Positions 1-36,023 of a stretch of DNA of 36,023 bases are shown here, piece by piece. A program made the translations under genes and the position numbers. Position 1 is the first letter of the stretch. Every line of letters begins with the position of its first letter. The stretch comes from a virus (lineage: Duplodnaviria > Heunggongvirae > Uroviricota > Caudoviricetes): the IMG/VR virus record IMGVR_UViG_2778261035_000011. One strand, given 5' to 3'. A model generated the notes under the pieces. The model saw only the letters and a list, made by a program, of their open reading frames with translations, did not search any database and was not told the origin of the DNA.

Positions 1-447
1 TCAGTTTCGTTTACATTTATATGTCTTAAAAATATTCACATCATCTCGGATATAAAGATTTTTTCCTGATTTATCAACGATAAAATACTTTATAACCGCA
101 GGATTTCTAGTCAAAGCATAGAGATAATCAGTCCCTTTAATCTTTTCATCCTTGTCTTGTTCGTCAATTTGGCCTGTTTCTATCTGAGTGTATAGTTCAC
201 CTGTATCAAGGTCTGTCCATGACCCCATATCAACGCCCATATGCATACGAATACCGTGGCAGGTCCAAAAACCAGAGGCAGGGGCTTTATTTGCAACACT
301 CTTATCTGGATCTATCCCGGCGGACCTTAAGACTGCATCAGCAGCCACTTCAGGATCAAAATCTTTTTCTTGAGCGTGATTGACTGAGGAGGCGGTTAGT
401 ACGAATAGGCTGATGATGGTACTGATTAGCAATTTTGATTTTTTCAT
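1..447 (-). CDS. small secreted protein of unknown function (predicted signal peptide, two Cys); possible cargo/moron gene beyond mom
   Basis: ORF 1..477 minus ends with stop at 1-3. Internal ATG at 447 is preceded by a GGAG-like RBS and gives N-terminus MKKSKLLISTIISLFVLTASSVNHA followed by QEK, a typical Sec signal with AxA-like cleavage site. Region is visibly AT-rich compared with the rest of the window. No family recognised. Confidence 0.5.
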   Translation of the reverse strand: MKKSKLLISTIISLFVLTASSVNHAQEKDFDPEVAADAVLRSAGIDPDKSVANKAPASGFWTCHGIRMHMGVDMGSWTDLDTGELYTQIETGQIDEQDKDEKIKGTDYLYALTRNPAVIKYFIVDKSGKNLYIRDDVNIFKTYKCKRN

Positions 448-491
448 CTGATATGCTCCGTATGTGAGTAAATACATAAATTTATATGATA

Positions 492-1229
492 CTAATCAGA
501 ACTGCTTTTTGGGTATGGCTGAATCCTGAATAGATTAGTATTTAGTCGCTTCCTTGCTCGCTTGTTCAGGAACCTGATGTAGCGATACTGATTAAATTTG
601 TGCACCACGGCACGCTCTTTATTAGCCCGTAAATACACGCCTCGTTGTCCACCGCGCTTAATTGCGTTCATCGTTATCTCGTGATACCACTCACCATCCA
701 GCTCGTAGAACGTGCTTTCATGGCTGCCAATAAAATCAAAATTCGACGCCTGATACACAACGCCTGCGCGTCCGCAGCGTTCGTCAGCAAAGGACTGAAC
801 CCACTCCACTGACGGATACAGTAATCTGATAACTTTCAGCGCGTAGCTGATGGCCCGTGATTCAGAGTTGCGGGGCATGTCGTCGTGTAGCCACATGCGA
901 TTCAACTCCATATAGCCCCGGTTATCCGTTTCAAGCACGACACGACGACCTGAGTTGGGGTTAAGGGCATATCCCCACTGGAGAACGCCAACCAGATCGC
1001 GTCCGCTGAATACTCCTAGGTGGAGGTAAGAGTTATTCACAAAACGGCGGGAATAGTGCTTTGTCTGAATAATTGTGCGGGCCAGCCAGCAGGATATGGT
1101 TTCAACGCGCAGCTCCTTTGAACCATAGCCAACAATCTGGCCTTCATACTCAATAACGCACGGTTTCGTCAGAATGCGTGATTTTTTCTCTTTTCCCACA
1201 ATGTTTCTCCGTGGGATGCTCGCAGGCAT
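492..1229 (-). CDS. mom: Mom DNA-modification protein (adenine modification, anti-restriction)
   Basis: Position directly after com with 5' end overlapping the com 3' end, as in phage Mu; length about 235-245 aa. Exact start uncertain: ATG at 1229 or in-frame GTG at 1199. Confidence 0.85.
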
Positions 1230-1338
1230 TCAGCATTATGATGTGACGTTTGCAACGCGGACACCTGATTTCAATGTGATCAAAGGAATCCGCCTTAAAT
1301 AACAGTTTGTTGCAGTTTTTACAGCGAATTGATTTCAT
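1150..1338 (-). CDS. com: Com zinc-finger translational activator of mom
   Basis: 62 aa, [13 protein letters not shown]...CPRCKRH with four-Cys zinc finger; AAAGGAGG RBS upstream of ATG at 1338; 3' end overlaps mom 5' end. Confidence 0.9.
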
Positions 1339-1412
1339 CTCACCTCCTTTGCATCAATTCGCCACTATCTTAAAAAACATCATGGGTTGAGTGTGGTTAT
1401 TGGGGCATAATC

Positions 1413-1447
1413 GATCTGTATTACCGATCGATTTAATTGATTCGATC
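1413..1447. promoter_or_regulatory. cluster of three GATC (Dam) sites in the mom operon upstream control region
   Basis: GATC at 1413-1416, 1426-1429 and 1444-1447, lying 75-110 bp upstream of the com start on the transcribed side and overlapping the gin stop codon. Matches the known Dam/OxyR-controlled region of Mu Pmom. Confidence 0.6.
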
Positions 1448-2014
1448 GTCGTTTTCTATATGCGCTCGTTTCGCGGGGTGTTTTTTATACAGAGTTGACA
1501 GGGCCACATCGTAGATCAATGCAACCTGCTTGCGGGGGATTCCTTGTGCTAATAAACGCCCGGCCTGCTCCCATTCCGCTTTGGTTAGTTTAGGTGGTCG
1601 CCCACCAATACGGCCTTTATTTCTGGCGGCAGCAAGTCCAGCCATCGTTCGCTCGATGATTAGTTCTCGTTCCATTTCAGCCAGGGCACCCATAACGTGG
1701 AAGAAAAAACGCCCCATTGGAGAAGATGTGTCTATGCTGTCGGTCAGACTGCGAAAATTAATCCCTCGCTCCCGTAGTTCCCCGACGAGAGAAATCAGAT
1801 GTTTCATGCTTCGCCCGAGGCGATCCAGTTTCCAGACAACCAGCGTGTCACCTTTTTGAAGGCGTTTTAAAGCGCGTTTTAATCCCGGTCGGTCTGTCTT
1901 TGTCCCGCTTAATTTATCTTCAAATATTTGTTCACATCCTGCACAAACAAGAGCGTTTCGTTGCAGGTCTGTATTCTGGTCATTTGTTGATACCCTTACA
2001 TAGCCAATCAGCAC
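1433..2014 (-). CDS. gin: Gin serine DNA invertase (resolvase/invertase family)
   Basis: 193 aa, N-terminus MLIGYVRVSTNDQNTDLQ with catalytic Ser motif typical of Hin/Gin/Cin invertases; C-terminal HTH; sits immediately outside gixR. Confidence 0.95.
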   Translation of the reverse strand: MLIGYVRVSTNDQNTDLQRNALVCAGCEQIFEDKLSGTKTDRPGLKRALKRLQKGDTLVVWKLDRLGRSMKHLISLVGELRERGINFRSLTDSIDTSSPMGRFFFHVMGALAEMERELIIERTMAGLAAARNKGRIGGRPPKLTKAEWEQAGRLLAQGIPRKQVALIYDVALSTLYKKHPAKRAHIENDDRIN

Positions 2015-2068
2015 TCTGGATCTCCCGTTTAAAAGCGCAAATCATGCCATGCAGGCCGGAAACAACCA

Positions 2069-2094
2069 TTATCTAAAACCTCGGTTTACAAGAA
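2069..2094. repeat. gixR recombination site (inverted-repeat boundary of G segment)
   Basis: TTATCTAAAACCTCGGTTTACAAGAA on plus strand; reverse complement of 4891-4916 matches at 23 of 26 positions (TTATCCAAAACGTCGGTTTACAGGAA). Confidence 0.7.
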
Positions 2095-2790
2095 CTCGGC
2101 ACAAGCGGGGAGAAAATACCGTTACTCAGTACAGCGAATACCTGGACTAATCGACAAACATTCAGCGGTGGCCTTTCTGGGGAACTGTCCGGCAATGCCG
2201 CTACTGCAACAAAGCTGAAAACAGCACGAAAAATTGCTGGAGTTGGTTTTGATGGTTCTAGCGATATTTCAATTAGTGCCAAAAATGTCAATGCATTTGC
2301 ACTCCGACAAACAGGTAATACTGTTAATGGTGATACATCCGTTGGATGGAATTGGGATAGTGGTGCATATAACGCCCTGATTGGCGGTGCATCTGCATTA
2401 ATTCTTCACTTTAATATAAATGCTGGTAGCTGCCCTGCCGTACAATTCCGTGTGAATTATAAAAATGGTGGCATTTCCTACAGGTCAGCTCGTGATGGTT
2501 ATGGGTTTGAATTAGGTTGGTCAGATTTCTATACCACGACACGAAAACCTTCAGCGGGAGATGTTGGTGCATATACGAAGGCAGAATGTAACTCAAGGTT
2601 TATTACAGGTATTCGCCTTGGCGGTCTGTCATCTGTTCAGACATGGAATGGTCCCGGCTGGTCTGACAGGTCAGGTTATGTCGTTACAGGTTCAGTTAAC
2701 GGAAACCGTGATGAATTAATTGATACAACTCAGGCAAGGCCAATTCAGTATTGCATTAATGGGACGTGGTATAACGCGGGGAGTATTTAA
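2082..2790 (+). CDS. S': alternative tail fiber variable part S'v (start-less, silent in this orientation; would fuse to constant Sc after G inversion)
   Basis: Open frame from the stop at 2074-2076 to 2790 with no credible start; begins NLGLQELG at gixR, matching NVGLQE at gixL inside S; ends INGTWYNAGSI, similar to the S C-terminus INGTWYNVAQV. Confidence 0.65.
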
Positions 2791-2792
2791 CG

Positions 2793-3326
2793 ATGATGCA
2801 CTTAAAAAACATTACTGCTGGCAACCCTAAAACAAAAGAGCAATACCAGCTAACAAAGCAATTTAACATCAAATGGCTTTATTCAGATGATGGAAAAAAC
2901 TGGTATGAGGAACAAAAGAATTTCCAGCCAGACACTTTGAAAATGGTCTATGACCATAACGGCGTTATTATTTGTATTGAAAATGATGTTTCAGCAATTA
3001 ATCCGGAAGGCGCAAGCGTCGTTGAATTACCTGATATTACAGCAAATCGCCGGGCTGATATTTCGGGGAAATGGATGTTCAAAGATGGCGTAGTGATAAA
3101 GCGAACTTATACCGAGGAAGAGCAGAGACAACAAGCGGAAAATGAAAAGCAAAGCCTGTTGCAACTTGTCAGGGATAAAACCCAGCTATGGGACTCACAG
3201 CTACGGCTGGGCATCATTTCCGACGAGAATAAGCAGAAATTAACCGAGTGGATGCTCTTTGCACAGAAAGTCGAATCTACAGACACCTCCAGCCTGCCAG
3301 TAACGTTTCCCGAACAACCAGAATGA
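2793..3326 (+). CDS. U': alternative tail fiber assembly protein U'
   Basis: 177 aa; N-terminus [22 protein letters not shown] closely parallels U ([22 protein letters not shown]); convergent with U inside the G segment. Confidence 0.8.
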   Translation: MMHLKNITAGNPKTKEQYQLTKQFNIKWLYSDDGKNWYEEQKNFQPDTLKMVYDHNGVIICIENDVSAINPEGASVVELPDITANRRADISGKWMFKDGVVIKRTYTEEEQRQQAENEKQSLLQLVRDKTQLWDSQLRLGIISDENKQKLTEWMLFAQKVESTDTSSLPVTFPEQPE

Positions 3327-3330
3327 GAGA

Positions 3331-3348
3331 AGGCCCGATATCGGGCCT
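3331..3348. terminator. bidirectional hairpin between convergent U' and U
   Basis: Perfect palindrome AGGCCCGATATCGGGCCT followed by TTAATTTTT on the plus strand; lies between the U' stop (3326) and the U stop (3355). Confidence 0.5.
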
Positions 3349-3354
3349 TAATTT

Positions 3355-3882
3355 TTACTCTGGTTTTTGTGGCCATTCTGGCTTTGCCGTATCCACGCGG
3401 CTGACCAGAACGCTGTAGCGTTCCCAGGCTTCCAGTCGTGTACGTTCCTCATCTGTTGCCATATTCAGCCTGACAGCACGTTCCAGAAGCTGGATTACTG
3501 ATTCAGCTTCTGAAAGTAACGCGGCCTTTTGTGATTCGGTCTGTTGTTGCTGTTCGTCTGCTGTATAAATCCGCTTAACCACAGTTCCGTCCTTAAACAC
3601 CCACTTCCCTGAATCATCGGCACGACGATTGGCTGTTATATCGGGAATCTCAACGACGCTAAAGCCTTCGGGATTAAGTGTTGAGGCATCTTTGGTTATG
3701 GCAACAATAATATTATTTTCGTCGTATACAATCTTTATGGTGTCGTCCTGAAAGTTATTTACTTCCTCATACCAGTTTTTACCGTCTTCGGACCATAACC
3801 AGATAACATCAAAATTTTTTGTTAGCTGATATTGTTCTTTTGTTTTTGGATTTCCGGACTTAATATTTTTTAAATGCTGCAT
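3355..3882 (-). CDS. U: tail fiber assembly protein U
   Basis: 175 aa; paralogue of U'; directly downstream of S. Confidence 0.85.
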
Positions 3883-3885
3883 AAT

Positions 3886-5412
3886 TTACACCTGTGCGAC
3901 GTTATACCATGTGCCATTGATGTATTTTTGTATTGGTCTGAAGATGGCTTCATCATCGCCATCTACTTCACCAATGATTCTTAATCCGGTAATTGCGTGT
4001 CCGGCTTTTTCATAACGACCACCACGCGCCATCAATTGAACAACACGTGTGCCAAGTCGGACATCTCTCACATAGCGTGAGTCAAAATTGCCATAATTGC
4101 CGGGAATAATTTGCGCACCACAAAGCCAGTTACCGTTATTATCCATGTACGCCTGACCATCGGTGCCATTGGACGTCCTCGAATTATTAATCATGTAAAA
4201 ACCAAACTGGTAGTTACCAAGTCCACCGACAAAAAATTTGCGTTCTGCATGGTCTTGTCTTAACAAAGCCTGCGCAGAACTTGTTGATACTGCGTTTCTA
4301 CCAAAAATGACATTCTGGTTTCGCATATCAATCCATGAGGTTGAACCACTATTAATAGCAAACCTGTTTGCATACACCCAGGCGTTAGTTGTTATATCTC
4401 CTGTAACATCCAGACCATGCCCCATAATTATGCGACCAGTTCTGAGATTAAGCGTAAAGGGGCGTAGTGGCCCTATATCACCATTTTCCCCCTCATTCTC
4501 TCGTGTAGGGATGATATGCAGGCATTCTTCAGAACGACGAAAAATGGCACCAAAAGATGAATTAAATATCCTCAGTGCATTGACTGTAGATATTTTTACT
4601 TCACTGCTGAAAAGGGCTTTAACAAGAACATACAGAGCATCCCATTTAAGATTCATCAGGTCTTTTGTTGTGGTGCTCTGGCGACTTCTCCATTTGAAAT
4701 ATTCATTGCCGTTGTCACCTGTTTCAAACCACATATATGAATCAGTATCGCTGTCGGCATCATTTTTAAATCCAATTTTTGCCCAGTCAGTATTTCGAAT
4801 CCAGGCAAGGATTGAGTCGTTTTCAAAAGTAAGCCCGCCGGACAAAGTATCGCCATTTTTTTGCACGGCGTTCCCGGCTCGGTTTACCGTTTCCTGTAAA
4901 CCGACGTTTTGGATAAACAGCGGCTTATTGGGAATATCTGCTCCGTTCCGGTCTTTTGCCAGACGGGCATTGGCATTATCCATCGCAATTTTCACCGCTT
5001 TTGCGGTGGCTGCCAGCGTTTCACTGGGGCTGTCAGTGGCACTGGTTAGCTGAACGAGTCCTTTCTTGTTCAGGCTGGCATCATAAATATCCAGATTTTC
5101 ACGTGCTGTACGCTGTGCTGATGCCCCGGCAGTTTTAATTTCGCTGAGGTTATTTTTTATCAGCAGCGCATTCTTGTTCATGATGGCTTTAATGGACAGT
5201 GCAAGCTGGTTTAATTTTGTTTTATCCGGTTGAATACCGGCTTCTTCCAGCGTGTTTAATAACTCCGCCTGCACAATATTAAACCAGTCCATGCCGGGCC
5301 ATGTGATAACATTATTCCCGTCACCTTCTGAAAACCAGCGAACGATAGCACTACGCTGGGCGGATACGGGCGGCATGACGGTTACGCCGCTGTCGTTATC
5401 AATATAAAACAT
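3886..5412 (-). CDS. S: tail fiber protein S (constant N-terminal part outside G, variable C-terminal part inside G)
   Basis: 508 aa; gixL lies within the coding sequence at the ...PLFIQNVGLQETV segment; position after R in Mu synteny. Confidence 0.85.
   Translation of the reverse strand: MFYIDNDSGVTVMPPVSAQRSAIVRWFSEGDGNNVITWPGMDWFNIVQAELLNTLEEAGIQPDKTKLNQLALSIKAIMNKNALLIKNNLSEIKTAGASAQRTARENLDIYDASLNKKGLVQLTSATDSPSETLAATAKAVKIAMDNANARLAKDRNGADIPNKPLFIQNVGLQETVNRAGNAVQKNGDTLSGGLTFENDSILAWIRNTDWAKIGFKNDADSDTDSYMWFETGDNGNEYFKWRSRQSTTTKDLMNLKWDALYVLVKALFSSEVKISTVNALRIFNSSFGAIFRRSEECLHIIPTRENEGENGDIGPLRPFTLNLRTGRIIMGHGLDVTGDITTNAWVYANRFAINSGSTSWIDMRNQNVIFGRNAVSTSSAQALLRQDHAERKFFVGGLGNYQFGFYMINNSRTSNGTDGQAYMDNNGNWLCGAQIIPGNYGNFDSRYVRDVRLGTRVVQLMARGGRYEKAGHAITGLRIIGEVDGDDEAIFRPIQKYINGTWYNVAQV
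4891..4916. repeat. gixL recombination site inside S
   Basis: Plus strand TTCCTGTAAACCGACGTTTTGGATAA, inverted partner of 2069-2094. Confidence 0.7.
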
Positions 5413-5954
5413 TAGTTATCTCCGTCATGGTAAACAAATTTATAAATCTGATGCGCGGGTTTATATTTCTCCAGTAAACACTCCAGCGCACCCGATTCAT
5501 AAACACGTAACGGCGTCAGAACATTATCCAGCACCGTTGCGTTGCGATAATTTTTAATACCGTAAATATTGACCTGCGTAACCCACTGGCCTTCTGTGGA
5601 ATCCGTCAGCCTGACGGTAAAACCGTACTGCGCAGCCAGCCATTCATAAAAGCGCCGACTCAGATTGCCGGTCATACGCATTTTATTCGCGGCAGCCCGC
5701 TGGCGTTCGGACAGGGTGCCGTTTTCGCTGGTACAGTCCGGCAACCCCAGAAATGATTCCCACTCCCCCAGATACCAGCGGGATGTGGACGGGAAACGCT
5801 CCCGCAGCATTTGCCGCGCATCATCCGCCGCAGTGGCAATCACGTCGCTGATGGCCTGCGCCAGCGCAGATAATTTGCTGTCGGGGCTTTTATTCCAGGC
5901 AAGCCCTGACGGCAGTAATTGCAGAAAGGCCGTCTGATAGGGTGTTACAGCCAT
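5412..5954 (-). CDS. R: tail/baseplate protein R (Mu gp48-like)
   Basis: 180 aa; stop overlaps S start (ATGA-type coupling); position in Mu baseplate module. Confidence 0.7.
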   Translation of the reverse strand: MAVTPYQTAFLQLLPSGLAWNKSPDSKLSALAQAISDVIATAADDARQMLRERFPSTSRWYLGEWESFLGLPDCTSENGTLSERQRAAANKMRMTGNLSRRFYEWLAAQYGFTVRLTDSTEGQWVTQVNIYGIKNYRNATVLDNVLTPLRVYESGALECLLEKYKPAHQIYKFVYHDGDN

Positions 5955-7027
5955 TCAATTGTCCCCGGTGTTAACAGTTCCGTATTCTCCGAACGCTGGA
6001 TCTCTGTCGGGAAACGCACTTCAAAATCATCCAGACCGGTAACACCTGCCACCGCACGGATAATACGGGAGGGGGCAAGTGCGCCGCCCGGCGTCACCTC
6101 ATTAAAAAACATGGTATTAATGGCGTGGGTAATAGCCTGTTTTAGTTCGGCTGTCTTCGGTGATATATAAATCCGTGGATTTACCGGCTTTGCCTTTGGC
6201 GCAAATACAGTGACATTTACACCGTCAGGCTGTCCGACAATCAGACCGGTGATCGGGTCAGTATGACCGGCGATATAATCTGCCACGCGTTCCACGTCTG
6301 CCGGTTGTGGAAAAATATTGCTCCGGTTATCCATAACAAACGTCACCCCGACTGTGCCACCGCCTTTCCATGTCGGAAAACACCAGGCACGGGTAACGCC
6401 GCTGACTTCACGTGCCCAGCGGACGTAATCAAACTGATTACCGCCGAACGGAGGATACTGGACACGATATTCCAGCCGTGACAGCAGCTCCGCTGCACTC
6501 TCAATATCAGCCCCACCGGAAAACCCTTTTACAGTGATGGCATCGGAAACAACACAGGCAACCGGGGTGATCAACGTTAAAAGGGTATTCTCACCGGTAT
6601 TTCCTGCTTCACCGGCAGCCAGTGCGGTAACGGTAATTTCCGTCGTTCCTGCACGGTCAATCACAATGGCATCAGCCAGGCTGTAAACCACACCATCAGC
6701 ACGCTGCCAGCGTGTACCGGCAGGAATGGTGGTCGCTGCCGATGTGGTGACAGTCAGCGGACCGCTGGCGGCTGTCGCCTGTTTGCGGCGCACGCCCCAG
6801 AACCGACAGTGCTCCAGCAACTCATCTTCATCTGCTGTCGACGGGATAATCTGCCGTCCAACCCATGAAATATGCTCGTGACAACCGGCAGCAAGGCCTG
6901 CCTGAGCATAAGCAATGGCACTCAGCGTTTTTTCACGGGCCTGAGGCCAGCTACCCGGCAGGCGCTGTTCAATATTCTGTTCTGTACGGGCAATCAGCGA
7001 TGATAATGTCGGTGGTGAATAAGCCAT
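5945..7027 (-). CDS. W: baseplate J-like protein W (Mu gp47-like)
   Basis: 360 aa; position between V and R in Mu order. Confidence 0.75.
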   Translation of the reverse strand: MAYSPPTLSSLIARTEQNIEQRLPGSWPQAREKTLSAIAYAQAGLAAGCHEHISWVGRQIIPSTADEDELLEHCRFWGVRRKQATAASGPLTVTTSAATTIPAGTRWQRADGVVYSLADAIVIDRAGTTEITVTALAAGEAGNTGENTLLTLITPVACVVSDAITVKGFSGGADIESAAELLSRLEYRVQYPPFGGNQFDYVRWAREVSGVTRAWCFPTWKGGGTVGVTFVMDNRSNIFPQPADVERVADYIAGHTDPITGLIVGQPDGVNVTVFAPKAKPVNPRIYISPKTAELKQAITHAINTMFFNEVTPGGALAPSRIIRAVAGVTGLDDFEVRFPTEIQRSENTELLTPGTIEWL

Positions 7028-7465
7028 TTAAACCCCGTTAAATGCTGCTTTAAACTCATAAGGAATAACGGAACCATCCGGTAATGTCAGTGCAATGTAG
7101 AGGTATAACCAGCCCTGATGTAACTGTTCCGCTCTGACGTTAATCGCACTTACCCGGCCCGCTGTTTTCAGCCATTCCAGCGCCTCTTCGGCATATCCTC
7201 TGGCGCGTTCCAGCGTATCCGGCGTGGCTTTTTCACGTGATAACAGCCACAACCGCGAACCGATGGGGCGGTCGCGGTAACTGTCACCCCACCATCCACG
7301 GCGATCATCTGAACCATCCGGCAGCGTGTCAGAATCCAGCGCGCGCCGGTCGGTAAACAGGGAGATTGTCACATCGGTTGTCAGGCTGTCGTCGGTCAGC
7401 ATATCAATGCCATCCTGTGCAATATCGCCGCGTCCGTTCGTCCAGATAATGGCTAAATCGGTCAT
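7028..7465 (-). CDS. V: baseplate protein V (Mu gp46-like, gpW/gp25 lysozyme-like fold family)
   Basis: 145 aa; synteny. Confidence 0.7.
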   Translation of the reverse strand: MTDLAIIWTNGRGDIAQDGIDMLTDDSLTTDVTISLFTDRRALDSDTLPDGSDDRRGWWGDSYRDRPIGSRLWLLSREKATPDTLERARGYAEEALEWLKTAGRVSAINVRAEQLHQGWLYLYIALTLPDGSVIPYEFKAAFNGV

Positions 7466-8055
7466 TGCATTGGCCCCGTGGTTCCGCCGCTGTCGCCACG
7501 GTGGATATGCTTATCCGTCGATTTGCCATTGATGATGGCATCCGGGGCAGTAATATTGCTGTCGAACTGGCTTTTACCTTTAACGCCCAGACCTTTCTGG
7601 ATCTCAACGTCGCCGGTAAACGTGGTTCTGGGGGTGTCAACGGTCATACTTTCATCAGCGTAAACCTCAACCGTTTTACAGGTAATGATGCAGCGTCCGT
7701 CCTTTGTCAGCCGGATACGATGCCCCTCATGGTGGTAAATGCCTGCATCACCCGGTTCAAGATTTGTCGGGCGGTAGCGGCGGTCTTCCACCACAACAGC
7801 AATCCCCTGATCACGTTGTGCGCCCACACAGGCAATCAGCGCCTCTGCGCCAGGCAGAGGAACGCTGAAATGCCCGTAATTTTGCAGGCGCTCCACTTCA
7901 TCAGATTCCTCATCATCCAGCAGACCGACCTGCAGGTTCTGAACCTTTCGCCCGTCGTTAATCACGTTAACAACAGCGCGCGCAAGCATCAGGCGCACAC
8001 GACGCATCAGCGGCGTCAGCAGGCGGTTCAGGGCGGAATCATTTACTCTTTCCAC
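7462..8055 (-). CDS. Q: baseplate spike/assembly protein Q (Mu gp45-like)
   Basis: 197 aa; synteny between P and V. Confidence 0.7.
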   Translation of the reverse strand: MERVNDSALNRLLTPLMRRVRLMLARAVVNVINDGRKVQNLQVGLLDDEESDEVERLQNYGHFSVPLPGAEALIACVGAQRDQGIAVVVEDRRYRPTNLEPGDAGIYHHEGHRIRLTKDGRCIITCKTVEVYADESMTVDTPRTTFTGDVEIQKGLGVKGKSQFDSNITAPDAIINGKSTDKHIHRGDSGGTTGPMQ

Positions 8056-9182
8056 GGCGGCGTTTTCTCCGGGTGTCTGCGATAATAATCTTCAACCAGC
8101 GCATCAATACCGCCGTTACTGTCGCCGCCTTTCCTGTTTTTACGGTCGCTTTCAACCGGCACCAGAAAGCCTTCGCGTGGTGCAAGGCTGACGCGGGTTT
8201 TCAGCCCGTCCTGGTCATTCAGTATCAGGGTGACTTTGCTGACCAGTAATTCCGTGGTTTTGATGGCATATTTCGAGGCATCAATAGTGACCAGCAGGTT
8301 CGGCATCCAGAGTTGCCCGTCCTTGCGAGTCCATCCGTCAATTTCAGCCTCAAAGGTGATGGATTTTGCCAGTCTGCGGCGTTGCTCACGCAGGGCGCGG
8401 GCCTGTGCATCCTTCGCCGTAATTTTGCTGTCAGCAATGATGATCATCGGTCTGTAACGGGTTACATCACTGTCAGTGGCGGTCCCTTTCCGGGAGACGA
8501 TACTTTTCGCATCAATATCATCACCCTCAGCACCGTTTGCGCGGGCATACCCCTTGACGGTGTATTCGCTGAACCGGTCGCGGAAGTCTTCCTCAAAATC
8601 CAGTGTCAGCAGATTTTCTCCGAGAACCAGCTCATCAGTGGCTGTGCTGGCAGCCCGGCTGAATACCAGCTCTCCTGCGGCATTGCTGGTCATCAGTACA
8701 CCGCGTGCGCGGGAGGCACGCACCAGCGCCTCATAAACGGTTTCTGAATGGTCCAGCGTGAAGCCGGGAAAAGCTGCCGAACTTTCCTTATCGGAAAGCT
8801 CCCAGCGAACGGTAACGCCATAAGGGGCGCACAGGTCACGCGCAATCTGCTCCAGTGTGCGGTTTTTCCACTGTCCGCCACTGTAAACGGCAGCACAGTC
8901 AATCAGGTCAGCCGTTTTGTCACGTCCGGCGACAGTGATTTTCATGCTGTCAGCGGTCATCTGGCGTCGCCGCGAATCGATATAACCGGTGCAGACAATC
9001 TGCCCGTCGATTTCCAGCGTGAACGCCTTCCCCGGTGCCAGCCCGGATAAATCTGTACCCGGTGGCACATTCACCCCCAGCTCAAAATATCCGGCTACGG
9101 ATTCAATGGAGCGGGTGACAGAGACTGACGTCCAGCCGGTAAAAAGCCTGCCATCCGTTCGCAGCGTGACGGTATTACTCAT
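8043..9182 (-). CDS. P: tail protein P (Mu gp44-like, baseplate hub)
   Basis: 379 aa; follows N with short overlap. Confidence 0.75.
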
Positions 9183-10662
9183 TAATCACCTCAATACTGA
9201 CACCACCGGGAACAAACAACGGGTTGCTGATACCGTTCCTGCGGGCCAGCCGTTGCCAGTTCCGGCTGTTTCCTGTGTAACGGTACAGAGCCACCATTGC
9301 AGGCATCGTCTCCGGCAGGCGGTGCGTTTCACTGCCCGCCAGTTGCAGCCCGCGTTTTTCCAGGTCGGCAACAACCAGCAGACGCAGTTGCGTAAGCTGA
9401 ACGCTGTCTGTCGAAAAGCCCTGCTCAGATGCCGTCAGAATGACGGTATCCAGCGCTGCCCCCAGCATGGCGGCTGTTTTTCCGATATCGGACACACTTT
9501 CAAATACCGGGGGCGTGGCTGTACCACTGTCTGAAAAGGATACCTGTGAAAAGCCGCCGTCCGGGGTTATGGCAGTTAACTGTAACTGTCCCTGTGTGAC
9601 GGTAGCGGATGTGCTGCTGGCCCCGCTGGCTGTGCCGGTTGTGGTGGACGGGGCATCCAGTACAGGTGCACGGGCGGCATTATCCATCCGGCGACTGAAA
9701 TCCAGTGCCGCAGTCAGTGCCTGGCTTGCTGCCTCCGCCCGGTATGTCTGTGCTGCTGCCAGCATGACGTAGTTCAGTGTGGCAATATTTTTTTCTGCAA
9801 CCGGACTGTTGTACGAGGTTGTGATTGTCCCCTGTCTGCCTGCGGTGGCGGCATGGCGACGTTCGAATCGCTGCGCCAGACGGTTCCATGTGGAAAATGC
9901 TGTCCGGGTATCGCATAACGATGAAACGCCGGACAGCGCCCCCATCAGCGAGGAGGCCAGCATGGCAGGCTGGTTAATCAGGCTGGTCACAGAGCCTTTC
10001 ATCGCAGAAAGCGATCCCATCAGACCGCTGACAGTCTGCGTAACCCCCAGATTGTCCACCGCATCACTGATATCATCGATGACACCGGTTACAGCTTCCA
10101 TCACGGCGGTTGCCGCCGCAGTGCCATCTTTTACGGTCTGCCAGACAGAGGACAGCGTATCTCCCAGAGAACCGGTTACAGCAACGGCCTGTGCCGGTAC
10201 GGCTGCACTGGTGTCTGTCTCTGCGTCCGGGGCAGTATCCTGCAACGACGGATAAACGGTAACGGTGAACGCGTAATAATTCAGTTCATCCGCTTTAGTG
10301 CGGCATTCCCATGAATCCACCATGACGTCCACAGTGCCGAAATCAGGATGTACCAGCTCACCGCTACCCGGAGCATCAAGAGCATCCATCAGCGCACCCG
10401 CTTCATCTCTGGCTGTTTCTGCGTTGCTGTTCAGAATGCAGGCGCTGAATGTACGGGAGCGAAGCTTTTTCCCCAGGTCATTGACGCCGCCGGTATCACG
10501 TAACGGGTACTCGAGTTTAACCAGGCGACGTCCGCCAGCCTGTTTTTGCTCCTCGATGACGAGAAACGGCACGTTACGAAACGTGCCTTTGCCGGTTGTT
10601 TTCTTACCACCGCTGATTTTATCCCGGACAGCATTAACGGCATTTAAAGCATCTTCAAACAT
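9175..10662 (-). CDS. N: DNA circularization protein N (Mu gp43-like)
   Basis: 495 aa; directly downstream of the tape measure gene, as in Mu. Confidence 0.8.
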
Positions 10663-10666
10663 GGTT

Positions 10667-12739
10667 TTACCAGCCTGTAATGTAGTTATCGCCCGCGTAA
10701 ATATTCAGCCCCATACCGTCCTCGGTGACGCGGGAACTGGTCAGACGTAACCCCTCGCCAAGTTCGACGCGCAGCGAGGCTTCCGCATTCACTTTTTGTT
10801 CCTGCGGTTCCTTATCCGGGGCCGTCCATTTCTGATACAGGTCGGTTACAAAACCGCCCAGATACTCCCCGGCGACACTGCCCAGCGTGGCACCGGCAAC
10901 CGTACCCAGCGGTCCGGCAAGGCTGCCAACGGCACCGCCGAGCCATGCACCGGCTGTACTGCCAATTGCGCCTGCTTTTTCATGGGTTGACGCCTGCTCA
11001 TCCATCAGGACGGGGGCAAGCTGGAGTGCCCCCATTACCGGGCCACCCAGACGTGACAACGCACGACCGGCACCTTTCCCCATCCAGCCCAGCGCCCCGG
11101 CACCTTTTGTCACAACCCGACCGATCGCACTGCCTGCAAGTTTGTTTCCGATACCGGAAAACCACCCGCCAACAGCACGCCCGGCATCAGCCAGCTTTCC
11201 GACCGTTCCCGTAACCAGTTGCCCGGCAGCACTGCCTGCAAGCCTGCTCAGAAGACCGGATTTACCGGGTAAAGGTAATGGTGCAGGCCGTGCTGTTACC
11301 GGTACGCCGGGTGGGGATAATGCCAGTACAGGGCGTGGTGCAGGTAATGCCAGCGGCTGTGGCCCGGACAGCAATAACGGCTGGCGGGGTAACAGCGGGG
11401 CCATTCTTCCGCCGCTCCGTCCGCGACGACCGCCGCCACTCCCGTAGCCACCAAATCCACGGGGCCAGTTGATGACAAACACACGCTGAATGCCGATACC
11501 CTGCAACAGCGTCTCAGACGTCATGGCATCCGGGACCGGCAGACCTGCCTGCCCACGTTTGCGGTTTCGCATCCAGCGCCACATACGACGCCCGGTTTTA
11601 AACGGATAACTGGCAACCTGCCATGAGGGTTTTGCCACGGCCCAGCCTGCTCTCAGGGCTTTATTGGCAAGCCAGACAGACACCAGAACAGCAGCCAGTT
11701 TTTTCAGGCTGACAATATTCTGGTCAACCCATGCCAGCGCATCTTTACCCGGTTTCAGCCAGCGCCATAATTCCTGCGCCGCGATTTTTACCGTTCTGAA
11801 CGTGGTCAGAAATTTCTGACCAATGTTTTCTGCCAGTGCGTCAAGTTCCCCGGATTTATCCGCCATGTCGTGCCAGTTAAGCACCCGGCGCATCTCGTTC
11901 TTGATTTCTTCAAAGGGGCCGCTGTTTGCCACCTTTATGCGAAATTCAAGCAGGTTAGCTTCCATCTGGGCGAACATCCCGTCCCAGGAGTTCATCGCAC
12001 TGGCCTGTGCACCTTTTGACTGTTCTGACAGCGTTCTGAATACCGTCAGAATGGATTTCAGACCCAGCTTGCCTTTTTCACCTTGTTTGCGGATATCCTT
12101 AACGTCTTTACCCAGTGCATCCGCCAGCGTCTGGTAAACGTTAATACCGTAACCGGTCAGCAGGTTGGCATCCGCCGCCGTGATTTGCTGGCGGGCAAAC
12201 ATCTGTTTCAGTTGCAGTGAGGCACCCTGTGCAGTGGGTAAATCCCAGCCGTGCATGGCCCCCTGATCCTGCAACATGGTGATGAACTGTTTCGTCTGTT
12301 CATCCGTCATGCCGAAGCCTTTCGACGAACGGATCTCATCCAGAACACCACTCAGCCCCCACGTGGTGTCCTTCGCGTTCTGCTTTGCCCAGGCCATCAT
12401 GGCCTGCGCTCTGACCTTATCGCCGTGATACAGCGAGTTCATGGCGATAATTTGCTGCTCACGCTGGGCGGCTGCACCAATAAACAGTTTATTGGCGGTG
12501 TAACCCACACCAGCGATACCCAGCGCCCCGGCTGACAGCATTCGGAATGTACGGGTTGACAGTGAACCCATTCTGTCAATGGCACCAGAAACGCGCACAA
12601 CCTCCATACGCAGGGCACGAAGGGAACTTTGTCCGCTACGGGACAGGGCGTTTATCTGGTTCGAATACTGGCGGGAACGCCGGGAAAGATTGCCATTAAG
12701 ATCAATAATGACAGACGCCTTTAAGCGTTTCCCGGTCAT
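10667..12739 (-). CDS. tail tape measure protein (Mu gp42-like)
   Basis: About 690 aa; start taken at ATG 12739 ([14 protein letters not shown] upstream) rather than the track's 12832; long Gly/Pro-rich C-terminal half; lies between the gp41-like gene and N. Confidence 0.8.
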
Positions 12740-12883
12740 AGAGATTTCCTGATTTAACGGTGATATTGAGAGAGGGTTTTCGCCTGCTGGCAGTGCCGGA
12801 AAAAGCGGGACAGCGGGAGGGATAAGGCCCATTCCGGGCCACTTTTCAGAATAACGCCAATCGCTGTCGCCGCTTTCTCAATA

Positions 12884-13318
12884 TCATTCCGGCACCGCAG
12901 CCACTCGCCCCCGTTCTTGTGTCAGCGATGCTGCCACAGCCATGTCGTACATTTCTGTAGCCAGCGACAGACGCTGGAAGTCATCAACAGACAGCTTGCG
13001 CATCAGCGCCAGCGATAACGGGCCTTTGATGCAACCCACGCTGGCAATCTGTCGGCGCAGCATTTCCAGTCCCATCCGGGACGGGGAACTGACCAGCACC
13101 GGGCCTTCCTTGCTCATTACCAGCTTTTCAGCAGCCGCCTGGGCATCAATCAGATCGCCTGCGGTCAGTTCACGCAGCGTCACGTCATACTGCATTTCAG
13201 TCTCGTCACCGGTGCCGAACGGCAGGCCGTCTTTCAGTTTCAGCACGCCGGACTGAATTTCTGCCACAATGCTGTCATGCAGTTCCTGTGCTTCAGGACC
13301 TAAATTCATTTCGTCCAT
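12884..13318 (-). CDS. tail assembly chaperone-like protein (Mu gp41-like)
   Basis: 144 aa acidic protein between tail tube and tape measure genes. Confidence 0.5.
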   Translation of the reverse strand: MDEMNLGPEAQELHDSIVAEIQSGVLKLKDGLPFGTGDETEMQYDVTLRELTAGDLIDAQAAAEKLVMSKEGPVLVSSPSRMGLEMLRRQIASVGCIKGPLSLALMRKLSVDDFQRLSLATEMYDMAVAASLTQERGRVAAVPE

Positions 13319-13327
13319 TGTTTCCCC

Positions 13328-13684
13328 TTATGCAATGCGTTTGCTTTGTTTTGCCATCAGTACCAGCGAAATTTCGCCGCCGTCGTTTTTCGGTTCATCT
13401 GCCTGCCAGGCATTCGCCATCATCCAGGTTTCACCGGTGTCTGCCTGAAACTCTGCCGTAATGTTTTCCCAGCCGATGATTTCATCCAGACCGATATCAC
13501 CACCGCCCGGAATTTTGCATTCCAGCTTTGCGGCACGTGGTTTACCTTTCCAGCCATAAACCCGCGAGCCGGTCACTTCTTCACGGGTGATACCGGAAGG
13601 CGTGAAGGAGGCACCTTCCATCGTTTCAAGCTCCATGCCATTGACACGGATGAACGCCACCCCCTGACGCTGATTTCCAGCCAT
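13328..13684 (-). CDS. M: tail tube protein M
   Basis: 118 aa; immediately downstream of the sheath gene. Confidence 0.8.
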   Translation of the reverse strand: MAGNQRQGVAFIRVNGMELETMEGASFTPSGITREEVTGSRVYGWKGKPRAAKLECKIPGGGDIGLDEIIGWENITAEFQADTGETWMMANAWQADEPKNDGGEISLVLMAKQSKRIA

Positions 13685-13693
13685 AAATGCTCC

Positions 13694-15181
13694 TTACAGA
13701 ATGAACTGAACTTGTGCCGCGAAAATGCGGAACTGGTTAATCAGATTCGGGCCGCAAAGCACATCAAGACGGTCTTTGTCGTCCTTGTTACGTGCCACAT
13801 ACAGCTCCTCTTTGAACGTGTCGAAATCCTCGACCAGTCCGGCGTTTTCCCATTCTTCAAACAGTGCCAGCAACTCCGTTTTGATCACGGATGGCGTCAC
13901 CACGGCCTGACCGGTGGCAAAGCGGGTGCCATCACTTGCCAGCTTGTAGTTCGGGAATTTCTGCGTGATGCGGGTTCGCAGCGAATAACGCAGATAACTC
14001 AGCGTGGCGATGGTATTCACGTTCAGATAAGACGGATCGCTGTCACCGTACTTGTTTGTGCGGTACATCGTGATCATGCGTTCAATCTGCATTTCACCAC
14101 CATCATTCACGTTAAACGTGGAGATGCCGTCAAACAGCAGCGCATTACGTTCTGACCAGGTGAAACGATCCCCCACCGCAGGCGGCATTCTTCCGGGCAA
14201 CGTCAGCGTCTGGAGTGGACGCGCCGGGTCGATGGAAAGCGCCTGGCTGGCAACGGCACACAGGGTGGCGGCGTACAGATATGACGGTTCCGGTGCACCG
14301 GCAATCCCCATACAGGAAATCAGATGGTCATTACGGCTGACACCAAACGTGGAAATATCCCCATACGTGCCGGACAGCACTGTCACGGCAAAGCCATCAG
14401 CCTGATTGACCGGTCCCCAGCGTTCCTGCAATTCAGTGCGTAACAGATTCAGGTTCGGTTCATCGGTATAGGGCATCACAATATATTTGTATTGCAGATC
14501 GCCCATTCCCGCGATACTTGCGCTGATATCCGGGTTGCTGTTTTTCCCGGAGGCGGCTTTGAATGCCGTGATAATCCCGTAAGGGGTGGTTTCACCCGCG
14601 TAATAGTTCCAGCGCACGTCCACGGCAGATAATGCACCCGTAAATTTTGCACTCAGAACCACATCTGCATGGGTGTCATCATCTCCGCTGTCTGCGCGAA
14701 CTTCTGCCGTCACCGGTAAATCCGGCTGGCCTTTGATTCGGGCAACCAGCAGGTCAGCCAGCGCAGCCCCTTTTGTACCTGCTGCGACGGATACCGCCAG
14801 TCGCTGACCGGCAATATAGGTCACAAGCGAGCCGTTTTCGCCTGCCGTTCCTGACAGTGAGATTTCACCGACAGCAGCATTACCGGTGCCGTTTCCCTGC
14901 GGGATACACCACAGCTCCGCCACGCGGTTAGCGTTCAGGAATGCATCTGCCATCAGTGCCAGCATGGAACCCTGACCAAATGCCGCACTGGCCTGTGAGC
15001 CGGAACGGATACGGACAGGTACGTTCGGTGCGGCACTGGCTTTACTTCCGCTTTGCCCGAACATCAGCACGCGCTGGCGGGGAGCCGGTGTTCCGCTGAC
15101 GGCATTGCTGTTATCAAATTCGATATACGTCAGAGGAACGCGAACATCTGACGGGATCGCGTTAAATGAAATATCGCTCAT
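13694..15181 (-). CDS. L: contractile tail sheath protein L
   Basis: 495 aa; size and position typical of myovirus sheath; followed by tube gene. Confidence 0.9.
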
Positions 15182-15384
15182 TTCGATTTACTCCGTTTTT
15201 TCGGCGCAGCGTCGGTATCATCCGCCGTGTTTTCGGTGCTCCCGACTTCAACCACATCACCGGCTGCAAGGCGACGTATCCAGAAACTGTTACGGGGCTT
15301 TTCTTCTCCCTCAGACGCCAGTAATTTCATCGTGAGCGGGTCACGGATGGCTTTTCCCGCTGCGGGTTTAATTTTCAGCATCAT
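15178..15384 (-). CDS. small hypothetical protein (Mu gp38-like)
   Basis: 68 aa basic C-terminus; overlaps the L start; synteny. Confidence 0.5.
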
Positions 15385-15916
15385 GATCCTTTTCCTGATT
15401 CACATTGATATGTGCGGCAAATTCCGGGGTTTCGTCCGGGAATTTCCAGGTCTGCCAGTGACGCTCGTAATCATCCAGCGAATCCATGTCCACCACGGAC
15501 GGCAGCGGGGTAGTGCCACTGAACAGAACGCCGTAAAGCACCACACCGGCATTGATACGGTTGTCGTCACAAAGATTTCTGACCTGCGTCAGCCTCATCC
15601 CGGTGGTCGGGCCAAACGTCTGACCGTTAACACCGGCAATCAGTCGCTCCACAATCTGATAAATACCGGGCCGGTTTACCGGTTCCCCGTTCAGCAACTC
15701 CGCCACGACAAAAAATGCCCAGCGACTTTCAACTTCCCGACGCGTACGCCCCTCACCACAGCCCATCCATGCCAGAAATACCGATGGAGGGGCCAGAAAG
15801 AGACGGTGTACATCCTCGTTAGTCCATGTGCCGGTAAGGGGTTCCACCTGCCGCAGGGTTGCCCCAAACAACTCACGAACGCGCGCCAGCAGTGCGGCTT
15901 CGGTTTCTTCCAGCAT
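15368..15916 (-). CDS. K: head-tail joining protein K (Mu gp37-like)
   Basis: 182 aa; synteny after J. Confidence 0.6.
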   Translation of the reverse strand: MLEETEAALLARVRELFGATLRQVEPLTGTWTNEDVHRLFLAPPSVFLAWMGCGEGRTRREVESRWAFFVVAELLNGEPVNRPGIYQIVERLIAGVNGQTFGPTTGMRLTQVRNLCDDNRINAGVVLYGVLFSGTTPLPSVVDMDSLDDYERHWQTWKFPDETPEFAAHINVNQEKDHDAEN

Positions 15917-16341
15917 CAGATAAACCCCTTCTGTTTTCGTGAAAAAACAGGCGGATCAGACTGAACCTGCACAAGATCCTCTCCCTCCGGCGACGCTGCC
16001 GTTCTGCTTTCCACGCCGGGATCTGTTTTGCCATCGCGCACCTGTTCCAGCCAGCGCACCGTGTCCCTGTAAGTTGCGGTGATCTGCTCGGTGGGTTGTG
16101 ATTCATTCAGATAAAACCAGGCCACCACGCAACACTGCCGTTTCAGCAGTGAGGGGACGACGGTAAGCGGCAGAACAAAGCGCGCGGCGAGATAGCCATC
16201 AATAAAGGCCGAAGCATCTGCCAGTGCCTGTTCTGCCACGGCATCATCCGGCTGCCCGTCCGCTGTTTTAGGGCGGGTGAGAATATCCAGCCGCGTACGT
16301 GTATAGCGGGCGCACAGGTCATTTACCGTCGCGTAATTCAT
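15916..16341 (-). CDS. J: head completion/connector protein J (Mu gp36-like)
   Basis: 141 aa; synteny. Confidence 0.6.
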   Translation of the reverse strand: MNYATVNDLCARYTRTRLDILTRPKTADGQPDDAVAEQALADASAFIDGYLAARFVLPLTVVPSLLKRQCCVVAWFYLNESQPTEQITATYRDTVRWLEQVRDGKTDPGVESRTAASPEGEDLVQVQSDPPVFSRKQKGFI

Positions 16342-16748
16342 GCATCCGCCTCAGCCAGCGCCGCTTTGATTTGCGCACTGCTCACCGGTTCCCCCAGCGC
16401 CGCACTGACGGCTTTCACTTTGGGTTCCCCCCCCGCGGTAAAGTGTTCCGGGTTTGCCTTATCCAGACCGGCAACGGTCGCACGGATACGGGCGTTCAGA
16501 TCGCCCATACCCAGAACGTCCAGCCCCCCAGCCTCAGCGAGCGTTTCTGCTGACGATGCAGATACCACAGACAGCACGCTGTCGGCACGAATGATCGCCA
16601 GTTGTTCTTCGGTGACTTCCACGGTGTTTTCGCCACGTGTAAAGGCGATTCCGGCGCGGCGGTAGACCGGACGAAGGCATTTAATAATCGCCGTGCAAGT
16701 GATGCGAGAAGTGTCCAGCCGTTGTGAATTAAGCGAAGTGCCTGACAT
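16338..16748 (-). CDS. hypothetical head protein (Mu gp35-like)
   Basis: 136 aa; downstream of the major head gene T. Confidence 0.5.
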   Translation of the reverse strand: MSGTSLNSQRLDTSRITCTAIIKCLRPVYRRAGIAFTRGENTVEVTEEQLAIIRADSVLSVVSASSAETLAEAGGLDVLGMGDLNARIRATVAGLDKANPEHFTAGGEPKVKAVSAALGEPVSSAQIKAALAEADA

Positions 16749-16814
16749 AACACATGCTCCTCCTTTTCCTTTAAATCAGGTTAAAAGGCGGTCTGAACCG
16801 CCTTTTAATGACGG

Positions 16815-17732
16815 TTACAGGTAGTCAGCGACAACCAGTTGCAGCTTGCCCTTCATCTCGTTGGAGACGGTGGTATTGCCATCCGCGAACAGTTCACGGT
16901 TAAGCAGTTGCTCTGCGGCTTTTTCCAGCCCGACCGGTACAACGATATGTGTCGGCTTCAGGCCCAGCTTCTTACCGCCATCACCTTCAAACGCACGCAT
17001 CAGTTGCCAGCCCTTCCAGAGGTTATCCAGCGTCAGATCACCTTTTACCGCGACAGCCATCTGCCAGAAGCCGTAACCGGCAGCACGGCGGGCGCTGGCA
17101 CCAAACAGGAACTCGTTATCCATAAAAACGTGGTCGTCATCGATACGGGTACGTGCGACCAGTTCCGGTTTGCGGCGCTCCTGGAAAATCAGCGGTTTGA
17201 CTGCGCGGGAGCAGTCCAGCAGATAGAACGGCAGACCGCTGAAGCTGTCCTGCTCAACGATATTGGAGGTATTAACCGCGCTGCCCGTGCCGTCCACATT
17301 CGGATATACCGGATGCTCCTTGTCGAAAAAGTTCTGACCGTCATAGCACGGCTGGGTAAAGCCATCTTTCAGAAGTTTAAAAATCAGCTCATCCGGCTGA
17401 ACTGCCGCAGAACGGCCCATCTCCTGAAAAATCGGCGCATAAATACCCAGATTGTCATCCTCGAAGTCATCACGGGAAATACCCACGGTGCCTTCAAACG
17501 TTTTATTGGCGATGGAGTAGCCATGCGCTTCCATTTGCTGAATGGTTCGCTTACCCACCCATTCTTTCAGGGTCGGGAATTTACCCAGCCAGCCATAGGT
17601 ATTACTGCGGGTGGAAGAGTTCACCACCATTGCAATTTTGTTGTACTGCGACGGGGCGTCTTCAAGACCACCCTGAAAATCCTTACGCCAGGAGGTCATC
17701 AGGGCTTTAATGGATGCCGGGGTGACAATCAT
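16815..17732 (-). CDS. T: major head (capsid) subunit T
   Basis: 305 aa; follows the protease/scaffold gene I with 4-nt overlap. Confidence 0.85.
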   Translation of the reverse strand: MIVTPASIKALMTSWRKDFQGGLEDAPSQYNKIAMVVNSSTRSNTYGWLGKFPTLKEWVGKRTIQQMEAHGYSIANKTFEGTVGISRDDFEDDNLGIYAPIFQEMGRSAAVQPDELIFKLLKDGFTQPCYDGQNFFDKEHPVYPNVDGTGSAVNTSNIVEQDSFSGLPFYLLDCSRAVKPLIFQERRKPELVARTRIDDDHVFMDNEFLFGASARRAAGYGFWQMAVAVKGDLTLDNLWKGWQLMRAFEGDGGKKLGLKPTHIVVPVGLEKAAEQLLNRELFADGNTTVSNEMKGKLQLVVADYL

Positions 17733-18814
17733 TTTTCTTGTTCCTGTTTCATTTTCAGATACTCAGCCTCAGTAATGCCGAGCGCCTTCACTGCTGCCTG
17801 TTCATCAGCAGACAGCACCGCCACCACCGGTTTTTCCTGCGACGGGATTTTCGCTGTGGTGGTCTGCATGGCAGATAACGCAGCGATGGGCTGTTTTTTC
17901 TCAAGCTGTGCCGACAGTGCCGCCACGCCAATCTGACCGCCAAGCTGTTCCAGATAGGTACGTTCGCTTTTGAAAATGCGGCCTTCCTGTTCCGCCTTGT
18001 CCAGAACGGCGCTCAGGCTGGCTGTCGCGCTTTGTGCAGTCGCCTGTGCCAGTTCATCACGCAGGGCGTTGTAGCTTTCCACCGGGACGTATTTCGTCAG
18101 GTCAACGGCGGCTTTCTGTGCCTTTTCCAGTTCGGCGGATAACGACGCCACTTTTCCGGCATCTGTTTCGAACGCATCAAGCGCACTCAGGGCCGCGCTG
18201 GCCTGTTCATCGGTGATGTCTGCATTTTCGGGGACCGTCACCCCAAGACGCGCAAGCAGCTTGCGCAGCGTTTCATTCATGGGTTTGTTCTCCTGTTGAA
18301 GGATGTCGGGAAGGTCTGCCGCCAGTGCGGTCAGCTTTTTCATGCCGGTGGCACCGGGGTCATTGGTCAGCGCAGCAAGGCGGATTTGCAGCACCGCACC
18401 GGTGGCGGTGTCATACGGAAAAACCGCAGAGAGATAACCAAATTCGCCGTCATCGATGCGCTGCTGTGCCGCCGCCGTCCAGCGTGGGTGGATAAATAAT
18501 CCTTCACCTTCACGCCACTGCATTTCATCGGCGTTAAACCAGCCAGCCGCGACAAGTTGTTCCGGGGGTAATCCTTTGTCCTTACGTAGCTGGTTATGCT
18601 CGTAATCAATCAGCACGTCCTGGTTGAGTGCGCGAACGCCTTCAACCAGACGCCCGGCAATCTCACCGTCGATGAACCACCCCTGACCGCCTGTCACATC
18701 AAACGGACGACCATCACGGGCACTGAAATGACCGGCAGGCAATAGCTGGCACCAGCCGTCATCGTCAATGGACAGCGCACTCAGTGCGGCAATGCCAATC
18801 GCGTGTTTTTTCAT
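17729..18814 (-). CDS. I: head protease/scaffold protein I (scaffold Z expected from internal start)
   Basis: 361 aa; Ala/Glu-rich coiled-coil C-terminal half typical of scaffolds; preceded by a 196-bp intergenic region. Confidence 0.8.
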   Translation of the reverse strand: MKKHAIGIAALSALSIDDDGWCQLLPAGHFSARDGRPFDVTGGQGWFIDGEIAGRLVEGVRALNQDVLIDYEHNQLRKDKGLPPEQLVAAGWFNADEMQWREGEGLFIHPRWTAAAQQRIDDGEFGYLSAVFPYDTATGAVLQIRLAALTNDPGATGMKKLTALAADLPDILQQENKPMNETLRKLLARLGVTVPENADITDEQASAALSALDAFETDAGKVASLSAELEKAQKAAVDLTKYVPVESYNALRDELAQATAQSATASLSAVLDKAEQEGRIFKSERTYLEQLGGQIGVAALSAQLEKKQPIAALSAMQTTTAKIPSQEKPVVAVLSADEQAAVKALGITEAEYLKMKQEQEK

Positions 18815-19010
18815 GTCCTGCTGCTCATCATGGTTTGTGAGCAGTCAGTTTGCGGGAGGTGCGGGAAAATCTGGGGTTATGCTATTTGAGTACTGGAGAA
18901 AGAAAGTGGAAGGAAGATAAAACGGGATTCATACACCGTTAAATACCGGTTTAAAAATCCCGTGGCGCGTTTTAAAAAATCTGTGCGGCTGATTTTATGC
19001 CTGATTCTGT
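18815..19010. promoter_or_regulatory. central intergenic region between G and I: expected late promoter PI and, by position, the Mu-type strong gyrase site
   Basis: One of the few sizeable non-coding gaps in the late region, lying near the middle of the element. Assignment is positional; no motif confirmed. Confidence 0.35.
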
Positions 19011-19481
19011 TTATTGCCTCAGAGCGGCGCTGACGCGTTTTCTGATGGCATCAAAAATTTCCTGTTCCCCGGTCTTATCCAGCCCCATATAAGGACGCGC
19101 AGGAACGCCTGCCGGGCGGGGTGCCATATCGGGTGTACCGCCCCACTGATGAATGGCAGCATAAATTTTCGGCGAACCAATCAGGGCATAATCCTGTCCA
19201 TAATCGGTGGTAATGCTGCGTGCCAGATCGCCATGCAGGGTAAGGATACTGCCCGGAACAAAACCATGATCCTGACGCCATGCCAGCCACGAATCGCTCC
19301 ACGCTTCCCAGCCTTTCCCTGTATCCGGGTCTGCCTGCCGTTCAAATGCCTGTTCCGTGGATGACAGCAGCGCCGCAGCCATCACACGGGGAATGACGCG
19401 GTCACGTGTGACGGTTCCCAGTTCATCCAGCGCAAGCTGAATACGTCGCACATCCACGGCAACGTTCATATCAAGACTCAC
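19011..19481 (-). CDS. G: virion morphogenesis protein G (Mu gp31-like)
   Basis: 156 aa; downstream of F. Confidence 0.7.
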   Translation of the reverse strand: MSLDMNVAVDVRRIQLALDELGTVTRDRVIPRVMAAALLSSTEQAFERQADPDTGKGWEAWSDSWLAWRQDHGFVPGSILTLHGDLARSITTDYGQDYALIGSPKIYAAIHQWGGTPDMAPRPAGVPARPYMGLDKTGEQEIFDAIRKRVSAALRQ

Positions 19482-20797
19482 TTATTCACCTCCACATGCC
19501 CCTCCAGTATGTCAATCATCCCGTCAGCAATCGCGGCTTCAAGCGACTGTGCAGATACGCGGCTGATACTGACCAGCACATCCGCCCGGTCATTCTGCCT
19601 GCCGACTGTCTGTGATGTTCTGACCACAATCCGGGCCGTGCCGTCACGGGTTGCCACAACATACAGCAACTGGTGGTTCTCCCTGTCCCACAATACCGCC
19701 TGTGGTTTTGCCATCAGCGACGGCAGACGCTGTAAATCTTCCGTTTTCAGGGCGGCATCAGCAGTGGTCGCCAGACTTTTCCCGTTCATTACAAGCAGAC
19801 GGGCTGGCATATTCCCGGTGCGCTGATATACGGCTTCAGCCACGGATCCCGTCATAAAACCCAGCGCCCGGATTTCATGACCGGTCTGACGTGATCCTGC
19901 CAGGCGTTTAAGCCAGAGGGAAAAAGCAAGCTGACGCTCCCGGCTGTTATTCAGTGTCTGCACAACCTGCTCACGCAGCTGCGCGTCGTGAATTTCCACC
20001 AGTTTTCGAATCAGTGCCTGATCCGTACCAAATGCCGCCGAACCGGGGTTATATGACCAGCCCACATCCGGCGTCATTTTTACCCGACCGTTGTCAAACG
20101 TGGTTGACGATGTGCGGAAAATCTCTCCGGTGCTTTCATCCGTACCGGCATCCACTTCGCGGGTATTCATGAATGACGCACCATAACTGACCTGTAGCCC
20201 CAGTTCTTTCATGCGGGCCGCAGACAGCGCCCGGACGCGACAGCGGCAGTTCCAGCCATTGGGCGGGTAATGCGTCTGCCAGAAAATGTCGTCATACCGG
20301 AAAACCATATTGTGCAGCCGCGCATGTTCCGGGCGTGTTCTGCCATCCATAACGGCAACGTACTGCCAGTACGGGTACAAATCTGCGGTATTCATCATCT
20401 GTGCATAACGTCCCGCCCCGTACGCTGTACGGGTATTGACGTTATAAATGGTTGCCAGACGACGCGGACTGCCCAGCTCGATTACCTTTGCGTTTCCGTC
20501 TGCATCCACGATGATTTGTTTTCCCCACCATCCGAGTTTTTGCAGCCGGGGGGCCAGTGTGCGGGTAAATTCCTCACGGGTGATGCCTTCACTGACAGCC
20601 CGCTCCACTTCCTCACGGATTGTGGTCAGTACATCCATCCGGGTGGCTTTGGCAACGGTAAAGGCGCGGGCGTGCGCGTCTGCCAGTTGTTCGTACCAGT
20701 TCCAGGTGATGTTGTAGCCTTTGGCGCGGAAATACGCGACAGCCTCCTTTGGCGGGAGGCGTGCGGCATACGCCAGATCAATGGTCTGCTGCGGCAT
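19478..20797 (-). CDS. F: head morphogenesis protein F (Mu gp30-like)
   Basis: About 439 aa; ATG at 20797 chosen (G-rich RBS upstream); the track's start at 20833 is a GTG. Confidence 0.75.
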   Translation of the reverse strand: MPQQTIDLAYAARLPPKEAVAYFRAKGYNITWNWYEQLADAHARAFTVAKATRMDVLTTIREEVERAVSEGITREEFTRTLAPRLQKLGWWGKQIIVDADGNAKVIELGSPRRLATIYNVNTRTAYGAGRYAQMMNTADLYPYWQYVAVMDGRTRPEHARLHNMVFRYDDIFWQTHYPPNGWNCRCRVRALSAARMKELGLQVSYGASFMNTREVDAGTDESTGEIFRTSSTTFDNGRVKMTPDVGWSYNPGSAAFGTDQALIRKLVEIHDAQLREQVVQTLNNSRERQLAFSLWLKRLAGSRQTGHEIRALGFMTGSVAEAVYQRTGNMPARLLVMNGKSLATTADAALKTEDLQRLPSLMAKPQAVLWDRENHQLLYVVATRDGTARIVVRTSQTVGRQNDRADVLVSISRVSAQSLEAAIADGMIDILEGHVEVNK

Positions 20798-22316
20798 CCA
20801 GACGCCCCCATATATCGGCAACAAAAATGGCACGGGTCAGCATGTCGATAAGTTCTGCATCATCCATCTGCGGATATAATGAAGCGGCTTTGTTCATGGC
20901 GGCTTCCGGGCCATCTTTCAGCACAGAAAAAATGACGGGTTTCAGCAGGGGATCAACCGAACGCTGCCAGTCTTCCGGTGAGACGCCCATCCGGTCGATA
21001 TCATCCTCCTGCGGGATATCTTCAGCGGATAATGCAGCCTCTTTCTGCGGACCGTTATCCATGACGACCGGTTGAGCAGTAAACACGGCTTCATCACCGA
21101 CCGGCTGCGGAATATGGAGTTTTTCCTGTATCCAGGAGACCGGAATACGCATTCCCGCCGCCAGTTTCGGAATGGCGTCAGACAGTGCCGTAATATCACC
21201 CGCTTCACTGGTATCAAATACAATGCCCGGCAGGCGGTTAATATCAATGGTGCTGTCACTGTTCAGTGCCAGCAGGGGATAAATCAGGTCACGGTTAATA
21301 CTGCGGGCAAGCTGGCCCACATCCGCGTTACGGATTTCCCGGCGAACCTCATCATGCACTTCACCCAGCGACCGTGCACCTTTATCGCCGGCCTCTGTGG
21401 TCAGGGTGCCGCCCAGAATGGCTTTTGAAATCGCTTTTTCTGCCCAGCCAATCATCGCCATAAAGGGGTCTGACTGACCATCTGCGGCGCTCTGAAAATC
21501 CAGCGTCATCCCCATCGGAATAATGCCACCGGCACGTCGCCCGATATCCATCACGGCCTGCATCAGCGTGGCTTTCTCACGGTTCGTGGAGCCGGTCGGA
21601 TATTTACCGACGCGCATGGGAAGTCCGTAAATTTCCAGGAACTCTGCAAAATCACGCACGGAATAGTTTTTAAAAATAAAAGGCCAGATAAGCGTGCGTA
21701 CAAGGCCATTGGTGCCGACATACCCGGTACGGGATTTGGCCCGGTGCATAAACCAGCCAAACGGTTGCAGCTCCAGCCCGTGATAAGACGCATCACGCAG
21801 GCGTAATTCGTTCAGATTGTCGGGGTTCGCGCAGAACAGCGCCGGATCGCGATGATGCAGCGCCACCGGCACGCGCATTTTCCCCAGCCACCCCCATTCA
21901 ATCTCCTGCATGGAATAGCCCTTGAGAATGGCATCACCGGCATCAAACAGGGCATCTTCAAACCACGCCGCATCATGCAGATATTCATTCAGCATGTCGG
22001 CATCTTTTTTCTCCTGTGCGCTGGCATCACGTGCCGGAGCGATGCGCCATTCCAGCGCCTGAATGGCAAGGCGGCGTTTGCTCAGTTCGGAAAAAAGGTG
22101 GGTGTCCTTTTCTTCCATATCAAAGGCCAGGTCAGCCTGTGCGGTCAGATCACCGCGTTCGGCATCACGCAGCATCTGCGCGGCCCGGTTCGGCGTCACA
22201 CCACTGGAAGGATGCTCCTGCGTGCGCTTCATGACCATTGCCAGCTCATCGCTGCGGGTCTGCATTTCATCGTCAAAATCAAACGGCTGCCCGGAAATAT
22301 CCAGAATACGGCCCAT
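20778..22316 (-). CDS. H: portal protein H (Mu gp29-like)
   Basis: 512 aa; immediately downstream of the large terminase gene. Confidence 0.85.
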   Translation of the reverse strand: MGRILDISGQPFDFDDEMQTRSDELAMVMKRTQEHPSSGVTPNRAAQMLRDAERGDLTAQADLAFDMEEKDTHLFSELSKRRLAIQALEWRIAPARDASAQEKKDADMLNEYLHDAAWFEDALFDAGDAILKGYSMQEIEWGWLGKMRVPVALHHRDPALFCANPDNLNELRLRDASYHGLELQPFGWFMHRAKSRTGYVGTNGLVRTLIWPFIFKNYSVRDFAEFLEIYGLPMRVGKYPTGSTNREKATLMQAVMDIGRRAGGIIPMGMTLDFQSAADGQSDPFMAMIGWAEKAISKAILGGTLTTEAGDKGARSLGEVHDEVRREIRNADVGQLARSINRDLIYPLLALNSDSTIDINRLPGIVFDTSEAGDITALSDAIPKLAAGMRIPVSWIQEKLHIPQPVGDEAVFTAQPVVMDNGPQKEAALSAEDIPQEDDIDRMGVSPEDWQRSVDPLLKPVIFSVLKDGPEAAMNKAASLYPQMDDAELIDMLTRAIFVADIWGRLDAAADH

Positions 22317-23971
22317 TACCAGCCCCCTCGTTCAAACTGGTGATAATCATCAAAATCATCGTTATCAACATCATCACCACGGTGGCGTGGTGGCAGCGCC
22401 TGTATGCTGTCCTCGTCGATAACAAAACCATTCATATAAGACGCCCTGACAGCCATACAGAGCGCCACGGCAAAGTCACCATGTCGTCGGCCTTTACCGC
22501 TTTCATCTTTTGTGCGCCCCTTATCAATCTGCGGAATACCTTTGTCCACCTTGATATGAAGCAGGTCATCGAGTGTGGTCTGATGCCGGGCAATCGTGAT
22601 GTTCTGCGCTTCAAACTCGCCTTTCAGTTTCGGCATCCACTCCTGATACCAGGCGGCGGTCAGACTGATGCAGTCGATCATCTCCGGGCCATAAATCAGA
22701 CGGGCGGCTTCTGCCAGATAACCGCCGTTACCGGTGGCATCAAATGCAGCGCCGGTAAAACGGGGCAAACGGGACAGAATGAATAAAAGGATTTGTCGCT
22801 GCTGGTCATAGGTCACATTACGCAGCTCCACGCGGAAACATTCGCGTTTGCGTAAGTCAGGCGTGATGGCAAGCGGCACAAACACCGTCAGGTCGCCACG
22901 GCGTGCAAAGTCTTCGCCCAGTACGTGTTTATTGAGCGGCGACAGCGCATCGAGCAACGGGAGCAGCTCCTGTTCACACCAGTCCTGAACGATGCCGTGG
23001 CGCATTTGTGGTGTCAGCGATTCAAAATCGTCCGGGGCTTCAAAACGCAGAATCGGGATATCCCGCACTGGCGTCATGGCGGCTTCAATCAGCACGCGTG
23101 ACAGATAAGCGCCCCCGGATTTTTTGGGAATGCAGCCGTATTCCTCGTCGGCACTCTCTTTATTCGGCGCATTCCGGTACAGGCCATCACGCCAGGCTTT
23201 TTCCGCTTCCGGCGACCACGGCTGATTCGTGACGTAACAGATACGTCGGTACAACCCGTCAGCGATGGCATCATCCAGCGTGATACGGTGAACGCTGTAA
23301 TCCTTGCGCCCCTCGCGCGCATCCTGAATGTACTGGTTAAACAGGTTATCGACGCCGTTATGTGTCGATATGATCCGCACGCGGGCACCCCACATGGTGA
23401 GCGCAAAGGCCGCTTTCAGGAGTTCGTCCAGGGCTTCATGAAATGCCGCCTCATCAATCACCACGTCCCCCTGCAAACCACGCAGGTTAGACGGACGGCT
23501 TGACAGCGCCTGCACCTTAAATCCGCTGTTAGGGAAACGGATCATATAAGTGAGGATTTCTTCTTTTTTGTCGCTGTCCCAGAAGGTCTGCTCCCATACG
23601 TCAGCCTTTGCCAGCTGGTTAAAGGCGCGGGCAAACAGGGCACAGGCGGCGATATATTCCAGCGCCATTTCCTGACGGGAACCCACATAAAAAACGTTGC
23701 GACCGCCACGGCGACGCGGCTTTGCTGCCGTCATGACATTGCGGCCCGCTTCGGCCCATGTCAGACCGGTACGACGGGATTTTTCAGCGATGCAAATCTG
23801 GCTTTCATCCTCAAACCAGCGGCGCTGATAACCCAGGAAAACCGGTTCATTGCGGGGCTGTGCTTCACCGATATCGGTCACGATATTCACGCCGAGCAGT
23901 CCGGCTTCCTCACGCAGGTTGATTTTGCGGGGCGCATGAAGGGCTTTAAGGTTGTTTTCTCTGGTGTTCAT
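22316..23971 (-). CDS. E: terminase large subunit E (Mu gp28-like)
   Basis: 551 aa; Walker A-like EKSRRTG and Walker B-like VVIDEAAF visible; start at ATG 23971 with GAGAGGG RBS (the track's 615-aa extension overlaps the upstream gene). Confidence 0.85.
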   Translation of the reverse strand: MNTRENNLKALHAPRKINLREEAGLLGVNIVTDIGEAQPRNEPVFLGYQRRWFEDESQICIAEKSRRTGLTWAEAGRNVMTAAKPRRRGGRNVFYVGSRQEMALEYIAACALFARAFNQLAKADVWEQTFWDSDKKEEILTYMIRFPNSGFKVQALSSRPSNLRGLQGDVVIDEAAFHEALDELLKAAFALTMWGARVRIISTHNGVDNLFNQYIQDAREGRKDYSVHRITLDDAIADGLYRRICYVTNQPWSPEAEKAWRDGLYRNAPNKESADEEYGCIPKKSGGAYLSRVLIEAAMTPVRDIPILRFEAPDDFESLTPQMRHGIVQDWCEQELLPLLDALSPLNKHVLGEDFARRGDLTVFVPLAITPDLRKRECFRVELRNVTYDQQRQILLFILSRLPRFTGAAFDATGNGGYLAEAARLIYGPEMIDCISLTAAWYQEWMPKLKGEFEAQNITIARHQTTLDDLLHIKVDKGIPQIDKGRTKDESGKGRRHGDFAVALCMAVRASYMNGFVIDEDSIQALPPRHRGDDVDNDDFDDYHQFERGGW

Positions 23972-23978
23972 AACCCTC

Positions 23979-24569
23979 TCATGCCTTACCCAGCAGCACA
24001 TCACGGATACGCTGCTCCAGCTCTTCGCTGATGCCATCCTGCCCGCGCAGTTCTTCACTGACGGCGTTTGCCGCTTCTTCTGCGAATGCCTGGCGGATTT
24101 CTTTCTCGCGCCGGTGGCTGGACATTGCCGTGGATTCCAGACGCTGTGCCGCCAGCATGGCATTTTTCAGCAGGTCAATATCCACGTCAGATTCCGGGTT
24201 TTCGATTTGCCGCATCATGGCCTTAAAAAGCTGGCTTCGGGCCATTTCCAGAATCAGCTTTGTGGTTTCTCCCATTGGCTTGTCGCCAAGTTCTGCGGTC
24301 AGTGCTGACGTCATTTCACGCATCTGTCGCAGGTTATGGCCTACCTGCTCGACGTTCGTCGCGTAACGGTTCAGACCGGAACGGGAGAGTTTCATCTCAT
24401 CCGGCAGGCCAGCGTCTTTAATCAGTGCGTTAATTTCTTCCAGAATGCGGGCCTGTGGGATCGCTTTATCACGCAGCATTTCATGCAGCGTTTTACGTAC
24501 GTTTTCCGGCAGTAAATCCACTTTTGAAGCCCGGCCCCGTGTTTTCCTGTCCATCACGCCTCCTGTCAT
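23979..24569 (-). CDS. D: terminase small subunit-like protein D (Mu gp27-like)
   Basis: 196 aa; directly upstream of the large terminase gene. Confidence 0.65.
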   Translation of the reverse strand: MTGGVMDRKTRGRASKVDLLPENVRKTLHEMLRDKAIPQARILEEINALIKDAGLPDEMKLSRSGLNRYATNVEQVGHNLRQMREMTSALTAELGDKPMGETTKLILEMARSQLFKAMMRQIENPESDVDIDLLKNAMLAAQRLESTAMSSHRREKEIRQAFAEEAANAVSEELRGQDGISEELEQRIRDVLLGKA

Positions 24570-24856
24570 GCACGGGGACGAGGACGCTTGACACCGGCAA
24601 CGCGGGCACGACCTTCTGCCACATCCTGACCTCGGGAGGTCAGCGTTACGACATAAAAGCCGCGCAGGTTTTCCACGGTGACCAGTTGCTGCTCTGCCAG
24701 CCAGTCAATCTGGCCGCGAACCACATCGCGGGAAACGTTGTGTCCGTATGCATCCAGACAGTCCTGAAGGATGGATTCGTTTGCTTCGTTATTGCAGTCC
24801 ATCAGGGAACGCAGGATGACCAGACGACGGTCTTCGGTCAGAATATCGTTAATCAT
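24566..24856 (-). CDS. hypothetical protein (Mu gp26-like)
   Basis: 96 aa; synteny between lysis genes and terminase genes. Confidence 0.45.
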   Translation of the reverse strand: MINDILTEDRRLVILRSLMDCNNEANESILQDCLDAYGHNVSRDVVRGQIDWLAEQQLVTVENLRGFYVVTLTSRGQDVAEGRARVAGVKRPRPRA

Positions 24857-25152
24857 GAATTACTCCGGTTTACTGCGTTTTCAAGCAGCAGCTCCAGTTG
24901 ATGGGAAAATGACTGCACCCGCTGGGACAGCACCCGGATATCGCCGGACAGCTCTGCAATTCGCAGGCGCATTTCGTGTACATCTTCTGTGCCAGGGATG
25001 CTGGCGTAGCGGGTTTCCATTTCGGTCATCCGGTTTTCAAGACGCTCCACACGCTCAGTGCTGGCAAAACTACGACGCATTGCCCAGACGGCCCCACCGG
25101 CCACAACAGGCAACAGGTAAGGCCATAACGCTAAAACTGAAATCAAATCCAT
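24853..25152 (-). CDS. membrane protein with N-terminal TM helix and coiled coil (Mu gp25-like, possible releasin/lysis regulator)
   Basis: 99 aa from ATG 25152 (MDLISVLALWPYLLPVVAGGAVWA...); position at the end of the lysis cassette. The releasin role is recalled from Mu literature and not verifiable here. Confidence 0.45.
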   Translation of the reverse strand: MDLISVLALWPYLLPVVAGGAVWAMRRSFASTERVERLENRMTEMETRYASIPGTEDVHEMRLRIAELSGDIRVLSQRVQSFSHQLELLLENAVNRSNS

Positions 25153-25346
25153 TATTCTGCTCCACGGCACCAGTGGCAGTAGTTCGCCATCGGCTGCTGT
25201 CTCAGCACATCAGGCCGCAGCTCACGACCGCAACCGGCACACAATACAGGCGGGTCATACGCCGCCGGGCGGGGAATATCACGGGTATCCCCCTGCCAGA
25301 GTTCAGCGAGCAGCAGCGCCACCGCCCGGTTCTGGTCTTCGTTCAT
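25152..25346 (-). CDS. small Cys-containing protein (possible zinc ribbon)
   Basis: 64 aa with CAGC...CHWC; AGGAAAG RBS upstream of ATG 25346; stop overlaps the start of the following gene. Confidence 0.4.
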   Translation of the reverse strand: MNEDQNRAVALLLAELWQGDTRDIPRPAAYDPPVLCAGCGRELRPDVLRQQPMANYCHWCRGAE

Positions 25347-25659
25347 AAATTTCTTTCCTTCGGGTCTCCTGTTCCCGGACTGATGCCTTGTCGCGGTTGC
25401 ACTGCCCGAGCGCCATCAACAGGTCAGCATTCCAGAGAAGGGATGCTCCCCACGTCAGGGGCTGTGGCATGGGCGGAACGGGCGTTGCTTCCGTCAGTTC
25501 TGCATCAGTTTCGGGCAGGATCACCACCGATGGCACGGGTGCGTTTTTCGAGTTCCCGCAACCTGTCAGCAGCAACGGCAGGCACAGGACGAGTGCTGCA
25601 ATTGTCACCGGTAATGGCGGTTGTAATTTTTTGTTTTGCATCATGATGTTCTGTCTCAT
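25303..25659 (-). CDS. outer-membrane spanin-like lipoprotein (o-spanin, Rz1-like)
   Basis: ATG 25659; signal peptide followed by lipobox LLTGC and a Pro-rich mature region; the gene starts inside the i-spanin gene in another frame. Confidence 0.55.
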   Translation of the reverse strand: MRQNIMMQNKKLQPPLPVTIAALVLCLPLLLTGCGNSKNAPVPSVVILPETDAELTEATPVPPMPQPLTWGASLLWNADLLMALGQCNRDKASVREQETRRKEIYERRPEPGGGAAAR

Positions 25660-25891
25660 CTTCCAGCCGCGCGGCACGATTTGCGGCACGGATAGCGGAA
25701 AATACCTGCATCGTCTGTTCCTGACTGTGTAACAACCATTCAGCCGTGTTGCGGGCCTGTTGCTCCGTCTGTAATTCACGGCGCAGCGTCTGGTTATCGT
25801 GGCGGGTGCTGTCCAGCCTGTGCCACAACACCCCGGACAGAACGGCGGCAAACACGGCTGCCAGCAGTAAACTTTTACTGGCGAAGGTCAT
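25505..25891 (-). CDS. inner-membrane spanin-like protein (i-spanin, Rz-like)
   Basis: 128 aa; N-terminal TM helix (LLLAAVFAAVLSGVLW) then charged coiled-coil region; overlaps the lys 3' end. Confidence 0.6.
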   Translation of the reverse strand: MTFASKSLLLAAVFAAVLSGVLWHRLDSTRHDNQTLRRELQTEQQARNTAEWLLHSQEQTMQVFSAIRAANRAARLEDETEHHDAKQKITTAITGDNCSTRPVPAVAADRLRELEKRTRAIGGDPARN

Positions 25892-26393
25892 CCGCCCCCC
25901 TGATATTCCAGATTGCCATTTCCACTTCGCGACGGTTCATCAGTCCTTTCCATTTATGGCCTGCGGCAAACACCCAGCGGGCCATCTGGTCACGCGCTCC
26001 GGCGTAATCACCGGCATTGAGTTTTTTCAGCAGCGTTGATTTACTGAATGCGGTAACACCGGTGTTGAAAATAAACGTTGCCAGCGCCGTTTTCTGATAT
26101 GGCGTCAGCGGCACCCTGACAAGACGATCGATTGCCGCATAAACCGGTTTTAAATCACTGTCGAGAAGAGCCATACACTCCGCATGGCTGTAACGGCGCA
26201 TTTCGATATCCGGCCCGGTATGTCCCACACAGACCGTAAGCACACCGGCAATATCGCGGTAAGGCATATAAGCGATATTTTCCAGATGGATCAGAGACTG
26301 ACGGGTCATTTCCTGATAACCACCCACACCTCCACCGGCAATCGTTGCCGCCAGCAGTGCGGCTTTCAGTTTTTTTGGTATCCCCGCCATCAT
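25875..26393 (-). CDS. lys: endolysin, lysozyme-like with N-terminal signal-anchor-release (SAR) type hydrophobic segment
   Basis: 172 aa; N-terminus KKLKAALLAATIAGGGVGGY is weakly hydrophobic and Gly/Ala-rich, typical of SAR endolysins; first gene after C. Confidence 0.85.
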   Translation of the reverse strand: MMAGIPKKLKAALLAATIAGGGVGGYQEMTRQSLIHLENIAYMPYRDIAGVLTVCVGHTGPDIEMRRYSHAECMALLDSDLKPVYAAIDRLVRVPLTPYQKTALATFIFNTGVTAFSKSTLLKKLNAGDYAGARDQMARWVFAAGHKWKGLMNRREVEMAIWNIRGADDLRQ

Positions 26394-26461
26394 GCTTCCC
26401 TGAAAAAATGCTCTGATGGCAGTCTAAAAAATCAGATGGCAGGTGCGGGATTATGGTGACA
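26394..26461 (-). promoter_or_regulatory. expected C-dependent late promoter Plys (positional)
   Basis: Non-coding gap between the C terminator hairpin and the lys start; no motif verified. Confidence 0.3.
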
Positions 26462-26488
26462 GGAAATAACCGGCAGGATGCCGGTTAT
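26462..26488 (-). terminator. putative intrinsic terminator at the end of C (end of middle transcript)
   Basis: Hairpin AACCGGCA-GGA-TGCCGGTT overlapping the C stop codon, followed on the minus-strand RNA by UUAUUUCCU. Confidence 0.45.
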
Positions 26489-26907
26489 TTCTGGCTTTCA
26501 GGTGAGAACAGATCAGGCTGATGACGTCGTGTATGCAGCTTTCTCTGGCGGGCAATAATCTGGTAGATCTGCGGCTGGGACAGGCGATACTGGCAACGCA
26601 GTTCTTCCATGTTACGACCATTGAACTGGCAGTAAAGCAAATCGTCGCGTAACGCGGTCAGGATCGTATCGCCGCAGGGGATGTAAAACTGCCGTCCCCC
26701 CAGAAAACAGGACAGGGCAACGGCCTGTTTACGGGCAAGCTCACGGGGATTGCTGACGTTCTGGCGTTTCAGTTCGTTTTCCAGAACATCAATCAGATCA
26801 ACCACCGAACGGGGCCAGCGTGATTCCAGTTCCGGGGCCGGGATGTTATCAATATGTCCGATTAACTGGCGAATTGCCGGATCGTGTTCAAATAAATCAT
26901 GCTGCAT
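26485..26907 (-). CDS. C: late gene transcriptional activator C (Mor/C family)
   Basis: 140 aa; clear paralogue of the Mor ORF at 27700..28089 (shared ...FNGRN..EL...Y..S...IY.I. C-terminal HTH region); immediately upstream of the lysis/late genes. Confidence 0.85.
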   Translation of the reverse strand: MQHDLFEHDPAIRQLIGHIDNIPAPELESRWPRSVVDLIDVLENELKRQNVSNPRELARKQAVALSCFLGGRQFYIPCGDTILTALRDDLLYCQFNGRNMEELRCQYRLSQPQIYQIIARQRKLHTRRHQPDLFSPESQK

Positions 26908-26919
26908 ATTTTCCCCCGG

Positions 26920-27039
26920 TTAACAGACAGAAAGATACACCACGGCACTGATGGTTATCAGAACCACAAGGGCAATCACTTTTATCGCACTCATCAGCGT
27001 GGACGGCCCGAAACATTCATCACTGAATTTTCTGTACAT
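26920..27039 (-). CDS. possible 39-aa single-TM membrane peptide (not in the supplied ORF track)
   Basis: ATG at 27039 with AAGGGG RBS; translation MYRKFSDECFGPSTLMSAIKVIALVVLITISAVVYLSVC; fills the gap between the membrane protein gene and C. Confidence 0.3.
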   Translation of the reverse strand: MYRKFSDECFGPSTLMSAIKVIALVVLITISAVVYLSVC

Positions 27040-27048
27040 GGTGCCCCT

Positions 27049-27411
27049 TTACCCGAACAGACGAGCGCGAAAACGAAAGGAGAGCCAGAACGTCAGCAAT
27101 CCGGCCAGCGCCCAGATGACATGCTCAGGACCCGTTTTCAGTTGAGACGTTACCATCACGGCTAATCCCAGCCCGGACAGACTCCCCAGCCAGGTCAGCG
27201 GCCAGACGAACCGGGCAAAATGTTCAGGCACCCGGCAGCTCATTATCAGCGCATCCAGACAATCACCGGCAACACATAAAGCAACACTGAAAACCGAGGC
27301 ACAGCAAAACATCAGCGCGCGCCAGCCACAAAACAGACTTATCCACAATAACAGCGCCAGTAACACCACCGATAAAAAATCAGGCCACTGACGAGCAGAA
27401 CGCTCAGACAT
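27049..27411 (-). CDS. multi-pass membrane protein in middle operon (holin-like candidate)
   Basis: 120 aa from ATG 27411 (GGGAG RBS); several hydrophobic helices; the track's longer start is a TTG. Confidence 0.5.
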   Translation of the reverse strand: MSERSARQWPDFLSVVLLALLLWISLFCGWRALMFCCASVFSVALCVAGDCLDALIMSCRVPEHFARFVWPLTWLGSLSGLGLAVMVTSQLKTGPEHVIWALAGLLTFWLSFRFRARLFG

Positions 27412-27622
27412 AATGTTTCTCCCTGTAAAGCAGGCAATGATGAAGAATTTCCGGCATATCAACTGACTGCCAGCCTTTCATGTAATAACTGCCGTGGGTG
27501 CCATCATGACCGGTATAGTCGCGGGGCGCAGGACGTGGCCCACCGGCGACACGGTGCAAAACCTCCTGACGCAGCCGCTCACGTCTGCCAAGATGAAAGG
27601 ATGCATTCCAGCCTTTACCCAT
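27404..27622 (-). CDS. hypothetical protein, first gene of middle operon
   Basis: 72 aa; ATG 27622 with GGGGGA RBS; lies just downstream of the early terminator. Confidence 0.45.
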   Translation of the reverse strand: MGKGWNASFHLGRRERLRQEVLHRVAGGPRPAPRDYTGHDGTHGSYYMKGWQSVDMPEILHHCLLYREKHYV

Positions 27623-27669
27623 GATGATTTCCCCCGGTACGGTTATTCATCACAGGATATTGAGGACGT
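27623..27669 (-). promoter_or_regulatory. expected Mor-dependent middle promoter Pm (positional)
   Basis: Short gap between the early-operon terminator and the first middle-operon gene; Mu Pm is recalled to lie just after the early terminator; no motif verified. Confidence 0.35.
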
Positions 27670-27694
27670 AAAAAAAGCCGGATTAACCGGCTTT
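27670..27694 (-). terminator. rho-independent terminator of the early operon, immediately after mor
   Basis: Minus-strand RNA AAAGCCGG-UUAAU-CCGGCUUU followed by a 7-U tract (plus-strand A run 27670-27676); 6 nt downstream of the mor stop. Confidence 0.7.
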
Positions 27695-27699
27695 ACTGT

Positions 27700-28089
27700 T
27701 TACAGAAGTGAGGGCTGGTACTGGCGGTATTTCAGCCGTCGCATCCGGCGAATGGCCTTGTAAACCGTATTGAAAGTGACACCATAACGGGTGGTCAGTT
27801 CGCTGACGTTGCGACCGTTAAAATCATTCCAGATACGCAAATCCCGAATCAGCGAGTCCAGAACCTGACCGCGTGGAATGTAGACCTGACCGCCGCCCAG
27901 ATGCTTACAGATAGCCACAACAATCTCCAGTGAATGGGCAGGATCAACACCCAGCCGGGACAATTCCCCGCGTAGTAAATCGTTCAGCTCCGCCAGCAGT
28001 GCCGGAAAGCGTGACGTATCCTCTGCGGGATTGTCAAGATGTGCCAGGATGGTGTCATCCTGCAAATCACCAAATAAATCTTCCGTCAT
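27700..28089 (-). CDS. mor: middle operon regulator Mor (Mor/C family transcription activator)
   Basis: 129 aa; paralogous to C (26485..26907); last gene before the early terminator, as in Mu. Confidence 0.85.
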   Translation of the reverse strand: MTEDLFGDLQDDTILAHLDNPAEDTSRFPALLAELNDLLRGELSRLGVDPAHSLEIVVAICKHLGGGQVYIPRGQVLDSLIRDLRIWNDFNGRNVSELTTRYGVTFNTVYKAIRRMRRLKYRQYQPSLL

Positions 28090-28637
28090 TGTGCCATCCT
28101 CCGTGTCTTTCTGGCATGGGCATAAGCCGCCGTCATGGCATCATAGCCGCGCAGTTCACGACCGGACGGACTGACCGGCAATGGAAGCCCGTGACGGGAA
28201 AAGGCTTCACGAATACAGCGGATGTGCCACTGCTTGAGTGTTTCGAGGACTGTCAGCAGCGTGTCGCCATGACACCACGCCAGTGTGGAAACGCCCTGTC
28301 CGCCGTTGCGTTTCGCGGTCAGGCGCTGAACATATTTATCCAGCGCCACATCACCGCCATCGGCAATAAAACCGTCTTCTGCCATCTGCTGCCAGATTTT
28401 ATACACCTTCTCACGGGGCGTGACATGCCCCTTAAAGCGGCGACGGGGGTATTTATTCTGCTTCTTAAAGCCGCGTTCTTTCATGGCACCGAGCACCTGT
28501 TCCAGTTGCGTGACCGTCAGCTCGCGGCAACTGATTTTGCCTGTTTTCTGCATCAGAAAAGCGCGGTAAGTGTCATCGTCGAGTTGTAGTTCCCGACGGG
28601 CGACATGGATTAATTTAATCAGGGATGTGCGACTCAT
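28086..28637 (-). CDS. gemA: GemA-like regulatory protein (Mu gp16 family)
   Basis: 183 aa from ATG 28637 (GGAGG RBS); immediately upstream of and overlapping mor, as in Mu. Confidence 0.7.
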   Translation of the reverse strand: MSRTSLIKLIHVARRELQLDDDTYRAFLMQKTGKISCRELTVTQLEQVLGAMKERGFKKQNKYPRRRFKGHVTPREKVYKIWQQMAEDGFIADGGDVALDKYVQRLTAKRNGGQGVSTLAWCHGDTLLTVLETLKQWHIRCIREAFSRHGLPLPVSPSGRELRGYDAMTAAYAHARKTRRMAQ

Positions 28638-28740
28638 GATCGTACCTCCGGAAAGGGGGCGGTGCTGCAACACCGCCTGAATTTACACATCAATCAGAGT
28701 GGATTTTATGGAAAATAATGTTTTAGTTTCATTATTCATA

Positions 28741-28923
28741 TTATTCACCTTCACAATTCATGCACGCCGTGTCATCGCCCATATCGCAGTGGTTGCATTT
28801 CTGCCCACCACAATGAGGGCACTCTTTCAGATATTCAGGGTTTTCATTACCGCAGGTCGGACATTCCTGCTTCACAGTGGTAAATGTCCCCAGCCACGAA
28901 TACGATGTTTCATTGTTTTCCAT
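28741..28923 (-). CDS. small zinc-ribbon protein (8 Cys in four CxxC-type pairs)
   Basis: 60 aa with CPTCG...CPHCG...CNHC...CMNC; GGAGG RBS upstream of ATG 28923. Confidence 0.5.
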   Translation of the reverse strand: MENNETSYSWLGTFTTVKQECPTCGNENPEYLKECPHCGGQKCNHCDMGDDTACMNCEGE

Positions 28924-29440
28924 TGTTTACCTCCGCCTGTTTTTGCGCCCGGATAAATTCGTCAGAAAGGATTTCAGTCATGCGGCCTTGTGCGGGCGTC
29001 ATCCCCGTCATGACGTAAATCACATCACCAACACGGAACCACTGGAGAGGTCCGAATATTGTTGCGCTGAAATCCAGTCCCAGTGCGGGTAAGAGAGCAT
29101 CTGTGCGGGCATAAGTGACCGGAATATTCTCCTGCCATATTTTCGCCAGCTCTTTTGCCTGCTCCCTGAGATGAACAGGTATCCGCGAAGTTCTGGGCCT
29201 GCAACTGTTACCTGATGCGGGCCGTTGTACGGTCCACAGCTCCCGCGAGAAAGGGCGCTCATTCCCCGGAAAGTTCACACCATGAAAATAACGCCCACCA
29301 ATACCTGTGCTGAATACTGACCGGCAACCACAACCCAGAACCTTATCAAGATGGCGGGCTTCTTCGCGTAGTTTCAGACAGTCCGCCATAAACTGGTCCC
29401 ACGCCAGCAGTGCTGCGGGATTTGACGTTTTAAAAAACAT
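28910..29440 (-). CDS. hypothetical early protein
   Basis: 176 aa from ATG 29440, which overlaps the stop of the upstream gene (TGATG coupling); the track's longer start is a TTG. Confidence 0.5.
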   Translation of the reverse strand: MFFKTSNPAALLAWDQFMADCLKLREEARHLDKVLGCGCRSVFSTGIGGRYFHGVNFPGNERPFSRELWTVQRPASGNSCRPRTSRIPVHLREQAKELAKIWQENIPVTYARTDALLPALGLDFSATIFGPLQWFRVGDVIYVMTGMTPAQGRMTEILSDEFIRAQKQAEVNNGKQ

Positions 29441-29970
29441 CACGCCACCTCCTGCACCGCTACGGGAGCCGGAGAACAATCAAGAATGAGATAACGCAGT
29501 ACATGGTCGGTGATATTCCAGTCGCTTGAACTGCAAATAAACCGCCCCAGCCGGATATCGATATAAGCCATCACAAAACGTGGCATTCCCTGTTTGCACA
29601 TCTCGTCATCCACTTCTGCAACGATGTGAACGGACTCACAGGTCAGTACGCCTGTCGCAAACTCTTTTGCCAGTGCGGGGATGGTATTACCTTCCACCCA
29701 GGGTAATGAGCGACGCCAGTTGCACCACACCGCATCATCAACAGCAGGCTGCTCAGTTGCGTTTCGTCTTACAGGCGGCGTCGGACGCGGGCGCGGAACG
29801 TCATAAAATCCGTTGCATTCGGTGAGAACGCCGGCATCAACCGCATCACGCAGGAAATACACCATTGACGAGGGCAGCATATTCATTTTTTCAGCCAGAA
29901 CTCCGCAGGTCAGGCGTCCGTAAGCCCGTAATAATGTGCTGACACCATTCAGAATTTTTGCATCAACCAT
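29440..29970 (-). CDS. hypothetical early protein
   Basis: 176 aa; follows gam after a 98-bp AT-rich gap. Confidence 0.5.
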   Translation of the reverse strand: MVDAKILNGVSTLLRAYGRLTCGVLAEKMNMLPSSMVYFLRDAVDAGVLTECNGFYDVPRPRPTPPVRRNATEQPAVDDAVWCNWRRSLPWVEGNTIPALAKEFATGVLTCESVHIVAEVDDEMCKQGMPRFVMAYIDIRLGRFICSSSDWNITDHVLRYLILDCSPAPVAVQEVA

Positions 29971-30068
29971 GTTTTATTCCTCAGTAATCTGTTTCAGGCG
30001 CGAGCAATCCCCTGACGTATCGCGCCATAATTAAAAGAATGTGAATTAATTAAATATTAATGGTGGTA

Positions 30069-30593
30069 TTAAATACCGGCTTCCTGTTCAAATGGAATAA
30101 TAGAAAAATCCTCAATGCCTGATTTAACTGTAATTCCTGCAACACCTGCGACCGCTTTCGGTTCCAGTAAAATCGCTTCCTTGTTGATTTCCTGCTTCGT
30201 GCGAATAAAGCGTTGCAGGCCAAGACGCTCCAGCGTTTCCATCACTGCATCCATACCACGAATACTTACTGATGGTGGACGGACCCGCCACGATACATCA
30301 CCGGTGACAAGATTTGCCGTCTTCACTTTGCCGCCGTTCGTCAGTTCGTCGCGGTTCGCTTCACACCATCCCTGAACGCCTTTTGAAAGGGTTTCAATAT
30401 CGGTTTTAATCGGTGCAATCCGGGCCGCAAATTTCTCCGTAATTTCCGCGATGGCATCATTCATTTCCGTTTCCAGACGTGATGCTTCGCGCTGTAAATC
30501 CCCGATGCGTTTAATATCGGTAATCACCGCATCGCGGTTTTGTGGCACATAAGCCGCTGCGGCACTTTTGATACGTTTTGCTGGTTTAGCCAT
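30069..30593 (-). CDS. gam: Gam host-nuclease inhibitor (Ku-like DNA-end binding protein)
   Basis: 174 aa; N-terminus MAKPAKRIKSAAAAYVPQNRDAV and coiled-coil region typical of Mu Gam. Confidence 0.9.
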   Translation of the reverse strand: MAKPAKRIKSAAAAYVPQNRDAVITDIKRIGDLQREASRLETEMNDAIAEITEKFAARIAPIKTDIETLSKGVQGWCEANRDELTNGGKVKTANLVTGDVSWRVRPPSVSIRGMDAVMETLERLGLQRFIRTKQEINKEAILLEPKAVAGVAGITVKSGIEDFSIIPFEQEAGI

Positions 30594-30612
30594 AAATTAA
30601 AGCTCCTGTTAA

Positions 30613-30912
30613 TTAATATCCGCTGTATACAATGCTGGATACAGCTCGATTGCTTAATTCCATCTTTCGGGCAATGACATGAATATCCAGCCCTTCTTTA
30701 TAAAGTTCACGACATAAATATTTGTCGTGTTCACTGATTCGGTATACACACAATGATATTCCGTGCCTTCTGGCATGTGCCCGGAGGGCGGTTGTGGCGA
30801 CTTTCAGTTTTTCCGCCATTTCTTCAACGGTCATTTTCCCGACGTTGGCTTCGATAAATTCCCGGTCTTCGCGTGACCAGCGCTTACGATTACACTTCAT
30901 GTCAGCCACCAT
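30613..30912 (-). CDS. hypothetical early protein, possible HTH DNA-binding
   Basis: 99 aa; ...MTVEEMAEKLKVATTALRAHARRHG resembles a helix-turn-helix. Confidence 0.45.
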   Translation of the reverse strand: MVADMKCNRKRWSREDREFIEANVGKMTVEEMAEKLKVATTALRAHARRHGISLCVYRISEHDKYLCRELYKEGLDIHVIARKMELSNRAVSSIVYSGY

Positions 30913-31332
30913 TCAGTACAGCAGAGGCTCGCGCAGTGATGCCGGAATATGCCGCAGCGATAACTGAACCGCTTTCAGGGCAAGCGAGGAATAACAGCAG
31001 CGCGCCCAGCCTTTTGCCATTAACCGGTAATCGCGCCAGATACGCTGCCACATTTCACGGGCTTTCGGGTCTGATACACAGATGTATTCACGGTCCATGA
31101 CGTACTCCCATAAATCCACGTTAAACGCATCGCCAGACGCAATGGCGCGGGATATGCTTTCGCCACAATAACGCGCACAGATGCTGTAATGGTCGAAAGT
31201 AATCAGGTAAGTCTTTTCACCACAATCATCAACTTTCCGGGCGCAAATAAACTCGCGTAATTCACCACCGTTGTTATTGCGTTCCTGAATTCGGATTAAT
31301 GCCTGAATTTCATTTCGGATTTTGACGTTCAT
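30913..31332 (-). CDS. hypothetical early protein
   Basis: 139 aa, Cys- and Trp-rich; tightly packed in the early operon. Confidence 0.45.
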   Translation of the reverse strand: MNVKIRNEIQALIRIQERNNNGGELREFICARKVDDCGEKTYLITFDHYSICARYCGESISRAIASGDAFNVDLWEYVMDREYICVSDPKAREMWQRIWRDYRLMAKGWARCCYSSLALKAVQLSLRHIPASLREPLLY

Positions 31333-31352
31333 TGTCAGCGTTCCTTTGCGAA

Positions 31353-31622
31353 TTAATGTTTAACCGCATTCACCGGATGTGGTACTAAATCACATTCAGC
31401 TTCCATACCCACTTTCTTCATAGTGGTCAGCATCTCATCTTTGGCCTTTTTAATAATTTCAGGAGCCATAGTCAGGACGATATTTGCCAGTAAATCATGA
31501 GGCCCGGTATTTTCCGTTGGCGAGATATCTGCAAGACATGCTTTTGCATCCAGAACTTCTCTGCGCCCATTGCAACCGTCACTACTTTCCAGCCATGTAA
31601 ACTCAAAGATAACCTTTGCCAT
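31353..31622 (-). CDS. hypothetical early protein
   Basis: 89 aa; early-operon synteny. Confidence 0.45.
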   Translation of the reverse strand: MAKVIFEFTWLESSDGCNGRREVLDAKACLADISPTENTGPHDLLANIVLTMAPEIIKKAKDEMLTTMKKVGMEAECDLVPHPVNAVKH

Positions 31623-31633
31623 TTTGTTTCTCC

Positions 31634-31888
31634 TTATTGATTCTGAATAACTGCGCTGGCTTTTACCTTCGCGCCTTTTACCTGCTTAAAGAAAACCGCG
31701 CTGCACCACGGACAACATGTCAGGGAATCCCGAATTTCCTTTTCGGGTGAGCATTGCGTCATAATCTGTTCACCACATCCGGGGCATTTATATGTCGTCA
31801 GCGGCACCCCGTGGCACTGACAGTGTTTAACCCATTCAATATATTTTTCAGCTTTAATACACATCGTTATCTCCAGATAATCTGGCAA
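31634..31888 (-). CDS. Cys-rich small protein (putative zinc-binding)
   Basis: 84 aa with CQCHG...CPGCG...CCPWC motifs. Confidence 0.5.
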
Positions 31889-32094
31889 CCATTAAGACGG
31901 GCCGTCCATACAGAACGGGCCACCCCGGACTTATGCTCCATAATTCTGACCGCGCTTTTTACCAGTTCCACCGGTGGGTAAGTGATTTCAAGAATCGGAC
32001 GCGCCACACCGAGATATGATTCATTTACATGACTCCCGCGCGCCTGTAACCAGTTCTGCGCATCCGTTGCCATTTTTATATTTCGGGCCATCAT
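31867..32094 (-). CDS. small early protein directly after B (position of Mu kil/cim-type genes)
   Basis: 75 aa; first ORF after B. The kil assignment is positional only. Confidence 0.4.
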
Positions 32095-32109
32095 AATTTC
32101 TTCTCCTTC

Positions 32110-33048
32110 TTAATTACGCAGCAGCGTTGAAATATCAACGTCCAGGTCTAATTCACGGAAAGCCTGACGCAGATAATCTTCGTTAACACGCTCATCTTTA
32201 CCGTGAGCCGTCATGGCGGCAAGGCGAAGTGAATGATTCAGAATGCGAAGCGCACCTGGTTTCTGCGCAATCTGCTGTAATAACTCCAGTTCTTTTTCGC
32301 CGTTAATCTGCCAGGCATCCGCAATAGCTTTTACATCGGCTTTTTTTGTTTTATTAATTGCAGTGCGCTTTGCAATACGGGAAAACAGACGGGCAAATTC
32401 AACCGTTCTGTTACCCCCCGTCATATTTGAATAAACCCGGTGATTTCCCATCAGCACAAGGCCAATACGGGTTGATTCCTGTAACAGGCGGAGTTCTTCC
32501 AGAACTTCGGCACCAAGATGATCAGCTTCGTCGATGATAACCAGCCCCTGTGTACCTTCAAGGCGACGTCGCAGGGCGCGGGAGAGCGGCCCTTTACGGC
32601 GTGGTGCGTCATTCATTCCCAGCTCAAACGCCAGTTCAGTAAGACATTCCAGAACGCTGGCACAGGATGGCGTAATGGTGATCATCCAGACATTGTTATT
32701 GGTGCGGCGATATTCACGGGCCGCTTCGGTTTTGCCCACACCAGGATTGCCACATACAACAGCAATACTTTCAGTCAGGCTGGCAAAACGCATACTTGTC
32801 CAGATTTGTTTTACCGTCTGCGTTTCCACAAAGCGGGGCGGTTCAGGTAGTTCTGCAACTGCATGATATTTTTCCAGCCAGCGTTGCAGAATTTGTGAAA
32901 CACGCTCGTTATCCCCGTTGTACTTATCATTGATAAAACTACTGATAGTTCCGGTAGAAAGTCCGCTCTCAAGAGCAATTTGTTTAAAGGTGGTTTCTTC
33001 ATTTTCTACAAGCGTGCGCAGTCCTGCGCGAATATCGGAAATATTCAT
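32110..33048 (-). CDS. B: transposition ATPase / target DNA activator MuB
   Basis: 312 aa; Walker A VVCGNPGVGKT and Walker B LVIIDEADHL; immediately downstream of the transposase gene. Confidence 0.95.
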   Translation of the reverse strand: MNISDIRAGLRTLVENEETTFKQIALESGLSTGTISSFINDKYNGDNERVSQILQRWLEKYHAVAELPEPPRFVETQTVKQIWTSMRFASLTESIAVVCGNPGVGKTEAAREYRRTNNNVWMITITPSCASVLECLTELAFELGMNDAPRRKGPLSRALRRRLEGTQGLVIIDEADHLGAEVLEELRLLQESTRIGLVLMGNHRVYSNMTGGNRTVEFARLFSRIAKRTAINKTKKADVKAIADAWQINGEKELELLQQIAQKPGALRILNHSLRLAAMTAHGKDERVNEDYLRQAFRELDLDVDISTLLRN

Positions 33049-33086
33049 CTGAATAACCTCGTAATTAAATTTTGTTTAAACGTTAA

Positions 33087-35093
33087 TTAAATGGCTTTTT
33101 TACGTCTGTTCTGTTCCAGAATATCCAGCGAATGATTCAGATATTCATCACGCTCAGTTTCGTATTCATCATCACGCTCCTGATTCTTCACCCGTTCCAT
33201 ATTACCGGAAGGCCGGAAAATGCCGACAATTCGTGATTCTGGTGCTTCAGGTTCGGCTATCTGCGGCAGCAGCTCTGCCACTTCCAGTGCATCCATTTGT
33301 TTCTGTGCCTTAATCGCTGCTTTCGTCGCAGATTTCAGTTGTTTCTGGCGGCGGCGATATTCACGGCCTGCCGCAGCATCATTAAACGCAACAGGTGACA
33401 GACATTCCGCTTCACAGATAAACCGACCGTCCAGGGTGTAGCAATAAACCGTGCTGTGTAACTGCTGTGGATCAAATCTGACCACAACTTTTTTCACTCC
33501 GGCATTCATTAACGCCATGTTGTAATAAACGTTTTTCGCACCTTTAAGGGAGCCGCCAACTTTAAGCGCGAACTCGCCTTTACGTGAAACGTTCACCGCC
33601 TCGGCAGGCAGTAACAGCATCCGTTTTTGCTCTTCGGTAGGCTTACGCACAATCGTTCTGGCGTATTCACGCTCAAAAACGTCATCAAACGAAAGTTTGC
33701 CTCCGCACATTTCTGTTTCACGGCCTGTTCTGGCATTGAACATCGCCACACCTTCGGCAAGGGTTTTCAGAAACAGCTCTGCATCAACAGCGCGGTCGCC
33801 ATAGTTATCAGGTTTTGCCTGCGGATTAGGCCCCGTATATGCGCCAGCCAGTGCCGGATGCTTATCAACGTATTCCTCAAGCCCACCAACACCGAAAGCA
33901 CGTTCAACAGGTTTTGCCTGGCCCCAGCCTTTACCGGCAACAACGCTTGTCCAGTGCATTTTCGCCCCCATCAGTAAAAACAGTCCTTTTGGATCGTCCT
34001 CTTTTACCTTAAAGCGGTAGCGATTGGGCGCGCCTCCCGTCAGCCATTTATTCGCAGCACCACGGGTGTTATCAATGGTGATGTGAAAATCCTCCGGGAT
34101 ACCGTAGCGAGTCACAACATCCATGAACGAGAGGCGAATTGAATCAATGTTCTCGCTCACATCGCAGCGCCAGCCCAGAATTTTTCGGGTTTTCACATCC
34201 TGCCAGAACCATGTTTTCGGGCGGATCACATCACCGTTAAACCAGCGTACAAAGACGTTATGCAGATAACCGTCGCCGTTGATCCACTGCATGGCGTCCA
34301 GGTGTTCCACAGTTCGTTGTTGTGCCGGTATCAGATGCATCAGTGCATGTTCACCTTCACGGCAGGCAACAACCATTGCCTCGTTCAGTTGCTGAATCCG
34401 GCGAAAGGCCGTGGCACGGGAGGGAATACTCCAGCCATGCTCGCGGGCTGCCAGTTCCAGACGCTCATAACATTTGCGGAAGGCGGGTTTTTCCGGTCGC
34501 AGATAATCTGCAATCAGAAACTGCCAGGCATCCTCGTCAAATTCACTTTTGTGAACATTGCGACGGGATGCACCACGTCCATCAACAAGAGCAGCCGCCC
34601 AGTCAGGCTTCGCAAACTTCTGTACCTGGTAATACTTGTCACGCAAAGTGGATGCGCTGACCTGGTAATGTCCTGCAACGGTCGCAAAAGCCGTTTTTGT
34701 TGAAATCCCCTGGTTCAGCATTTCGTCTGCGGCCTGAACCGCAGGCAACCATTTTTCAGCAAGTCTGCGCTGGGAATCGCTGGCGTTATCCCATTTGCTC
34801 CACAGCGCCTCGCGATCATAATCGTGGGCTTCCAGCGTGGGGCGGGCGATTTCAAAACGGCCCATGCTTGTTTCAATCTCTCCTTGTCTAAGCAATAACG
34901 CAGCTTGCGTTTCCTTTGGTAAAGATGAGATATGAAACTCATAGGCTACTCCTCTTACCCCGTGTATCTGTCGAAACACCCACTGTTCTAACCTTGCTTT
35001 ACGAGAGATCGCGCTAGAGGATTTTGGAAGACCTATCAGCCCTTCTAATTTCTTTGCAGAAAACCAATCATTACATTGTGGTTGCATTTTCAA
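33087..35093 (-). CDS. A: DDE transposase MuA
   Basis: 668 aa; N-terminal DNA-binding domain homologous to the repressor N-terminus in this window; long central catalytic core; acidic C-terminal tail ending NRRKKAI. Confidence 0.95.
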
Positions 35094-35317
35094 TACCTCG
35101 AAGGCCAGAGGTCTCGTGGCTCAACTCCCAATGCATCGGCAATAATTCTTTCACCCCGAGGGTAAGGTTTATCCAAGGCATTTTTTACCGTAGAGATAGA
35201 GAGACCGTTCTCACGACCAAGAGCTGCTAGGCTTTTTCCTCTTTTGCGCAGATCAGCAACAATGTCGTATCTGCTTTTGTCTTCACATTTACTTTTCTTT
35301 ATCGCCATAAAATGCAA
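35090..35317 (-). CDS. ner: Ner-like DNA-binding regulator (negative regulator of repressor and early transcription)
   Basis: 75 aa; ...[38 protein letters not shown] matches the Ner/Nlp family signature; divergent from c across the operator region. Confidence 0.85.
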
Positions 35318-35504
35318 TCCTCACAAGCTACGCCATCAGCTACGCCGCAAGGTAGCTGACAAGGTATGCAGCAATGTTAGTGTGAATACATTGTCAATGC
35401 AATGATGTATTCAAATATTTCGTTTGAATTTCATCTATCTTGATGATTTTAAAATGAATATATTTTTGTTTCTTTGAATACATGGTGTATTTAAAGCGAG
35501 GTTT
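35318..35504. promoter_or_regulatory. operator / divergent promoter region between ner and c (expected Pe, Pc and transposition enhancer)
   Basis: AT-rich 187-bp gap with repeated TGAATA(CA) motifs in both orientations (35384-35390, 35406-35413 inverted, 35424-35429, 35453-35458, 35475-35482). Confidence 0.6.
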
Positions 35505-36023
35505 GTGATGACACAAGAATGGTTTTCAGCTAAAGAGCTACAAGGGGTTGCTGGTCTTCCGTCTTCAGCAAGTAGTATTAGCCGCAAAGCAACTAATGAG
35601 GGATGGAAAAAGAGACAGATCAAAGGAGTAAAGGGAGTTGCTTATGAATACCATATCAGCTCATTACCTGATGCCACTCAGGCAGAATTAGGAGGGGCGC
35701 AGTTATTAGATAGCGATAAGCCAGCTTATAAGTTAGCTTCTGTGTTAATGGCTTTGGTCGCAGAGTTAGAACCAGAGGAAATCCAGAGGGCATTAAAGCT
35801 ACTTAGTAAAGGCGGACTTGGAGCACTAATGCCAAGTATCTTTGATCAGACTCAAATCCAATCTCTGCACGGCGTATCGCGTGAGTGCATACAACTAGCC
35901 CAAATGCTAGAAACTTTACCAGCAGATGCGCGCAAAGAGATTTTGTCAGAGTATGGTATTCATGAACAGGAAGGTTTTGTAGCTCCTTCACAAGAACCAC
36001 AAGATGTAAAAAAAGCCGTATAA
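35505..36023 (+). CDS. c: Mu-type repressor c
   Basis: 172 aa; N-terminal domain shares long identical stretches with the MuA N-terminus here (WFSAKEL.G..GLP.S.S.ISRKA; GV.GVAYE.HISSLP); C-terminus ...[28 protein letters not shown]; divergent from ner. Confidence 0.9.

Follow-up and report, generated by a model that had tools for sequence, protein, structure and literature searches.

Repeated words between ner and c of a Mu-like phage as a probable operator and transposition enhancer of a D108-related but distinct immunity type

The 199-bp gap between the divergent ner and c genes of a Mu-like phage is probably (about 80% in our estimate, from its sequence and by analogy with known phages) the operator and transposition enhancer of an immunity type that is related to that of phage D108 but distinct from it. 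The repeated element T(G/A)AATACA in this gap would be the recognition element for a winged-helix domain common to the c repressor and transposase A, and the evidence that bears most strongly on this assignment is that the core of the word changes together with the recognition helix of the domain among related phages. Four rival explanations, weighed below, jointly hold the small remaining share of probability.

We analysed the phage DNA as one stretch of 36,023 nucleotides (the window), of which positions 34900-36023 are 100% identical to Escherichia phage PhiR68_1 (PV340575.1), where the matching genes are annotated as transposase, Ner and repressor. Open reading frames, Pfam matches and that annotation revealed a Mu-type layout, with c and ner transcribed divergently and A and B next in order:

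32110-33048, minus strand: B gene (open reading frame)
33087-35093, minus strand: transposase A (open reading frame)
34890-35093, minus strand: N-terminus of transposase A, an I-alpha-like domain with helix SSSAISRKA, within the private immunity module described below
35090-35308, minus strand: ner, 72 aa (open reading frame; Pfam HTH_35)
35309-35507: ner-c gap, 199 bp, between divergent ner (minus) and c (plus)
35508-36023, plus strand: c repressor gene, 171 aa (open reading frame; Pfam HTH_Tnp_Mu_1)

The remainder of transposase A matched Mu transposase families in Pfam, and the GC content of the gap drops to 0.23-0.32 in its right half. An Rfam search of 35000-36023 returned no RNA family, and a reading of the region as an RNA element was dropped for that reason. 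The name PhiR68 led in the literature to one preprint, which concerns another phage of the series and is silent on the c-ner region.

Comparison with Mu and D108 showed that the locus is a mosaic with sharp boundaries. A and B share 97-98.5% identity with both phages up to about 34888-34925, and the final 120 bases of c (about 40 codons), beginning at a boundary at 35904, share 85% DNA identity with Mu. Between these boundaries, in a segment where Mu and D108 are also unlike one another, the two phages match the window differently and neither matches it closely, leaving a private immunity module that comprises the first 60-65 codons or so of A, ner, the gap and about 130 codons of c. Taken as a whole, the c protein is 40-41% identical to D108 c and 48% identical to Mu c, the latter value coming mostly from the C-terminal part. 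It thus appears as a D108-related N-domain joined to a Mu-like C-terminal tail, and in this tail it differs from D108 c.

A sequence-only reading of this DNA had pointed to at least five copies of a TGAATA(CA) core, in direct and inverted orientation, in the AT-rich gap, and a motif search bore this out with three exact copies of TGAATACA, two copies with one mismatch and a weaker sixth copy; the 6-mer TGAATA occurs four times in the gap. These copies (sites A to F) and the other candidate elements of the gap are as follows, with variable columns counted over eight loci, namely the window, five E. coli chromosomes and loci L028 and L030, whose c proteins are 85-100% identical and carry the same recognition helix:

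35336-35359: candidate Ner operator TCAGCTAC-N8-GTAGCTGA, an inverted repeat in the GC-richer left part of the gap
35356-35361 and 35378-35383, plus strand: candidate repressor promoter (CTGACA, 16 nt, TAGTGT), putative and weaker than Pe
35374-35402, minus strand: candidate promoter Pe, directed toward ner, with -35 TTGCAT (35402-35397), 17 nt and -10 TAACAT (35379-35374)
35383-35390, plus strand: site A, exact TGAATACA, 1 of 8 columns variable, in the Pe-proximal cluster (O2-like)
35406-35413, minus strand: site B, exact TGAATACA, 2 of 8 columns variable
35425-35432, plus strand: site C, weak copy TGAATTTC, 6 of 8 columns variable
35436-35448, minus strand: candidate IHF site AATCATCAAGATA, two mismatches to WATCAANNNNTTR, between the two clusters
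35455-35462, plus strand: site D, TGAATATA, one mismatch, 5 of 8 columns variable
35475-35482, plus strand: site E, exact TGAATACA, 2 of 8 columns variable, in the c-proximal cluster (O1-like)
35486-35493, minus strand: site F, TAAATACA, one mismatch, 0 of 8 columns variable

Using 5000 dinucleotide-preserving shuffles of the gap itself as a null model, the three exact 8-mers compared with a shuffle mean of 0.023, and none of the 5000 shuffles gave three, while the five copies with at most one mismatch compared with a mean of 0.47 (P=0.0002). When the post hoc choice of word was corrected for by allowing any 8-mer, three copies were reached in 2.4% of shuffles. Because these tests, including the post hoc correction, exceed chance, the repeat can be regarded as a real observation. 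The 35.8 kb outside the gap contain a single further exact TGAATACA, at 31083, which is about the chance level. The 6-mer TGAATA occurs 45 times in the whole window against 16 expected from dinucleotide shuffles; however, a Markov-4 model already predicts 40.2, and we rejected a dispersed motif, the excess being due to composition or codon use. Part of the Mu operator region is located near the start of c. One-mismatch copies of TGAATACA are present in the window inside c (35645-35652, 35886-35893 and 35955-35962) and inside ner (35278-35285), but they are unconvincing as sites, being only slightly above a background of 1.14 per kb.

The copies differ in how they are arranged and kept. Sites A and B form a perfect 9-bp inverted repeat (TGAATACAT / ATGTATTCA) with arms 13 nt apart, the 8-mers themselves being separated by 15 nt, and sites E and F form an inverted pair, CTTTGAATACA-N3-TGTATTTAAAG, with a 3-nt gap; both gaps are equal to those in D108. 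Among the eight loci, 5 of the 32 columns in sites A, B, E and F were variable, compared with 51 of 111 in the rest of 35362-35504 (Fisher P=0.002, a value that is indicative only, coming from close relatives whose columns are treated as more independent than they are), and the left flank of site E, TTCTTTG, was also kept. By contrast, the copies at 35425 and 35455 vary like the background and are therefore not counted as reliable sites: judged from the sequences, site C is probably not a real site and site D is possibly a weak auxiliary one. Conservation thus favors the proposal that the copies are operator half-sites for those at 35383, 35406, 35475 and 35486 and leaves the other two doubtful, and two clusters are clear, A/B and E/F, plus or minus site D. 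Some relatives with the same helix carry changes inside the sites (TGAATGCA, TGGATACA and TGCATTCA), indicating that exact recognition rules are loose. No clear third operator (O3) is evident in the gap. We considered GGTATGCA at 35363-35370, which has two mismatches, as a weak, O3-like extra half-site and rejected it as unconserved in D108 and in the E. coli relatives; it pairs with site A and its flank within a 14-nt inverted repeat (35357-35370 / 35383-35396, TGACAAGGTATGCA / TGAATACATTGTCA, 86% complementary) that brackets the candidate -10 elements.

A protein domain suited to reading such sites occurs twice in this phage. Residues 2-61 of c and residues 7-66 of A are 65% identical, and both N-termini match Pfam HTH_Tnp_Mu_1 (PF02316), so that repressor and transposase have an N-terminal winged-helix domain in common, as in Mu. 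By sequence, the c domain matches 1TNS (MuA I-alpha) and 1G4D (the Mu repressor DNA-binding domain). An AlphaFold (AF2) model of c was confident for residues 1-60 and of low confidence in the C-terminal two thirds; the modelled domain has a short helix (8-11), a long helix (21-31) and a beta wing, and its best Foldseek superpositions were with 1TNS (rmsd 1.8 Å over 61 columns) and 1QPM, the latter again a structure of the Mu repressor DNA-binding domain. Residues 21-31 of c are the recognition helix of this winged-helix DNA-binding domain (residues 1-60). The enhancer of Mu is bound by subdomain I-alpha of MuA, a winged helix-turn-helix (PMC3362531).

Setting the region beside the D108 operators, as the sequence-only reading had proposed, gave the same positions and spacing with a different core. 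D108 has the same gene order, a control region 68% identical over 35312-35555, and an IHF-like core, an AGCTAC-type inverted repeat with an 8-bp spacer and a candidate Pe that are homologous to those of the window. Judged from the sequence, the sites of the window presumably match the experimentally defined O1 and O2 of D108. In D108 and SfMu, TGAAATCA-like words occupy every position at which TGAATACA or its complement stands in the window: site A aligns with TGGAATCA in D108, TGAAATC in SfMu and TGAATAC in a Sodalis relative, and site E with TGAAATCA in D108 and SfMu and TGAATTC in locus L011. The D108 core is ATC/GAT while that of the window is TAC/GTA, in both half-sites of each pair. In the E/F pair, whose D108 counterpart is TGAAATCA-cta-GGATTTTA, TGAA-TAC-atggt-GTA-TTTA of the window compares with TGAA-ATC-actag-GAT-TTTA of D108, so that the two phages differ symmetrically in the inner triplets but agree in the outer bases, as expected if one protein element reads both half-sites. 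The c DNA-binding domain of D108 is only about 56% identical to that of the window, with helix TNITRKA instead of SSISRKA. By sequence, then, the window has neither the c domain nor, as its operator word, the GAAATCA of the D108 immunity type, the version that SfMu and Mu_3F6 also carry.

The parallel drawn with the Mu operators did not extend to DNA, since the Mu gap shows no similarity to that of the window and contains neither AATAC nor AAATC. Mu resembles the window in logic and location, with repeated sites in two clusters that flank an IHF site between c and ner (PMC3145075; PMC3362531). By contrast, the Mu helices (AGVHYRA or AGVIYVA) differ from SSISRKA, and the window carries neither the c domain nor the operator words of the Mu immunity type.

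Further relatives were gathered by a search of genome contigs using an alignment; a contig scan with a single c protein as query had yielded no relative. We counted the two cores, AATAC and AAATC, in the 150 bp upstream of c in 11 loci plus Mu:

Window, helix S-I-S-R-K: AATAC 4, AAATC 1
L030 (E. coli, c 85% identical), helix S-I/V-S-R-K: AATAC 5, AAATC 1
L049 (IMG/VR, c 48% identical), c helix KAANSISRKA: AATAC 4, AAATC 2
L031 (Sodalis MAG, c 37% identical), c helix SSPNSVSRKA: AATAC 4, AAATC 1
D108, c helix KLATNITRKA: AATAC 0, AAATC 7
SfMu, c helix KLATNITRKA: AATAC 0, AAATC 5
L047, c helix SRATNITRKA: AATAC 1, AAATC 3
L050, c helix KQATNITRKA: AATAC 1, AAATC 7
L056, c helix KQATNITRKA: AATAC 1, AAATC 7
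L065, c helix KQATNITRKA: AATAC 1, AAATC 5
L011 (Volucribacter), c helix NKATNVTRKA: AATAC 0, AAATC 3, plus AATTC 6
Mu, c helix GSVAGVHYRA: AATAC 0, AAATC 0

Across the 11 loci, helix S-I/V-S-R-K pairs with AATAC and helix N-I/V-T-R with AAATC. L049 and L031, although their c proteins are only 48% and 37% identical to that of the window, retain the full layout of GTGAATAC, TGTATTCA or TGTATTTA, an IHF-like core and an inverted pair adjoining c, and together with an E. coli/Salmonella cluster (P0001) they have the S-I/V-S-R-K helix in both c and A and AATAC-type words placed as in the window. We found no experimental study of these prophages in the literature searched. In each phage examined, the A helix is of the same class as the c helix (KQATNITRKA in D108 and SfMu, NVTRQA in L047, L050 and L056, and KTSAGVIYVA in Mu). 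Because the word covaries with the helix, it is best taken as a target for the c/A domain, in preference to a host protein or Ner, and this covariation is the strongest evidence that we have.

What the sequences show are the sites, their excess over chance, their conservation, the domain common to c and A and the covariation of helix and word; by analogy with Mu and D108, we infer how the sites are bound and act as an enhancer, where the promoters lie and what IHF does, as follows. The four good sites constitute two inverted pairs, A/B (35383-35413) lying over the candidate Pe and E/F (35475-35493) just upstream of c, with a probable IHF bend site (35436-35448) separating the pairs and helping c to occupy them. 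In a lysogen, c oligomers would fill both pairs and shut Pe, turning off ner, A and B, and c would also bar A from the enhancer. Upon induction, the N-domain of A would bind the same sites, which would now be used as an enhancer that aids phage-end pairing and the end-enhancer complex, and Ner, acting at a separate site (35336-35359) just downstream of Pe, would lower the activity of both promoters. An enhancer of the Mu type is bound by both the repressor and the I-alpha domain, and its deletion cuts transposition about 100-fold; for the window, the covariation of helix and word lends indirect support to such binding.

The rival that survives best holds that the sites are repressor operators only and do not serve the N-domain of A as an enhancer in this phage. 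We regard it as unlikely, although enhancer function is argued here wholly by analogy and Mu can do without the I-alpha domain and the enhancer under some conditions (PMC3362531): the N-terminal codons of A lie within the swapped module, as would be the case if the N-domain of A had to fit the operator, and in every lineage examined this domain retains the helix residues that define the class of its own repressor. Such matched helix classes would be difficult to account for if A did not have to read these sites.

As to which proteins would bind the repeated word, the sequence-only reading had named the c repressor, Ner and the N-domain of A. The shared domain, the D108 spacing and the covariation favor the c repressor and the A N-domain, acting at an operator and an enhancer respectively, whereas the candidate site for Ner is a separate repeat. 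This repeat aligns with a perfect 11-bp inverted repeat of D108 (CCGTGAGCTAC-gctataaa-GTAGCTCACGG), which we take to be the Ner binding site of that phage; its arms are 8 bp (TCAGCTAC) instead of 11 bp in length, and the AGCTAC core is retained although the TGAATACA word differs. Among the eight relatives, 1 of 16 arm columns was variable, compared with 5 of 8 in the spacer, and the Ner protein is 64% identical to D108 Ner and 46% identical to Mu Ner. With an AGCTAC-core inverted repeat, an 8-bp spacer, a position just downstream of Pe and a Ner homologue, the window is predicted to have a Ner operator of the D108 type. An additional direct copy of AGCTACGCC at 35326-35334 brings the half-sites in 35326-35359 to three, two of them direct AGCTACGCC copies 12 bp apart and one an inverted GTAGCT; by contrast, D108 has the inverted pair without the extra direct copy.

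That the TGAATACA copies are Ner sites, or are common to Ner and c, would accord with Ner working in the same intergenic region in Mu and D108, but it is very improbable in view of this separate repeat and a Ner so similar to that of D108. Moreover, the word follows the c/A helix, while the Ner repeat varies independently of it: L049 has Ner arms of the D108 type (TGAGCTAC-N8-GTAGCTCA) together with AATAC-type sites. Since the Ner repeat and the c sites assort independently, Ner is very unlikely to read TGAATACA, and the sequence comparisons make it almost certain that it binds elsewhere, at TCAGCTAC-N8-GTAGCTGA.

An IHF site at 35436-35448 is likely from the alignment. At the homologous position, D108 has AATCATGCTGTTA (one mismatch), L028 and L030 have AATCAA....ATA (one mismatch) and the Sodalis locus L031 has AATCAAGTGTTTA, a perfect match, and the TGATTT core (35444-35449) is invariant in the eight relatives. 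The candidate Pe is homologous to TTGATT-17-TACATT of D108, its -35 element is invariant in the eight relatives, and it agrees with the consensus at 7 of 12 positions, which is below the threshold of the promoter scan. It can be tentatively suggested from the sequence that site A falls in its spacer and site B just upstream of its -35 element, with a start near 35367. The sole match returned by the scan, TTGTCA-17-AATATT (plus strand, 35391-35419), was discarded as being no more than shuffles give and poorly kept in relatives.

It is also hardly probable that the repeats themselves are promoter elements or sites for host proteins (IHF, Fis, H-NS or similar) in AT-rich DNA. The low GC content of the region, the resemblance of TTGAAT to a -35 hexamer and the binding of host proteins to the equivalent Mu region (PMC3820752) would all suit such a role; however, the TTGAAT copies lack a consensus -10 at the right distance, and the core varies with the phage's own helix, AATAC against AAATC, within one host genus (the phage of the window and D108). 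Least probable of all is that the repeats are functionless chance or low-complexity sequence, a concern raised by short AT-rich DNA and a word picked after looking but opposed by the shuffle tests, by conservation against a drifting background and by the same positions in relatives whose c proteins are 37-48% identical.

The architecture of an operator and enhancer read by a shared domain is thus known from Mu and especially from D108, and what is new is the specificity, the AATAC word with the S-I-S-R-K helix. Neither was found in the literature searched; the comparison with D108 was made with its sequence. A specialist would not be surprised, and the picture of Mu-like phage control is unchanged; its interest is that a third operator/enhancer specificity would be added to the classic Mu/D108 pair, and that the covariation points to the residues and bases behind specificity in the winged helix of the Mu repressor and MuA I-alpha, which could be of use in orthogonal Mu-based transposition or repression tools. 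We give an even chance to the stronger statement that this is a third immunity specificity among the Mu-family phages of E. coli and Salmonella, in which changes from N-I-T-R to S-I-S-R and from AAATC to AATAC retarget the repressor and the transposase domain together. If true, it would provide a simple recognition rule for this winged-helix class and a natural orthogonal set of enhancer, transposase and repressor beside those of Mu and D108. The immunity region was found in 17 of 5426 complete E. coli genomes, and a c protein cluster at 96% identity represents 109 sequences on 844 contigs, Salmonella included.

Several relatives showed features of their own. In the Sodalis locus L031 (MAG JBLKSS010000061.1; 924-1082 and 1-975), the transposase is split, with a 52-aa N-terminal fragment that ends in a stop, and the ner homologue is truncated (55 aa), while the operator layout is still complete; by its sequence this prophage is probably decaying. 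In Mu, altering the C-terminal tail of the repressor influences its stability and leads to virulent phenotypes. In E. coli bR_120_Kylling (NZ_CP182374.1; locus L007, 720-1253), c ends in ...DVKKPYNNQESS instead of ...DVKKAV and has 177 aa compared with 171, so this allele may behave differently. A 134-aa protein (P0012) joins a phage integrase fragment (PF00589) to the C-terminal two thirds of a Mu-type c, and is probably from a rearranged or chimeric prophage remnant. Finally, locus L052 (IMG/VR UViG_3300011858_000030, 1270-1500), with c helix DKSSVNRRA, carries another repeated word, GCAACGACAAAT in two copies plus TTGCAATG, and this combination of word and helix suggests further specificity classes in the family.
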